Shown piece by piece: positions 1 to 64,000 of a stretch of 64,000 bases of DNA. Source of the stretch: an uncultured Agathobaculum sp. (GTDB lineage Bacteria > Bacillota > Clostridia > Oscillospirales > Butyricicoccaceae); the NCBI GenBank assembly GCA_944384725.1, contig CALWUJ010000004.1, positions 33,189-97,188 of the forward strand. The letters run 5' to 3'. Each line of letters begins with the position of its first letter. Within the stretch, counting starts at the first letter, position 1. The position numbers were made by a program, and so were the translations under genes. The notes below the pieces were generated by a model that saw nothing but the letters and a program-made list of their open reading frames with translations, was not told the origin of the DNA and searched no databases.

Positions 1-17
1 GTTTTTTTGGGTGAAAT

Positions 18-707
18 ATGGAAAGTATGGTTTTAACGCCGCGACTGGCTTGTATCGCATCGCTTGTTCCGCAGGGCGCAAGGCTTGCGGATATCGGCAC
101 GGATCACGGTAAGCTACCGATATCCTTATTGATATCGGGAAGAATTGTTGCTGCGATTGGGTCGGATATCGGAGAAGGCCCGCTGGCGCATGCCGCTCGC
201 AATGCGGCGGATTATGGTGTTTCCTTATCGCTGCGGTTGGCAGCAGGTCTGGATGCTGTGCAACCGGAGGAATGCGATACGGTCAGTATTGCCGGTATGG
301 GCGGGCAGACTATCGCAGAAATATTGGCGGCAGCACCGTGGTGTGAACAGGGTCAGCATTTGCTGCTATTGCAGCCGATGACAATGGTATATGAACTGCG
401 GCAATGGTTGTGGGCGCATGGCTATGCCATTGAGCGTGAGACGCTCTGCCGGGAGGATCGACGGCAATATGTGGTGCTGTCTGTACGTGGCGGTGCGGAG
501 AAAAAGAATCTGCCGTTGTGGCAGTGTGTATTTTCGCCGGTCTTGCTGCAAGCAGATGGAGCAAAAGACTATTTGCAGGCATTGTTAATCCGCGAAGAGC
601 GTGCGTTGGAAGGCATGCAGCAGGCAAATGAAATCGATCATGCACGGCTGGACATGCAGCGCCGCCTGGTGATGGAAATCAAACAGGCATGGGAGGGATT
701 GCAATGA
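18..707 (+). CDS. trmK: tRNA (adenine22-N1)-methyltransferase
   Basis: ADIGTDHG SAM-binding motif, IAGMGG and LQPM motifs of TrmK; directly upstream of Nif3-like gene as usual in Firmicutes. Confidence 0.88.
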   Translation: MESMVLTPRLACIASLVPQGARLADIGTDHGKLPISLLISGRIVAAIGSDIGEGPLAHAARNAADYGVSLSLRLAAGLDAVQPEECDTVSIAGMGGQTIAEILAAAPWCEQGQHLLLLQPMTMVYELRQWLWAHGYAIERETLCREDRRQYVVLSVRGGAEKKNLPLWQCVFSPVLLQADGAKDYLQALLIREERALEGMQQANEIDHARLDMQRRLVMEIKQAWEGLQ

Positions 708-1480
708 GTACAGTACAGGATATTTTGACGTTTTTGGAGGGCTTCGCGCCGCCGGAACTGGCGGAGCATTGGGATAACGTAGGACTGCTGTGCGGTGACC
801 GTAAGCAGGCTGTGACGGCTGCACTGTGTGCGCTGGATATCACTGAACAGGTGGTGGACGAGGCAGTGGCGCGCGGCGCACAGCTGATCGTGGCGCACCA
901 TCCAGCCATCTTTACTTCAGTGAGCCGTGTTACGACGGATGACGTGACTGGGCGTGTGCTGCGGGCGGCCATCAAGCATGATATTGCGCTCATCTGCATG
1001 CATACCAATGCGGATAGCGCATGGGGCGGTGTGAATGATGCTTTGGCCGCTGCATTGTTTCTTACGAATGTGGTCAACATGGAAGCAGGAGATAATCGGA
1101 TGCTCGGCCGCGTAGGAGATCTGCCGCGTGAAATGCAGCCGCGGGAATTTGCTGCATATGTGAAGGAGTGCCTGCGTGCGGGCGGTGTGCGCTTCTGCGA
1201 CGGCGGGCATGCGATTCACCGCGTTGCAGTTGGCGGCGGTGCTTGCGGTAAGATGATGGATGATGCACTGGAAAAGGGTGCGGATGCGTTTGTGATCGGA
1301 GATTGCAGCTATGACTTGATGCAGCGTGCGCAGTCACTGGGGCTGACGTTGGTCGATGCGGGGCATTTTCCGACGGAGAACCCAATCGCAGCTGTCTTTG
1401 CCGAGCAGATTGTCGGCGCGTTCCCGAAAGTGCGGACTATGGTATCCGAACGCCATGCCGACTGCATCCAATTTGTTTAA
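704..1480 (+). CDS. Nif3-like dinuclear metal centre protein (YqfO/YbgI family)
   Basis: WDNVGL, AHHP, MHTNAD, DAGHFPTE motifs; start placed at ATG 704 (ATGA overlap with trmK stop, GGAGG upstream). Confidence 0.9.
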   Translation: MSTVQDILTFLEGFAPPELAEHWDNVGLLCGDRKQAVTAALCALDITEQVVDEAVARGAQLIVAHHPAIFTSVSRVTTDDVTGRVLRAAIKHDIALICMHTNADSAWGGVNDALAAALFLTNVVNMEAGDNRMLGRVGDLPREMQPREFAAYVKECLRAGGVRFCDGGHAIHRVAVGGGACGKMMDDALEKGADAFVIGDCSYDLMQRAQSLGLTLVDAGHFPTENPIAAVFAEQIVGAFPKVRTMVSERHADCIQFV

Positions 1481-1492
1481 GGAAGGTTTTAT

Positions 1493-3268
1493 ATGCCATT
1501 AGATGCCATTTGCCTTGGGGCAGTGACGCATGAATTGAATGAGACGCTGGCGGGTTGTCGTGTGGAAAAGGTTTATCAGCCGGACCGCGATGAGATCGTG
1601 CTGCAAACGCGCGGGCAAGGCGGCGCAAAGCGGCTGCTGGTTTCGATTGCTGCGGGTGCGGCGCGCGTGCATTTCATTGATGCAGCGCGCGAGAATCCGG
1701 CTGCCCCACCGATGTTCTGCATGCTGCTGCGCAAACATGTGCAGGGCGCGAAGATTGCGGCGATTGTGCAGCCGTCGGTCGAGCGCATGCTGACGATTGA
1801 ACTGGACACAACCGATGAAATGGGTGTACCTTGTAAAAAACATCTGATCTGCGAGCTGATGGGCAAGCATTCCAATGTCATTTTATGCGGCGAGGATAAT
1901 CGCATCATTGATGCTATGCGCCGTGTGGACGGCGATTTGTCAGGCAAGCGGCAGGTGCTGCCCGGCTTGTTTTATCGTATGCCACCTGCGCAGGATAAGC
2001 ATGACCCGTTTGCACTGTCCGGTGCAGGGGTGGCTGCCGCAGTCGCGCAAGCGGATGGGGAACAGACACTGGATCGTTTCCTGCTCAGTCAGCTTTTGGG
2101 CTTTTCGCCGCTGTTGTGCCGGGAGCTCTGCTATCGCGCGACCGGTGATGCGGCTGCGCGGATTGGGACACTGTCCGATGCACAACGGGAACACTTGGGT
2201 CAGGTGTATGATGATTTCATGACCTATGTGCAGGAAAAACGCTGGAAGCCGTTTTTGCTCACCAAAGCTGAAAACGACGCGGTATTTGATTTTACCTTTT
2301 TGCCGGTGACGCAATATGAAGGGTTAATGACCGTTTCACAGGCAGATAGCTTTTCTGCGCTGCTCGCGGCGTTCTATGAGAAAAAAGGAAAAATCGAACG
2401 CATGGCGCGCCGTTCCGCTGATCTGCACAAAACAGTCACCAATGCGCGCGATCGTCTGGCGCGTAAGTTGGCGGCACAGCAGAAAGAATTGGATGCGACG
2501 CAGAACCGGGAACAGTATAAGCGCATGGGCGACTTGATTACCGCAAACCTTTATCAGCTGGAAAAGGGCATGAATAAGGCAACTGTAGTGGATTACTATG
2601 CTGAGGATTGTCCGGAGGTCGAAATCACGCTCGATGTACGCCTCACACCGCAGCAAAATGCGCAGCGGTATTTCAAGCTGTACAATAAAGCAAAAACAGC
2701 CGAGACTGTCCTTACGCAGCAGATGGAACAGGGAAGGGCGGATCTGGACTATCTGGAAAGCGTGTTGGTTGCACTGGAGGAAGCGGAAAGTGAGCGCGAT
2801 TTGTCCCAGCTGCGTGAGGAACTGATGCAGACGGGCATTCTCTCTAACAAGCAGACGCGCAACAAGAAACTGCGTACAAAGCCGGTGCAGGCAAAGCCGT
2901 TTCATTATCGTACCAGCGATGGATTTGATGTATTTGCCGGAAAGAATAACTTGCAAAATGATTTGCTCACGCTTAAGACAGCGTTCAAAAGCGATATTTG
3001 GTTCCACACGCAGAAGATTCATGGTTCGCATGTGATTCTGGTCGCAGATGGCCGTGAGCCGACCGATCAGGCTATGACCGAAGCTGCGATGATCGCGGCA
3101 TACCATTCCAAGGCGCGGCAGTCCTCGCGGGTGCCGGTGGATTATACACCGGTGCGGCAGGTGAAAAAGCCAGCGGGTGCAAAGCCGGGCATGGTCATCT
3201 ATCATGTTTACCAGACTGCCTATGTGACACCGGATGAGGCAATGATTGAAAAGCTCCGTGTGGAATGA
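1493..3268 (+). CDS. rqcH: NFACT family protein RqcH/FbpA (ribosome quality control)
   Basis: PPMFCMLLRK, ELMGKHSN, coiled coil, C-terminal NFACT-R (GKNNLQND, WFH, GSHV, KKP..AKPG.V.Y). Confidence 0.9.
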   Translation: MPLDAICLGAVTHELNETLAGCRVEKVYQPDRDEIVLQTRGQGGAKRLLVSIAAGAARVHFIDAARENPAAPPMFCMLLRKHVQGAKIAAIVQPSVERMLTIELDTTDEMGVPCKKHLICELMGKHSNVILCGEDNRIIDAMRRVDGDLSGKRQVLPGLFYRMPPAQDKHDPFALSGAGVAAAVAQADGEQTLDRFLLSQLLGFSPLLCRELCYRATGDAAARIGTLSDAQREHLGQVYDDFMTYVQEKRWKPFLLTKAENDAVFDFTFLPVTQYEGLMTVSQADSFSALLAAFYEKKGKIERMARRSADLHKTVTNARDRLARKLAAQQKELDATQNREQYKRMGDLITANLYQLEKGMNKATVVDYYAEDCPEVEITLDVRLTPQQNAQRYFKLYNKAKTAETVLTQQMEQGRADLDYLESVLVALEEAESERDLSQLREELMQTGILSNKQTRNKKLRTKPVQAKPFHYRTSDGFDVFAGKNNLQNDLLTLKTAFKSDIWFHTQKIHGSHVILVADGREPTDQAMTEAAMIAAYHSKARQSSRVPVDYTPVRQVKKPAGAKPGMVIYHVYQTAYVTPDEAMIEKLRVE

Positions 3269-3308
3269 TCTCGGTGAAAAAATAAAACACGTTGCTTGAA
3301 GTATAGGG

Positions 3309-3340
3309 GGGGTGCTTGTGGGAAGCGCCCCTTTGCTTTT
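3309..3340 (+). terminator. Rho-independent terminator after rqcH
   Basis: GGGGTGCTT/AAGCGCCCC stem followed by TTTGCTTTT. Confidence 0.6.
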
Positions 3341-3382
3341 GCAAAAACACAATTGTATGCGGTGCATTCTTTTGCGTTTATA

Positions 3383-3411
3383 TTTACTTTGTCAGATTAA
3401 CATGATAGAAT
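3383..3411 (+). promoter_or_regulatory. sigmaA-type promoter of SLH protein 1
   Basis: TTTACT-N17-TAGAAT with TG extended -10. Confidence 0.55.
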
Positions 3412-3458
3412 AAAGGAAATCACAGTGTATGGCACTGTAAATAAAAGGAGGTCACTCT

Positions 3459-4853
3459 ATGAAAAGTAAATTCAGGATCGCTTTGGTTGCGGCGGTTGCG
3501 GCTGCCGGCCTTATGGCGACAGCGGGCGCGGCCAATTTTGACCATTGTGCGGATCAGCTGAAAGATTTGGGTCTGTTCCAAGGAACAGAGCAGGGCTATG
3601 AGCTGGATCGTGCGCCGACCCGCGCGGAAGCAGCAACGATGCTGGTTCGCCTGCTGGGCAAGGAGGACGAAGCGAAGAAGCTCGAATATACCGCTCCGTT
3701 TACCGATCTGGCTGGCTGGGAGAAGCCGTATGTGCAGTATCTGTATGATAACGGTCTGACGACGGGTGCAACTGCGACCACGTTTGAGCCGGAAGAGGGA
3801 TGCTCTGCGCAGATGTATACGACGTTCCTGCTGCGTGCTTTGGGCTACAGCGATAAGGCTGACGGCGACTTCACCTATGCAGAGGCGGTAACCTTTGGTG
3901 AGTCGGTCGGTTTGGTGGATTACGCCAACTGCGATCAGGACAACTTCCTGCGCGATCATGTTGCAGCGATGAGCCTGACGGCTTTGAACACATCGGTAAA
4001 GAGCGACAAGGACATGGTTCTGCTGGAAAAGCTGGTAGAGGATGGCGCGGTTGCTTCTGATAAGGCAAGCGGTATGCTTGCGTTCTTCGATCGTTATGCA
4101 TCTTACATGGATGCCTCTTCCAAGATGAACGGTGCAACGAAAGCGGATATGACGGCGAATATCGCTGCTGACGTGTATATGGGCGATACCAAGATCATGG
4201 ATCTGTCCATGCCGCTTAACATGAAGATGGATGTTGATATGGAGCACATGGATCAGACCAAGATGGTAATGACCGGCACGTTGAAGCTCAACATCGATGA
4301 GTCGCTGGTCGAGCAGGGTGCACAGACCTCCGTCAATCAGGATATTGCGTACTATTATACGGATGGCGTGTACTATGTGAACATGGGCGATCAGAAGTAC
4401 AAAATGGAGATGTCCATTGAAGACCTGATGGCGCAGATGGGCGATCTGACCTCCATGCAGTCTTCTGAGCCGCTTTGCCTGATCGAGTCTATTGATCAGT
4501 CGGGTAACAATCTGACGGTAACCTATTCTTCCTCTGGCATGAACGGTCTGGTGAATTCTGTGCTGGCCAATATGGGCATGGATCTCAGCAGCCTGGATGT
4601 GCAGATGAAGTTTGAAGACATCACTTCCAAGGTGACTATTTCCAATGGCGAAATCAAGAACATGGATATGAGCATGAAGATGTCGATCTCTGCGGAAGGC
4701 CAGACCATGACCTTGAATATGTCGATGGACTGCGCAGTGAACGGCTTGGGTGACAGTGTGAAGATCACGCTGCCGAGCGATTTGGATACATATGTTGATC
4801 TGATTGGCGGCACAACTGCACTGATCGGTGCCGTGACTGAATCTGCGGCCTAA
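3459..4853 (+). CDS. Secreted SLH-domain protein with Met-rich, LolA/DUF6612-like C-terminal beta domain
   Basis: AAGGAGG RBS, signal peptide (AGA/A), SLH-type GLFQGT..PTRAEA and FTD..W..PYV repeats; C-terminal alternating Met pattern ending VKITLP. Confidence 0.75.
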   Translation: MKSKFRIALVAAVAAAGLMATAGAANFDHCADQLKDLGLFQGTEQGYELDRAPTRAEAATMLVRLLGKEDEAKKLEYTAPFTDLAGWEKPYVQYLYDNGLTTGATATTFEPEEGCSAQMYTTFLLRALGYSDKADGDFTYAEAVTFGESVGLVDYANCDQDNFLRDHVAAMSLTALNTSVKSDKDMVLLEKLVEDGAVASDKASGMLAFFDRYASYMDASSKMNGATKADMTANIAADVYMGDTKIMDLSMPLNMKMDVDMEHMDQTKMVMTGTLKLNIDESLVEQGAQTSVNQDIAYYYTDGVYYVNMGDQKYKMEMSIEDLMAQMGDLTSMQSSEPLCLIESIDQSGNNLTVTYSSSGMNGLVNSVLANMGMDLSSLDVQMKFEDITSKVTISNGEIKNMDMSMKMSISAEGQTMTLNMSMDCAVNGLGDSVKITLPSDLDTYVDLIGGTTALIGAVTESAA

Positions 4854-4867
4854 GTTGTGTGGCTTTG

Positions 4868-4904
4868 AAAAAACCGGAACGGAAAATCCGTTCCGGTTTT
4901 TTTT
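4868..4904. terminator. Bidirectional terminator between SLH protein 1 and ldh
   Basis: AAAAAACCGGAACGG-aaaat-CCGTTCCGGTTTTTT between convergent genes. Confidence 0.85.
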
Positions 4905-5853
4905 AGTGCAGTTGCTCGATCAATGCTTTCATTTTTTGCGCGGAGCTTTGCAATCGGTTGAGTTCTTCAGCAGAAAGTGGGATATCCAGCACAGCCTCCA
5001 CACCGTTTTTTCCCACAATAGAGGGCAAGCCAAGACAGATGCCATCAACACCATAGTGGCCTTGGATCAGGGAGGAAACAGGAAGAACGGAATGCTCATC
5101 GCGGACAATGGCCTCCGCAATGCGGCGTACTGCCATACCGATGCCGTAATAGGTCGCTCCTTTGCTTTCGATGATGGAATAGGCAGCATCACGCACGTTC
5201 TCGTAAATCTGGTGCAGCAGGGCAGATGGTTCCGTGATGCCGGTGATACGGCAATAATCATCCAGATCAACACCGGAAATGTTTGCGCTGGACCAGACGG
5301 CAAGTTCGCTGTCTCCATGTTCGCCGATGATAAAGGCGTGCACATTGCGGCTGTCTACGCCCAGCTTTTGGCCAACAAGGTATTTGAGGCGCGCGGTGTC
5401 TAACACTGTGCCGGAACCGATCACATGACCCGCAGGCAAACCGGAAAGCTGTTGCGCCATGCAGGTGAGCACATCGACCGGGTTGGAAACGATGAGCAAA
5501 ACTGCGTTTTGATTGACTGCGGTCAATTGTTCCATGATGGAGGATAGGATCACACGGTTGCGGTGCAGCAGTTCTACTCGGGTCTCTCCGGGCTTTTGGT
5601 TTGCACCTGCTGCGATAATGATTAAGCCGCATTCGGCAAGGTCGGCATATTCACCGGCGCGCACAAAGCAAGGTTTGGCAAAGGAAACGCCGTGGTTGAT
5701 ATCGGCAGCTTCCCCCTCTGCTTTTTTGTGGTTCATATCTACCAGAACAACTTCCGAGAACAGCCCGGAAACCGCTAAAGTATAAGCGCAGGTCGCGCCG
5801 ACAAATCCAACGCCGATCACGCCGCATTTTCGCATATTGGTCATTACGGACAC
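4903..5853 (-). CDS. ldh: L-lactate dehydrogenase (start may be ATG 5844)
   Basis: GVGFVG Rossmann motif, AGANQKPGETR (Gln specificity residue of LDH), NPVD, DTAR, GEHGDS. Confidence 0.93.
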   Translation of the reverse strand: MSVMTNMRKCGVIGVGFVGATCAYTLAVSGLFSEVVLVDMNHKKAEGEAADINHGVSFAKPCFVRAGEYADLAECGLIIIAAGANQKPGETRVELLHRNRVILSSIMEQLTAVNQNAVLLIVSNPVDVLTCMAQQLSGLPAGHVIGSGTVLDTARLKYLVGQKLGVDSRNVHAFIIGEHGDSELAVWSSANISGVDLDDYCRITGITEPSALLHQIYENVRDAAYSIIESKGATYYGIGMAVRRIAEAIVRDEHSVLPVSSLIQGHYGVDGICLGLPSIVGKNGVEAVLDIPLSAEELNRLQSSAQKMKALIEQLH

Positions 5854-5950
5854 ATCCTTTCGTTTTTGATAGTATGTCCGTTTCCTGTTGGAAAAAACAC
5901 GAATGTATGATAAGATATATCATACCGAACGAATTAAGGAGCGTATAAAA

Positions 5951-7120
5951 ATGAAACAGTGGTTTCGTACTGTGTTGGCTGGTGCTTTGCTGGCCGGTTC
6001 GTTGGCAGTTTCGGCAGCTGCCGCGGATTATACAGTGTGTGCCGATCATTTGAAGGATCTTGGTTTATTTCAAGGAACTGCGCAGGGATATGAGTTGGAT
6101 CGCGCACCGACACGCGGTGAGGCAGCGGCCATGTTGGTGCGCTTGCTGGGAGAGGAGCAGAATGCATTAACGCTCGAGTATTCCGCACCGTTTGAGGATT
6201 TACAGGGATGGGAAAAGCCTTATGTGCAGTACTTATATGATATGGGTGCGACCACGGGTGTATCTGAAACCACATTTGCGCCGGAAGAGCCTTGCACTGC
6301 ACAAATGTATGCGGCATTTGTTCTGCGCGCACTTGGATATACCGAGGCGGACGGAGATTTTGCTTATACCAGTGTGAATGATTTTGCGCAGCGGATCGGT
6401 TTGTATGACGCAGCAGTGATTGACACGGAGAACTTTTTGCGTGACGATGTCGTGGCTGCAAGCTACACCGCGTTGTCGCTTATGCCAAAGGGCAGTGAAC
6501 AGACGTTGTTGGATCAGCTGGTGGAAAATGATGCGGTAGATGCCCAAACAGCAGAGCCTTATCAGGCGTTGTTTGATCTCTATGGGCAGTATCGCACGGC
6601 AACGGCAGATATGGCGGCATTTGAGCAGTTTTCTGTGCGTGGCGGATTGGAGGCCGTGCTGTCAGAAGAAGGAGCAAAGAGGCTGACCGTGCGTACAGAG
6701 GACTATACTATGGTCAATCGCGTGGATGGTACAGCGATTTCTGAGGGAACGCTTACATTAGAAGCGCCGGGTGTAGATGCATATACGCAGCCTTATTCCA
6801 TGGATGCAGCAGATGAAACGGGTTCTGTGCGTGCTGCGCTGCTGTATGGATATGACACGGTTCCGCTGGCTTGTGTGGATACAATGAAGCGGTCGGGGAG
6901 TGATTGGACTTTTTCGTTTGTGGATTTGCCTGCACGATATGAGGGTTGCTTCTGGGCGTTGTCCAAGTCTGGTGTCGAATTAGAGCATGCGGAAGATGCC
7001 GTACTGGTGCAGACTGTGCAGAATGGGCGCATCTCTTTTCAGAAATTGCGCTTGAAGCTGATGCAAGGTGATGCAGAATGCCAAGTGGTATTGACTGGAG
7101 AACTGAAAGAGGCTCATTAA
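5951..7120 (+). CDS. Secreted SLH-domain protein, paralog of 3459..4853
   Basis: AAGGAG RBS before ATG 5951, signal peptide, same SLH-type N-terminal region; TTGGAA-N17-TAAGAT candidate promoter at 5888-5916. Confidence 0.75.
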   Translation: MKQWFRTVLAGALLAGSLAVSAAAADYTVCADHLKDLGLFQGTAQGYELDRAPTRGEAAAMLVRLLGEEQNALTLEYSAPFEDLQGWEKPYVQYLYDMGATTGVSETTFAPEEPCTAQMYAAFVLRALGYTEADGDFAYTSVNDFAQRIGLYDAAVIDTENFLRDDVVAASYTALSLMPKGSEQTLLDQLVENDAVDAQTAEPYQALFDLYGQYRTATADMAAFEQFSVRGGLEAVLSEEGAKRLTVRTEDYTMVNRVDGTAISEGTLTLEAPGVDAYTQPYSMDAADETGSVRAALLYGYDTVPLACVDTMKRSGSDWTFSFVDLPARYEGCFWALSKSGVELEHAEDAVLVQTVQNGRISFQKLRLKLMQGDAECQVVLTGELKEAH

Positions 7121-7137
7121 GATTATCTGTAAAAAAT

Positions 7138-7228
7138 AGTCGCTGGACGGCAAGGAAGTTTTCCTTGCCGTCCAGCGGCTTTCTGTTTTTGAATGAGAAA
7201 ACGCCCTGCCAATTGGCGGGGCGTTTCT
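7138..7228. terminator. Two back-to-back terminator hairpins between SLH protein 2 and nfnB
   Basis: GCTGGACGGCAAGGAA/TTCCTTGCCGTCCAGC + T tract; AAACGCCCTGCC/GGCGGGGCGTTT. Confidence 0.75.
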
Positions 7229-7236
7229 GTCTGAGA

Positions 7237-8628
7237 TTACTGCTTGTTCTTGATGTATTCATCCATCGCGGCAGCGGCGCGCTTGCCCGCGCCCATGGCG
7301 AGGATAACAGTGGCAGCGCCGGTAACGGCATCGCCGCCTGCGAACACGCCATCCTTGGATGTGATGCCGTGCTCATCGTCTGCAATAATGCAGCCCTTGC
7401 GGTTGGTGTCCAGACCCGGCGTGGTGTGACGGATCAGCGGGTTCGGGCTGGTGCCGATTGCTGCAATCACGCAGTCCAGATCAAGCGTGAATTCCGAACC
7501 TTCTACCGGCACCGGACGGCGGCGGCCGGAGGCATCCGGCTCGCCCAGCTCCATCTGCTGGCACTTCATGCCGGTTACATTGTAGTTTTCGTCGCTGAGC
7601 ACCTCAAGCGGCGCGGTCAGGAACTTGAACACAATGCCCTCTTCCTTGGCATGGTGGATTTCTTCTAGACGGGCGGGCAATTCCTTTTCAGAACGGCGAT
7701 AAACGATGTAAACCTCTTCCGCACCCATGCGCTTCGCACAGCGCGCTGCGTCCATCGCGACGTTGCCGCCGCCAACAACTGCAACCTTATGTGCGTGGAA
7801 AATCGGGGTATCCGAGCCATCCTTGTATGCCTTCATCAGGTTGATGCGGGTCAGGTACTCGTTGGCGGAATACACGCCGTTGGCGTTTTCGCCCGGTACG
7901 CCCAGGAAGGACGGCAGTCCAGCGCCAGAGCCGACGAAAATCGCTTCGTAGCCGTCCTCGAACAGTTCGTCGATGGTCTCAGAACGACCGACAACGAAGT
8001 TCAGCACAAACTCAACACCGAGGTCCTTCAGCGTGTCGATTTCTTTTTGCACGATCTCCTTGGGCAGACGGAACTCCGGAATACCGTACATCAGTACGCC
8101 GCCTGCGGTGTGCAGGGCTTCAAATACGGTGACCTCATAGCCCATGCGCGCCAAATCGCCCGCACAGGTCAGGCCGGCAGGGCCGGCACCTACGATTGCG
8201 CACTTATGTCCGTTGGAAGCAGGCTTTACCGGCTTCTCTTCGCCATGTTCACGTGCGTAGTCTGCCACAAAGCGCTCCAGACGGCCGATCGCGACCGGTT
8301 CACCCTTGATGCCGCGCACGCACTTCTGCTCGCACTGGGTCTCCTGCGGGCAAACACGACCGCAGACTGCCGGCAGGGAAGAGGTTTCTTTGATCTTAGC
8401 AGCCGCTTCGAGGAATTTACCCTCTGCTACGAGTGCAATAAACTCCGGGATCTTGACCTGCACCGGGCAGCCGGTGATGCAGGGCTTATGCTTACAGTTC
8501 AGGCAGCGCTGTGCTTCTTCGATCGCCATTTCCGGCGTGTAGCCCAGCGTTACTTCATCAAAATTCTTGTTGCGCACGTCCGGGGCCTGCTCGGGCATGG
8601 GCATTTTGTTCGGGTTCATATTCGCCAT
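7237..8628 (-). CDS. nfnB: NfnB/SudA-type flavoprotein (GltD-like large subunit of electron-bifurcating transhydrogenase)
   Basis: RCLNC..PC..GCP and CGRVCP..QC..KC Fe-S motifs, GAGPAG and GGGNVAMD nucleotide-binding motifs; paired with NfnA, no gltB in the window. Confidence 0.8.
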   Translation of the reverse strand: MANMNPNKMPMPEQAPDVRNKNFDEVTLGYTPEMAIEEAQRCLNCKHKPCITGCPVQVKIPEFIALVAEGKFLEAAAKIKETSSLPAVCGRVCPQETQCEQKCVRGIKGEPVAIGRLERFVADYAREHGEEKPVKPASNGHKCAIVGAGPAGLTCAGDLARMGYEVTVFEALHTAGGVLMYGIPEFRLPKEIVQKEIDTLKDLGVEFVLNFVVGRSETIDELFEDGYEAIFVGSGAGLPSFLGVPGENANGVYSANEYLTRINLMKAYKDGSDTPIFHAHKVAVVGGGNVAMDAARCAKRMGAEEVYIVYRRSEKELPARLEEIHHAKEEGIVFKFLTAPLEVLSDENYNVTGMKCQQMELGEPDASGRRRPVPVEGSEFTLDLDCVIAAIGTSPNPLIRHTTPGLDTNRKGCIIADDEHGITSKDGVFAGGDAVTGAATVILAMGAGKRAAAAMDEYIKNKQ

Positions 8629-8630
8629 TG

Positions 8631-9482
8631 TTACTTGACCTCCATCTTGTACAGGTTGCAGTGATCCTCACGGCGCTCTACTGCCTGCTTTTCCTGTGCT
8701 TTGTACATCGCACCGCGGCGCATTGCACTGTCAAAATCAACAAGATGGCCGTCGAAGTCCGGGCCGTCGACACAGGCGAACTTGGTTTCGCCACCGACCG
8801 TCAGGCGGCAGCCGCCGCACATGCCGGTACCGTCGACCATGATGGTGTTCATCGAGACGATGGTCTTGATGCCATAGGGACGGGTCACCTCGGAAACAAA
8901 CTTCATCATAATCATCGGGCCGATCGCAATGACTGCGTCGTACTGGTTGCCCGCGTCGATCAGCTCCTTGAGCTTGTCGGTGACAAAGCCCTTATTGCCG
9001 TTGGAACCGTCATCGGTCATGATATACAGGTTGGTGGAAGCGGCCTTCATCTCGTCCTCGAGGATGATGATATCCTTGTTGCGGAAGCCAGCAATCAAAT
9101 CGACCTCGCAGCCCATTTCATGCAGCTTCTTGGCCTGCGGATAGGCGATTGCGCAGCCCAGACCGCCGCCGACAACGGCGACTTTCTTCAGGCCTTCCAG
9201 CTCGCTTGCCTTGCCCAACGGGCCGACAAAATCATGCAGGCAATCGCCTTCGTTCAGGGCGCCAAGCGCCATGGTGGTTGCGCCGACCTCCTGGAAGATG
9301 ATCGTGACTGCACCTGTTTCACGGTTATAGTCCGCAATGGTAAGCGGAATACGCTCGCCATCCTCGCTGACGCGCAAGATGATGAACTGGCCGGGTTCAG
9401 CCTTGCGCGCTACATGCGGCGCGTCAATTACCATCAGCTTGGTATTCGCGTTCAGCGTTTGCTTTTTCAAAATCTGATACAC
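8631..9482 (-). CDS. nfnA: NfnA/SudB-type FAD/[2Fe-2S] subunit
   Basis: PGQF, ERIPLTI, GPLG, MVDGTGMCGGCR..CVDGPDF motifs; GTG start at 9482 after AAGGAGG. Confidence 0.85.
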   Translation of the reverse strand: MYQILKKQTLNANTKLMVIDAPHVARKAEPGQFIILRVSEDGERIPLTIADYNRETGAVTIIFQEVGATTMALGALNEGDCLHDFVGPLGKASELEGLKKVAVVGGGLGCAIAYPQAKKLHEMGCEVDLIAGFRNKDIIILEDEMKAASTNLYIMTDDGSNGNKGFVTDKLKELIDAGNQYDAVIAIGPMIMMKFVSEVTRPYGIKTIVSMNTIMVDGTGMCGGCRLTVGGETKFACVDGPDFDGHLVDFDSAMRRGAMYKAQEKQAVERREDHCNLYKMEVK

Positions 9483-9524
9483 TAAATTTCGTACCTCCTT
9501 GCGTTTATCGCATCGAACACATCT

Positions 9525-9553
9525 ATTATACTGTTTATATAGGCTGAACGCAA
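9525..9553 (-). promoter_or_regulatory. sigmaA promoter of nfnAB
   Basis: TTGCGT-N17-TATAAT on minus strand. Confidence 0.6.
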
Positions 9554-9604
9554 GGAGAAATCCAAATGGAAAGACAGATGTTTTCGCTGGAAAGACAACG
9601 CAAT

Positions 9605-9859
9605 TTAGTAATTCAGCACAATAGAATCCCCGGAAACGAATCCCTGACATGGGCCATAGCGCACAGCATGCCACTCGGCTTGCCGGCCAAGTACAACGAG
9701 TTGGGCGCCGCATGGAGCGCTGCCAACAATCTTTGCGTGGGAAGAGGGCTTGGCGTAAATAGAAGCGAGTCCGGAGTTGGATTCGACCGTTGCGGTGGTG
9801 CCGTGCAGGTGCTTACCGGACGAATGCGGGGAAGTGTTGGAATATGTATCATACCGCAT
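9605..9859 (-). CDS. Small SH3b-domain protein (84 aa)
   Basis: GGAGG RBS; IYAKPS..AKIVG..G..VVLG..EWHAVRYG..GFVS SH3b pattern; no signal peptide. Confidence 0.7.
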   Translation of the reverse strand: MRYDTYSNTSPHSSGKHLHGTTATVESNSGLASIYAKPSSHAKIVGSAPCGAQLVVLGRQAEWHAVRYGPCQGFVSGDSIVLNY

Positions 9860-10073
9860 GGGATGACCTCCTACATCATAAGGTACTGTCAAGCTATGCG
9901 GTCGGGCTGAAAAAGGTCACAGCACAGATTTGTTGTGGATATGACGAAAATGAATGCGATTTTTGTTATGTTTTTGCTGATTTAGTGGTTGAATTTTTAA
10001 TCAGACCAATGTATAATAAATCTTGTTTGAAATGTCCGGTCCAAAAGGCCGGCAATTAGGAGGAGAGAAAACA

Positions 10074-10895
10074 ATGAAAAAGCTTTCTATTGCGATGCTG
10101 AGCATGCTTCTGGCGGGCTCGATGCTGCTGACCGGCTGCGGCGGCAACACGAAGTCCGATGCAGGCACTACGGACGACGCGGCGCAGACCGAGCAGTCCG
10201 CTGACGGCGGTGTGCTGCGCATGGGAACCAATGCGACTTTCCCGCCGTATGAGTACGTGGATGAGAACAACAATGTTGCTGGTATCGACGCAGATATTGC
10301 GGCTGCGATTGCTGAAAAGCTCGGCATGCAGCTGGAGATCACCGATATGGCGTTTGACTCGCTGATTCCGGCGCTGCAGTCCGATACGATTGATATTGTT
10401 CTGGCAGGTATGACGGTTGATCCGGAGCGCGCAGAAAGCGTTAACTTCACCGAGTCCTATGCGACCGGTGTGCAGGTTATCATTGTTCCGGAAGGCTCGG
10501 ATATTGAGTCTCCGGATGATCTGGACGGCAAGAACATCGGTGTACAGACCGGCACCACCGGCGACCTGTACTGCACTGATTCCTACGGTCAGGAATTTGT
10601 CAAGCAGTTTGACAATGGCCCGCTTGCGGTTGCAGCGCTGCTGAATGGTCAGGTTGACTGCGTTGTTATTGATAATGAGCCTGCTAAGAACTATGTTACG
10701 GCAAATCAGAGCCTCAAGATTCTGGATACTGCATATGCTGAGGAAGATTACGCAGCTGCGATCGCTAAGGATAACACCGAGCTGTTTGAAAAGGTGAACA
10801 CTGCGATCAAGGAACTCAAGGAAGACGGCACGATCGCTTCCATCGTTGAGAAGTATATCCCGGCTGGTGAAGGCAGCGAAGATACTGCTGCATAA
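10074..10895 (+). CDS. Polar amino-acid ABC transporter substrate-binding lipoprotein
   Basis: LTGC lipobox, GTNATFPPYEY, FDSLIPAL, GVQTGTTG; AGGAGG RBS. Confidence 0.9.
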   Translation: MKKLSIAMLSMLLAGSMLLTGCGGNTKSDAGTTDDAAQTEQSADGGVLRMGTNATFPPYEYVDENNNVAGIDADIAAAIAEKLGMQLEITDMAFDSLIPALQSDTIDIVLAGMTVDPERAESVNFTESYATGVQVIIVPEGSDIESPDDLDGKNIGVQTGTTGDLYCTDSYGQEFVKQFDNGPLAVAALLNGQVDCVVIDNEPAKNYVTANQSLKILDTAYAEEDYAAAIAKDNTELFEKVNTAIKELKEDGTIASIVEKYIPAGEGSEDTAA

Positions 10896-10968
10896 GTGCG
10901 GGTAATCAATCGAAAAGGGACGGCGAGCGCCGCCCCTTTTCTTCCATTATACAGAAAGGGGATAAGCT

Positions 10969-11751
10969 GTGGGAATTCTCACTATGGAGAGCTGGCTGCA
11001 AGCGGCTCCGGGCTGGGTTGCTTCGCTTCCGGATGGATTACAGACGCTGCTATTCCAGCTCTATCAGACCTTCGTTTATCAGGACCGATGGACATGGTAT
11101 GCTAACGGCTTGAAGATCACGTTTCTCGTTACGCTCGGTGCGCTGATTCTTGGCGTTATCATCGGCATGTTGATTGCGGTGATCCGTACTGCGCATGATT
11201 CGCAGCGCGCAGGCAAGCATAACCCGATTCTGGGTGTGCTTAATGCGGTAAGCAGAGTCTATTTGACGGTTATTCGTGGCACACCAATGATGGTTCAGCT
11301 GCTCATCAGCTGCTTTGTTATCATGGTACCAAAGGATGAGACGGGGCGTCTGATCTGCGGTATTGTCACGTTGGGCATCAACTCGGGCGCATACGTGGCG
11401 GAAATCGCGCGCAGCGGCCTGATGTCGATCAGTGCAGGTCAGATGGAGGCGGGCCGTTCGCTCGGCCTCAACTACCGTCAGACCATGTGGTACATTATCA
11501 TTCCGCAGGCGATCAAAAACATCCTGCCGGCACTCGGCAATGAGATGATTACGCTGCTCAAGGACACCTCGCTGGTATCGGTTATCGCGCTGCGCGACGT
11601 GACCAAGCAGGCGCAGAATATCGTTGCAAATACCTACACGCCGTATGTCCCGTATATCAGCCTTGCGGTAATTTATTTGGTGATTGTAATCATCCTAACC
11701 AAGCTGCTGGGCATTCTGGAAAGGAGGCTGCGCGCAAGTGATCGACGTTAG
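10969..11751 (+). CDS. Polar amino-acid ABC transporter permease
   Basis: [30 protein letters not shown] motifs. Confidence 0.9.
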
Positions 11752-12460
11752 AAATCTACACAAGTCCTTTGGCAGCCACGCGGTGCTGAAGGGTGTCAAT
11801 GAGCATATCGAAAAAGGGGAAAAGGTCGTTATCATCGGGCCTTCCGGCTCGGGTAAGTCTACTTTCCTGCGCTGCCTGAACCTGCTTGAGGAGCCGACGA
11901 GCGGCGATATTGTCTTTGAAGGGCAGAACATCACCTCCAAACAGACGGATATTAATCTGGTGCGCCGCAAGATGGGCATGGTGTTCCAGCAGTTCAACCT
12001 GTTCCCGCATCTGACGGTGAAGGAGAACATCAAGCTTGCACCTGTCAAGCTCAAAGTGATGACGGATGCGGAAGCGGATAAGCGCGCGATGGAGCTTTTG
12101 GAGCGTGTCGGTCTGCCGGACAAGGCGGACAGCTATCCTATCCAGCTTTCCGGCGGTCAGCAGCAGCGCATCGCGATTGCGCGTGCGTTGGCAATGAATC
12201 CGGATGTGATGCTTTTTGACGAGCCTACCTCTGCGCTCGACCCGGAGATGGTTGGCGAGGTACTGGAGATTATGAAAGAGCTTGCGGACGATGGTATGAC
12301 GATGGTCGTGGTGACGCACGAAATGGGCTTTGCCCGCGAAGTGGGAACCCGCGTGCTGTTTATGGATGGCGGCAACATCGTGGAGCAGAATGAGCCGAAA
12401 GCTTTCTTTGAGAACCCGCAAAATCCCCGACTCAAAGAGTTTTTGTCCAAAGTGCTGTAA
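11738..12460 (+). CDS. Polar amino-acid ABC transporter ATPase (GlnQ family)
   Basis: [35 protein letters not shown]. Confidence 0.92.
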
Positions 12461-12465
12461 AAATG

Positions 12466-12497
12466 AAAAAGCGGACGGTGAAAACCGTCCGCTTTTT
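12466..12497 (+). terminator. Terminator after ABC operon
   Basis: AAAAAGCGGACGGT/ACCGTCCGCTTTTT. Confidence 0.8.
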
Positions 12498-12511
12498 ATA
12501 CAAAAACAATC

Positions 12512-12541
12512 TTGACGTATGGTAGAAAAACATGGTATAAT
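12512..12541 (+). promoter_or_regulatory. sigmaA promoter of rpoBC
   Basis: TTGACG-N18-TATAAT with TG extension. Confidence 0.7.
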
Positions 12542-12693
12542 AAAACGCTTACAAAATCATGGAAGAAATCCCGATTCCTAACTACATGTTAGCACGGTCT
12601 GCAAGAGAATGCAAGACCAAAAACAATATTTTCGCAACGCCGCCGGGCGTATCAACACCAACACAGCCGAAAGAAACGGAGTGATCAAAGCAC

Positions 12694-15600
12694 ATGAAGG
12701 TGAAAGACGTACAGCACGGCAAAACCACACGAAAGAGCTTTGCACGCATCAATGAGATTTTGGAGATGCCCAATCTGATTGAGGTGCAGAAAAAGTCGTA
12801 CCAGTGGTTCCTGGACGAGGGACTGTGTGAGGTTTTCGCCGACACCGCGTCCATCACGGACTACACTGGCAATCTGGAGCTTTCCTTCCTCGACTATTCG
12901 TTGGATGAGGAGCCGAAGTACAGCGTCGAAGAGTGCAAGGCGAGAGACGCCACATACGCTTCGCCTCTTAAGGTGCGTATGCGCCTGCGCAACAAGGAGA
13001 CTGGTGAGATCAAGGAGCAGGAAATCTTCATGGGTGATTTCCCGAAGATGACCGATTCCGCGACCTTTATCATCAACGGTGCGGAACGCGCCATTGTATC
13101 GCAGCTGGTTCGTTCGCCCGGCGTGTACTACGGCAAGGAGTTCGACAAGACCGACAAGATGATTTTGTCCGCAACGGTTATCCCGTACCGTGGCGCATGG
13201 CTGGAGTACGAAACCGATGCAAATGATGTGTTCTATGTTCGTATTGATAAGAACCGTAAGATTCCGATCACGAGCTTTATCCGCGCCATCGGCGTTAAGA
13301 CCGACGCGGAGATCAAGGAGCTGTTCGGTGAGGACCCGCTGATTCTGGCAACGCTGGATAAGGATCCGGCGCATACCTCGGAGGAAGCGCTCATCGAGAT
13401 TTACAAGAAGATGCGTCCGGGCGAGCCGCCCTCCGTCGAGTCCGCGATGAACCTCATGGACGCCATGTTCTTCGATATGCGCCGCTATGATATTTCTGCG
13501 GTTGGCCGTTATAAGTATAACAAGAAGCTGGATATTGCCCGCCGCATTACCGGCCATAAGCTGCTCAGCACTGCGGTTGATCCAATGACCGGCGAAGTGC
13601 TGGCGGAAGAGAATGAGATCCTCACCCGCGATAAGGCGCGCCTGCTGTCGCATCGCGGCGTTAACCATGTGACGATTGAGTCCGGCGAGGGCACAGCGGT
13701 CAAGGTGTTCGGCAACGGCATGGTCGATATCGATGATTTCAGCGACTACACCGGTTTTTCTGCCGAAGAGCTTGGCATTAAGGAAAAGGTTCGTTTCTCC
13801 GTTCTCAAGGAGATCGTTGATTCGGGCGTTTCGGGTGAGGAACTGAAAAAGGTTGTTCGCACCCGTATGCACGACCTGATTCCCAAGACCATTATTGTGG
13901 ATGATATGCTGGCGTCCATCTGCTATCTGCTTGGTTTGGGCCACGGCATCGGTACCACCGATGATATCGACCATTTGGGCAACCGCCGTCTGCGCTGCGT
14001 CGGTGAGCTGCTCCAGAACCAGTTCCGCATCGGCTTTAGCCGCATGGAGCGTGTCATCCGTGAGCGCATGACCATTCAGGATCTGGATATTGTAACCCCG
14101 CAGAGCCTGATTAACATTCGTCCTGTGACTGCGGCGATCAAGGAATTCTTTGGTTCCTCTCCGCTGTCGCAGTTTATGGATCAGAACAACCCGCTGGCAG
14201 AGCTGACGCACAAGCGCCGTATGTCTGCGCTGGGCCCCGGCGGTCTGTCGCGTGACCGCGCATCCTTCGAAGTGCGTGACGTACACTATTCGCACTATGG
14301 CCGTCTGTGTCCGATTGAGACGCCTGAAGGTCCGAACATCGGTCTGATTTCTTATTTGGCGACCTATGCGCGCATCAATGATTTTGGCTTCATTGAAGCG
14401 CCCTACCGCATTATTGATAAGGAGAACGGCCGCGTAACCGATCAGGTGCAGTATATGACGGCGGACGTCGAGGACGAATTTATCGTTTGCCAGGCGACTG
14501 AGCCGATCGACGAAAACGGATATCTGCTCAATGAGCGTGTAACCTGCCGTATGCGTGATGAATTCGTTGAGGTCGACCGCAAGGATGTTGACCTGATGGA
14601 CGTTTCGCCTCGTATGATGGTTTCGGTTGCGACAGCGTTTATTCCGTTCCTCGATCACGATGACGCAAACCGCGCACTGATGGGCGCGAACATGCAGCGT
14701 CAGGCTGTGCCGCTGCTCAAGACCGAAGCACCGGTTGTTGCAACCGGTATGGAATATAAGGCGGCGGTTGACTCCGGCACGATCCCGCTGGCGGAGGGTG
14801 ACGGCGTTGTTACCCGTGTAACCGCGCGCGAAGTCATTGTCCAGTATGACAACGGCGAAGAAAAGACCTATCATCTGACCAAGTTCCTGCGCTCCAACCA
14901 GTCCACTTGTATCAACATGCGTCCGATCGTTGATCTGGGCGAGCGTGTTAAGAAGGGCGACGTGTTGGCGGACGGTCCTTCGACCGATAAGGGCGAGATT
15001 GCGCTGGGCAAGAATGCGCTGATCGGCTTTATGACTTGGGAAGGTTACAACTACGAGGACGCGGTCCTGCTGAATGAGCGTCTGGTTCGTGACGACGTTT
15101 ATACCTCGATCCACATTGAAGAATACGAATCCGAATCCCGTGACACCAAGCTCGGGCCGGAAGAGATCACCCGTGATATCCCGAATGTTGGTGAGGATGC
15201 TCTGCGCAACCTTGATGAGCGCGGCATCATCCGCGTAGGCGCTGAGGTGCAGGCGGGCGATATTCTGGTCGGTAAGGTCACGCCGAAGGGCGAAACCGAG
15301 CTGACCGCAGAAGAGCGTCTGCTGCGCGCGATCTTCGGTGAGAAGGCGCGCGAGGTGCGCGATACCTCTCTGCGTGCGCCGCACGGTGAAAGCGGTATCG
15401 TAGTTGACGTGAAGGTGTTCACCCGTGAAAACGGTGATGAGCTGAGCCCGGGCGTCAACATGGTAGTTCGCGTGTATATTGCGCAGAAGCGTAAGATTTC
15501 GGTCGGCGATAAGATGGCAGGCCGTCACGGTAACAAGGGTGTCGTTTCCCGCATTCTGCCGCAGGAGGATATGCCGTTCCTCGAGGATGGCCGTCCGCTC

Positions 15601-16401
15601 GATATCGTTCTGAACCCGTTGGGCGTTCCGTCCCGTATGAACATCGGTCAGGTGCTCGAGGTGCATCTGGGCTTTGCTGCCAAGAAGCTGGGCTGGAAAG
15701 TTGAAACCCCGGTATTTGATGGCGCAACGCTGGATGATATCAAGGAAACGCTGGTTGCTGCCGGTGTTGACGAAGACGGTAAGAGCGTTGTTTACGACGG
15801 TCGTACCGGTGAGAAGTTTGATAACCGCGTAACCGTCGGTTATATGTACTACCTCAAGCTGCACCATTTGGTTGACGATAAGATCCATGCCCGTTCCACC
15901 GGCCCGTACTCTCTGGTTACCCAGCAGCCGCTCGGTGGTAAGGCACAGTTCGGCGGTCAGCGCTTCGGTGAGATGGAAGTTTGGGCCCTCGAGGCGTATG
16001 GCGCAGCCTACACCTTGCAGGAGATCCTGACGGTCAAGTCGGACGATATCACCGGTCGTGTCAAGACCTACGAGGCAATCGTAAAGGGTCATAACGTGCC
16101 GCAGCCGGGCGTTCCGGAGTCGTTCAAGGTTCTGGTCAAGGAGCTTCAGTCGCTGTGTCTGGATATCCAGGTACTCGACGAAAATATGGAAGTGATCGAA
16201 CTTGCCGAGGACGATGAGGACGAGGCGGATTTCATCCGTCCGATGGAGCAGGCTGTTTCGGGCGCGGATGAAGAATTTGCTGCTGCCGGCTTTGGCATCA
16301 ACGATGCCGAGGAAGGCGATACCGATCTCTTTGCACTGGATAACGCCGTCGAGGATGGCGATGATGCCGTGGATGATTTTGATGATGGCCTGAGCGAATA
16401 A
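12694..16401 (+). CDS. rpoB: RNA polymerase beta subunit
   Basis: [31 protein letters not shown] motifs. Confidence 0.99.
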
Positions 16402-16455
16402 GTTTTGAAGGACAACAAAATCATCTGTGAATAGGGAAGGAGCATCTTAAAATAT

Positions 16456-19400
16456 ATGGGATATCATACGTTTAACGCCATTAAGATCGGTCTGGCTTCT
16501 CCTGACCTGATCCGTCAGTGGTCGTACGGTGAAGTTAAAAAGCCCGAAACCATCAACTACCGCACGCTCAAGCCGGAAAAAGACGGCCTGTTCTGCGAGC
16601 GTATCTTTGGCCCAACCAAGGACTGGGAATGCCACTGCGGCAAGTATAAGAAGGTCCGTTTCAAGGGTAAGATCTGTGATAAGTGCGGCGTAGAAGTCAC
16701 CCGCGCTAAGGTGCGCCGTGAGCGCATGGGCCACATTGAGTTGGCGGCGCCGGTATCGCACATCTGGTATTTCAAGGGCATTCCGTCGCGCATGGGTCTG
16801 ATTCTGGATATCAGCCCGCGCGTACTGGAAAAGGTTCTGTATTTTGCGAACTATATCGTCATTGATCCGGGCGATACGCCGCTGATGAAGAAGCAGATCC
16901 TGACCGAAGCCGAGTACCGCGACATGCGCGAAAAGTACGAGGATGATTTCCGTGCCGGTATGGGCGCGGAAGCCATCAAGGAGCTGCTGGCAGAGCTGGA
17001 TCTGGAGCAGCTTTCCAAGGAGCTGACTGCGGAGCTGCGTGAGTCCTCCGGTCAGAAGCGTCTGCGCATTATCAAGCGCCTTGAGGTTGTCGAGTCGTTC
17101 CGTCTGTCGCATAACCGTCCGGAGTGGATGATTATGGACGTGGTTCCGGTCATTCCGCCGGAAATCCGTCCGATGGTACAGCTGGACGGCGGTCGTTTTG
17201 CAACGAGCGATTTGAACGATCTGTACCGCCGCGTTATCAACCGTAACAACCGTCTGAAGCGCCTGCTCGAATTGGGCGCGCCGGACATTATTGTGCGCAA
17301 CGAAAAGCGTATGCTGCAGGAAGCGGTGGATGCGCTGATCGACAACGGCCGTCGCGGCCGTCCGGTCACCGGTCCGAACAACCGCGCACTCAAGTCCCTG
17401 TCTGATATGCTGAAGGGCAAGCAGGGTCGTTTCCGTCAGAACCTGCTGGGTAAGCGCGTTGACTATTCCGGCCGTTCGGTTATCGTTGTCGGCCCGGATC
17501 TCAAGATTTACCAGTGTGGTCTGCCGAAGGAAATGGCACTTGAGCTGTTTAAGCCCTTTGTCATGAAAAAGCTGGTTGAGGATGGCGCGGCATCCAATAT
17601 CAAATCTGCAAAGAAGATGGTAGAGCGTGCCAAGCCCGAGGTCTGGGACGTGCTTGCCGGCATCATCAAGGGTCACCCGGTCATGCTGAACCGTGCGCCG
17701 ACGCTGCACCGTCTGGGTATTCAGGCTTTCGAGCCGGTACTGGTGGAAGGCCGTGCAATCCGTCTGCATCCGCTGGTATGTACCGCATTCAATGCGGACT
17801 TCGACGGTGACCAGATGGCAGTGCACGTACCGCTGTCGGCCGAGGCACAGGCAGAGGCACGACTGCTCATGCTGTCGGCAAACAACCTGCTCAAGCCGCA
17901 GGACGGCAAGCCGGTTACCGTTCCGTCGCAGGATATGGTGCTTGGTTCCTACTATCTGACGATCGACCGCGATACTGAGCCGGGAACCGGCAAGGTATTC
18001 CGCAACGTTGACGAGGCACTCATGGCGTATGCCGAGGGCGTTGTCGGTATCCATGCGCCGATCAAGGTACGCATGACCCGCGAGATCAACGGCAAGACAG
18101 TTTCCAAGATTGTTGATGCGACCCCGGGTCGCCTGATCTTCAACGAACGCATTCCGCAGGATCTGGGCTTTGTAGACCGCTCCGATCCGGAGAAGATTCT
18201 CGATCTGGAAATTATGATGACCTGCGGCAAGAAAGAGCTTGGCAAGATCATTGACAAGTGCATCCGTGTGCATGGCTTCAATGTGACCGCCGAGGTGCTG
18301 GACGCAATCAAGGCGATGGGCTACAAGTACTCTACCAAGGGCGCGCTGACCGTAGCAGTCGCGGATATGCTTGTGCCGGAAGGAAAGGATACCTTAATCA
18401 AGGAATCCGAGAAAAAGGTTGCGCAGATCGACAGACGCTATAAGCGCGGCTTTATCACCGATCAGGAGCGCTACCGCTTGACCGTAGCCGAGTGGGAAGA
18501 AACCACCAAGCAGGTAACCGCTAAGCTGCAGGCGAACATGAAGGCGAATCGCTACAACCCGATCCACATGATGGCGGATTCCGGTGCGCGTGGTTCGATC
18601 AACCAGATTCGTCAGCTGGCCGGTATGCGCGGCCTGATGGCATCCACCTCTGGTAAGACCATCGAAATCCCGATCAAGTCTAACTTCCGTGAGGGCTTGA
18701 CCGTACTCGAATACTTCATTGCGGCGCGTGGTGCACGAAAGGGTATGGCTGATACCGCGCTGCGTACTGCGGACTCGGGTTACTTGACCCGTCGACTGGT
18801 TGACGTTTCGCAGGATGTCATCATTCGTGAGGATGACTGCGGCGCGACCAAGGGCATCTGGGTCGAGGATATTAAGGAAGGCAATCAGATCATTGAGCCG
18901 CTGCATGAGCGCCTGCTTGGCCGCTTCCCGGTTGATGACATCTGCCACCCGGAGACCGGTGAGGTCATTGTGCCCAAGACCAAGATGATGAATGACGCCG
19001 ATGCGGACGCAATTATCGCGGTGGGCATCACCCGTGTGCAGATCCGCTCTGTGCTTGAGTGCCGTGCACGTAAGGGCGTTTGCGCACACTGCTACGGTAT
19101 CAACCTGGCAATGGGTACACTGGTTGGCAAGGGCGAAGCGGTTGGTATTATCGCCGCGCAGTCCATCGGTGAGCCGGGTACGCAGCTGACCATGCGTACG
19201 TTCCATACCGGCGGCGTTGCAGGTTCGGATATTACGCAGGGTCTTCCGCGAGTTGAAGAACTGTTTGAGGCGCGCAAGCCGAAGAAGGCCGCAACGCTGG
19301 CTGAAATCAGCGGTGTGGTCAACATCGAGGAATCCAAGCGCACAACGGTCAAGACGGTCAATATTGTCAACCCGCAGACCGGCGATATGCGTTCCTATCA

Positions 19401-19989
19401 GCTGGCTTCCTCTTCCGGTATCCGCGTGACCGACGGTCAGGAAGTGCCGCAGGGCTTCCAGCTCAACGAAGGTTCGCTCAATCCGCATGATATTCTGCGC
19501 GTTCTGGATCCGCGTGCGGTGCACGATTACGAGATCAAGGAAGTTCAGAAGGTTTACCGTCAGCAGGGCGTTGATATCAACGATAAGCACATTGAGGTTA
19601 TCGTTCGCCAGATGATGCGCAAGGTGCGTGTCGAGGACGCGGGCGATGCGGAAGTTCTGCCGGGCTCTGTGATGGATCTGCTTGAGTTTGAGGACTATAA
19701 CCAGAAGGTAGAGGATCGTATCGACGCGGGCGAAGAGGATCTGCGACTGGCGGTGGCTGAACCGACGCTGATGGGTATTACGAAGGCATCGCTGGCAACC
19801 GACTCGTGGATGTCGGCCGCTTCCTTCCAGGAAACCACGCGCGTGCTGACCGATGCCGCTATTAAGGGCAAGGTCGATCCGCTGATGGGCCTGAAGGAAA
19901 ACGTTATCATCGGTAAGCTGATTCCGGCGGGTTCCGGTGTGACGGAATACTGCGATGGACACTATGAACAGACGGTCGATCTGGACTGA
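16456..19989 (+). CDS. rpoC: RNA polymerase beta' subunit
   Basis: NADFDGD catalytic motif, N-terminal Zn finger, [13 protein letters not shown]. Confidence 0.99.
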
Positions 19990-20026
19990 GATTCGGCTTG
20001 CTGAAAATATAGTATAAAAAGCAGGG

Positions 20027-20060
20027 AACAGGGGAATGCTGTAAGGCGTTCCCCTGTTTT
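20027..20060 (+). terminator. Terminator after rpoC
   Basis: AACAGGGGAATGC/GCGTTCCCCTGTT + T. Confidence 0.7.
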
Positions 20061-20158
20061 GGCAGCTTCATAAAAAAGGAAAACTGACTGGAAATGCAGG
20101 CATTCGATTGCAGCTGGTAAAATTCGTTCAAAAATGAAGAAAAAATTCGGAAAAATGC

Positions 20159-20187
20159 TTGACTTCCAAAAGGAAAAGACTTATACT
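20159..20187 (+). promoter_or_regulatory. sigmaA promoter of L7Ae-str operon
   Basis: TTGACT-N17-TATACT. Confidence 0.7.
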
Positions 20188-20216
20188 GATGAAGTATGCC
20201 GTATAGGAGGGTTAGT

Positions 20217-20459
20217 ATGCTTTCAGAACTTCGCACGGCGCACAAAGTGATTGGCGTGAAACAATCCAAAAAAGCGATTCGGGACGGCAAAGCCGAAGAG
20301 GTTTTTGTGGCGCTCGATGCTGAAAAACGTGTGGTCGGTCCGGTTTATGAGCTATGCAGTGAAACAGATACCAAGCTCACGGAAATCACCACCATGACCG
20401 AACTCGGAGACGCAGTCGGAATTGATGTCGGCGCGGCAGTAGTTGCGGTTTTGCGCTGA
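20217..20459 (+). CDS. ybxF: L7Ae-like K-turn-binding protein (YbxF/RplGB)
   Basis: VIG.KQ..KAI..G.A..VFVA.DA, ELG.A.GIDVGAA; canonical position upstream of rpsL. Confidence 0.88.
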   Translation: MLSELRTAHKVIGVKQSKKAIRDGKAEEVFVALDAEKRVVGPVYELCSETDTKLTEITTMTELGDAVGIDVGAAVVAVLR

Positions 20460-20524
20460 ACTGTTTTGTTGAATCGCGCAATAAGCGCTTTTCATAAATA
20501 TCTTTGAAAGAAGGAGGAAATAAA

Positions 20525-20944
20525 ATGCCAACTTTTAACCAACTCGTCCGTAAGGGTCGCGAGGCAGTCGTTTACAAATCTACGGCACCGGCTCTGCAGG
20601 TAGGCTACAACTCTCAGAAGAAGAAGGCCACCGATCAGTCCGCTCCGCAGAAGCGTGGCGTTTGCACGACGGTTAAAACCATGACGCCGAAGAAGCCGAA
20701 CTCTGCGCTTCGTAAGGTTGCTCGTGTTAAGCTGACCAACCAGATGGAAGTTTCCGCTTACATCCCGGGCGAAGGTCACAACCTGCAGGAGCACTCGGTT
20801 GTAATGGTTCGCGGTGGCCGTGTTAAGGACCTTCCTGGTGTCCGTTACCACATCATCCGCGGCACGCTGGATACTCAGGGTGTAGCGAACCGCCGTCAGG
20901 CTCGTTCCAAGTACGGCGCGAAGCGCCCGAAGGCAGGCAAGTAA
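20525..20944 (+). CDS. rpsL: 30S ribosomal protein S12
   Basis: [31 protein letters not shown]. Confidence 0.99.
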
Positions 20945-20989
20945 TTTTGCCACCCACAAGGTTTTGCGAGAATTAAAAGTTTTCAGCAA

Positions 20990-21097
20990 AGCACACTCAT
21001 GCTTTGTCTGAGGCGTTTTATATCCGATTATTTGATAAACGGGTATTTACCTCGGACAGGCATTACAACGGCTGTCATATAGGCACGCCGGAGTACC
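20990..21097 (+). ncRNA. Putative S7-binding cis-regulatory RNA in rpsL-rpsG spacer
   Basis: Manual fold gives three-way junction with UACAAC and CGGAGU segments resembling the 16S rRNA S7 site. Confidence 0.5.
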
Positions 21098-21132
21098 TAT
21101 GAAATCAAATTATTTTGAAGGAGGGAAGTAAA

Positions 21133-21603
21133 GTGCCAAGAAGAGGTAATGTCCCCAAGAGAGACGTTCTGCCCGATCCGCTTTATAATTCCAAGCTCGT
21201 CACCAAGCTGGTAAACTCTATCATGCTCGACGGCAAGAAGGGCGTATCGCAGAAGGTTGTTTATGGTGCTTTCGATATCGTCCGTGAAAAGACCGGACGT
21301 GAACCGCTGGAGGTTTTCACCGAAGCGATGGAGAACATCATGCCGTCGCTGGAAGTTAAGGCGCGCCGTGTAGGCGGTGCTACCTATCAGGTGCCGATGG
21401 AAGTGCGTCCGGAGCGTCGTCAGACCCTGGGCCTGCGCTGGATCACCAAGTATGCCCGTGCCCGTTCTGAAAAGACTATGCGCGAGCGTCTGGCCGGCGA
21501 GATCATGGATGCCTGCAACAATCTGGGCGGTGCTGTCAAGAAGCGCGAGGATACGCACAAGATGGCGGAAGCAAACAAGGCGTTTGCACACTATCGCTAT
21601 TAA
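21133..21603 (+). CDS. rpsG: 30S ribosomal protein S7
   Basis: GTG start, [28 protein letters not shown]. Confidence 0.99.
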
Positions 21604-21638
21604 TCTGCGATCCACTGAGCGTTTGAAAGGAGAGCAAT

Positions 21639-23741
21639 ATGCCTAGAGAATATTCCCTGGAAAGAACCAGAAATATCGGCATCATGGCGCACATCGACGC
21701 CGGTAAGACCACTACCACCGAGCGTATTCTGTATTACACCGGTGTAAATCACAAGATCGGCGATACCCACGACGGTACCGCCACCATGGACTGGATGGAG
21801 CAGGAGCAGGAGCGTGGTATTACCATCACCTCCGCTGCTACCACCTGTCACTGGTCGGGCTCCCAGCATCAGTTCCCGGAGCACCGTATCAACATCATCG
21901 ACACCCCGGGCCACGTTGACTTTACCGTAGAGGTAGAGCGTTCGCTGCGTGTACTGGACGGTTCTGTTACCGTATTCTGTGCAAAGGGTGGCGTTGAGCC
22001 GCAGTCTGAGACCGTTTGGCATCAGGCAGACAAGTATAAGGTTCCGCGTATGGCGTTCGTCAACAAGATGGACATCATGGGCGCAGACTTCTTCAATGTT
22101 GTCGGCATGATGAAGGATCGCCTCAAGTGTAATGCGGTTCCGGTTCAGCTGCCGATCGGTGTTGAGGATACCTTCAAGGGCATCATCGACCTGATCACCA
22201 TGCGTGCAGAGGTTTACTATGATGACCTCGGCAAGGATGTTCGTGATGAAGATATCCCGGCTGATATGATGGATCAGGCGAAGGAATATCACGACGCACT
22301 GTGGGAAGCAGTAGCAGAGCTGGATGAGGACCTCATGATGAAGTACCTCGAAGGCGAAGAGCTGACCATTCCGGAAGTGAAGGCTGCGATCCGCAAGGGT
22401 ACGATTGCCAACGAGATCGTTCCGGTTCTCTGCGGTACCGCTTACCGCAACAAGGGCGTACAGCCCCTGCTGGATGCGGTTATCGAGTATATGCCGGCTC
22501 CGACCGACATTGAGGACATCAAGGGTGTCAACCCGAAGACCGAGGAAGAAGATTCCCGTCCGTCTTCCGACGATGCTCCGTTCTCTGCACTCGCGTTTAA
22601 GATTGCAACTGACCCGTTTGTTGGTCGTTTGACTTTCTTCCGCGTTTATTCCGGTACCATCACCGCAGGTTCTTCGGTGCTCAATGCAACCAAGGATCAG
22701 CGTGAGCGTCTGGGCCGTATCCTTCAGATGCACGCAAACCATCGTCAGGATATCGATTGCGTATATTCCGGCGATATTGCTGCGGGCATCGGCTTTAAGA
22801 ACACCACCACGGGCGACACGCTCTGTGATGAAAAGCATCCGATCATCCTCGAGTCTATGGAGTTCCCGGATCCGGTTATCCGTGTTGCGATCGAGCCCAA
22901 GACCAAGGCTGGTCAGGAGAAGATGGGTATTGCGCTGGCAAAGCTGGCAGAAGAAGACCCGACCTTTAAGACCTACACCGATGAGGAAACTGGCCAGACC
23001 ATTATAGCTGGTATGGGCGAGCTGCATCTGGAAATCATCGTTGACCGTCTGCTGCGTGAATTCAAGGTAGAAGCCAACGTTGGTTCGCCTCAGGTTGCTT
23101 ATAAGGAGACCATCCGCCGTTCTGCTGATGTGGATCAGAAGTATGCACGTCAGTCCGGTGGTAAGGGTCAGTACGGCCATGTTAAGATCATTGTTGAGCC
23201 GAACGAGTCCGGCAAGGGCTATGAGTTCATCAACAAGATCGTTGGTGGTGCGATTCCGAAGGAATATATCGAGCCTGTTAATCAGGGTATTCAGGGTGCA
23301 ATGCAGGCTGGTATCCTGGCGGGTTATCCGGTTGTCGACGTAAAGGTTACGTTGTACGACGGTTCCTACCACGAAGTTGACTCCTCTGAAATGGCATTTA
23401 AGATCGCTGGTTCTATGGCGTTCAAGGAAGCTATGAAGAAGGCTGATCCGGTTCTGATGGAGCCGATCATGCAGGTCGACGTTATGGTTCCCGAGGATTA
23501 TATGGGCGACGTTATTGGTGACCTGAACTCCCGCCGTGGCCAGATTCAGGGTATGGAGCCGCGCGGCGGTGTGCAGGCGATTTCGGCTGCTGTTCCGCTG
23601 AGCGAGATGTTTGGTTACGCAACTGCGCTGCGCTCCCGCACGCAGGGCCGTGGCCAGTACACCATGCAGCCCAGCCACTACACCGAGGTGCCGAAGAGCA
23701 TTCAGGAGAAGATCATCGACGCCCGCAATAAAAACGACTAA
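21639..23741 (+). CDS. fusA: Elongation factor G
   Basis: [29 protein letters not shown]. Confidence 0.99.
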
Positions 23742-23746
23742 AACTA

Positions 23747-23775
23747 TTGCATTTTTCTGTGAATTGCAGTAGAAT
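23747..23775 (+). promoter_or_regulatory. Internal sigmaA promoter for tuf
   Basis: TTGCAT-N17-TAGAAT in fusA-tuf spacer. Confidence 0.6.
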
Positions 23776-23821
23776 AAATTCACCATGACTTTGAATTTAA
23801 TTTACGAGGAGGATATCCACA

Positions 23822-25027
23822 ATGGCAAAGGAAAAATTTGACCGCTCCCTGCCGCACGTTAACATCGGTACCATCGGCCACGTTGACCACGGCAAGACCA
23901 CTCTGACCGCGGCGATCACCAAGGTTCTGGCTATGGAAGGCGAAGCTGAGTATCAGGCTTACGACTCCATCGACAAGGCGCCGGAGGAGAAGGAGCGCGG
24001 CATTACCATCAACACTGCGCACGTTGAGTACCACACCAAGAACCGTCACTATGCGCACGTTGACTGCCCGGGCCACGCTGACTACGTTAAGAACATGATC
24101 ACCGGTGCTGCTCAGATGGACGGCGCTATCCTGGTTGTTTCTTCCGCTGACGGTCCGATGCCCCAGACCCGTGAGCACATCCTGCTGGCTCGTCAGGTAG
24201 GCGTTCCGTATATCGTTGTATTCATGAACAAGGTTGACCAGGTTGACGACGCAGAGCTGCTCGATCTGGTTGAGATGGAAATCCGCGACCTGCTGTCCTC
24301 CTACGAGTTCCCGGGCGATGACATCCCGGTAATCCGTGGTTCTGCACTTCAGGTTCTGACCTGCGATTCCAACGATCCGAACGCTCCGGAGTATGCTTGC
24401 ATCCACGAGCTGATGGACGCTGTTGACTCCTATATCCCGACCCCGGACCGTGCTGCTGACAAGCCGTTCATCATGCCGGTTGAGGACGTATTCTCCATCA
24501 CCGGTCGTGGTACCGTTGCTACCGGCCGTGTTGAGCGTGGCCAGCTGAAGATGGGCGAAGAAGTTGAAATCGTTGGTCTGATGGACGCTCCGCGCAAGAC
24601 CGTTGTTACCGGTATCGAGATGTTCCGCAAGCTGCTGGACTACGCTGAGGCTGGCGACAACATCGGCGCTCTGCTCCGCGGCATCCAGAAGACTGAGATC
24701 GAGCGCGGCCAGGTTCTGGCTAAGCCGGGCTCCATCCATCCGCACACCAAGTTCCACGGTCAGGTTTACGTTCTGAAGAAGGAAGAGGGCGGCCGTCACA
24801 CTCCGTTCTTCAACAACTACCGTCCCCAGTTCTACTTCCGTACCACCGACGTTACCGGCGTTATCACTCTGCCGGAAGGCACTGAGATGTGCATGCCGGG
24901 CGACAACGTTGAGATGGACGTTGAGCTGATCACCCCGATCGCTATCGAGGAAGGCCTGCGTTTCGCTATCCGTGAGGGTGGCCGTACCGTAGGTTCCGGC
25001 GTTGTTACTAAGATCAACGCTGACTAA
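23822..25027 (+). CDS. tuf: Elongation factor Tu
   Basis: [25 protein letters not shown]. Confidence 0.99.
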
Positions 25028-25040
25028 TTCTTGATTTTTC

Positions 25041-25073
25041 AAAAAGCTCCCGTGCTTTGCATGGGAGCTTTTT
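25041..25073 (+). terminator. Terminator after tuf
   Basis: AAAAAGCTCCCGTGC/GCATGGGAGCTTTTT. Confidence 0.85.
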
Positions 25074-25126
25074 CCTGTGTAAATGCGTGTCTCATGCGGT
25101 AAACTACCGATGAGGAGGGATGCGCT

Positions 25127-25342
25127 ATCAATCAGGATAAGATCAAACAATATCAGATGGAAGCGGCACAAAAGCAGTTTGAGTGGTTGGCGTGCAGCAA
25201 GCCTGCTGCGGCAAATGATGATAACGATGCTGCCGAGGGAATTGCTTTGCCCCCGCATGAACGTGGTTGTGGCCATGCTCATCCCATGCGTGGAACAAAT
25301 AGTGAAGATTTGACCGAATGGTGCACGAAACACGAAACATGA
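25127..25342 (+). CDS. Small hydrophilic protein (71 aa), probable ATC start, putative forespore gene
   Basis: GAGGAGG 8 nt before in-frame ATC; sigmaF/G-like promoter at 25077-25106; own terminator at 25347-25382. Confidence 0.5.
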   Translation: MNQDKIKQYQMEAAQKQFEWLACSKPAAANDDNDAAEGIALPPHERGCGHAHPMRGTNSEDLTEWCTKHET

Positions 25343-25346
25343 AAGC

Positions 25347-25382
25347 AAAGCTGCCGGATATGGATTCCGGCAGCTTTACTTT
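25347..25382 (+). terminator. Terminator after small ORF
   Basis: AAAGCTGCCGGA/TCCGGCAGCTTT + ACTTT. Confidence 0.7.
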
Positions 25383-25482
25383 GGTTGGCATTTTACATTT
25401 ATTTTGTCTTGTGTTACAATAGAGCGAGTAATGGCACCACAAGATTGCTTGCTGCATAGCCTGAAAGCAGGAGGGGAGACTC

Positions 25483-25782
25483 ATGTCTGTTTTTTGGGAA
25501 GCAGTGTTGGCAATTTTTGCAGCCATTGGTTTGTATACGTGTTTGCATGTGGTTTATGAGCTGTGCTTTGCACGCATGCTGCGCATGCATGGTTCCGCAG
25601 AGCTGACCTTGTATGGCGATGGCAACGACGCGGCAAGCGAACAATTGATTCGGATTGCGTTGCGTGTGCGCAAGCAATATCTGCCCGGTCTTTCTATCAC
25701 GTTTGTTGAGATTGGCTGTGGCGGAGAGAATAATATTGCAAAGCATTTTGCATCCAGACAGGATATTATGTATTTGGAATAA
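25483..25782 (+). CDS. Hypothetical membrane-anchored protein (99 aa)
   Basis: GGAGG RBS, N-terminal hydrophobic helix; TTTACA-N17-TACAAT promoter at 25392-25420. Confidence 0.65.
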   Translation: MSVFWEAVLAIFAAIGLYTCLHVVYELCFARMLRMHGSAELTLYGDGNDAASEQLIRIALRVRKQYLPGLSITFVEIGCGGENNIAKHFASRQDIMYLE

Positions 25783-25797
25783 CAGAAAGAGGAACGG

Positions 25798-28038
25798 TTG
25801 CGCTTGGATGAGAAAGAGTATGTGCTGATTCGCGGCACAGTGGAGCAGATTGTATTTTACAATCAGGAAAACGGATATGCCGTTCTGCGGTTAAGTTCGG
25901 ATGAGGGTGCGGAGGTTACGGCAACCGGTACGTTTCCGAATATCGGTCTGGGAGAAGAAGTGATCCTGACCGGTACATGGGTGACGCATCCATCCTATGG
26001 CGAGCAGTTTGCAACCGAGGCATTTGAGCGCCGTTTGCCGTCTTCGGTACGTGGAATCGCAGAGTATTTGGGTTCCGGATTGATTCGTGGTATCGGTCCG
26101 CGGCTCGCTTCCCGTATCGCAGAAAAGTTCGGAGAGGACACTTTTGATGTGCTGTCCTATGAGCCGGAACGTTTGACTGCTATTCGTGGAATCACAGAAA
26201 AGAAGGCAAGGGAGATCGGACGGCAGTTTACCGAACAAAACGAGATGCGCCTGCTCATGGACTTTTTGGCGGAGCATCATTTGCCGGTCTCCCTGACGCC
26301 GCTTTTGTACAAACGCTTGCGGGATAGTGCAATTGATGCGCTGTGTGAAAATCCGTATTTGCTTTGCGATCCTTATTATGATGTGGACTTCAAGATCGCT
26401 GACGGATTGGCAATGGAATTGGGCCTTTCCCTGTTGTCGGATGAGCGTGCAGATGCGGGCGTGCTATACACGTTGGTGTTCAATCTGGATAATGGGCATA
26501 CCTTTATTCCCGTGGAAAAGCTGACAGCGGCTGTTTGTTCGCTGCTTTCTGACGAGGATGTGGTGTTTGATGAAGAACGGGCACTCGCTTCGATTGACCG
26601 TTTGCGCGAGCGTGGCCGCTTGGTTTGTGAGCATATTGCCGGACGGGACGCAGTTTATCTGCGCGATCTGCATGATGCCGAAGCATATCTGGCGGAAATG
26701 CTCGGCTATATGGCGGAACGAAATTATGAGTATGACTTTGATGTGGATGAATTGCTGAAAGCGCTGGTACTGGATAGTGAAGTGCCATATTCGGAAAAGC
26801 AGAAGCAGGCGATCACAATGGCGGCACGCAATGGATTGGTGATTCTGACAGGCGGGCCGGGTACCGGCAAAACAACAACGGTACATGGTATTTTGCAGGT
26901 GTTTGAAGCGTTGGGGCTGAATACGTTATTGGCTGCACCGACCGGACGTGCCGCAAAGCGGTTATCTGATTTGACGGGAATGGAAGCCAAAACCATTCAT
27001 CGTCTACTGGAAGCCGGTTTTGGTATGGGAGGACGTACTGCGTTTGCGCGAAATCTGACCAATCCTCTGGAGTGCGATGCGGTCATCTTGGATGAGGTTT
27101 CTATGGTGGATATCACGCTGATGCAGGCGCTGATTGAGGCGTTGCCGCACGGCGCGCGCTTGGTTTTGGTGGGGGATGCCGATCAGCTTCCGCCTGTGGG
27201 ACCGGGCAATTTTCTGCGGGATATCATCGGGTCGCATCGTGTGCCGACAATTCAGCTGACAGATATTTTCCGCCAGGCACAGCAGTCTGATATCGTTATG
27301 AATGCACACGCAGTCAATGAAGGGCATATGCCTGTGCCATCGAGGGCGGACGGTGATTTTTTCTTTTTGAAGCGTGCTGACCCGGCGGCGGTGATCGAGA
27401 CTGTGGCACAGCTTTGTGCATCGCGGCTGCCCAATCATTATGGGTTGCTGCCGTCTCAGATTCAAGTGCTTTCACCGGCCAGACGGCAGGGAAGCGGTAC
27501 CATTGCGCTGAATCGTCGACTGCAGGAGGCACTCAACCCTCCAGCGGAGGACAAGCTGGAAAAACGTTTTGGAGACTGGATTTTCCGCGAGGGAGATCGA
27601 GTGATGCAGGTCCGCAACAACTATGACATCATCTGGGAAAAACGTGAGAATGACGAGCAAGGCACAGGTATTTTCAATGGTGATGTAGGCGAGATCTTGC
27701 AGATATTTCCGCGGCAGGAATGCATGGTGATTCGTTTTGATGATCGGATTGCCACCTATACATACGATATGCTGGGCGAATTGGAGCTTGCTTATGCGGT
27801 AACGGTTCATAAATCGCAGGGAAGCGAATTCGATGCGGTTGTATTGGCACTATCTGATGCTTTACCGCGCCGGTTGCTGACACGAAATATCTTATATACG
27901 GCAATCACTCGAGCCAAGCAGCTGCTGGTGATGGTGGGAAGTCAGGATGTAGTGGCATATATGGTTGGAAACAACCAGAAAGGGCGTAGGTACAGTGCAC
28001 TCAAAGCACGCTTGCGTGAGGACACTCCAGCGGAATGA
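25798..28038 (+). CDS. recD2: ATP-dependent RecD2-like DNA helicase
   Basis: HhH (GIGP), GGPGTGKTT, APTGRAAKR, DEVSM, GDADQLP, TVHKSQGSE, LYTAITRA. Confidence 0.93.
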   Translation: MRLDEKEYVLIRGTVEQIVFYNQENGYAVLRLSSDEGAEVTATGTFPNIGLGEEVILTGTWVTHPSYGEQFATEAFERRLPSSVRGIAEYLGSGLIRGIGPRLASRIAEKFGEDTFDVLSYEPERLTAIRGITEKKAREIGRQFTEQNEMRLLMDFLAEHHLPVSLTPLLYKRLRDSAIDALCENPYLLCDPYYDVDFKIADGLAMELGLSLLSDERADAGVLYTLVFNLDNGHTFIPVEKLTAAVCSLLSDEDVVFDEERALASIDRLRERGRLVCEHIAGRDAVYLRDLHDAEAYLAEMLGYMAERNYEYDFDVDELLKALVLDSEVPYSEKQKQAITMAARNGLVILTGGPGTGKTTTVHGILQVFEALGLNTLLAAPTGRAAKRLSDLTGMEAKTIHRLLEAGFGMGGRTAFARNLTNPLECDAVILDEVSMVDITLMQALIEALPHGARLVLVGDADQLPPVGPGNFLRDIIGSHRVPTIQLTDIFRQAQQSDIVMNAHAVNEGHMPVPSRADGDFFFLKRADPAAVIETVAQLCASRLPNHYGLLPSQIQVLSPARRQGSGTIALNRRLQEALNPPAEDKLEKRFGDWIFREGDRVMQVRNNYDIIWEKRENDEQGTGIFNGDVGEILQIFPRQECMVIRFDDRIATYTYDMLGELELAYAVTVHKSQGSEFDAVVLALSDALPRRLLTRNILYTAITRAKQLLVMVGSQDVVAYMVGNNQKGRRYSALKARLREDTPAE

Positions 28039-28070
28039 GATGCAAAAATCATTTTACATGATAATAGAAA

Positions 28071-28100
28071 AAAACCAGCAACCAATTGGTTGCTGGTTTT
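28071..28100. terminator. Bidirectional terminator between recD2 and tRNA-Ser
   Basis: Perfect palindrome AAAACCAGCAACCAATTGGTTGCTGGTTTT. Confidence 0.8.
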
Positions 28101-28104
28101 ATTT

Positions 28105-28193
28105 TGGCGCAGCGGGTGGGATTCGAACCCACGTGCCGTTGCCGGCAAACTGATTTCGAGTCAGCCCCGTTATGACCACTTCGATACCGCTGC
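28105..28193 (-). tRNA. tRNA-Ser(CGA)
   Basis: GCAGCGG/CCGCTGC acceptor stem, G73 + encoded CCA, CTGAC-T-CGA-AATCAG anticodon arm, long variable arm, GGTTCGAATCC T-loop. Confidence 0.95.
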
Positions 28194-28320
28194 ATATTCT
28201 TGCCTGCTCTGCACAGTGCTTTGTTATTATATCATGATGGAATCAAAAAAACAAGCTTTTTTTGAAATTATATCCTGTAATGTTTATAAGATCAGTCGGT
28301 CAGCAGATTAGCGCGTTGAT

Positions 28321-28365
28321 AAAAGCAAAAGCAGCAGGCGGTTTTGCGCTGCTGCTTTTGTTTTG
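28321..28365 (-). terminator. Terminator after treC
   Basis: AAAAGCAGCAG/CTGCTGCTTTT inverted repeat. Confidence 0.7.
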
Positions 28366-28376
28366 GTATCAGATCG

Positions 28377-30029
28377 TTACCTTGCCGCGTGGTACAAGAC
28401 CAGAGATTCATAAGGACGCAGGTGCAGTTTTGTCTGCACAGAAGAATCCGCATAGTTGGAGAGCAGGCAGGTAAATCCATCAAGATTGATCGGACAGCTC
28501 CAATCAACTTCTGACCGATAGAAGTTGTTGATCACAACGAGCTGCTCGCCATGAAAGCGTCTGGTATATGCCAGAACAGACGGATGCGTTTCGTCCAGCG
28601 GTGCGAAGTCACCGTAGGCGATCACGTCATATTGCTTGCGAAGTGCAATCAGTTTCTGGTAGTGTGCAAAAACCGAATTTGGATCATCCACCTGTGCAGC
28701 GGCATTGATGCGCGTGTGGTTGGGGTTGACGCTCAGCCAAGGTTCAGCGGTGGTAAAACCACCGTTTTTGCTTGCATCCCACTGCATGGGAGTGCGGCTG
28801 TTGTCGCGGGAGTGGACGCGAAGAATATCATACACGCTGTCCTCATGCAGGCCGCGTGCGCGCAGGATGTGATAATGATTGATGCTCTCCACATCACGGT
28901 ATTGGTCGAGTGAAGTAAAGCCAGCATTGGTCATGCCAATCTCTTCGCCCTGATAGACATAGGGCGTGCCGCGCAGGCAGTGCACGACCGTGCCAAGCAT
29001 CTTGGCGGATTCTGCCCAGTATTCGCCCTCGTCACCAAAGCGAGAGACGACGCGCGGCTGATCGTGGTTGCACCAGAACACGGCATTCCAAGCGTTGTGG
29101 TCGCTCATGCCGGTCTGCCATGAGAACAGGATGTTCTTGAGTTTGCCAAAGTCGAACGGTACCAGTACCCACTTTTCATTGCCGACAAAGTCAACCTTGA
29201 GGTGGTGGAATGAGAACACCATGCTCAGCTCGCCCGTATCGGCACCCGCGTAGCGGTAGCAGTTTTCCATACTGGTGCTGGACATTTCTCCGACTGTGAT
29301 GATCTCAGCATCAGTGCCGAAAGTTGCAGCGCTCATCTCGTGCAGGAATTCATGAATACGCGGGCCGTCGGTGTAGAAACGGCGGCCGTCGCCTTCGTAG
29401 TCGGATTCGTAGGAGCCTTTGCTGATGAGGTTGACCACATCGAAGCGGAAGCCCTTGACACCTTTATCCATCCAGAAACGGATGACGTTTTGCAGTTCCT
29501 TGCGTACGCGCGGGTTCTCCCAATTGAGATCAGCCTGCGTCGGGTCAAACAGGTGCAGATACCATTTTCCCTTTTCCGGCACATACTGCCATGCACTGCC
29601 GCCGAATTTGCTTTCCCAGTTATTTGGGGGCGTGCCGTCTGCGCCACCCTCAGGCCAGATGTAGAAATCTTCATATTCCTTGTCACCTGCCATGGCTTTT
29701 TGAAACCATTCATGCTCGGTCGAGGTGTGGTTGAACACCATGTCGAGCATCAGGCGGATGCCGCGTTTTGCAGCTTCTTGGGAAAGTGTTTCAAAGTCGC
29801 CCATCGTGCCGAAGCGCGGGTCGACTGCACAGTAGTCGGCCACATCGTAGCCATTATCGCGCTGCGGAGAGGGGAAGAACGGGTTGAGCCAAATGTAATC
29901 CACACCCAGCTTCTGGAGGTAGTCAAGTTTTGCGGTTACACCGCCCAAATCACCCACGCCGTCACCGTCTGAGTCGAAAAAGGATTTAAAGTAACACTGA
30001 TAGACGACGCTTTTTCTAAAATCAAACAT
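28377..30029 (-). CDS. treC: Trehalose-6-phosphate hydrolase (GH13)
   Basis: DNGYD, FRFDVVNLISK, VGEMSST, NHDQPR, RDNSRTPMQW; downstream of trehalose PTS. Confidence 0.9.
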   Translation of the reverse strand: MFDFRKSVVYQCYFKSFFDSDGDGVGDLGGVTAKLDYLQKLGVDYIWLNPFFPSPQRDNGYDVADYCAVDPRFGTMGDFETLSQEAAKRGIRLMLDMVFNHTSTEHEWFQKAMAGDKEYEDFYIWPEGGADGTPPNNWESKFGGSAWQYVPEKGKWYLHLFDPTQADLNWENPRVRKELQNVIRFWMDKGVKGFRFDVVNLISKGSYESDYEGDGRRFYTDGPRIHEFLHEMSAATFGTDAEIITVGEMSSTSMENCYRYAGADTGELSMVFSFHHLKVDFVGNEKWVLVPFDFGKLKNILFSWQTGMSDHNAWNAVFWCNHDQPRVVSRFGDEGEYWAESAKMLGTVVHCLRGTPYVYQGEEIGMTNAGFTSLDQYRDVESINHYHILRARGLHEDSVYDILRVHSRDNSRTPMQWDASKNGGFTTAEPWLSVNPNHTRINAAAQVDDPNSVFAHYQKLIALRKQYDVIAYGDFAPLDETHPSVLAYTRRFHGEQLVVINNFYRSEVDWSCPINLDGFTCLLSNYADSSVQTKLHLRPYESLVLYHAAR

Positions 30030-30048
30030 ATGCGTTTTTCCTCCTGTT

Positions 30049-31995
30049 TCAGGCGAGTTCAGCGGCAACCGTCTCGCCGTGCTTGGTCTCAATACCCGTG
30101 TGGAACGTCATCTTATTGTGACCAGCCGGCTCGGTAACGATGAATATGGTGGTTTTCGGGTGACCTGCTGCTGCAATCTTATCGGGGGAGAAAGAGATCA
30201 GCTTATCGCCTGCCTTGACGGTGTCGCCCTCGTGAACGAACAGGGTAAAACCGTCGCCCTTCATGTCCACGGTATCTACGCCAATGTGGATGAGAAGTTC
30301 GGTGCCGTCAGCCAGCTGGAGACCGCAGGCATGGCGGCTGTCCTCCATGACAACCGAAACCTTGGCGTCTGCCGGTGCGTAGATGGTGTCGTTCGTCGGT
30401 TCGAAGGCCATGCCTTCGCCCATGATGCCCTTGGAGAATACGTCGTCCGGCACTTCGGACAGCGGCAGGGTGCGGCCGTCGCAGATCGCTTTGAGCATGA
30501 TGGTTGTTGCCGGGGCTTCGACAGCGGCCGGAGTGGTGATGTCAGAAGCTACTGCCGGAGTCGGCTCCATGATGCGGTCCTCCTTGGACAGCTTGACACG
30601 GCCCACAATAAAGGTCAGCACGAACGGCACAACGATCGCAGTCGCCATTGCCAGCAGGAAATTGATCCAATATTCAGGGAAGATAGACAGGATACCCGGC
30701 AGGCCGCCAACACCGATGCTCATGGCGGTAACGCCTGTGCCGATCGAGATCATAGCCGCACAGGCAGAGCCAATCATGCCGCAAATCAGGGGGAAACCAT
30801 ATTTCAGGTTGACACCGAACAGTGCCGGTTCTGTAACGCCCAGATAGCAGGAGATGCATGCCGGAATAATAACCTGCTGCGCACGCTCATTGCGCTTTTG
30901 CAGAACGGACATAGCAAGTACTGCCGAGCCTTGTGCAATGTTGGACAGCGCAATCATCGGCCAGAGGTTGGTACCGCCGTAGGTGTTGACCAGTTGGGAG
31001 TCAATGGCGTTGGTCATGTGGTGCAAGCCGGTCATAACAACAGGCGCATAGAGCAGACCGAACAGTGCAGCAAAGATCAGCTTGAAGTTGGAAGCAAGAC
31101 CCATGTTGACGATGTTTGCGATGAAGTCACCGATTTTCCAGCCGATCGGGCCGACAATCGTGTGCGCAATCAGTACAGAAGGAACCAGTGCACAAAACGG
31201 CACAACGACCATGCTGATCACTTCAGGACAGATTTTTTTGAAGAACTTTTCTAAGTAAACCAGCACAAAGCCTGCCAGAATAGCAGCAACGACTTGACCT
31301 TGATAGCCGATCATTTGTACCTGCGCAAAACCGAAGTCCCAAACCGGAATGTCGGCAGGCGCAGTGGTTGCAACAGAAAATGCGTTGAGCAGCTGCGGGG
31401 AGATGAGTGTCAGGCCGAGCACAATGCCAAGGATCTGTGTCGTACCCATTTTTTTGGTGATCGACCAAGTGATGCCAACCGGCAGGAAGTGAAAAATTGC
31501 TTCGCCAATCAGCCACAGAAAGTTATACAGTCCGGCCCAGAACTGGGAAACATCGGTTAGCGATTGGGTACCGCCGTTGAGCAGATCGACTTCACCGATC
31601 AGGTTGCGGAAGCCAAGGACAAGACCGCCGCAGATGAGCGCCGGGATGATCGGAGCGAAGATTTCACCCAGCGCGCCCATGATACGCTGAAGGGGGTTCT
31701 GGTTGGTTTTTGCTGCATTTTTGACGGCGTCCTTGCTTACCCCTTCAATGCCGGCAAATTTGGTGAATTCCTGATAGAAGTTGGCAACATCATTGCCGAT
31801 GATGACCTGATACTGACCGGCCTGTGTGAATGTGCCTTTCACGCTGGGGATGGCTTCGATTGCTTTTTCATCTGCCTTTTTCGGATCGACCAGTACAAAA
31901 CGCATACGCGTCATACAGTGTGAAACTGCTTGAATGTTCTTTTTTCCGCCGATCTTATCGAGCAGCGTCTGGACGTCCTGCTGGTATTTTCCCAT
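30049..31995 (-). CDS. treP: PTS trehalose-specific EIIBCA
   Basis: HCMTRMRF EIIB Cys motif, GLHH / GVTEPA EIIC motifs, LIHIGVDTV EIIA; flanked by treC and treR. Confidence 0.9.
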   Translation of the reverse strand: MGKYQQDVQTLLDKIGGKKNIQAVSHCMTRMRFVLVDPKKADEKAIEAIPSVKGTFTQAGQYQVIIGNDVANFYQEFTKFAGIEGVSKDAVKNAAKTNQNPLQRIMGALGEIFAPIIPALICGGLVLGFRNLIGEVDLLNGGTQSLTDVSQFWAGLYNFLWLIGEAIFHFLPVGITWSITKKMGTTQILGIVLGLTLISPQLLNAFSVATTAPADIPVWDFGFAQVQMIGYQGQVVAAILAGFVLVYLEKFFKKICPEVISMVVVPFCALVPSVLIAHTIVGPIGWKIGDFIANIVNMGLASNFKLIFAALFGLLYAPVVMTGLHHMTNAIDSQLVNTYGGTNLWPMIALSNIAQGSAVLAMSVLQKRNERAQQVIIPACISCYLGVTEPALFGVNLKYGFPLICGMIGSACAAMISIGTGVTAMSIGVGGLPGILSIFPEYWINFLLAMATAIVVPFVLTFIVGRVKLSKEDRIMEPTPAVASDITTPAAVEAPATTIMLKAICDGRTLPLSEVPDDVFSKGIMGEGMAFEPTNDTIYAPADAKVSVVMEDSRHACGLQLADGTELLIHIGVDTVDMKGDGFTLFVHEGDTVKAGDKLISFSPDKIAAAGHPKTTIFIVTEPAGHNKMTFHTGIETKHGETVAAELA

Positions 31996-32025
31996 TGATC
32001 TTCCTCCTGTATTTTATGTCCTTTT

Positions 32026-32043
32026 AACTTGTTCAAACAAGTT
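32026..32043. promoter_or_regulatory. Putative TreR operator
   Basis: Inverted repeat AACTTGT-TCAA-ACAAGTT upstream of treP, similar to TreR TTGT-N4-ACAA-type sites. Confidence 0.65.
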
Positions 32044-32295
32044 TGTTTCTTGATGATAGGATACCGCTTTGTGTATAGGAAAACAAGTCTATTATTTAAC
32101 AAAAAAATCAAAAAAATTTTATGGTTTATGACGATAAGAATGGATAAAATGACAGTTAGCTGCAACTTGTTTCGTGCAAAAAGCTAAGATATTTTGCAAT
32201 AGAGCAGTATTTTGAAATTTTTCGTCACAAGGTTTTACAAGTGCAGTCTATGTGATATAATAATTAAATCATTTTATGCTGCAAAGAGGTGCACC

Positions 32296-33045
32296 ATGCC
32301 GAAGGCAAAGTACGAACAGCTGTATCAGATTTTAAAAGAGAAAATCGAATCCGGTACATATCCGCCGCAGGAAATGCTGCCCAGCGAGCATACCCTCATC
32401 GCTGAACTGGGGTGTTCACGCAATACACTGCGCCGTGCCATAGGCGAGTTGGTGCGTGTCGGATATGTGCAGACCATGCAGGGAAAGGGCGTGCGCAGTA
32501 TTTATGAGCCGAGCCGCCAGACAACATTTACACTGGGCACAATCGAGACGTTTAGTGAGTCTGCCGAACGTAACCAGCAGCGTGGCGCAAGCAAAGTGCT
32601 GTTGTTTTCGTCGGTTACAGCGGATTGGCAGCTGGCTGAAAAAACCGGCTTTGCCGAGGGAACACCACTGTTTTATACCCAGCGTCTGCATTATCTGAAT
32701 GGGCGTCCACTGATTTTCAACCATAGCTATTTCCGGCAGGATGTGGCGCAGGGGCTGACACGGGAGATTGCAGAGCAGTCGATTTATCGTTATTTAGAAA
32801 CGGAACTGCATATTTCTATCATCAATAGCAAGCGTGTGGTGACAGTGGAAAAGGCGACGGCGCTTGATCTGCAACATTTGGATATGGGCGACTGCAACTG
32901 CCTTGCGGTTGTCAGCAGCCAAACGTACAACAGTGATGGCGTGATGTTTGAATATACGCAGTCGCGCCACCATCCGAACTTTTTCCGTTTTCAGGATAAT
33001 GCGGTGCGACGCTCCTCTGCCTATGGCAGACCGGAAGAAAAGTGA
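32296..33045 (+). CDS. treR: Trehalose operon repressor (GntR/UTRA)
   Basis: LPSE..L.....SR.T.R HTH, SIY.YLE, FEYTQSRH.P..F.F; divergent from treP. Confidence 0.88.
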   Translation: MPKAKYEQLYQILKEKIESGTYPPQEMLPSEHTLIAELGCSRNTLRRAIGELVRVGYVQTMQGKGVRSIYEPSRQTTFTLGTIETFSESAERNQQRGASKVLLFSSVTADWQLAEKTGFAEGTPLFYTQRLHYLNGRPLIFNHSYFRQDVAQGLTREIAEQSIYRYLETELHISIINSKRVVTVEKATALDLQHLDMGDCNCLAVVSSQTYNSDGVMFEYTQSRHHPNFFRFQDNAVRRSSAYGRPEEK

Positions 33046-33079
33046 TAGCATAGCAAAAACAAGACAAAGGAGCAATACA

Positions 33080-33730
33080 ATGAAACAGAGCAAACGTATT
33101 TTAGGCATTTGCGGCATTTTGGCGGCGCTGATTTTAAGCGGATGCGGTGCAGGGGAGAACAACACTACGGCGAATCACCAGAACGATCAGTCGAATACAA
33201 CGCAGAACGAAACCCAAACCGAGCCGACGAATGTCGGCACCCATCATGCGGAAATCAAGATTCAGGATATGGGCACCATCACAGTGGAGCTGGACGGCGA
33301 TGCAGCGCCCATTACGGTGCAGAATTTTATGGACCTCGCGGAAAGCGGTTTTTATGACGGCTTGACGTTTCACCGTATCATCAATGGTTTTATGATGCAG
33401 GGCGGCGATCCGAATGGCGATGGTACCGGCGGCTCTGAACAGACCATCAAGGGTGAGTTTTCCGAAAACGGTGTGGAAAACAATCTGTCGCATACGCGCG
33501 GCGCGATCTCGATGGCGCGTGCGCAGGATATGGACAGCGCTTCTTCACAGTTTTTCATCGTGCATCAGGACAGCACTTATCTGGATGGCCAGTATGCCTG
33601 CTTCGGGTATGTGACCGATGGTATGGACATCGTTGATGAGATTTGTGAGAATACCAAAGTAGAAGATGGCAACGGCACGGTCCTGCCGGAAAATCAGCCG
33701 GTGATCGAAAGCATTACGATCCTGGACTGA
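33080..33730 (+). CDS. Cyclophilin-type peptidyl-prolyl isomerase lipoprotein
   Basis: LSGC lipobox; FHRII.GFMMQGGDP, GAISMAR, SQFFI, LDGQY. Confidence 0.9.
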   Translation: MKQSKRILGICGILAALILSGCGAGENNTTANHQNDQSNTTQNETQTEPTNVGTHHAEIKIQDMGTITVELDGDAAPITVQNFMDLAESGFYDGLTFHRIINGFMMQGGDPNGDGTGGSEQTIKGEFSENGVENNLSHTRGAISMARAQDMDSASSQFFIVHQDSTYLDGQYACFGYVTDGMDIVDEICENTKVEDGNGTVLPENQPVIESITILD

Positions 33731-33743
33731 GTAGATGGTATCG

Positions 33744-33774
33744 AAAAACCGTCTCCCATGGGAGACGGTTTTTT
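33744..33774. terminator. Bidirectional terminator
   Basis: AAAAACCGTCTCCCATGGGAGACGGTTTTT between convergent genes. Confidence 0.85.
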
Positions 33775-33798
33775 GTTTCAATATGGGTGTAAGCAGGC

Positions 33799-34683
33799 TC
33801 AAGAGATGCTGGCTCGGAGCTGTGTCAAAAAGTATTCGGCTGCTTTGGATAAAGCCGCGTATCTCTTCCAGACCAGAGACATACCGAGTGTGATATCTGG
33901 ATTAAGTGGCCGGAAGCAAAGACTGCTGTCACCGCTGGTGTTGATGAGCTTATCAAGCGTCAATACATAGCCCATTTTTTCATCCGCCATCAGAGATGCA
34001 TTATATGCCAGATTGTAGGTTGCACTGATTTGCAGTTCTGACAGAGGTTTTTGTATCCATTGCAGAAAATTAGGAAAATGAATCATTTGGCGCGACAAAA
34101 TTAACGGTTTGTCCCATAGGTCTTCCGGTGTGATGCTGTCTTTTTCGGCAAGCGGAGCATCTCTGCGCATCAAAACACCCCAGTGGTCGAACATGGGCAG
34201 CGCCAATTGTTCATACTTGGAGGAGTCGGTCGTGCCGAGCAGCAGACCAAAGTCGAACAGTCCTTTGTCCAGCCTGTCGATGAGATCTTGTCCATCTCCG
34301 CTGACGATGTGAAAATGTACATCTGGATATTCCTCTTGGATTTGGTACGCCACTCGTGCGATTGCACGCAGCGAATCGGTTTCACCGGCACCAATGAAGA
34401 TATCACCAGCCAATCTGCGGCCGGACTGCCGGATTTCGTTTTCGGTTTTCTGCACCAGATCTACGATTTCCTGCGCGCGCTTGCGAAACAGGCGGCCTTC
34501 TTCGGTCAGCCCGATTTTGTGGTTTCGCTTGCCGCGCACCAGAAGCTGCTTGCCAAGCTCATCTTCCAGATCTTTCAGCTGACGAGAAATAGTGGGCTGT
34601 GTCAGATTTAAGTATTCAGCGGCGGCTGAAATACTCTGCTCCTGCGTGACAGCCAAAAAATATTCCAAAACCCGAAGTTCCAT
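33799..34683 (-). CDS. LysR-family transcriptional regulator
   Basis: N-terminal HTH (ISAAA..L..TQPTISRQL..LE.ELG), substrate-binding domain. Confidence 0.92.
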   Translation of the reverse strand: MELRVLEYFLAVTQEQSISAAAEYLNLTQPTISRQLKDLEDELGKQLLVRGKRNHKIGLTEEGRLFRKRAQEIVDLVQKTENEIRQSGRRLAGDIFIGAGETDSLRAIARVAYQIQEEYPDVHFHIVSGDGQDLIDRLDKGLFDFGLLLGTTDSSKYEQLALPMFDHWGVLMRRDAPLAEKDSITPEDLWDKPLILSRQMIHFPNFLQWIQKPLSELQISATYNLAYNASLMADEKMGYVLTLDKLINTSGDSSLCFRPLNPDITLGMSLVWKRYAALSKAAEYFLTQLRASIS

Positions 34684-34746
34684 GCTCCGCCTCGCTTTCT
34701 ATGAGATAAAATAAGGAATGGATGCAAACAGTGTACCGACATTATG

Positions 34747-34763
34747 CATGCTTGTCAAGCATG
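34747..34763. promoter_or_regulatory. LysR recognition box
   Basis: Palindrome CATGCTTGTCAAGCATG (ATGC-N7-GCAT, T-N11-A) in divergent spacer. Confidence 0.6.
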
Positions 34764-34855
34764 AAATATAGAAAAGGATAAGTATTTGCTATTGGATGCT
34801 TTTCTTCTTATAATAAAAAGAGAAAGAAGATATGCATGCAAGGGAGGAATCCAAA

Positions 34856-35395
34856 ATGAGCAAAAGAGTTTTGATTGTGGCATCCAGTCCGCGGCGTAAC
34901 GGCAATTCAAACTGCCTTGCCGAATCGTTTGCAAGAGGTGCAGAACAAGCGGGACATCAGGTGGAAACCGTTTACTTATGTGAAAAAGACATTGGGTTTT
35001 GCCGGGGCTGCCTGTCTTGTCAAACAACACAGCGCTGTGTGATAAAAGATGATGCGAGTACGATTGCACAGCAGATGGGGAAAGCGGATGTATTGATGTT
35101 TGCCACACCGATTTATTACTATGGCATGAGCGGTCAGATGAAAACCATGCTGGATCGAGCCAATCCGCTGTTTCCATCGGATTACGCTTTCCGTGATGTT
35201 TATCTGCTGACAGCGGCGGCGGAGGACGATGCGGAAACGCCGGAAGGCGCAGTGCATGGATTACAGGGCTGGATCAGCTGTTTTGAAAAGGCACGTTTGG
35301 CAGGCAGTGTGTTTGCCGGTGGTGTGACGGATGCAGGAGATATTGAAGGCCATCCGGCAATGCAAACCGCGTTTGAGATGGGAAGCAGAATCTAA
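34856..35395 (+). CDS. Flavodoxin-fold iron-sulfur flavoprotein
   Basis: SPRRNGNS, CxxCxxC-x5-C, TPIYYY motifs. Confidence 0.85.
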   Translation: MSKRVLIVASSPRRNGNSNCLAESFARGAEQAGHQVETVYLCEKDIGFCRGCLSCQTTQRCVIKDDASTIAQQMGKADVLMFATPIYYYGMSGQMKTMLDRANPLFPSDYAFRDVYLLTAAAEDDAETPEGAVHGLQGWISCFEKARLAGSVFAGGVTDAGDIEGHPAMQTAFEMGSRI

Positions 35396-35416
35396 TAAGA
35401 AAGGAAGAATAGCAGT

Positions 35417-36184
35417 ATGGCAGTCAAACAGACGGCAGGACGGGATGCGCTCGGCACTTTTGCCCCGAAATTTGCAGAGCTCAATGATGATGTATTGTTT
35501 GGTCAAGTCTGGAACCGGGAGGATAAGCTTTCGCTGCGTGATCGCTCGCTGGTGACGGTGGTCAGCCTGATGGCCCAGGGACTGGTGGATTCTTCGTTTG
35601 AGTATCATTTGACCACAGCCAAGCAGAATGGCATTACGCGTACGGAAATCGCAGAAATTTTGACGCATGCAGCGTTTTATGCAGGCTGGCCCAAGGCGTG
35701 GGCGGCATTTCGCATGGCAAAAGAAGTCTGGACAGAAGAAGAGCAGGCAGCGGATGGAAAAGCGGCACATCAGAACGAGATGGTATTCCCGATTGGCGCG
35801 CCGAATGACGGCTTTGCGCAGTATTTTGTCGGACAGAGTTATCTCGCTCCGGTTTCTACTGAGCAGGTCGGTGTGTTCAATGTAACTTTCGAACCGGGCT
35901 GCCGCAATAACTGGCATATTCATCATGCGGATCAAGGTGGCGGACAGATCCTCATCTGTGTGGCCGGCAAAGGGTATTATCAGGAATGGGGAAAGCCAGC
36001 AATTGAGATGCATCCGGGCGATACGGTCAATATTCCAGTGGGTGTCAAGCATTGGCACGGTGCCGCACCGGATAGCTGGTTCTCGCATCTGGCAATCGAA
36101 GTGCCGGGGGAGAATGGCAGTAACGAATGGCTGGAGGCAGTGGATGATGCAGCGTACACTGCCGCATGCGAACAGAATGCTTGA
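35417..36184 (+). CDS. Carboxymuconolactone decarboxylase-family / cupin fusion protein
   Basis: FGQVW.R..LS.RDRSLVT, FYAGWP CMD motifs; WHIH..GGQIL, KHWHGA cupin motifs. Confidence 0.85.
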   Translation: MAVKQTAGRDALGTFAPKFAELNDDVLFGQVWNREDKLSLRDRSLVTVVSLMAQGLVDSSFEYHLTTAKQNGITRTEIAEILTHAAFYAGWPKAWAAFRMAKEVWTEEEQAADGKAAHQNEMVFPIGAPNDGFAQYFVGQSYLAPVSTEQVGVFNVTFEPGCRNNWHIHHADQGGGQILICVAGKGYYQEWGKPAIEMHPGDTVNIPVGVKHWHGAAPDSWFSHLAIEVPGENGSNEWLEAVDDAAYTAACEQNA

Positions 36185-36209
36185 CAAATGTTTCAGCAAG
36201 TGCTAATTT
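36181..36209 (+). promoter_or_regulatory. sigmaA promoter of thiamine operon
   Basis: TTGACA-N17-TAATTT with TG extension. Confidence 0.6.
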
Positions 36210-36214
36210 AATAT

Positions 36215-36300
36215 AAAGCAAGGGAGCTTCCGTTGGAGGCTGAGAGGAGGTTTCGACCTCGACCTTACCTGATTTGGATAATGCCAACGTAGGGATGCTG
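36215..36300 (+). ncRNA. TPP riboswitch aptamer
   Basis: GGGAGC...GCTGAGA...ACC...CCTGAT..GGATAATGCC.ACGTAGGGA signature upstream of thiD. Confidence 0.93.
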
Positions 36301-36344
36301 GAACAAGCTGGAACCGCACACAGGTGCGGTCATTTTCGGACGCG

Positions 36345-36375
36345 AAAGGACATCCTGATCGGGATGTCCTTTTTT
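36345..36375 (+). terminator. TPP riboswitch expression-platform terminator
   Basis: AAGGACATCC/GGATGTCCTT + TTTT between aptamer and thiD. Confidence 0.8.
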
Positions 36376-36403
36376 CATGCAGAAAAGACAGGAGGAAATG
36401 GGA

Positions 36404-37195
36404 ATGAAGAAAGTACTTACCATCGCAGGCTCGGACTGTTCGGGTGGTGCGGGTGTGCAGGCGGATTTGAAGACGATGGCGGCACACGGTGTATTCGGCA
36501 TGAGCGTGATCGTGTCGGTCGTGGCGGAAAATACCGCCCGTGTGATCGACATTCAGGACATTAGTCCCAAGATGATTGAGGAGCAGATCGACGCCGTTTT
36601 TGAGGATATCGTCCCGGATGCGGTCAAGATCGGCATGCTGTCCTCACCCGCATGCATGAAAGCGGTCGCGGGAAAGCTCGCGCAGTACCGTCCGCAGCAT
36701 GTGGTCATCGACCCGGTGATGTTCGCCAAGAACGGCGACGCACTGATGGACCCAGCCTCCGTTGGCACGCTGATCGAGACTGTGCTGCCGTATGCAGATA
36801 TTTTGACACCCAATATTCCGGAGGCGCAGTACATTGCGGATATGCAGATTAACACGCCCGCGGATATGGAGGAGGCAGCGCGCCGCATCCACGCTAAGGG
36901 TTGCCGCAACGTGCTTGTAAAGGGCGGCAAGAACATGGCAGGCGCCGTGGATGTGCTGTATGATGGGACGGACTTTCACCGCTATGAGATCGTACAGCTC
37001 GATACCACCAGCACGCATGGCACGGGCTGCACGCTGTCCTCCGCGATTGCGTCCAACCTTGCGCTGGGATACACCATCCCGGAGGCGGTGGAGCGTTCCA
37101 AAGCCTATGTAACGGACGCCATCCGTCATGCACCCGGCTTTGGAAATGGCTGCGGGCCGCTGAATCATTTTTGCCGTTTGTTTCCGGAGGAGTGA
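36404..37195 (+). CDS. thiD: Hydroxymethylpyrimidine/phosphomethylpyrimidine kinase
   Basis: TIAGSD.SGGAG.QADLK, DPVM, TPN.PEA, HGTGC. Confidence 0.93.
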   Translation: MKKVLTIAGSDCSGGAGVQADLKTMAAHGVFGMSVIVSVVAENTARVIDIQDISPKMIEEQIDAVFEDIVPDAVKIGMLSSPACMKAVAGKLAQYRPQHVVIDPVMFAKNGDALMDPASVGTLIETVLPYADILTPNIPEAQYIADMQINTPADMEEAARRIHAKGCRNVLVKGGKNMAGAVDVLYDGTDFHRYEIVQLDTTSTHGTGCTLSSAIASNLALGYTIPEAVERSKAYVTDAIRHAPGFGNGCGPLNHFCRLFPEE

Positions 37196-37198
37196 ACC

Positions 37199-37711
37199 AT
37201 GATGCAAACAAAATCCGTTCGTAAGTTAACGCTTGCAGGTCTGCTAGTCGCCATTGCAGTGGTCGGCAGCTTGTTTTCTATTCCGGTATTGGGCGCGAAG
37301 TGCTCACCTGTGCAGCACATGGTCAATGTGCTGGGCGCAGTGCTGCTCGGCCCGTGGTATGCGGTTGGTATGGCATTTGCCGCCTCGCTGATTCGTAATC
37401 TGTTGGGGCTTGGCAGTCTGCTTGCGTTTCCCGGTTCCATGATCGGTGCGCTGCTGTGCGGTCTGCTGTATAAGCTGTGTCCCAAGCTTCCGGTCGCCTA
37501 TGTCGGTGAGGTGTTCGGTACAGGCATTTTGGGCGGTATTGCGTCTTATCCGATTGCAGCGGTGCTTATGAATAATAAGGCAGCGGCGCTCTTTACCTTT
37601 GTCCCGTCTTTTCTGGTTTCGACAGCGGTCGGCGCTGCCATATCGGTCTTTGTTCTGGCAGCGCTCAAGCGCACACAGGTATTCAGCCAGTTGGAGGGCG
37701 CGCTGCGGTGA
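37199..37711 (+). CDS. thiW: ECF S-component, thiazole transporter ThiW
   Basis: P.QH.VNV, LAFPGSM.GA, GEVFGTG. Confidence 0.9.
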   Translation: MMQTKSVRKLTLAGLLVAIAVVGSLFSIPVLGAKCSPVQHMVNVLGAVLLGPWYAVGMAFAASLIRNLLGLGSLLAFPGSMIGALLCGLLYKLCPKLPVAYVGEVFGTGILGGIASYPIAAVLMNNKAAALFTFVPSFLVSTAVGAAISVFVLAALKRTQVFSQLEGALR

Positions 37712-38535
37712 CGGATAGGATAAAGCAGATCATATCGCGTGCGCAGTCGGTTCGCCCGATGGTGCATTCGATTACCAACAACGTGACCATCAACGATTGC
37801 GCGAATATCATCCTTGCGGCAGGCGGCACGGCCATCATGGCGCAGGATGAGCGCGAGGTGGAGGAGATCACTGCACATGCCGATGCGCTTGCGCTCAATA
37901 TGGGTGCGCTGCGCGCACAGGAAGCGATGCTGCTGGCGGCGCGCACGTCTAAGCGGCTGGGGCATCCGGTCGTACTCGACCCGGTTGCGGCTGGAGCAAG
38001 CCGTTTGCGCAGCGAAATGTGCAGCCGTTTGCTGGCCGAGGGGCTGGTGTCGGTCATTCGCGGCAATGCGTCCGAAATTCGCGCCCTTGCGGCGGGACAG
38101 GAGAACGCCGCAGGCGTGGAAGTGGATGCACTCGATCGCGTGACCGAACAAAACCTTGCTGAATCGGCTGCGTGGCTGCGTCAGTTCAGCCGGCAGACCG
38201 GCGTGGTCGTCATGCTGACCGGCGTGATCGACCTGATAACCGATGGACAACGCACCGCAGTGCTGCGGGGCGGCAGTGAGCTGATGGGCCGGATCACCGG
38301 TGCCGGATGTATGCTCACGTCGCTGACCGCACTGTATTGCGGCGCGAATCCAAATACATTATTTGAGGCCGCCGTCGCGGCCGCGGAGGTGATGAAGCAT
38401 TGCGGAGAACAAGCGCAGGTGCGCGTGCGTAAAGAGATGGAGGGCACCGCTTCCTTTCGCACACGCCTGATTGACGCGGTCAGCTTATTGACTGCCGATG
38501 ATCTGGCAAACGCACACCAAATTCAACTTATTTAA
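37708..38535 (+). CDS. thiM: Hydroxyethylthiazole kinase
   Basis: ITN.VT.NDCAN, LDPV, IRGN.SEI, TGAGC. Confidence 0.92.
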   Translation: MTDRIKQIISRAQSVRPMVHSITNNVTINDCANIILAAGGTAIMAQDEREVEEITAHADALALNMGALRAQEAMLLAARTSKRLGHPVVLDPVAAGASRLRSEMCSRLLAEGLVSVIRGNASEIRALAAGQENAAGVEVDALDRVTEQNLAESAAWLRQFSRQTGVVVMLTGVIDLITDGQRTAVLRGGSELMGRITGAGCMLTSLTALYCGANPNTLFEAAVAAAEVMKHCGEQAQVRVRKEMEGTASFRTRLIDAVSLLTADDLANAHQIQLI

Positions 38536-38602
38536 GTAAAACACACAACAAGTGCTGCCGGCAAGCTGCCGTCAGTCCAAGTCATTCATTGGGGGTACCA
38601 CC

Positions 38603-39274
38603 TTGAAAAACAATCAAACAACCGAGAGACTGCTTGACGCGTCCCGGGAAATATGGGCGGGTTATCTGACCCATCCCTTTGTCCGGGGCATTGCAGACGG
38701 CAGCCTTGCTGTAAACAAATTCCGTTTCTATCTGTTGCAGGATTACCTGTATCTGTTCGATTACGCCAAGGTATTTGCGCAGGGCGTAGTCAAATCTCGT
38801 GAGCCGGAAATCATGCGTACCTACGCATCCTATGTTGCCAGCATTTTGAACGGCGAAATGGAAATCCATCGCGGCTATATGGCGCGTCTGGGTATCACCC
38901 AGACACAGGCAGAGTCTGTTAAGCCCTCGCTGAGCAACCAGTCTTATACCGCTTATATGCGTGCGGTTGCGGCAGAGGAAGGCCCGGCCGAAATCATGGC
39001 GGCGGTGTTGTCGTGCGCGATCAGCTATGAGTACATCGCAAAGTGGATCGTTGAAAACTATCCGGATGCAGAAAACCACGATTTTTACGGCGAATGGGTG
39101 CGCGGTTACGCAAGTGAAAGCTATGCTGCGGAAAACCAGCGCCTGATTGCGCTGATGGAGCGTCTGAGCGCAGATTACACCGAAGCACAGCTCCAGCGGC
39201 TGACGGATATTTTCGTCGATTGCTCGCGCTATGAGGCGATGTTCTGGGATATGGCGTGGAACGAGGCAATGTGA
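38603..39274 (+). CDS. tenA: Thiaminase II / aminopyrimidine aminohydrolase (TenA_C)
   Basis: HPFV, QDYLYL, catalytic Cys in SCAISY, E..FWDMA; TTG start. Confidence 0.9.
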   Translation: MKNNQTTERLLDASREIWAGYLTHPFVRGIADGSLAVNKFRFYLLQDYLYLFDYAKVFAQGVVKSREPEIMRTYASYVASILNGEMEIHRGYMARLGITQTQAESVKPSLSNQSYTAYMRAVAAEEGPAEIMAAVLSCAISYEYIAKWIVENYPDAENHDFYGEWVRGYASESYAAENQRLIALMERLSADYTEAQLQRLTDIFVDCSRYEAMFWDMAWNEAM

Positions 39275-39278
39275 CGCG

Positions 39279-40034
39279 ATGCTTGAGTTTCAAAACGTTG
39301 TATTCCAGTATGACAGCGAGGATTTTAATATCATAGACGGTCTGTCGTTTCATATTGAGAAAGGCGAGTTTGTGTCGGTCATCGGTCCGTCGGGCTGCGG
39401 CAAATCCACGATTTTTCGACTGACCAATCAGCTGCTGTCCAAAAAGTCGGGCGAGATTCTGGTCGATGGCGAGAAAATCGATGGGCGGCGTGGCTACTGC
39501 GGCTATATGCCGCAGCGCGATCTGCTGTTCCCGTGGCGCAATGTACGGGACAACCTGTGCCTGCCGATGGAGATTCGCGGCGGCATTGGCCGCGCGGAGA
39601 TGATACAGCGGGCGGATGAGACGCTCGCGCATGTTGGATTGTCCGGTTGGGGCGATAAACGACCGGATGAGCTCTCTGGCGGCATGCGGCAGCGCGCGGC
39701 CTTTGCACGCACGCTGTTGACGGGCTCGGAGTTGCTGTTGCTGGACGAGCCGTTTTCTGCGCTCGATTTCCTCACGCGCATCAACATGCAAGAGTGGCTG
39801 CTCGATCAATGGGAGAGTGACCACAAGACCGTGCTGTTCATCACGCATGACGTGGAAGAGGCGATTTTCCTGTCCAGCCGTGTGCTGGTCGTGGAAGAAA
39901 TGCCGATCCGGCGTCTCGTCTCGTTTGAAGTGCCTGCGCCGTATCCGCGCACGCGCGCCTGCCTGACCGATCCGGAAATGCTTGCGCTGCGCGAGCAGCT
40001 GATCGACTTGTTGCGGCGGGAGGTGTCGGCATGA
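39279..40034 (+). CDS. thiZ: HMP/aminopyrimidine ABC transporter ATPase (ThiZ-like)
   Basis: GPSGCGKS, LSGGMRQR, LDEPFSALD, THD; in TPP operon. Confidence 0.78.
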   Translation: MLEFQNVVFQYDSEDFNIIDGLSFHIEKGEFVSVIGPSGCGKSTIFRLTNQLLSKKSGEILVDGEKIDGRRGYCGYMPQRDLLFPWRNVRDNLCLPMEIRGGIGRAEMIQRADETLAHVGLSGWGDKRPDELSGGMRQRAAFARTLLTGSELLLLDEPFSALDFLTRINMQEWLLDQWESDHKTVLFITHDVEEAIFLSSRVLVVEEMPIRRLVSFEVPAPYPRTRACLTDPEMLALREQLIDLLRREVSA

Positions 40035-40780
40035 AGAAAAACGCTAATCTTCCTGCGCTGCTGTTTCTGTTTGCGCTGCTCATTTTGTGGCAGGCAGGCG
40101 CGATGGGGATGAATGCAGCGTACATTCTGCCGTCGCCAACACAGATTCTGGTGCGCATGTGGGAGTTGCGCGGTCCATTGCTGACCGCACACCTGCCTGC
40201 AACGCTTTTATGCACGGGAATTGGTCTTGCAATCTCCATTGTGCTGGGGCTGCTGCTTGCGGTATGGATGGACGCCAGTCCGGTCGCAGAGAAGATGCTT
40301 TATCCGCTGATCGTTGCCTCGCAGACCATCCCGACGACTGCACTTGCTCCGCTGTTTGTGCTCTGGTTTGGATATACCATCTGGAGCAAGGTGCTGGTTA
40401 CGGTGCTGATTACATTTTTCCCGATTGCCATTACGGTGTTTGACGGTTTCCGATCAGCCAGCACGGATATGATTGACATGCTGAAAACCTTTGGCGCGGG
40501 TAAGCGGGACATTTTTCTCAAGCTCAAGCTGCCCGCTGCGCTGCCGTACTTCTTTTCCGCCATCAAAATGGCAATTCCACTGTCCATCATCGGTGCGGCA
40601 ATCGGTGAGTGGCTGGGTGCGCAGGCAGGTCTTGGCTATTTCAGCCGCCGCATGATGACCCAGCTCGATGGTGCGGGCGTATTTGCGCCCATTGTGCTGC
40701 TGAGTGTTGTTGCCATGCTGGCAGTTGCCATTGTGTCGTGGGTTGAGAAAAAGGTCATTACTTGGCGCGGCAGCTTATAA
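40031..40780 (+). CDS. thiX: HMP ABC transporter permease (ThiX-like)
   Basis: SsuC/TauC-type permease (QTIP..ALAPL, GEWLG..GLG). Confidence 0.78.
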   Translation: MKKNANLPALLFLFALLILWQAGAMGMNAAYILPSPTQILVRMWELRGPLLTAHLPATLLCTGIGLAISIVLGLLLAVWMDASPVAEKMLYPLIVASQTIPTTALAPLFVLWFGYTIWSKVLVTVLITFFPIAITVFDGFRSASTDMIDMLKTFGAGKRDIFLKLKLPAALPYFFSAIKMAIPLSIIGAAIGEWLGAQAGLGYFSRRMMTQLDGAGVFAPIVLLSVVAMLAVAIVSWVEKKVITWRGSL

Positions 40781-40800
40781 CAGAAAGGAACGGAATATAA

Positions 40801-41823
40801 ATGAAAAAGAGAATTTTTGCCATATTGGTAGCATGTGCATTGCTCCTGAGCGGCTGCGCAGGCGGCCAGCAGGCCGGAAATAAAACGGAAAACGCAGAAA
40901 ACAGCAACGGTGATCTGCGTGAACTGACCGTTGTGCTCGACTGGTATCCGAATGCCTTGCACGCGTTTTTGTATCAGGCAGAGCAGGCGGGTTACTTTGC
41001 GGAGGAAGGGCTGACGGTCAACATCCAGCCGCCCGCAGGTGTCAACGACGCAATGAGTATGGTCGCAGCTGGCAAGGCAGATATTGGTTTGTACTATCAG
41101 CAGGATGTCATTCAGGCGCGCGTGGAACAGGGTGTGCCGGTCAAGTCGATTGCAGCGGTTGTTCAGGCGCCGCTGAACATCATCCTGTCGCTCAAGGAAA
41201 AGGATATTACCGAGCCTGCTGATCTGGTCGGCAAGACCATTGGTTACGCGGGAACTGAGCTGTCCGAAGCGCTGGTGCACAGCATCATGAAGAATAGCGG
41301 TCAGGACCCGTCGAGTGTAGAGATGGTCGACGTTGGATTTGACCTGATGAGCTCAATGGTGACGGGGAATGTCGATGCGACGATCGGCTGTCTGGTCAAC
41401 CATGAGGTGCCGCAGATGGAGAAAGAGGGCTTTGAGGTCAACTACTTCTTCCCGGATGATTTTGGTGTACCGCAGTATTATGAGGGCATTTTTTTGGCTA
41501 ACGATGAAATGATTGAAAGTGAGCCGGATGTATTGGCTGGTTTCCTGCGTGCTTGCCAGAAGGGCTTTGAGGATTTCAAGAACGACACAGACGCGGTGTT
41601 GCAGGTGTTGCTGGATAATCAGGACGAGTCCAATTTCCCGCTGGATCCCGATGTAGAAAAGCAGTCCTGTCAGACGCTTCTTCCGCTGATGGAAACCACG
41701 GATGCGCCGTTCCTTAGCCAGAGTGCGGACTGCTGGCAGGAGAATATCGACTGGATGTATGACGAGGGCTTGATTTCAACCAAGCCGGATGTTTCCGAAG
41801 TTATGGCAACGATTGATTTTTGA
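40801..41823 (+). CDS. thiY: HMP/FAMP-binding lipoprotein (ThiY/NMT1 family)
   Basis: LSGC lipobox, LDWYPN..H motif. Confidence 0.8.
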   Translation: MKKRIFAILVACALLLSGCAGGQQAGNKTENAENSNGDLRELTVVLDWYPNALHAFLYQAEQAGYFAEEGLTVNIQPPAGVNDAMSMVAAGKADIGLYYQQDVIQARVEQGVPVKSIAAVVQAPLNIILSLKEKDITEPADLVGKTIGYAGTELSEALVHSIMKNSGQDPSSVEMVDVGFDLMSSMVTGNVDATIGCLVNHEVPQMEKEGFEVNYFFPDDFGVPQYYEGIFLANDEMIESEPDVLAGFLRACQKGFEDFKNDTDAVLQVLLDNQDESNFPLDPDVEKQSCQTLLPLMETTDAPFLSQSADCWQENIDWMYDEGLISTKPDVSEVMATIDF

Positions 41824-41840
41824 ATCTGAAAAGAGATGAT

Positions 41841-41878
41841 AAAAAGGCTCCCTCTATGTTTGATAGAGGGAGCCTTTT
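41841..41878. terminator. Bidirectional terminator
   Basis: AAAAGGCTCCCTCTAT/ATAGAGGGAGCCTTTT. Confidence 0.8.
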
Positions 41879-41936
41879 GTAGATGGAAGGAAAACAAAAG
41901 AGCATAATCATTGTTTTATTTCTTCCGAAAAATTAG

Positions 41937-42812
41937 TCACTCCGGCTTGCGGTCGCCGCCAAAGAAGAAGGTGGTCAGCACGCCGGGGCCGGTATGGGAA
42001 CCGATTACCGTGCCGATATAACGAATATCCGACTGTACACCGCTTTGTTTCAGAAGATCTGCCAGCTTTTGCGCATCTTCCAGGCAGTCGCCATGGCAAA
42101 TGCGGACAGTTTGCTTTTTGTCAGACATTTCGCGTATTGTGCGGTCGGCCAGGTACTGAATGGCTTTCTGACGTCCACGTACCTTACCGCACACGCTGAG
42201 TTTTCCTTCGTTATCGACCCAGATGAGCGGCTTAATACCCAGCAGGCTGCCGACAACTGCGGAGGTCTTGCTGAGTCGGCCGCCGCGATGCAAATGTCCC
42301 AAATCATCTACGGTGACCAGATGAATGACATGCAGACGCATTTGCTCAATCGCGGTAGCTGTCACTTCAGCGGAGCAGCCGCTGTCACGCATTTCACGAG
42401 CCTTATCGACCAGCAGATATTCGCCGCCGGTAGCGGCAAGCGAATCCACGCAGAAAATCTTGCGATCCGGGTAGAGAGGGGCTAACTCATCGCGCGCCAT
42501 GCAGCCCGCATGGAAGGTACCGGACAGTCCGGATGAAAAACCGATATAGAGGATATCCTGCCCGGCATCCAACGCTTCGCGGAAAACAGTCAGGAACGTA
42601 TCGAGCTTTGCTTGCGAGGTGCTCGATTGCTTGCCTTGCCGCAGCAAATCATAAAACTGATGGAAGGAAACGGTTTGGCCGCAATCCTCTTCAATAGTGC
42701 GGTTGTCAATAGTAAACGCGAGCGGCACACATTTGATATCGTGCTGAGAGAAATAAGAAGCGGTTTCGTCAATGGTGGAATCAGTGACAAGTGTAAACGG
42801 ATACATGGGCAT
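41937..42812 (-). CDS. DegV/FakB fatty-acid-binding protein
   Basis: VTDST, STSQ, SSGLSGT, GGR, IGSHTGPG. Confidence 0.9.
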   Translation of the reverse strand: MPMYPFTLVTDSTIDETASYFSQHDIKCVPLAFTIDNRTIEEDCGQTVSFHQFYDLLRQGKQSSTSQAKLDTFLTVFREALDAGQDILYIGFSSGLSGTFHAGCMARDELAPLYPDRKIFCVDSLAATGGEYLLVDKAREMRDSGCSAEVTATAIEQMRLHVIHLVTVDDLGHLHRGGRLSKTSAVVGSLLGIKPLIWVDNEGKLSVCGKVRGRQKAIQYLADRTIREMSDKKQTVRICHGDCLEDAQKLADLLKQSGVQSDIRYIGTVIGSHTGPGVLTTFFFGGDRKPE

Positions 42813-42833
42813 ACTCCTTTCGGATGAATAGAC

Positions 42834-44030
42834 TTAGCCGATGATTTCAAAAGAGGTATCGCACGCACCTGTAAGGGAACGTGCAGGACCTTGAGGCACA
42901 ATTTCATAGGTGTTTTCGCAGCCGATCAGGCCAATGCCGTCCAGCGCGATTTTAGGTTCGACGGCAAGCGTCATACCGGATACAAGCGGCGCATTAAAGC
43001 CCTTCGCCAAAACCGGTGTTTCATCCATCGTCAGGCCGATGGAATGGCCGAGGAATTTGCAGGCATTCATGAAACCATTGCGGAAAGCGGGGTCGACACA
43101 GGCGAGCAGCTTTTCATAGATTTCTGCCGGAACTGCTCCCGGTTTCATCATGGCTGCAGCTTCGTTTTCCAGAAAAACGCACTGCTCCCGTGCGGCACGG
43201 ATCAAATCGCCCTGCGGATGGCGGGCAAGTTCTCCATAATAAAAGGTAATGCTCTTATCGGTATGATAGCCGTGCATACCGCAAGGGATGTCAAGCAAAA
43301 CAATATCGCCTTCATGCAGGCGGCGCTCGGAAGAACCGATGGACTTCATAGCGATACAAGTGCCGACCGTACCGGAAGGACTGTCCAGTGCTGCGGCGCG
43401 CAGACTGTTTTCGCTGAAGCTGGCAACGCCTAACACATCTTCTGCTGCTGGTTGATTGAAGCGGGAAATACCCATCGCACCCCGATCCAGCATTGCGGTG
43501 CAGACCTCACTGCAAAGCCGTGCTTCGCTGACACCGGAACGCAGCAGGGCAGGTGCGATCTGTTCAATGACCTGTTGGTGCAAGCGACCGGACTGACGCA
43601 TACAGTCGAGTTCGTATTCACTCTTTACCGAACGAAGTTGAGCAAGCACATCGTCTGCGGATTTTGGTGTAAAGGGAAGATATTTGTTCAGCATGGTCAG
43701 CTTTTGCAGCGTCATGGTACGGGTTGCCACATAAACTGTTTCCGGAATGTTGGGAAACGCTTCTGCAATGCCGCGGAAGCTGCCGAGCGGACGGATATCT
43801 TCGAAGAGGGATTCCTGCCGTGCACAGTCATAGGAGCGGCGCACGAACAGGACAGCTTGTCCGGGCGTGAGGACGAGCGCTCCTTCCTGCATCGTGCCGG
43901 TAAAATAGTATAGATCAATTTTGTTATCCAAAATCATCATGGACCATGCGGGGTCACGCTGAGTCATCGCATGGCGTAAGCGGTCAAGACGTGCCGACAG
44001 TTCATCGGCAGGAACAGGGGTATGGGGCAT
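42834..44030 (-). CDS. M24 family (Xaa-Pro-like) peptidase
   Basis: Creatinase-like N domain, RSVKS.YE, D...YHTD, GHSIGL, VEP, CEN. Confidence 0.82.
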   Translation of the reverse strand: MPHTPVPADELSARLDRLRHAMTQRDPAWSMMILDNKIDLYYFTGTMQEGALVLTPGQAVLFVRRSYDCARQESLFEDIRPLGSFRGIAEAFPNIPETVYVATRTMTLQKLTMLNKYLPFTPKSADDVLAQLRSVKSEYELDCMRQSGRLHQQVIEQIAPALLRSGVSEARLCSEVCTAMLDRGAMGISRFNQPAAEDVLGVASFSENSLRAAALDSPSGTVGTCIAMKSIGSSERRLHEGDIVLLDIPCGMHGYHTDKSITFYYGELARHPQGDLIRAAREQCVFLENEAAAMMKPGAVPAEIYEKLLACVDPAFRNGFMNACKFLGHSIGLTMDETPVLAKGFNAPLVSGMTLAVEPKIALDGIGLIGCENTYEIVPQGPARSLTGACDTSFEIIG

Positions 44031-44177
44031 TGCTATCGTCCTCCGGTAAAGAATTTGAAATTTGTATGCTTTATCTTATCACAGATTTGAATCGAGGGCA
44101 ATGCATGCGCATTGACTTTTATCATTTGGTGCGCTATCATGATATATGTGAAAGTTTTTGATGAAAGGAGTCGGGTT

Positions 44178-45704
44178 ATGCGCAGACTGGTTGGCCGCCT
44201 GTTGGGTGATCGTCGGGTTGTGGGCGGCTTTTTGCTGGCGTTGCAGCTGTTGATCGTCATGTATGGACTGGGATGGCTGAGCGAAACTTCCAGATGGATG
44301 CCGCGTGCGCTGACAGTGCTCAGCGTGATTATTGTGATCTGGCTGGTTCGTAAATATGATAATCCGACTTATAAGATCACTTGGATCATTGTTATTTTGC
44401 TGCTGCCTCTGTTTGGCGGATTATTCTATCTGCTTTGGGGCAATACGCCGGTTAACCGGGCACGCACACAGCATAAATACGAGCCGAATCCGCCGGATTT
44501 TAGGGACTATATGCGTACACCGGCGACGGAGGAGCTGGCGCAGCGGTATCCGCGTCATGCGTCTCGTGCACGGTATATTGCATCTTTGGATGGCATGCCG
44601 GCATGGACCAACACAGAAGCACACTATTTCCGACTGGGCGAAGAAATGTTTGCATCCATGTGCGAGGAACTCAAGCGAGCGCATAAATTCATCTTTTTCG
44701 AGTACTTTATTATCGAAGAAGGTGTCATGTGGAACACCATTTTGGACATCCTCAAACAAAAAGTACGGGAGGGTGTCGATGTGCGCGTCATCTATGATGA
44801 CGTGGGGTCGATTGCCACGCTTCCGCAGCATTATGACAAGTATCTGATCTCGCTGGGTATTCGTGCGGTGCGTTTTAATCGGTTCATTCCAACGCTCAAC
44901 ACTTATTTGAACTATCGAAATCATCGAAAGATGATGATTATTGATGGAAACGTCGGATACATGGGCGGCATCAATCTGGCGGATGAATATATCAATAAAA
45001 AAGTTCGCTTTGGACATTGGAAAGATACTGGTATTATGCTGCGCGGCGAAGGAACGGCAAACATGACCTCTCTGTTTCTGCAAATGTGGGAGTATGTGAC
45101 AGGGGAGACGGTGCCGCCGCTGGACGCCTATCTGCCGACCGCCAAATTGCCGCCGGATGGTTATGTGCAGTCCTTCGCGGATTCTCCGCTGGATGATTTG
45201 AATATTGGTGAGTCTATTTACCTGCAAATCATTCATAATGCGCGTGACTATGTCTATATTACGACGCCTTATTTGGTGCTGGACAATGAAATGATCACGG
45301 CGCTGACTATTGCGGCACAATCCGGCGTGGATGTGCGCATCCTGACGCCGGGCATTCCGGATAAAAAGCTGGTCTACATGATTACCCGTTCGTATTACCA
45401 GCAGCTGCATCGTGCCGGCGTGAAAATCTATGAATATCGTCCCGGTTTTCTGCATGCAAAGTGCATTGTATCGGATGATGATACGGCAGTGGTTGGTACA
45501 ATCAATATGGATTTCCGATCCTTCTTCCTGCATTTTGAATGCGCCACTTGTTTTTATAACAGTTCAGTTGTTGGTGCTGTCAAGCAGGATATTTTGGAAA
45601 CGATCAATGTCAGCCGTCAAATTACAGATGAATGGCTGCACAGAATTCGTTGGCTGCGCTCGATTGCAGCAAGTGTACTGCGTCTGTTTGCCCCCTTACT
45701 ATAA
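44178..45704 (+). CDS. cls: Cardiolipin synthase
   Basis: Two HKD motifs (NHRKMMIIDG, LHAKCIVSDD), N-terminal TMs. Confidence 0.92.
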   Translation: MRRLVGRLLGDRRVVGGFLLALQLLIVMYGLGWLSETSRWMPRALTVLSVIIVIWLVRKYDNPTYKITWIIVILLLPLFGGLFYLLWGNTPVNRARTQHKYEPNPPDFRDYMRTPATEELAQRYPRHASRARYIASLDGMPAWTNTEAHYFRLGEEMFASMCEELKRAHKFIFFEYFIIEEGVMWNTILDILKQKVREGVDVRVIYDDVGSIATLPQHYDKYLISLGIRAVRFNRFIPTLNTYLNYRNHRKMMIIDGNVGYMGGINLADEYINKKVRFGHWKDTGIMLRGEGTANMTSLFLQMWEYVTGETVPPLDAYLPTAKLPPDGYVQSFADSPLDDLNIGESIYLQIIHNARDYVYITTPYLVLDNEMITALTIAAQSGVDVRILTPGIPDKKLVYMITRSYYQQLHRAGVKIYEYRPGFLHAKCIVSDDDTAVVGTINMDFRSFFLHFECATCFYNSSVVGAVKQDILETINVSRQITDEWLHRIRWLRSIAASVLRLFAPLL

Positions 45705-45755
45705 TTGGTTGGGGAAGGGGTGACGACCCGAGAAAGCATCGGGAGGGATGAAACG

Positions 45756-46517
45756 ATGCAGCAGAAAGAGCAGACTTTGTTCGCAATATTGGATGCAGGG
45801 GAACTGCTGTTGACTGCGGGAGCAGAGGTAGCCCGTGTCGAAGATACCATTCGACGGATGGCGCACGCATATGGCTTTGTCCGCACCGATGTGCTCACGA
45901 TTACAGCCAGTATGATCGTGACGGTACAGGCGGCGAATGGGGATGTGTTTACGCAGACCCGCCGTATCCTGAGACGGGAAACTGATATGCGGCGGATTGA
46001 AGCGGTCAATGCACTGTCGCGAACAGTCTGCCGGAACCCTCTGCCGCTGGATGAATTGCGGGGGCGGATCGAAGAGATTCGCAGCATGCCGGAAGGCTCA
46101 AAATGGCGTTTGCCTGCGGCATATCTGCTGATTGCAGGTTCGTTTGCGGTGTTTTTTGGCGGCTCATGGCGGGATGGTATCGCGGCGATGCTGTGCAGTA
46201 TGGTACTGTATGCCGTGGGACGTGTTGGAGTGCGTATTCGTTTGCAGCCAATCGTATTGACGGTAATCAGTGCTGCACTGATGTGCCTTGCGGCGCTGAT
46301 TACTGTCAAAGCAGGGTTGGGACAAGGGCTGGATTATATCATTATCGGCAATATCATGCTGCTGATTCCGGGAATTGCTCTGGTGACTTCGCTGCGCGAT
46401 ATGATTGTAGGCGATACCATTAGTGGTTTGCTTGGTGCATGCGAAGCGCTTTTGCGGGCAATTGCCATTGCTGCTGGTTGTGCATTGGTGCTGATGCAGT
46501 TGGGAGGCGCAGGATGA
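45756..46517 (+). CDS. ThrE-family exporter subunit (YjjP-like)
   Basis: GAE..RVEDT..R, N.LSR, LIPG motifs. Confidence 0.85.
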   Translation: MQQKEQTLFAILDAGELLLTAGAEVARVEDTIRRMAHAYGFVRTDVLTITASMIVTVQAANGDVFTQTRRILRRETDMRRIEAVNALSRTVCRNPLPLDELRGRIEEIRSMPEGSKWRLPAAYLLIAGSFAVFFGGSWRDGIAAMLCSMVLYAVGRVGVRIRLQPIVLTVISAALMCLAALITVKAGLGQGLDYIIIGNIMLLIPGIALVTSLRDMIVGDTISGLLGACEALLRAIAIAAGCALVLMQLGGAG

Positions 46518-46972
46518 ATACGCAAATGGTGTTACAGGTAGTGATGGCAACGATCGGCGCCATGGGATTTGGATTGCTGTTTCATATGTCCGGCGGACGG
46601 CTGTTGGCGATCACGTTGGGTGGTGCAGCCAACTGGATTTTTTATCTGCTGGGCATGGAAGTTTACCATGACCGCGTAATCGCGTTTTTCGTTGCTGCGT
46701 TGGCAACGGCAGTTCTGGCGGAAATTATGGCGCGCCTTATGAAAACGCCGGTCATTACGCTTTTGGTGCCGATGCTTGTTCCCTTGATTCCGGGTGGTGA
46801 TTTGTACTATACCACGCTTGCATTGGTGCAAGGAGATATGGAGGCTTTCGCACAGTATGGCGGAATGTTTATTCGCGAAGCAGGTGCCATCTCTTTTGGT
46901 ATTATTCTGGTCGCGTGTGTCGTACAGACAGCATTTCGTCTGTGGATGTTGTTTCGGGAGCGAAAAGTATAA
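46514..46972 (+). CDS. ThrE_2-family exporter subunit (YjjB-like)
   Basis: PLIPG..LY motif, ATGA overlap with upstream partner. Confidence 0.85.
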   Translation: MNTQMVLQVVMATIGAMGFGLLFHMSGGRLLAITLGGAANWIFYLLGMEVYHDRVIAFFVAALATAVLAEIMARLMKTPVITLLVPMLVPLIPGGDLYYTTLALVQGDMEAFAQYGGMFIREAGAISFGIILVACVVQTAFRLWMLFRERKV

Positions 46973-47010
46973 AAGCGTTCTGCACGATAGAAATGTTGCA
47001 GAACGCTTTT
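46971..47010. terminator. Bidirectional terminator
   Basis: AAAAGCGTTCTGCA/TGCAGAACGCTTTT. Confidence 0.75.
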
Positions 47011-47332
47011 AAAACAGAAAATAGGATAATAGATAGGTCAGACAGCCGGCAATTGCGGCCCAAATCAAAAAGGTCAGGAACAGGCAGAATAAATAGCTGA
47101 CCGGAAAACGGGCATAGCGCAGCTGTTCGCCTAATTCATCCGGGTCTCCCATGCTGCGAAGCGCTGCGGAAACCGCTTGCTCATGCGTATCGCCGCGATC
47201 GTGCTCCAGATATTCTACATGGGATAGGATGTGATCGGTCAATTCGCGCCATATGCGCGCACGATAGGGTGGCCAAAATAAGTGGCGGCACACCTGATTG
47301 AGATAGCGGGCAATTCGTTCATCCGAGGACAC
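47009..47332 (-). CDS. Permease-prefix/HAAS-type domain membrane protein
   Basis: YL..V...L....R..I..EL.DHI, A...A...MGDP.ELG..L, single C-terminal TM; GTG after GGAGG, overlaps padR end. Confidence 0.7.
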   Translation of the reverse strand: MSSDERIARYLNQVCRHLFWPPYRARIWRELTDHILSHVEYLEHDRGDTHEQAVSAALRSMGDPDELGEQLRYARFPVSYLFCLFLTFLIWAAIAGCLTYLLSYFLF

Positions 47333-47669
47333 ATGCTTCACCTCCGACTACTTTGCCGAATTGCTTGCAGAAGGATTCCCATTCGCGGCGGCAGCGCGCA
47401 AGCGTTTTGACACCTTGACGGGTGAGCTGATAATAGCGTCGGCGGCGTCCTGCGTCAGACGCACGTTCGTAAGAGCGAACCTCACCATGTGCTTCCAGAC
47501 TGTGCAGGATAGGGTAGAGCGTGCCTTCTTTCATGGAGAAAGTCTGATCCGAGCGACATTCCAATTCTCGAATGATCTGATAGCCGTATTTATCGGCATC
47601 TTCTAAAAGTGCGAGGACAAGCAATGTGTTGCTTCCCGGAAAAGCAGGATCATTTTTTTTGCGCGACAA
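47319..47669 (-). CDS. PadR-family transcriptional regulator
   Basis: YGYQII, EGTLYP.LH.LE, RRRYY.LT..G; TTG start after GGAGG. Confidence 0.88.
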   Translation of the reverse strand: MSRKKNDPAFPGSNTLLVLALLEDADKYGYQIIRELECRSDQTFSMKEGTLYPILHSLEAHGEVRSYERASDAGRRRRYYQLTRQGVKTLARCRREWESFCKQFGKVVGGEACVLG

Positions 47670-47685
47670 CAGAAACACCTCCCAA

Positions 47686-47738
47686 TACCTCGATCGTCGA
47701 TGTATCCATAGTATATCCCGGCAAATGGGATGTGTCAA
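47686..47738 (-). promoter_or_regulatory. padR promoter and probable autoregulatory operator
   Basis: TTGACA-N17-TATACT (47738-47710) followed by inverted repeat TACATCGA-cga-TCGAGGTA (47704-47686). Confidence 0.65.
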
Positions 47739-47825
47739 ACACTTTATTGAGAAAACCTCTTGCTTTATAAGCATATTTCCTGTATTATAATCAAGTATTT
47801 GTTCATTGTGGAGGATGAAAGAACG

Positions 47826-48317
47826 ATGTTTACCGATTTGTTCAACTGGCTGCTTGGCGCGGGACGCGAACTTGCGGTTGTCATTATCTCTATGGTTCCG
47901 TTGGTGGAACTGCGCGGCGCAGTGCCGCTTGGCGTTGCGGTTGGTATGCCGGAAACTACATTGATTCCGCTCGCGATTCTTGGCAATATGCTTCCGATTC
48001 CGTTTTTGCTGTTTTTTGGTGAAAAAATTCTGGATTGGGTATGCACACTGCCGCCGCTGACCAAGTTTGCAACGGCCTATAAGCAAAAACTGCTTTCCAA
48101 AACCGATCAGGTGACCAAATATGCGCGTATTGGTTTGTGTCTGTTTGTGGCAATTCCGCTGCCGGGCACCGGAGCGTGGTCGGGGGCACTGATTGCTACC
48201 ATTTTGAAAATGCCGAAAACCAAGGCGCTGTTGTCCATTCTGGCGGGCGTTATTACGGCGGGTATCATTATGTTGATTGCATCCCACAGCGTGATTGGTG
48301 TGGTGAATTTGTTTTGA
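47826..48317 (+). CDS. Putative small multidrug export protein (COG2426)
   Basis: P.VELRGA.P, GN..P.P, FVAIPLPGTGAW motifs. Confidence 0.85.
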   Translation: MFTDLFNWLLGAGRELAVVIISMVPLVELRGAVPLGVAVGMPETTLIPLAILGNMLPIPFLLFFGEKILDWVCTLPPLTKFATAYKQKLLSKTDQVTKYARIGLCLFVAIPLPGTGAWSGALIATILKMPKTKALLSILAGVITAGIIMLIASHSVIGVVNLF

Positions 48318-48353
48318 AAAAATGCGTCCGGAGTATTCCGGACGCATTTTTTT
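48317..48353. terminator. Bidirectional terminator
   Basis: AAAAAATGCGTCCGGA/TCCGGACGCATTTTTT. Confidence 0.85.
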
Positions 48354-48362
48354 GATATTAAC

Positions 48363-49805
48363 TTAAATGCGGCATGCTTCCAGCAAGGCATGCTTGCAGT
48401 CCCACAGCTTTTGAGACAAATCCACAAAATAGGTTTGCGGATTTTCAAAGCGTTTGATTTGCTCCCAAAGCGTATCCACTTCGGATAGACAGTAATTGCG
48501 GATCGAGTTGATATCCGGGCTGGTATATACGCAGCGTCCTGCTTTGAACAGCTGCACGCGCAGCGGACGAACCGTATAATCAGTAACGACACGTTTTTTC
48601 CATGTATGGATCGGATGGAACAGGGTGTAAGGCTGATCGCTGTCAATCACTTCGTCGTGAATGGTCAGCACATCACCCAGTGCTTTGCCGGTCTTATTGT
48701 CAAACAGACGATAAACTTGTTTGAAGTGCGGCGTAGTGATTTTCTCTACATTTTCCGAAACCTTGATTTTTGGGATGATATCGCTTTCCGCACTTTCCAC
48801 TGCGGCAAGTTTGTAGACGCCACCAAATACCGGCTCGGATTTGGAGGTGATCAGGCGTTCACCGATGCCGAAAGAATCCACACATGCGCCTTGCACCAAC
48901 AGATCGCGTACCAGATATTCGTCGAGCGAGTTGGATGCCATGATCTGCATATCTGAGAAACCGGCTTCATCGAGCATTTTGCGCGCTTCGATGGAAAGAT
49001 AAGCAATATCGCCGGAATCCAGACGAATGCCTCGCGGACGAATGCCTTTTTCTTCGACCATCTCGCGGGCAACTCGCAGCGCATTGGGAACACCGGATTT
49101 AAGGACATTATAGGTGTCGACCAGAAAAACACAGTTATCCGGATAAATATCCGCATAGGCTTTAAAGGCCTCATATTCGCTGTCAAACATCTGCACCCAA
49201 GAGTGCGCCATCGTGCCGCCGGCAGGGATTTTGAAATCACGGTCAGCCAGCACGCAGGCCGTGCCCTGACAACCGCCGATATAGGCAGCGCGGGCACCGT
49301 AGATTGCACCGTCGTAGCCTTGCGCACGGCGGGAGCCAAACTCCAGCACGGTACGGCCTTGCGCGGCGCGCGTAATGCGGTTGGCTTTGGTGGCAATCAG
49401 GGTTTGATGGTTGATGGTGAGCAGAACCATGGTTTCCACAAACTGCGCCTGAATCATCGGCCCCGCAACAGTGACCAGCGGCTCACCGGGGAACACAGGT
49501 GTGCCTTCCGGTACTGCCCAGACATCGCATTCAAATTTGAAATGTCGGAGATAATGCAGAAATGCTTCGGAGAAACAGCCGCGGCCGCGCAGGTATTTGA
49601 TATCTTCATCAGTAAAGTGCAGATTTTTGAAATATTCGATTAACTGCTCGACGCCTGCCATGATGGCATAACCGCCGCCATCCGGTACACGACGGAAAAA
49701 CATGTCAAAATATGCGCGGCGATCCGCGATCCCTTTTTCGAAATAGCCATGTGCCATGGTAAACTCATAAAAGTCGGTCAACATGGTCAAATTCTTGTCT
49801 AACAT
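48363..49805 (-). CDS. pncB: Nicotinate phosphoribosyltransferase
   Basis: TDFYE.TM, EFGSRR, GTMAHS, DTY, RLDSGD, GGVYKL. Confidence 0.93.
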   Translation of the reverse strand: MLDKNLTMLTDFYEFTMAHGYFEKGIADRRAYFDMFFRRVPDGGGYAIMAGVEQLIEYFKNLHFTDEDIKYLRGRGCFSEAFLHYLRHFKFECDVWAVPEGTPVFPGEPLVTVAGPMIQAQFVETMVLLTINHQTLIATKANRITRAAQGRTVLEFGSRRAQGYDGAIYGARAAYIGGCQGTACVLADRDFKIPAGGTMAHSWVQMFDSEYEAFKAYADIYPDNCVFLVDTYNVLKSGVPNALRVAREMVEEKGIRPRGIRLDSGDIAYLSIEARKMLDEAGFSDMQIMASNSLDEYLVRDLLVQGACVDSFGIGERLITSKSEPVFGGVYKLAAVESAESDIIPKIKVSENVEKITTPHFKQVYRLFDNKTGKALGDVLTIHDEVIDSDQPYTLFHPIHTWKKRVVTDYTVRPLRVQLFKAGRCVYTSPDINSIRNYCLSEVDTLWEQIKRFENPQTYFVDLSQKLWDCKHALLEACRI

Positions 49806-49858
49806 TGCGAAAAACGCCCCTTTGCGCACGCAAGTCGTGCGCTTTTTTTCATTCTATG

Positions 49859-49917
49859 TATCTGTCTTGACACAGTACATTTATAGATATCATAGTACTA
49901 TTTTGGCAAAAGTGCAA
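49859..49917 (-). promoter_or_regulatory. pncB promoter with NiaR-like operator
   Basis: TTGCAC-N17-TATGAT (49917-49889); TACTGTGTCAAGACAGATA just downstream (49877-49859). Confidence 0.55.
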
Positions 49918-49944
49918 GTATTTCTTGATAACAAAAATTCACAA

Positions 49945-50015
49945 AATGAATAAATATTCATAAAAGAAAATATTTATAAATTTTTCTTGCCAAACGATGG
50001 GAGAGGGAGTATAAT
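49945..50015 (+). promoter_or_regulatory. ARG box(es) and sigmaA promoter of arg operon
   Basis: AATGAATAAATATTCATA (49945-49962) plus degenerate tandem box; TTGCCA-N17-TATAAT (49987-50015). Confidence 0.7.
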
Positions 50016-50055
50016 GAAACAGTCGAAAAAATGACAGGCATGGAGGTCAACAGAC

Positions 50056-51309
50056 ATGGAAAAGAAATATAACAAAGTTGTTCTGGCATACTCGGGCGGT
50101 TTGGACACTTCGGTGCTCATTCCGTGGCTGAAGGAGCATTACGGCTGTGAGGTCATCGCGGTTTCCGGCAACGTTGGTCAGGCGGGTGAGCTGGACGGCC
50201 TTGAGGAAAAGGCACTGGCTACCGGTGCGTCCAAGCTGTACATTGAGGATCTGACCAAGGAATTCGTGGATGACTACATTATCCCGACCATGAAGGCTGG
50301 CGCAACCTATGAGCAGTACCTGCTCGGCACTTCGTTTGCGCGTCCGATCATCGCAAAGCGCATTGTTGAGATCGCACTTAAAGAAGGCGCAGACGCGATT
50401 TGCCATGGCTGCACGGGTAAGGGCAACGATCAGGTGCGTTTCGAGCTGGCTATCCACGCGTTTGCACCGCAGATGGATATTATCGCTCCGTGGCGTTTCT
50501 GGGAGCTAAACAGCCGTGAGAAGGAGATCGCTTACGCAGAAGCACACAACATTCCGCTGAAGATCAATAAGGAGACCAACTATTCTAAGGATAAGAACCT
50601 GTGGCACCTGAGCCACGAGGGTCTTGACCTTGAGCTGCCGTCCAACGAAGCGCCGATCAATCGTCCGGGCTTCCTCGAGCTGGGTGTTTCGCCTGAGCAG
50701 GCCCCCGACAAGCCGACCTACGTCACCATCCACTTTGAAAAGGGGGTTCCGACTGCGGTCGACGGCGAGGAAATGGACTCGGTTGCCATCATCGAAAAGC
50801 TCAACAAGCTCGGCGGCGAAAACGGCGTTGGCATTCTGGATATCGTTGAAAACCGTCTGGTTGGCATGAAGAGCCGCGGCGTATATGAGACTCCGGGCGG
50901 TGCAGTGCTGTATGCAGCGCATCAGAAGCTCGAGGAGATCACCCTCGATAAGGAAACTGCGCACTACAAGGCACAGGTTGCGATGAAGTTCGGTGATCTG
51001 GTTTATAACGGCCAGTGGTACACCCCGCTGCGCAAGGCATTGTCTGCATTCGTTGACTCTACGCAGGAAACGGTTACCGGCGATGTAAAACTCAAGCTGT
51101 ATAAGGGCAATATCATTCCGGCATCTGTCACCTCGCCGTACAGCCTGTACTCTGAGGACATGGCGACCTTCAACGAGGATGACTGCTACGATCAGGCGGA
51201 TTCCGCAGGCTTCATCAACCTGTTTGGTCTGCCGCTCAAGGTTCGTGCGCTGAATGATCAGATTCTGTATCAAAAGACCGGCAAGCACTTCCCGTCGGTA
51301 GAAAAGTAA
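50056..51309 (+). CDS. argG: Argininosuccinate synthase
   Basis: [32 protein letters not shown]. Confidence 0.97.
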
Positions 51310-51375
51310 TTCAATGATCGTGGGGCGGCATGTCCGAACGTGCCGCCCTACGGGTGTTTTGTGAGGTAACGCATT

Positions 51376-52770
51376 ATGGCAAAATTATGGGCAGGACGGT
51401 TTCAGAAGGAAACCGATCTGGTGGTAAACGACTTTAACTCGTCGATCCTGTTTGACTGCCGGTTATATAAAGAGGATATCACAGGTTCAATCGCGCATGC
51501 GACCATGCTGGGCAAGCAGGGGATTATCGAAGAGCATGAAGCGGAAAAGATTGTAGAAGGGTTGAAGGGCATCCTTAAGGATATTGAGGATGGCAAGGTG
51601 GAGTTCTCGCTCGATTACGAAGACATCCACATGAATATTGAGCAGCTGCTGACTGAGCGCATCGGTGATACCGGCAAGCGTCTGCATACCGGTCGTTCGC
51701 GTAACGATCAGGTTGCGCTCGATATGCGTATGTATGTCAAGGCAGAGATTCAGGAGATCATCTCTATGATCTGCACTTTTATGAAGGCGCTGTGCAAAAA
51801 GAGCCGTGAAAATCTGGATGCAGTCATGCCGGGTTATACGCATTTGCAGCGTGCACAGCCGACTACGTTTGCGCATTATATGATGGCCTATGCCAACATG
51901 CTCAAGCGTGACATTGGCCGCTTGCAGGATTGTTTTGAGCGCATGGATGAAATGCCGCTTGGTTCTGGCGCTCTGGCTTCGACTACTTATCCGATCGACC
52001 GTGAGTTTGTTCGTCAGCAGCTGGGCTTTGCTCGCTTGACTGATAACTCGTTGGATGGTGTTTCCGACCGCGACTATTGTGTCGAGTTGCTTTCAGCGCT
52101 GTCTATCCTGATGATGCACTTGTCGCGTCTGTCTGAAGAAATCATTTCGTGGTGCTCTTGGGAGTTTAAGTTTATTGAGCTGGACGATGCGTATTCCACT
52201 GGCTCGTCCATCATGCCGCAGAAGAAGAATCCGGACGTATGCGAGCTGATCCGAGGCAAGACCGGCCGTGTGTACGGCGCGCTGACCACAATGCTGACCG
52301 TGCTCAAGGGTCTGCCGTTGGCATATAACAAGGATATGCAGGAGGACAAGGAGGCTGTGTTCGGCGCGATCGACACGGTCAAGCAATGCCTTGAGGTATT
52401 CACGCCCATGTTCTCGACCATGACGCTGCGCCGCGATAATATGCGCAAGGCGGCATCCGGCGGCTTTATCAACGCCACCGACTGCGCAGACTACCTGACC
52501 AAGAAGGGGATGCCGTTCCGTGATGCATACAAGACGGTCGGCCGTCTGGTCAATCAGTGCATCAAGGCGGATGAAACGCTGGAAACCATGACCATGCGCG
52601 ACTTTGCCGCGATTTCGGACAAATTCGGTGACGATATCTATGATGCACTCGATCTGCGTACCTGTGTTGCCGGCAGAAAGGTGGTCGGTGGCCCTGCACC
52701 GCAGGAGGTCACCCGCCAGATTGACAAGATCGAAAACTTCATCGCGGAGGTAGAGGGCGATGAAGCCTAA
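51376..52770 (+). CDS. argH: Argininosuccinate lyase
   Basis: LWAGRF, GRSRNDQ, GSSIMPQKKNPD. Confidence 0.97.
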   Translation: MAKLWAGRFQKETDLVVNDFNSSILFDCRLYKEDITGSIAHATMLGKQGIIEEHEAEKIVEGLKGILKDIEDGKVEFSLDYEDIHMNIEQLLTERIGDTGKRLHTGRSRNDQVALDMRMYVKAEIQEIISMICTFMKALCKKSRENLDAVMPGYTHLQRAQPTTFAHYMMAYANMLKRDIGRLQDCFERMDEMPLGSGALASTTYPIDREFVRQQLGFARLTDNSLDGVSDRDYCVELLSALSILMMHLSRLSEEIISWCSWEFKFIELDDAYSTGSSIMPQKKNPDVCELIRGKTGRVYGALTTMLTVLKGLPLAYNKDMQEDKEAVFGAIDTVKQCLEVFTPMFSTMTLRRDNMRKAASGGFINATDCADYLTKKGMPFRDAYKTVGRLVNQCIKADETLETMTMRDFAAISDKFGDDIYDALDLRTCVAGRKVVGGPAPQEVTRQIDKIENFIAEVEGDEA

Positions 52771-53680
52771 GGTATATATTGACGGCAAAGAGGGTACGAC
52801 CGGTTTACAGATTTACGACCGGCTTTCCGGTCGGGATGATATCGAATTGCTGCTGATCGACGAGGACAAGCGCAAGGATAACGAAGAGCGTCGCAAGTTT
52901 CTGAACGCTGCGGATATTGTGTTCCTTTGTCTGCCGGATGCGGCAGCAAAGGAAGCGGTTGCATTAATCGAGAACAACCATACCCGCGTCATTGATGCTT
53001 CCACCGCGCACCGCACGAATCCTGATTGGGATTACGGTTTTGCCGAGCTTTCCAAAGCGCATCGCATGGCGATTGCGGAGTCCAAGCGGGTCGCCAATCC
53101 TGGTTGCCATGCGAGCGGATTTATTGCGTCGGTGTATCCGTTAGTGGCGCGCGATGTCGTGCCCGCGGATTTTGCGTTCACCTGTTCCTCGCTGACCGGT
53201 TATTCGGGCGGCGGCAAAAAGATGATTGCAGAATATGAGGACGAAAATCGTGATATTTGTCATGATTCCGAACGTATATATGGCCTGAACCTGCATCACA
53301 AGCATCTGCCTGAGATGGAGTACGTCTGTGGGCTGACGCAGCCGCCGGTGTTTGTGCCTGTGGTTGGCGATTTTTACAAGGGAATGGCAACAACCGTTAT
53401 GCTGCCGGGATTGGATGCCGCGCGCGTGCATGAAGCGCTTGCCAGACATTACGAGGGCCAGAAGTTGGTCACGGTTGCACCGCTCGGCGGCGATGGATCT
53501 GTGATTTATGCCAATACACTTGCCGGGCATGATAGTCTGCGGCTGATCGTGAACGGACATGAAGAACAAACCATCGTTACTGCGCTGTTTGACAATCTCG
53601 GCAAGGGCGCGTCGGGCGCAGCGGTGCAGAATATGAATATCATGCTCGGGTTGGACGAAACAACCGGGCTGACCCTGTAA
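52760..53680 (+). CDS. argC: N-acetyl-gamma-glutamyl-phosphate reductase (type 2)
   Basis: IDG.EGTTGL, ANPGC, DNLGKGASGAA. Confidence 0.93.
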   Translation: MKPKVYIDGKEGTTGLQIYDRLSGRDDIELLLIDEDKRKDNEERRKFLNAADIVFLCLPDAAAKEAVALIENNHTRVIDASTAHRTNPDWDYGFAELSKAHRMAIAESKRVANPGCHASGFIASVYPLVARDVVPADFAFTCSSLTGYSGGGKKMIAEYEDENRDICHDSERIYGLNLHHKHLPEMEYVCGLTQPPVFVPVVGDFYKGMATTVMLPGLDAARVHEALARHYEGQKLVTVAPLGGDGSVIYANTLAGHDSLRLIVNGHEEQTIVTALFDNLGKGASGAAVQNMNIMLGLDETTGLTL

Positions 53681-53713
53681 TTATTTCGCTGTGCGCAAAG
53701 GAGAAGTGAAACG

Positions 53714-54922
53714 ATGAAAATTATCGAAGGCGGCGTGTGTGCCGCACAAGGCTTTACTGCGGGCAGCATCCGCTGCGGCATTAAGGAAAGCCGTACCAAT
53801 GACGATACCGCGATTATTTTCAGCGCGTGCGAATGCACCGCTGCGGCTACTTATACGATGAACCGTGTCAAGGCAGCACCGGTTTATGTTACGATGGAGC
53901 ATCTGGAAAACGGTGTTGCGCGTGCGATCATTGCGAACTCCGGCAACGCCAATGCCTGCGCGCCTGATGGCATGGAAAATGCCCGCCGCATGGCAAAGGC
54001 GGCATCCAAGCTGCTCGGTGTGGATGAGGACGATGTTGTGGTTGCTTCCACCGGTGTCATCGGTCAGCGCCTGCCGGTCGAGTGCATTGAGAAGCATTTG
54101 CCGGAAATTAAACTGGAAGAGAACGGCTCGGAAAAAGCGAATCTTGCTATTATGACGACCGACACGCGTACCAAGACAGCAGCGGTTGAATTTACAATCG
54201 GCGGAAAAACCTGCCGCATCGGCGGTATCTGCAAGGGAAGTGGCATGATTCACCCGAATATGGGCACCATGCTGTCCTTTATCACGACTGACTGTGCGAT
54301 TACACATGAAATGCTGACTGAAGCCTTGCAGGAGAACGTGCGCAAGACGTATAACCGCGTCACGGTAGACGGCGATACCTCGACCAACGATATGTGTGTG
54401 GTGCTGGCAAATGGCATGGCAGGCAATGAACTGATCGATTGGCAGGACGAGGACTATCAGGCGTTCTGCAAGGCGCTGAATGAAGTCAACACGCGTCTGG
54501 CGCGTCAGATTGCGGCGGATGGTGAGGGTGCCAGCAAGCTGGTCACCTGCACGGTGAGCGGTTCGCGTTCGGAAGAGGCGGCAGAGCGTCTGGCAAAGGC
54601 AGTCGTCGGCTCGAATCTGGTCAAGGCGGCAATGTTTGGTGCAGATGCGAACTGGGGCCGTGTGCTGTGCGCAATGGGTTATTCCAAGGCGCCGTTCCGG
54701 CCGGAATATGTGACGGTCGCGTTTTCCTCTGTCGCAGGCAGTATCACGGTCTGCGAAAAGGGGGAAGCGGTTGATTTTGACGAGGATCTGGCAAAGAAGA
54801 TCCTGTCTGAAAATGAGGTCGTGATCGAAGTGAATGTCAACGAGGGCGACGACTGCGCAACGGCGTGGGGCTGCGATCTGACGTATGATTACGTGAAAAT
54901 CAACGGCGATTACCGCACCTGA
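53714..54922 (+). CDS. argJ: Ornithine acetyltransferase
   Basis: KGSGMIHPNMGTML, DGDTSTND, DGEGA. Confidence 0.96.
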   Translation: MKIIEGGVCAAQGFTAGSIRCGIKESRTNDDTAIIFSACECTAAATYTMNRVKAAPVYVTMEHLENGVARAIIANSGNANACAPDGMENARRMAKAASKLLGVDEDDVVVASTGVIGQRLPVECIEKHLPEIKLEENGSEKANLAIMTTDTRTKTAAVEFTIGGKTCRIGGICKGSGMIHPNMGTMLSFITTDCAITHEMLTEALQENVRKTYNRVTVDGDTSTNDMCVVLANGMAGNELIDWQDEDYQAFCKALNEVNTRLARQIAADGEGASKLVTCTVSGSRSEEAAERLAKAVVGSNLVKAAMFGADANWGRVLCAMGYSKAPFRPEYVTVAFSSVAGSITVCEKGEAVDFDEDLAKKILSENEVVIEVNVNEGDDCATAWGCDLTYDYVKINGDYRT

Positions 54923-54952
54923 TGAACTTACAAAATAAAGGGAAGAGGCAAT

Positions 54953-55825
54953 ATGGATACACAACTTGATGCAGAGCTGAAAGCCAAAATTCTGGTCGAA
55001 GCGCTGCCTTATATCCAGAAATATTACGGACAGACCGTCGTAGTCAAATATGGCGGCAATGCCATGATCAATGAAGAGCTCAAGGACGCGGTCATCCACG
55101 ACCTTGTACTGCTCAATCTGGTCGGCGTTAAGGTCGTTGTGGTACACGGTGGTGGACCGGAAATCTCCGAAATGCTCAAAAAGATTGGCAAGGAATCGCG
55201 CTTTGTTAACGGTCTGCGCTACACTGACCGCGAGACTATGGATATCGTACAGATGGTGCTTTGTGGCAAGGTTAATAAGGATCTTGTGACGCTGCTTGAA
55301 AAGGCAGGTGGACGCGGTATCGGTCTGGGTGGTATGGACGGCGGTATGTTTCAGGCGAAGCGCTTGACCGACCGCACCGGCACGGACTACGGCTATGTAG
55401 GTGATATCGTTGATGTGAATCCTGCGCCGGTTATTGACGTACTCGAGCAGGGCTATATCCCGGTCGTTTCGACGGTGGCGCAAGGCATTGACGATGAAAC
55501 CAATTATAACATTAACGCGGACACTGCGGCCTGCAAGCTGGCGGTCGCGCTGGGGGCAAAGAAACTCATTCTGCTGACCGATGTGCGCGGCTTGATGCTT
55601 GACCCGGACGATGAATCGACCTTGTTGACCAACCTCAAGGTTTCCGAAGTGCCAAAACTGGTGCGCGATGGCGTTATTAAGGGTGGTATGATCCCGAAGG
55701 TGGATTGCTGCGTGGAAGCGGTCCGCAAGGGCGTTGATCAGGCGAATATTCAGGACGGTCGTGTGAAGCATTCGATTTTGATTGAATTGCTGTCCAAGGT
55801 TGGCGTTGGCACGATGTTCCAGTGA
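54953..55825 (+). CDS. argB: Acetylglutamate kinase
   Basis: KYGGNAM, VHGGGP, NINAD, GGMIPK. Confidence 0.96.
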   Translation: MDTQLDAELKAKILVEALPYIQKYYGQTVVVKYGGNAMINEELKDAVIHDLVLLNLVGVKVVVVHGGGPEISEMLKKIGKESRFVNGLRYTDRETMDIVQMVLCGKVNKDLVTLLEKAGGRGIGLGGMDGGMFQAKRLTDRTGTDYGYVGDIVDVNPAPVIDVLEQGYIPVVSTVAQGIDDETNYNINADTAACKLAVALGAKKLILLTDVRGLMLDPDDESTLLTNLKVSEVPKLVRDGVIKGGMIPKVDCCVEAVRKGVDQANIQDGRVKHSILIELLSKVGVGTMFQ

Positions 55826-55841
55826 GAAAGAAGCGAAATAA

Positions 55842-57023
55842 ATGACATATCAAGAACTTAAGGCCGAGGAAAATCAATATGTGATGAATACCTACGGCCG
55901 TTTCCCGATTGCGCTCGACCATGGCGAGGGCGCAACGGTGTGGGATGTGGAAGGCAAGAAATATATTGACCTTGCCTCAGGTATCGGCGTCAATTGCATG
56001 GGGTACAACAACCCGAAGATCATTGATGCGATCACTGCGCAGGCACATAAGCTGATGCATGTCTCCAACCTGTTTACCACCGAGCCAATGGTGCAGGTGG
56101 CCAAAAAACTGGTGGAAAAAACGCACCTGAATGGCAAGGTGTTTTTTGCAAACTCAGGTGCCGAGGCGAACGAGGGCGCAATCAAGCTTGCGCGCAAATA
56201 TTCGTATGATAAATACGGTGAGGGACGCTACAAAATCGTAACGCTCATCAATTCGTTCCACGGACGTACGGTCACTACGCTCAAAGCGACCGGTCAGGAT
56301 CGGTTCCACAACTATTTCTTCCCCTTTACGGAGGGGTTTGATTATGCGGTAGCAAACGACTTCGATTCTGTCCGGAAAAAGGTGGATGACATGACCTGCG
56401 CGGTGATGATGGAACTCGTGCAGGGTGAGGGCGGCGTGTTGCCGCTCGATCCGGATTTTGTTAAACAGGTTGAGGCACTTTGCCGCGAAAAAGATTTGCT
56501 GCTCATCATTGACGAGGTGCAGACTGGTATCGGCCGCACGGGCAGCCTGTTCTGCTTCCAGCAGTACGACATCCGTCCGGATGTGGTGACCATGGCCAAG
56601 GGGCTTGGCGGCGGTATGCCGATTGGCGCAGTGCTGGCAGCGGAAAGCTGCTCTAAGGTTTTGACCCCCGGCACACATGCCACGACCTTTGGCGGTACAC
56701 CGATCGTATGTGCCGTAGCCAATGCCGTACTCGATACCGTTGGAGATGGCCAATTTCTGACTCAGGTACGGGAAAAAGGTGAATATCTGAAAAATGGTAT
56801 TCTGGCGCTTGGTTCTCCCAACATCCATGGTGTGCGTGGTATGGGTCTGATGCTGGGCATCATTGTAGACGAGGGTAAACATGCGGCTTTTGCCAATAAA
56901 TTGATTGAAAAAGGTGTGTTGGCGATCACGGCGGGCAAAAATGCCGTTCGTCTGCTGCCTCCGCTGACCATCTCCAAGGAAGAGATGGACGAAGCGCTCC
57001 ATATCATGAAAGAGGTGTTTTGA
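55842..57023 (+). CDS. argD: Acetylornithine aminotransferase
   Basis: NSGAEANE, SFHGRT, DEVQTG, AKGLGGG. Confidence 0.94.
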   Translation: MTYQELKAEENQYVMNTYGRFPIALDHGEGATVWDVEGKKYIDLASGIGVNCMGYNNPKIIDAITAQAHKLMHVSNLFTTEPMVQVAKKLVEKTHLNGKVFFANSGAEANEGAIKLARKYSYDKYGEGRYKIVTLINSFHGRTVTTLKATGQDRFHNYFFPFTEGFDYAVANDFDSVRKKVDDMTCAVMMELVQGEGGVLPLDPDFVKQVEALCREKDLLLIIDEVQTGIGRTGSLFCFQQYDIRPDVVTMAKGLGGGMPIGAVLAAESCSKVLTPGTHATTFGGTPIVCAVANAVLDTVGDGQFLTQVREKGEYLKNGILALGSPNIHGVRGMGLMLGIIVDEGKHAAFANKLIEKGVLAITAGKNAVRLLPPLTISKEEMDEALHIMKEVF

Positions 57024-57938
57024 TTGAAGCATTTACTTAAACTGCTGGATTGCTCGACCGAGGAGATCATCGGTCTGCTCGATCTTGCCGATCAGCTCAA
57101 ATATGAAAAGAAGCATAACATTTCCCACCGCCATCTGGAAGGCAAGAGCCTTGGCATGATCTTCCAGAAGTCCTCCACCCGCACGCGCGTCTCGTTCGAG
57201 ACGGGTATGTACCAGTTAGGTGGTCAGGCGCTGTTCCTGTCCAACCGGGACTTGCAGATCGGGCGTGGCGAACCGGTACAGGATACGGCACGTGTCCTCA
57301 GCCGCTATTTGGACGGTATCATGATCCGTACCTATGAGCAGAAGGAAGTCGAGGATCTGGCAAATTACGGCACGATTCCGATTATCAACGGCTTGACAGA
57401 TTTCTGCCATCCGTGCCAGGTATTGGCTGACCTGATGACCATCCGCGAAAAGTTTGCAGTGCTTGAGGGTATCAAGATGTGCTATATCGGCGATGGCAAC
57501 AATATGGCAAACTCCCTGATTGTCGGCGGTCTGAAAACCGGTATGAAGGTATCGGTTGCAACGCCGGAAGGCTATCGTCCGCACGCAGACGTTATGGCGT
57601 TTGCTGAGGGTAATCCGGACTTCTTCATCACAGATGATCCGATGAAGGCAGCCGAGAATGCAGACGTGGTCATCACTGACACTTGGGCATCCATGGGTAT
57701 GGAAGCTGAGAAAGAAGTGCGCATGAAGGCGTTCAAGGGCTACCAGGTGAACGACGAACTGCTGGCCGCAGCCAAGCTCGGCTGTATGGTGCAGCACTGC
57801 CTGCCGGCATATCGTGGGCAGGAAATCACCACCAAGGTGTTTGAGGCACATGCGGATGAGATCTTTGAGGAAGCGGAGAACCGTTTGCATGCGCAGAAGG
57901 CGGTTATGGTTACGCTGATGGGTAATCAGGACGCATAA
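57024..57938 (+). CDS. argF: Ornithine carbamoyltransferase
   Basis: STRT, HPCQ, SMG, HCLP motifs; TTG start. Confidence 0.96.
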   Translation: MKHLLKLLDCSTEEIIGLLDLADQLKYEKKHNISHRHLEGKSLGMIFQKSSTRTRVSFETGMYQLGGQALFLSNRDLQIGRGEPVQDTARVLSRYLDGIMIRTYEQKEVEDLANYGTIPIINGLTDFCHPCQVLADLMTIREKFAVLEGIKMCYIGDGNNMANSLIVGGLKTGMKVSVATPEGYRPHADVMAFAEGNPDFFITDDPMKAAENADVVITDTWASMGMEAEKEVRMKAFKGYQVNDELLAAAKLGCMVQHCLPAYRGQEITTKVFEAHADEIFEEAENRLHAQKAVMVTLMGNQDA

Positions 57939-58034
57939 GCGCAGAACACAGAATGACGTAAACGAGGGAGGGGCAGTGCGCTCCTCCTTTGTTTCGCTTA
58001 GAAGGATGTGGCCTTTTATGATGGGGGTAACAGA

Positions 58035-59411
58035 TTGAGTGCGAAGCAAATTGATTTTTCCAAAGGAAGCGTGCGGAAGAGTACGCTGGCGGTCGCTGCA
58101 CCGATGCTGGTAGCACAGGCGCTGAATCTGCTGTATAACATTGTCGATCGGATTTATATCGGTAAAATTCCGGGAGAGGGAATGATTGCATTGGCCGGCG
58201 TGGGCCTTTGCTTTCCGGTTATCACATTGGTAACAGCGTTTGCCAACTTATTTGGCTTGGGGGGTGCGCCTCTGTGCGCCATTGCACGCGGCCAACAGGA
58301 TGAAGCAGGCGCTCGAAAAATCATGACCAATGCCTATTTCATGCTGCTTTTGACAGGAATTGTGTTGACTGCGTTGGGAATTGCGTTGCAAAAACCGATT
58401 CTGTATTTGTTGGGAGCAAGTGATACTACCTATTCATATGCTGCGTCCTATCTAACGGTTTATTTGCTGGGAACGGTTTTTGTAATGACTGCGCTTGGAT
58501 TGAATCCATATATCAACAGCCAGGGTTTCGCGCGCATTGGCATGCTAACTGTATTGTTGGGTGCTGCGGCAAATATTGTGCTCGATCCGGTATTTATTTT
58601 TGTGCTGGATATGGGTGTGCGAGGCGCAGCTGTGGCAACTATCTTGTCGCAATTATTGTCAGCTGTATGGGTGTTTCGCTTTTTGACCGGACAAAAAGCG
58701 GAACTCCGTCTGAATTTTCATGGATTTCGGCCGGATTTCAGCTGTATCCGTAAAATTACGCTTTTGGGTACAGCCAGCTTTGTGATGTCGTTTACTGATT
58801 CGCTGGTGCAAGGGGCGTGTAACGCCATGCTGCGCCAGTTTGGCGGCGATCTGTATATCAGTGTGATGACTGTCATCAATTCTGTCCGACAGATTGCGCA
58901 AACGCCGGTTATGGCAATTTCGGATGGGGCTTCGCCTGTCATCAGCTTCAATTACGGAGCGCGTTCCTATAAGCGGGTGCAGCAGGCCATTCGTTTTATG
59001 ACACAGCTCGGATTTGGATATACATTGCTGATCTGGGGCTTGATTTCCGCTTTTCCGACATTTTTCATCCGCATTTTCAATCATGAGACAGCGTTGCTGT
59101 CTGCGGCTGTGCCCGCGCTGCACCTATATTTCTTTGGCTTTGCGATGATGGCGTTTCAGTTTGCGGGACAGTGTGTGTTCAAATCGCTGGGCCATGCGCG
59201 TATGGCCATTTTCTTTTCGGTTTTCCGTAAGGTGATTATTGTCGTGCCGCTGACGCTGCTGCTGCCGCACATTTGTGGACTGGGTGTCAATGGCGTATTT
59301 CTTGCCGAGCCGATTTCCAATTGTGTTGGCGGTCTTTTGTGTTATGTAACGATGCGGCGTACCGTTCTTTTGCAGTTGAAAGAAGAAAACGAAAGAGAAG
59401 GTGCGTCTTAG
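58035..59411 (+). CDS. MATE family efflux transporter
   Basis: YNIVDRIYIG, NIVLDP.FI, GAA.AT; about 12 TM segments; TTG start inferred. Confidence 0.88.
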   Translation: MSAKQIDFSKGSVRKSTLAVAAPMLVAQALNLLYNIVDRIYIGKIPGEGMIALAGVGLCFPVITLVTAFANLFGLGGAPLCAIARGQQDEAGARKIMTNAYFMLLLTGIVLTALGIALQKPILYLLGASDTTYSYAASYLTVYLLGTVFVMTALGLNPYINSQGFARIGMLTVLLGAAANIVLDPVFIFVLDMGVRGAAVATILSQLLSAVWVFRFLTGQKAELRLNFHGFRPDFSCIRKITLLGTASFVMSFTDSLVQGACNAMLRQFGGDLYISVMTVINSVRQIAQTPVMAISDGASPVISFNYGARSYKRVQQAIRFMTQLGFGYTLLIWGLISAFPTFFIRIFNHETALLSAAVPALHLYFFGFAMMAFQFAGQCVFKSLGHARMAIFFSVFRKVIIVVPLTLLLPHICGLGVNGVFLAEPISNCVGGLLCYVTMRRTVLLQLKEENEREGAS

Positions 59412-59494
59412 CATGTCTTTGACTTGCTTTTGCAGGCGCTTTTCGGTATAATGTGTGCGAGGCAGCCCGCTGGGCTTGGAAAAGGAGAAAATAC

Positions 59495-60031
59495 ATGGAA
59501 CTGCATTACGACATTACCAAGCAGGATTATATTGATTTTAACCTGAATTATTTCGTCAATAACGCTATGGTGCAGCGGAGCATCCTGATGACGCGCATTG
59601 CTACGGCGGTGCTGGTCCTTGTGGGCGGTACGGTGCTGATGTATTGGGTCAAGGGGCTTAGTGTGCTCTCGGTGGCGGTATATTTGGCATTGGCGGCGCT
59701 GTGCTTCTTCGGAACGCCGTGGTATATGAAGCGCAAGGTAGTCAAAAACACAGAACGTATCCTGAGGAATGCCAATAACAAGCAGCTGTGCGGTCCGAAA
59801 ACACTGACGTTGCGTGAGGACGAATTTGAGCTGTCCGGCGAAAATGAAGATACGGTCTACAAATATGAGGCTGTGCAGCGCACTGCGACGGATGCAGGGC
59901 ATTATTATATTTTTGTGGATGAGTTTTCTGCTGTAATTGTTCCGTTTTCCGCGTTTGCGGACGAGGAGCAGAAGAAGGCATTCTACAAACGCATTACTGC
60001 ACATATCGCGGATGAAGCGCTTAAATGCTGA
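59495..60031 (+). CDS. YcxB-like membrane protein
   Basis: Two N-terminal TMs, C-terminal IVP..AF pattern; AAGGAG RBS. Confidence 0.7.
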   Translation: MELHYDITKQDYIDFNLNYFVNNAMVQRSILMTRIATAVLVLVGGTVLMYWVKGLSVLSVAVYLALAALCFFGTPWYMKRKVVKNTERILRNANNKQLCGPKTLTLREDEFELSGENEDTVYKYEAVQRTATDAGHYYIFVDEFSAVIVPFSAFADEEQKKAFYKRITAHIADEALKC

Positions 60032-60064
60032 AAAAAAGCTCCCCTAAGGGGAGCTTTTTGTTTT
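60032..60064 (+). terminator. Terminator after ycxB-like gene
   Basis: AAAAAGCTCCCC/GGGGAGCTTTTT. Confidence 0.8.
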
Positions 60065-60071
60065 GGTAAGA

Positions 60072-60099
60072 GGAACTGGCTGAAATATGGTACGTCTAA
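60072..60099 (+). promoter_or_regulatory. ECF-sigma-type promoter of serpin gene
   Basis: GGAAC-N16-CGTCTA; no clear sigmaA promoter in the spacer. Confidence 0.55.
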
Positions 60100-60128
60100 C
60101 CAAATAGATCAAACGAATGGAGGGGATC

Positions 60129-61865
60129 ATGATGAAACGAAGGATAGTAACGGCGGTGCTCAGCCTGTGCGTATTGCTGTCGGTGGCAGCCGGTGCAGCA
60201 CAGGAGAAGGAAGTATGTGGATATCCAACAGAGCAATCCATGCAGGAATTGTCAAAAACGGTTAAGCGTGGAGAGTTTCTGGAAGCGCTTGCAATTGCAT
60301 CTGGTGAGAATCCGGCAGACAGCGCGTGGATCAACGTGGAGGATTACTTTGTTGACGGTGCAGAAGCATCTGATGGCGTTAAGTGGGCGTTTGCTAAGTG
60401 GGTTTTGAACGGCGATGGTGAGGGAGAAGACCGTGGCACACTGCGGCTTGATGATGCCATCACCCGGCAGGAAGCTGCGGCATTTCTCGGGCGATATTTG
60501 GATTATCGCTATACAGAGTTGCCAGCCGGTTGCGGTACAGGTTCCCCTTCGATGGATAACGTCGCGGACTGGGCACAGCATGGCGTGATGCAGTGTTGGA
60601 TGTATGGTGTAATCGACACAAAAGATATGCCTGATTTTCGGCCGAACAGTTTGGTATCCGGTGAAGAGGCAGCAGATTGGATCGCAAATGCGAATGCCGT
60701 GACAGCAAGCGCATATTGGACACCCGAAGAGGCGGGCACGTTTGCCGACGCGTTGGTGCGCGCGGTCGCAACGGAAGGGAATTGGGCGCTGTCGCCGTAT
60801 TCTGCGCGGCTATGCCTTGCTATGCTGGCAAACGGCGCCAAGGGCGAAACACAAGCCGAACTGCTGGATGCTTTGCGGATCGACGATTTGGACGCATTTA
60901 ACCAGAGTGTGAAGCAATTGCTGGAAATATATGATGGCTATGATCGCATCATGTCGCTGGATACAGCAAATTCTATCTGGATTAATCAGAGCTGGTTTGA
61001 TGGTAAGGGTGAATTTCTGCCGGATTTTGTGAAAACCATGGATGCGGACTATCGCGCGACAGTCGAAGAGGTCACGAATAAAGACTCAGTCGAGCGGGTC
61101 AACGCATGGGCAAATGAAAAGACAAACGGCAAAATTCCGTCTATCCTGACCGAAGAGAACCGAGAATTTGTCACTGCGCTGGTCAATGCCGTATACTTCA
61201 AAGCGGCGTGGGCAAACGAATTTTACGAACACAATACGGAAAAGGCTGAGTTTGCGAATGCAGATGGCACGACCGGCACCGTTGACATGATGCACCAGAC
61301 GGATGGTTTCGGCTACTATGCCACACCGGGCGTTGAGGCGCTGAAAATGGACTATCGAAAATACGCGGTGGATAATGCCGAGGGCGACAATTGGGAATAT
61401 TTCCGCGACGCAGATTTCAGCATGTATCTGATTCAGGCGGATGAAACGCTGGATGTGCAGCATTTGCTCGATCAGGCCGAATTTGTTTACGGTGATGTTG
61501 CGGTATCCGTTCCAAAATTCAAGGTGGAGTATGGTACGGCGCTGGATGATGCTCTGCAGACGCTTGGGGTTAAGACTGCATATGACCCGGAAAAAGCCGA
61601 TTTGACCGCGATGATTGATCCGACTGGTTTGCCCGGCAAACAGCACTTCCTTGATACCGTGCTGCAAAAGACATATATTTCTGTCGACGAAAAGGGCACT
61701 GAGGCGGCGGCTGTTACTGCTGCAGCAAACACTGGAGGATCTGCCGAGCCGACTCGTCCGAAGCTGATGCGCACTTTCACGGCAGACAGCCCGTTTTGGT
61801 TTGTGATCCGTGATAATGCGAACGAAGAGATTCTGTTTGTTGGCCGATATGAAATGGCGCAATAA
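60129..61865 (+). CDS. Secreted SLH-domain serpin
   Basis: Signal peptide, SLH-type ITRQEAA and WA...GVI..FRPN; serpin SPYS, VNAW..EKT.GKI, VNAVYFKAAW, EKGTEAAA hinge, F.ADSPF.FVI..ILFVG. Confidence 0.9.
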   Translation: MMKRRIVTAVLSLCVLLSVAAGAAQEKEVCGYPTEQSMQELSKTVKRGEFLEALAIASGENPADSAWINVEDYFVDGAEASDGVKWAFAKWVLNGDGEGEDRGTLRLDDAITRQEAAAFLGRYLDYRYTELPAGCGTGSPSMDNVADWAQHGVMQCWMYGVIDTKDMPDFRPNSLVSGEEAADWIANANAVTASAYWTPEEAGTFADALVRAVATEGNWALSPYSARLCLAMLANGAKGETQAELLDALRIDDLDAFNQSVKQLLEIYDGYDRIMSLDTANSIWINQSWFDGKGEFLPDFVKTMDADYRATVEEVTNKDSVERVNAWANEKTNGKIPSILTEENREFVTALVNAVYFKAAWANEFYEHNTEKAEFANADGTTGTVDMMHQTDGFGYYATPGVEALKMDYRKYAVDNAEGDNWEYFRDADFSMYLIQADETLDVQHLLDQAEFVYGDVAVSVPKFKVEYGTALDDALQTLGVKTAYDPEKADLTAMIDPTGLPGKQHFLDTVLQKTYISVDEKGTEAAAVTAAANTGGSAEPTRPKLMRTFTADSPFWFVIRDNANEEILFVGRYEMAQ

Positions 61866-61914
61866 TTGGTTGACAAACTGTGCTTTGGGGTATAATATAA
61901 ACGTATATATAGTT

Positions 61915-62173
61915 CAAAAGGCGATGACGGAAATCCCACAGATACCCACAAGCACTTGTCAGAGAGCGAACGACGTGGCTGAAAGCGTTCGCAGGTGTCG
62001 GTACAGTGGCACCGATTCCCGAGCCCTGCGGCGGAAAAGTGTAGTATGCCGCGGCGTTTCGTCCACGTTACGGACTCCAGAGCGGCAAGCCTAGAAGTGG
62101 GCTTGCAAGCAGGGTGGAACCGTGGGTTTAGTATAAGCTCACCCCTGATTGAATGTCGGGGGTGGGCTTTTTT
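61915..62173 (+). ncRNA. T-box riboswitch (Thr, specifier ACC)
   Basis: AGAGA and GCTGAAAG stem I motifs, ACC at 62011-62013, T-box AGGGTGGAACCGTG, terminator 62135-62173. Confidence 0.92.
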
Positions 62174-62208
62174 GTTCTCCCCGCAAAACAAAAAGGAGGA
62201 ACACCATT

Positions 62209-63963
62209 ATGTCCGAAGACAACAAGTACACGTTTGAAAACCCGGAATACCGCGACACTTACCGTCATACGGTATCGCACATTCTTGCACAGGCGGTCAA
62301 GCGCCTGTATCCGGAAGTTAAGCTCGCAATCGGTCCGTCGATCGAAAACGGCTTCTACTATGACTTTGACGCGCCGTTTTCGTTTACGCAGGAAAACCTC
62401 GATGCCCTCGAAGCAGAGATGAAGAAGATCTGCAAGGAAAAGCTGAAACTCGAGCGCTTTGAACTGCCGCGTGCCGAAGCCCGCAAGCTGATGGAGGAAA
62501 AGGAAGAGCCGTATAAGGTGCAGCTGATTGATGACCTGCCGGAGGATGCGACCATTTCGTTCTACAAGCAGGGCGAGTTCACCGATTTGTGCGCTGGTCC
62601 GCATCTGGATTCGACCGGACGGGTTAAGGGCAACGGTATCAAGCTGATGAATGTAACCGGTGCATACTGGCGCGGCGACAGCAAGAACAAGATGCTCCAG
62701 CGCATTTACGGCACGGCTTTCCCGAAGAAGGACGAGTTGGATGAATACCTCAATATGCTGGAGGAAGCAAAGAAGCGCGATCATCGTCGCCTGGGCAAAG
62801 AGCTTGGCCTGTTCATGCTGACTGAGGAAGGCCCCGGTTTCCCGTTCTTCCTCCCGAACGGTATGACGCTTAAGAATACGCTGATCGACTACTGGCGCGA
62901 GGTGCATAAGAAGTACGGCTATGTGGAGGTTTCCACGCCGGTCATTCTGAGCCGTAAGCTGTGGGAGCGCTCGGGTCACTGGGACCACTATAAGAACAAC
63001 ATGTACACCACGGTCATCGACGAAGAGGATTTTGCAATCAAGCCGATGAACTGCCCGGGCGGCATGCTGGTTTACAAGTCTCAGCCGCACTCCTACCGTG
63101 AACTGCCGCTGCGCGTGGGCGAGCTTGGCCTTGTCCATCGTCATGAGCTGTCGGGTGCGCTGCACGGCCTGTTCCGTGTGCGTTGCTTCACGCAGGACGA
63201 TGCACACATCTTTATGACCCCTGAGCAGATGAAGGATGAGATCAAGAATACCGTCAAGCTGTTTGATGAGGTATACTCTGTCTTTGGTTTGAGCTACAAG
63301 ATCGAACTGTCTACCATGCCCGAGGATCACATCGGCACGGTTGAGCAGTGGGAGCACAATCAGGATATCCTGAAGGAAGCTATCACCGAGATGGGCAAGG
63401 ACTATGTGGTCAACGAGGGCGACGGCGCATTCTACGGTCCGAAGCTGGACTTCCATCTGGCCGATTCTCTGGGCCGTACTTGGCAGTGCGGCACAATCCA
63501 GCTGGACTCCCAGCTGCCTGAGCGCTTTGAACTCGAATATATCGGTGCGGACGGCGAAAAGCATCGCCCGATCATGATCCACCGTGTTGTGCTCGGTTCG
63601 ATTGAGCGTTTCATCGGCGTTATTACCGAGCATTTTGCCGGTGCGTTCCCGACGTGGCTTGCGCCTGAGCAGGTGCGCGTCATGCCGATGACCGATCGCA
63701 ACATCCCGTGCTCGCAAGAGGTTGTACGCCAGTTGACCGAGGCAGGCTTCCGTGTGTCTATGGATGACCGCAACGAGAAAATTGGCTATAAGATCCGCGA
63801 AGCGCAGGTGCATAAGGTGCCGTATATGGTCATCATCGGTGACAAGGACGAGGAAAAGGGCATCATTTCGGTGCGCGAGCGTAAGACCGGCGAAACCACG
63901 CAGATGGAGCTGTCTGAGTTTATTGAGAAGCTCAGCTATGAGGTCAAGGAAAAACTGAAATAA
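62209..63963 (+). CDS. thrS: Threonyl-tRNA synthetase
   Basis: HxxxH and DLCAGPH editing motifs, KPMNCP, FYGPKLD, IHR, anticodon-binding domain. Confidence 0.98.
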   Translation: MSEDNKYTFENPEYRDTYRHTVSHILAQAVKRLYPEVKLAIGPSIENGFYYDFDAPFSFTQENLDALEAEMKKICKEKLKLERFELPRAEARKLMEEKEEPYKVQLIDDLPEDATISFYKQGEFTDLCAGPHLDSTGRVKGNGIKLMNVTGAYWRGDSKNKMLQRIYGTAFPKKDELDEYLNMLEEAKKRDHRRLGKELGLFMLTEEGPGFPFFLPNGMTLKNTLIDYWREVHKKYGYVEVSTPVILSRKLWERSGHWDHYKNNMYTTVIDEEDFAIKPMNCPGGMLVYKSQPHSYRELPLRVGELGLVHRHELSGALHGLFRVRCFTQDDAHIFMTPEQMKDEIKNTVKLFDEVYSVFGLSYKIELSTMPEDHIGTVEQWEHNQDILKEAITEMGKDYVVNEGDGAFYGPKLDFHLADSLGRTWQCGTIQLDSQLPERFELEYIGADGEKHRPIMIHRVVLGSIERFIGVITEHFAGAFPTWLAPEQVRVMPMTDRNIPCSQEVVRQLTEAGFRVSMDDRNEKIGYKIREAQVHKVPYMVIIGDKDEEKGIISVRERKTGETTQMELSEFIEKLSYEVKEKLK

Positions 63964-64000
63964 GAAATTGCATTCCGGCAGGGTAGTTCACAGGTTGGCT

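Follow-up and report, generated by a model that had tools for sequence, protein, structure and literature searches.

S7, a primary assembly protein, nucleates the head of the 30S ribosomal subunit. In E. coli, S7 represses the str operon through the spacer between rpsL and rpsG (PMC3616713; PMC10931766). According to Fu et al. (2013), the E. coli S7 RNA is confined to Gammaproteobacteria and acts on translation coupled to S12; they proposed two S7 sites, one of which (AGUAA/UGAAN at the base of H-III) is rRNA-like and resembles the base of h43 (PMC3616713). According to a 2024 review, regulation by uS7 has been studied only in E. coli, with a further hint from cyanobacteria (PMC10931766). As cited in these two papers, the work of Meng et al. 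(1989) concerned a cyanobacterial S12–S7 spacer with similarity to 16S rRNA; this is the spacer studied here, for which an rRNA likeness was likewise claimed, but in another phylum (PMC3616713; PMC10931766). In another study, Naville and Gautheret (2010) described rpsL-leaders as predicted attenuators that lie upstream of rpsL and carry intrinsic terminators, and discussed S7 as a possible ligand (PMC2965389). These attenuators belong to the same operon as the Clostridial element reported here; however, they are sited 5′ of rpsL and have terminators, whereas the Clostridial element is found 3′ of rpsL and is terminator-free.

The ribosomal protein leaders of Firmicutes and Clostridia (L10, L13, L19, L20, L21, S4-Clostridia, S10, S15, and others) are elements of the same kind as the one reported here, each covarying and confined to one gene and one lineage. 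None of these, whether in Rfam or in the set of 20 published by Eckert and Weinberg (2020), precedes rpsG or has S7 as its assigned ligand (PMC7247131). A search of 200 supplementary files of a microbiome structured-RNA catalogue returned no S7 entry (PMC8040213), and the searchable literature contained no description of an S7 leader for Firmicutes. The element in the Clostridial rpsL–rpsG spacer has the consistent position before rpsG and the covariation-backed structure of a ribosomal protein leader, and it is a widespread one, apparently undescribed so far.

Locus and Predicted Fold

The window is a stretch of 64,000 nt from an uncultured Agathobaculum species of the order Oscillospirales (contig CALWUJ010000004.1). 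The operon in it carries, in order, an L7Ae-like gene (20196–20459), rpsL, rpsG, and fusA. The first of these is an 87-aa open reading frame in the gap between rpoC and rpsL, which we take from its position to be an L7Ae-family (YbxF-type) gene. A sigma-70-type promoter-like site (TTGACT-17-TATACT, 20159–20187) precedes this frame and is probably the operon promoter. The start codon of rpsG is GTG at 21133–21135, and the spacer measured from the end of rpsL at 20944 is 188 nt long, as had been stated in the original prediction, which was made from the letters of the window. For the spacer's plus strand, the predictions gave no promoter and no terminator. We presume that rpsG is the regulated gene and that S7 is the ligand. 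The features of the locus are as follows.

20525–20944, plus strand: rpsL, ribosomal protein S12 (open reading frame and translation; synteny by tblastn kept in every examined locus)
20961–20992, plus strand: hairpin P0 (minimum-energy fold; restricted to the genus of the window and close relatives)
20999–21063, plus strand: P1, or arm 1, with strands 20999–21013 and 21050–21063 (folds, covariation)
21064–21068, plus strand: linker J1/2, UACAA, with family-wide conservation limited to its final A (21068)
21069–21090, plus strand: P2, or arm 2 together with the closing pair C21069–G21090, with loop 21077–21081 and bulged C21086
21091–21104, plus strand: invariant single-stranded core G-AGUACC-UA-UGA-AA, with GAGUACC at 21091–21097
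21105–21118, plus strand: hairpin P3, UCAAA/UUUGA, with a 3′ strand that continues into the Shine–Dalgarno sequence (covariation)
21117–21135, plus strand: extended Shine–Dalgarno sequence GAAGGAGGGAAG (21117–21128), a 4-nt spacer, and the start codon GTG (21133–21135)
21133–21603, plus strand: rpsG, ribosomal protein S7 (open reading frame and translation; tblastn identity 69–99% in all loci)

The folding energy of the spacer is −62.6 kcal/mol, compared to −39.8 ± 4.0 for dinucleotide shuffles (z = −5.7), and none of 200 shuffles was as good. The 111-nt core of the spacer reached a z-score of −5.3, and these two scores place the fold beyond chance. The minimum-energy fold of the spacer contains P0 as a 5′ hairpin, then arm 1 and its inner hairpin (21020–21046), arm 2, and a small hairpin beside the Shine–Dalgarno sequence. 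The strands of P1 form 14 base pairs in the window, with one bulged U and two G-U pairs, and its apical part includes the conserved UUUUAUAU at 21016–21023 and the inner hairpin. The strands of arm 2 are 21070–21076 and 21082–21089; the linker in front of it had been taken as UACAAC (21064–21069) in the original prediction. An extension of P2 by UAC/GUA, which appears in the minimum-energy fold, was rejected because the U that it needs is present in only ~20% of sequences. Around P3, CCU at 21096–21098 can pair with AGG at 21119–21121, and this pairing recurs in single-sequence folds. The CCU/AGG closure is made of invariant bases, which carry no covariation signal; its third pair is lost where the U is replaced by G (12% of order sequences).

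Comparison with Rfam 15 by Infernal cmscan, using all 4227 models, gave no family match in the spacer at gathering thresholds. When E-values up to 10 were allowed, the spacer gave four irrelevant matches of 14–16 bits, compared to thresholds of 47–100 (best E = 0.24). In the window as a whole, the only Rfam matches are a TPP riboswitch at 36210–36313 on the plus strand (64 bits) and a tRNA at 28108–28193 on the minus strand.

Assembled metatranscriptome contigs from four studies carry the 3′ end of rpsL, the spacer, and the start of rpsG on single contigs. These contigs, which show neither transcript ends nor strand, weakly suggest that rpsL and rpsG are co-transcribed. On metatranscriptome contigs from other community members, the rpsG start region is joined at 21111–21116 to leader variants of their own, such as ...UUUCGAGUACCUAUGAUAUCAUUAUG; versions of the motif from several species are therefore present in the RNA libraries.

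The 3′ half of P0 (GCAAAGCA) is able to pair alternatively with the 5′ strand of P1. In the genus of the window, positions 20961–21010 hold three alternating pairings (GUUUUGC/GCAAAGC, GCAAAGCA/UGCUUUGU, and P1), an arrangement that is attenuator-cascade-like. An upstream anti-P1 hairpin was considered as a switch and rejected; it is not kept family-wide, and the pairing score of own partners was 14.3, compared to 13.2 for swapped ones.

A transcription attenuator or metabolite riboswitch that controls read-through from rpsL into rpsG–fusA would be in keeping with the leaders of rpsL operons elsewhere, which are predicted attenuators (PMC2965389), and with the resemblance of P0, the alternative pairing, and P1 to competing hairpins in the genus of the window. 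We nevertheless hold this to be extremely unlikely, as the plus strand of the spacer has no terminator-like hairpin followed by a U tract, the competing upstream pairing is not conserved, contigs from RNA libraries pass through the spacer, and the context is a ribosomal protein gene and not metabolism. Translational control is the most likely mode, because the spacer is without terminator or promoter and the contigs run through it.

Covariation of the Helices

RNAalifold applied to a plain MAFFT alignment of 38 diverse sequences recovered P3 alone, with covariation, since the sequences of P1 and P2 do not align. A covariance model was therefore used, which was built from an 18-sequence seed and matched each of 100 non-redundant loci exactly once. 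In the Infernal alignments, whose fitting to the model favors structure and which the slid controls share, 89.3% of cells were paired in 100 sequences of the order (38–56% in slid controls), with 347 double-change cells (55–89 in slid controls) and a covariation score of 0.473 (at most 0.088 in slid controls), while 47 sequences of other orders gave 87.2% of cells paired (32–50%), 262 double-change cells (at most 64), and a score of 0.611 (at most 0.108). Compensatory changes in the order alignment were found in all 12 modelled pairs of P1, in all three of P2, and in two of the four pairs of P3; the 12 modelled pairs of P1 and the three of P2 covary in the other-order alignment too, and P3 likewise retains its pairing there by compensatory changes. 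The covarying pairs of P3 in the order are pair 3 (A-U 92, U-A 7) and pair 4 (U-A 61, A-U 13, U-G 17).

J1/2 and P2 were partly misregistered in the first model alignment, and P2 was therefore re-examined by an anchored hairpin search. Of 130 sequences, 129 have a hairpin that ends 0–1 nt before AGUACC; the median length of its uninterrupted helix is 7 base pairs. For P1, strands matched with their own partner had a pairing score of 15.5, compared to 10.2 with partners from other genomes. The model-fitted covariation agrees with these three independent checks, namely, P3 from RNAalifold, P2 from the anchored search, and P1 from own and swapped partners. P1 and P2 are real helices, and the rpsL–rpsG spacer of Clostridia has a conserved covarying RNA structure.

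These data also bear on the three-way junction into which the original prediction had placed both arms. Arms 1 and 2 are borne out by the fold and by covariation. The helix that was to close the junction as an analogue of h29, ACUC (20995–20998) with GAGU (21091–21094), is at chance level: in the 100 sequences 38% of its cells were paired, compared to 39.6% after shuffling and 29–42% in slid controls, with 0 compensatory changes. Nor does this helix appear in the minimum-energy fold of the spacer or of the core, so that the junction in its proposed form is not confirmed.

Consensus and Lineage Variants

A consensus was drawn from 147 aligned sequences, of which 100 are from the order and 47 from other orders. 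The base of P1 is RUGC/GCAY in this consensus, with GUGC/GCAC in most orders and AUGC/GCAU in the window, and UUUAUAUAU is found near the top of P1 in columns that are conserved in both the order and the other-order alignments. P1 is followed by a linker of 1–4 nt ending in A and then by a short P2 closed by C-G. This A is directly 5′ of P2 in 105 of 127 sequences, and the linker positions preceding it (−2 to −13 before P2) are variable across the 127 sequences. On the 3′ side of P2 come the invariant GAGUACC, K, R, UGA, a hairpin, AAGGAGGGAAG, four bases, and GUGCC. The A, G, U, A, C, and C of the core are 100% conserved across the 100 sequences of the order, and GAGUACC is found in 46 of the 47 sequences of other orders. 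The Shine–Dalgarno region AAGGAGGGAAG comprises 11 nt that are invariant in 45 of 47 other-order genomes, and rpsG mostly starts with GUG; this degree of conservation should exceed the needs of ribosome binding alone. Among 29 relatives, the full spacer is conserved inside the genus, and other families of the order keep sequence only in the 3′ part.

The hairpin that follows GAGUACC differs between lineages. In Oscillospirales it has the form UCAU-loop-AUGA and continues into the Shine–Dalgarno sequence. In many other orders it is longer and opened by AUGA itself (AUGAUA...UAUCAU), and is followed by GAAAAGGAGGG. Others have CUUAA/UUAAG, which overlaps the Shine–Dalgarno sequence. In many members outside Oscillospirales, the hairpin stops 4–5 nt short of the Shine–Dalgarno sequence and there is no overlap.

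The UUUAUAUA(U) tract in the apex of P1 is kept class-wide (~70–85% per position) although the flanking helix sequence varies; possible roles are contact with a protein or a site for RNase or S1. An internal promoter formed from the UUUAUAUA tract was also considered and rejected, as no plus-strand promoter is predicted for the spacer and the spacings judged by eye do not fit.

The invariant core may also be looked at as a translation signal, in which GAG-UACCU-AUG would be a weak ribosome-binding site with a tiny upstream frame or a decoy start, and its translation would unfold P3 and adjust initiation on rpsG. In 167 of 176 sequences the triplet is AUG or GUG, GGAG is found 5 nt upstream of the AUG in the genus of the window, the AUG of the window itself (21099–21101) opens a 10-codon frame that stops 1 nt before the GTG of rpsG, and the rpsG start region of E. 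coli reads GGAGUAUUUCCAUG. However, these frames have 2–18 codons in any of the three frames, with no conserved peptide or stop position, and most members have just GAG as a ribosome-binding site. Furthermore, pairing with U (A-U or G-U) in the AUGAUA/UAUCAU hairpins accounts equally well for the alternation of A and G. A conserved upstream reading frame was rejected on account of its varying length and frame, and we consider a role of the core as a ribosome-binding site or decoy very unlikely.

Distribution in Clostridia

An exact-pattern scan of species genomes with AGTACC-NN-TGA-NN-TC-N(5-35)-GAAGGAGGGAAG found at least 120 loci, and all listed matches bear Oscillospirales-type names. Among the matches listed, all 115 that have S7 in the locus carry the motif between rpsL and rpsG, where it ends 3–5 nt before the start codon. 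The length of the spacer is 104–336 nt across loci, and the shortest spacers (about 104–130 nt) are filled entirely by the motif. Five genus members with spacers of 304–336 nt have an extra conserved GC-rich segment in the first ~130 nt, directly after the rpsL stop; this segment upstream of the leader could be another structured element.

When genomes were drawn evenly from the order, the model matched 133 of 151, with one match each; among the high-quality genomes of this draw, 122 of 127 were matched, and 29 of 30 families were represented. An even sample across the class had matches in 119 of 151 genomes, including about 113 of 145 (~78%) from other orders, and about a fifth of the sampled other-order Clostridia genomes had no model match. 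A draw of the phylum outside Clostridia yielded one weak match of 26 bits among ~117 genomes. This near-absence outside the class indicates that the model does not simply match any rpsG start region. Collectively, the order, class, and phylum draws show that the element is class-wide in Clostridia and extends beyond the genus of the window. It is single-copy in each genome and was directly 5′ of rpsG in every inspected locus.

Comparison With the E. coli Operator and 16S rRNA

Compared to the gammaproteobacterial S7 operator, the Clostridial leader is found in the same rpsL–rpsG spacer, before the same gene, and is likewise a multi-helix structure. The two differ in two respects. First, the E. 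coli spacer is 96 nt long and has, as described, H-III with a 4- to 8-nt bulge and a three-stem junction with CCA/UUGGR (PMC3616713), whereas the spacer of the window has no UUGG, arranges P1, P2, and P3 in series, and has no alignable homology to the E. coli operator. Second, the Clostridial spacer of 104–336 nt has a strong Shine–Dalgarno sequence of its own, while translation in E. coli is coupled to S12. A further likeness is that the operator carries AGUAA/UGAAN and the Clostridial leader an invariant AGUAC; UGAA, which may be compared with the UGAAN of the operator, stands before the Shine–Dalgarno sequence in most Oscillospirales and in about half of the other Clostridial members.

The spacer of E. 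coli K-12 ends in ...CCUGAAUUAACAACGGAGUAUUUCCAUG, and the rpsG start region there is the GGAGUAUUUCCAUG given above. E. coli K-12 and the window share the 7-mers ACAACGG and CGGAGUA, between which P2 sits in the window: just before rpsG, E. coli K-12 has AACAACGGAGUAUUUCCAUG, and positions 21065–21095 of the window read ACAACGG-[P2]-CGGAGUACCUAUG. This sharing could be chance or the trace of a common start region recognized by S7.

The rRNA site of S7 includes the h28/h29/h43 junction with the linker 933–939 GCACAAG, and h43 is contacted first (PMC13004024; PMC13674486). In 16S rRNA as a whole, the site spans two junctions, the three-way h28/h29/h43 as well as the four-way h29/h30/h41/h42. 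The genome of the window is without an assembled 16S, and a same-genus genome was used for the comparison.

The original prediction had likened the leader to h29/h30/h41, with a junction closed by ACUC/GAGU, arm 1 as h30, and UACAAC as the UACAAU around U1240. It had further equated arm 2 with h41 and GGAGU with the CGGAAU before h29. We find this model very unlikely. Every pairing that it lists (ACUC/GAGU, arm 1, and arm 2, along with the linker UACAAC) is literally present in the window, and the best local match between the spacer and 16S falls exactly on h30-3′/U1240/h41-5′, with 21 of 27 positions identical. However, 24 of 300 shuffles equal the score of this alignment, and the closing helix is at chance level and outside the minimum-energy fold. 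A conserved UACAA(U/C)-GGC linker, as in 16S 1235–1243, was found only in part of the genus of the window; with anchoring on P2, four genus members have 12–13 of 17 linker positions in common with the 16S string, and all others have no more than 9. UACAA does not occur in the sister genera within the family, which instead have CGACGAC, CCACAC, CAAAAC, and similar sequences. The likeness of the arm 2 loop to h41 is specific to the species of the window, and the sequence of arm 2 varies freely among relatives.

With the closing helix at chance and the linker confined to part of the genus, the h29/h30/h41 mimic is not a family property. The mimic is contradicted at the family level and could survive only as a genus-specific add-on. 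What holds of the predicted clostridial regulatory element is the conserved covarying structure of the spacer, and what does not hold is h29/h30/h41 mimicry as a family trait. The GAGU noted in the original prediction is invariant and is contained in the 7-nt invariant GAGUACC, and the context of this tract is a better fit to h28/h29/h43.

The 16S strands of the same-genus genome read ...G933-CACAA-[h29] ... [h29]-U-AGUA-[h43]-GAAU..., and the leader invariants read ...GCAC-N-A-[P2]-G-AGUA-CCK-[hairpin]-(U)GAA.... The two share the order of their elements, that is, a helix ending in GCAC, a short A-containing linker, a helix, AGUA, and a helix. They differ in that GCAC is paired with GUGC in the leader, while C934–C936 are unpaired linker residues in 16S; that P1 of the leader is closed by its own loop and P2 is capped, as in a circularly permuted miniature; that CCK is extra after AGUA in the leader; and that a counterpart of h41/h42 is absent family-wide. 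Judged by two 4-nt strings and the order of the helices, we infer that the leader invariants fit the h28/h29/h43 half of the S7 site better than h29/h30/h41. It is possible, and we put it forward tentatively, that the leader is a circularly permuted miniature of 16S h28/h29/h43 in which P1 corresponds to h28, P2 to a capped h29, and P3 to h43, with GCAC-A and AGUA shared, and that it has come by convergence to share AGUA(A)...UGAA with the E. coli operator, to which it is unrelated.

Proposed Function

We propose with moderate confidence that the rpsL–rpsG spacer holds an uncatalogued Clostridial cis-regulatory RNA, which is most likely an S7 autoregulatory leader acting on translation. Gene context and precedent suggest S7 as the ligand, and we infer both the direction of control (repression) and the occlusion of the Shine–Dalgarno sequence. 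In the proposed mechanism, S7 in excess over 16S rRNA would bind the P1/P2/P3 junction around GAGUACC. The bound S7 would stabilize P3 and the CC-GG closure beside the Shine–Dalgarno sequence, and the stabilized P3 and closure would block 30S subunits from initiating on rpsG. The outcome would be autogenous translational repression, comparable to that exerted by S7 in this spacer of E. coli, whose operator is unrelated. Counting against the mechanism are the invariance of the bases in the CC-GG closure, the loss of its third pair in 12% of order sequences, the hairpin that stops 4–5 nt short of the Shine–Dalgarno sequence in many members outside Oscillospirales, and the fifth or so of sampled other-order genomes with no match.

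Alternatively, the structured RNA may not sense S7. It might bind S12, the L7Ae-like protein, or an RNase, or it might be a ligand-free element for coupling, stability, or processing that sets the S12:S7:EF-G ratio. The structure, the position, and the invariant Shine–Dalgarno sequence fit any post-transcriptional role, the motif fills the shortest spacers so that a ribosome finishing rpsL would melt P1, and an RNA-binding L7Ae homologue is among the products of the operon. On the other hand, a specific protein site typically looks like this, with at least 7 invariant unpaired bases beside covarying helices, and no protein other than S7 has a precedent of binding the rpsL–rpsG spacer. As for the L7Ae-like protein, the element is not adjacent to its gene, and no K-turn is compatible with the covariation of P3, in which the GA of AUGA pairs with UC in Watson–Crick fashion. 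A K-turn was rejected by inspection, as the sole GA...GA arrangement (AUGA/AUGA around P3) is in covarying Watson–Crick pairs. We regard a role apart from S7 as rather improbable, and an S7 autoregulatory leader remains our preferred interpretation.

Significance

A single-copy leader with invariant nucleotides in most sampled Clostridia, which comprise dominant gut anaerobes and many clostridia, fills a gap beyond Gammaproteobacteria. Its covariance model should be useful for annotating genomes and metatranscriptomes. The invariant tracts of 7 nt and 11 nt present a compact, testable problem of S7–RNA recognition, and the leader would provide a second, independent natural RNA for asking what S7 recognizes in rRNA. 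If the tentative correspondence with h28/h29/h43 is true, the Clostridial and E. coli leaders would jointly define the smallest RNA determinant read by S7 as it nucleates the 30S head.
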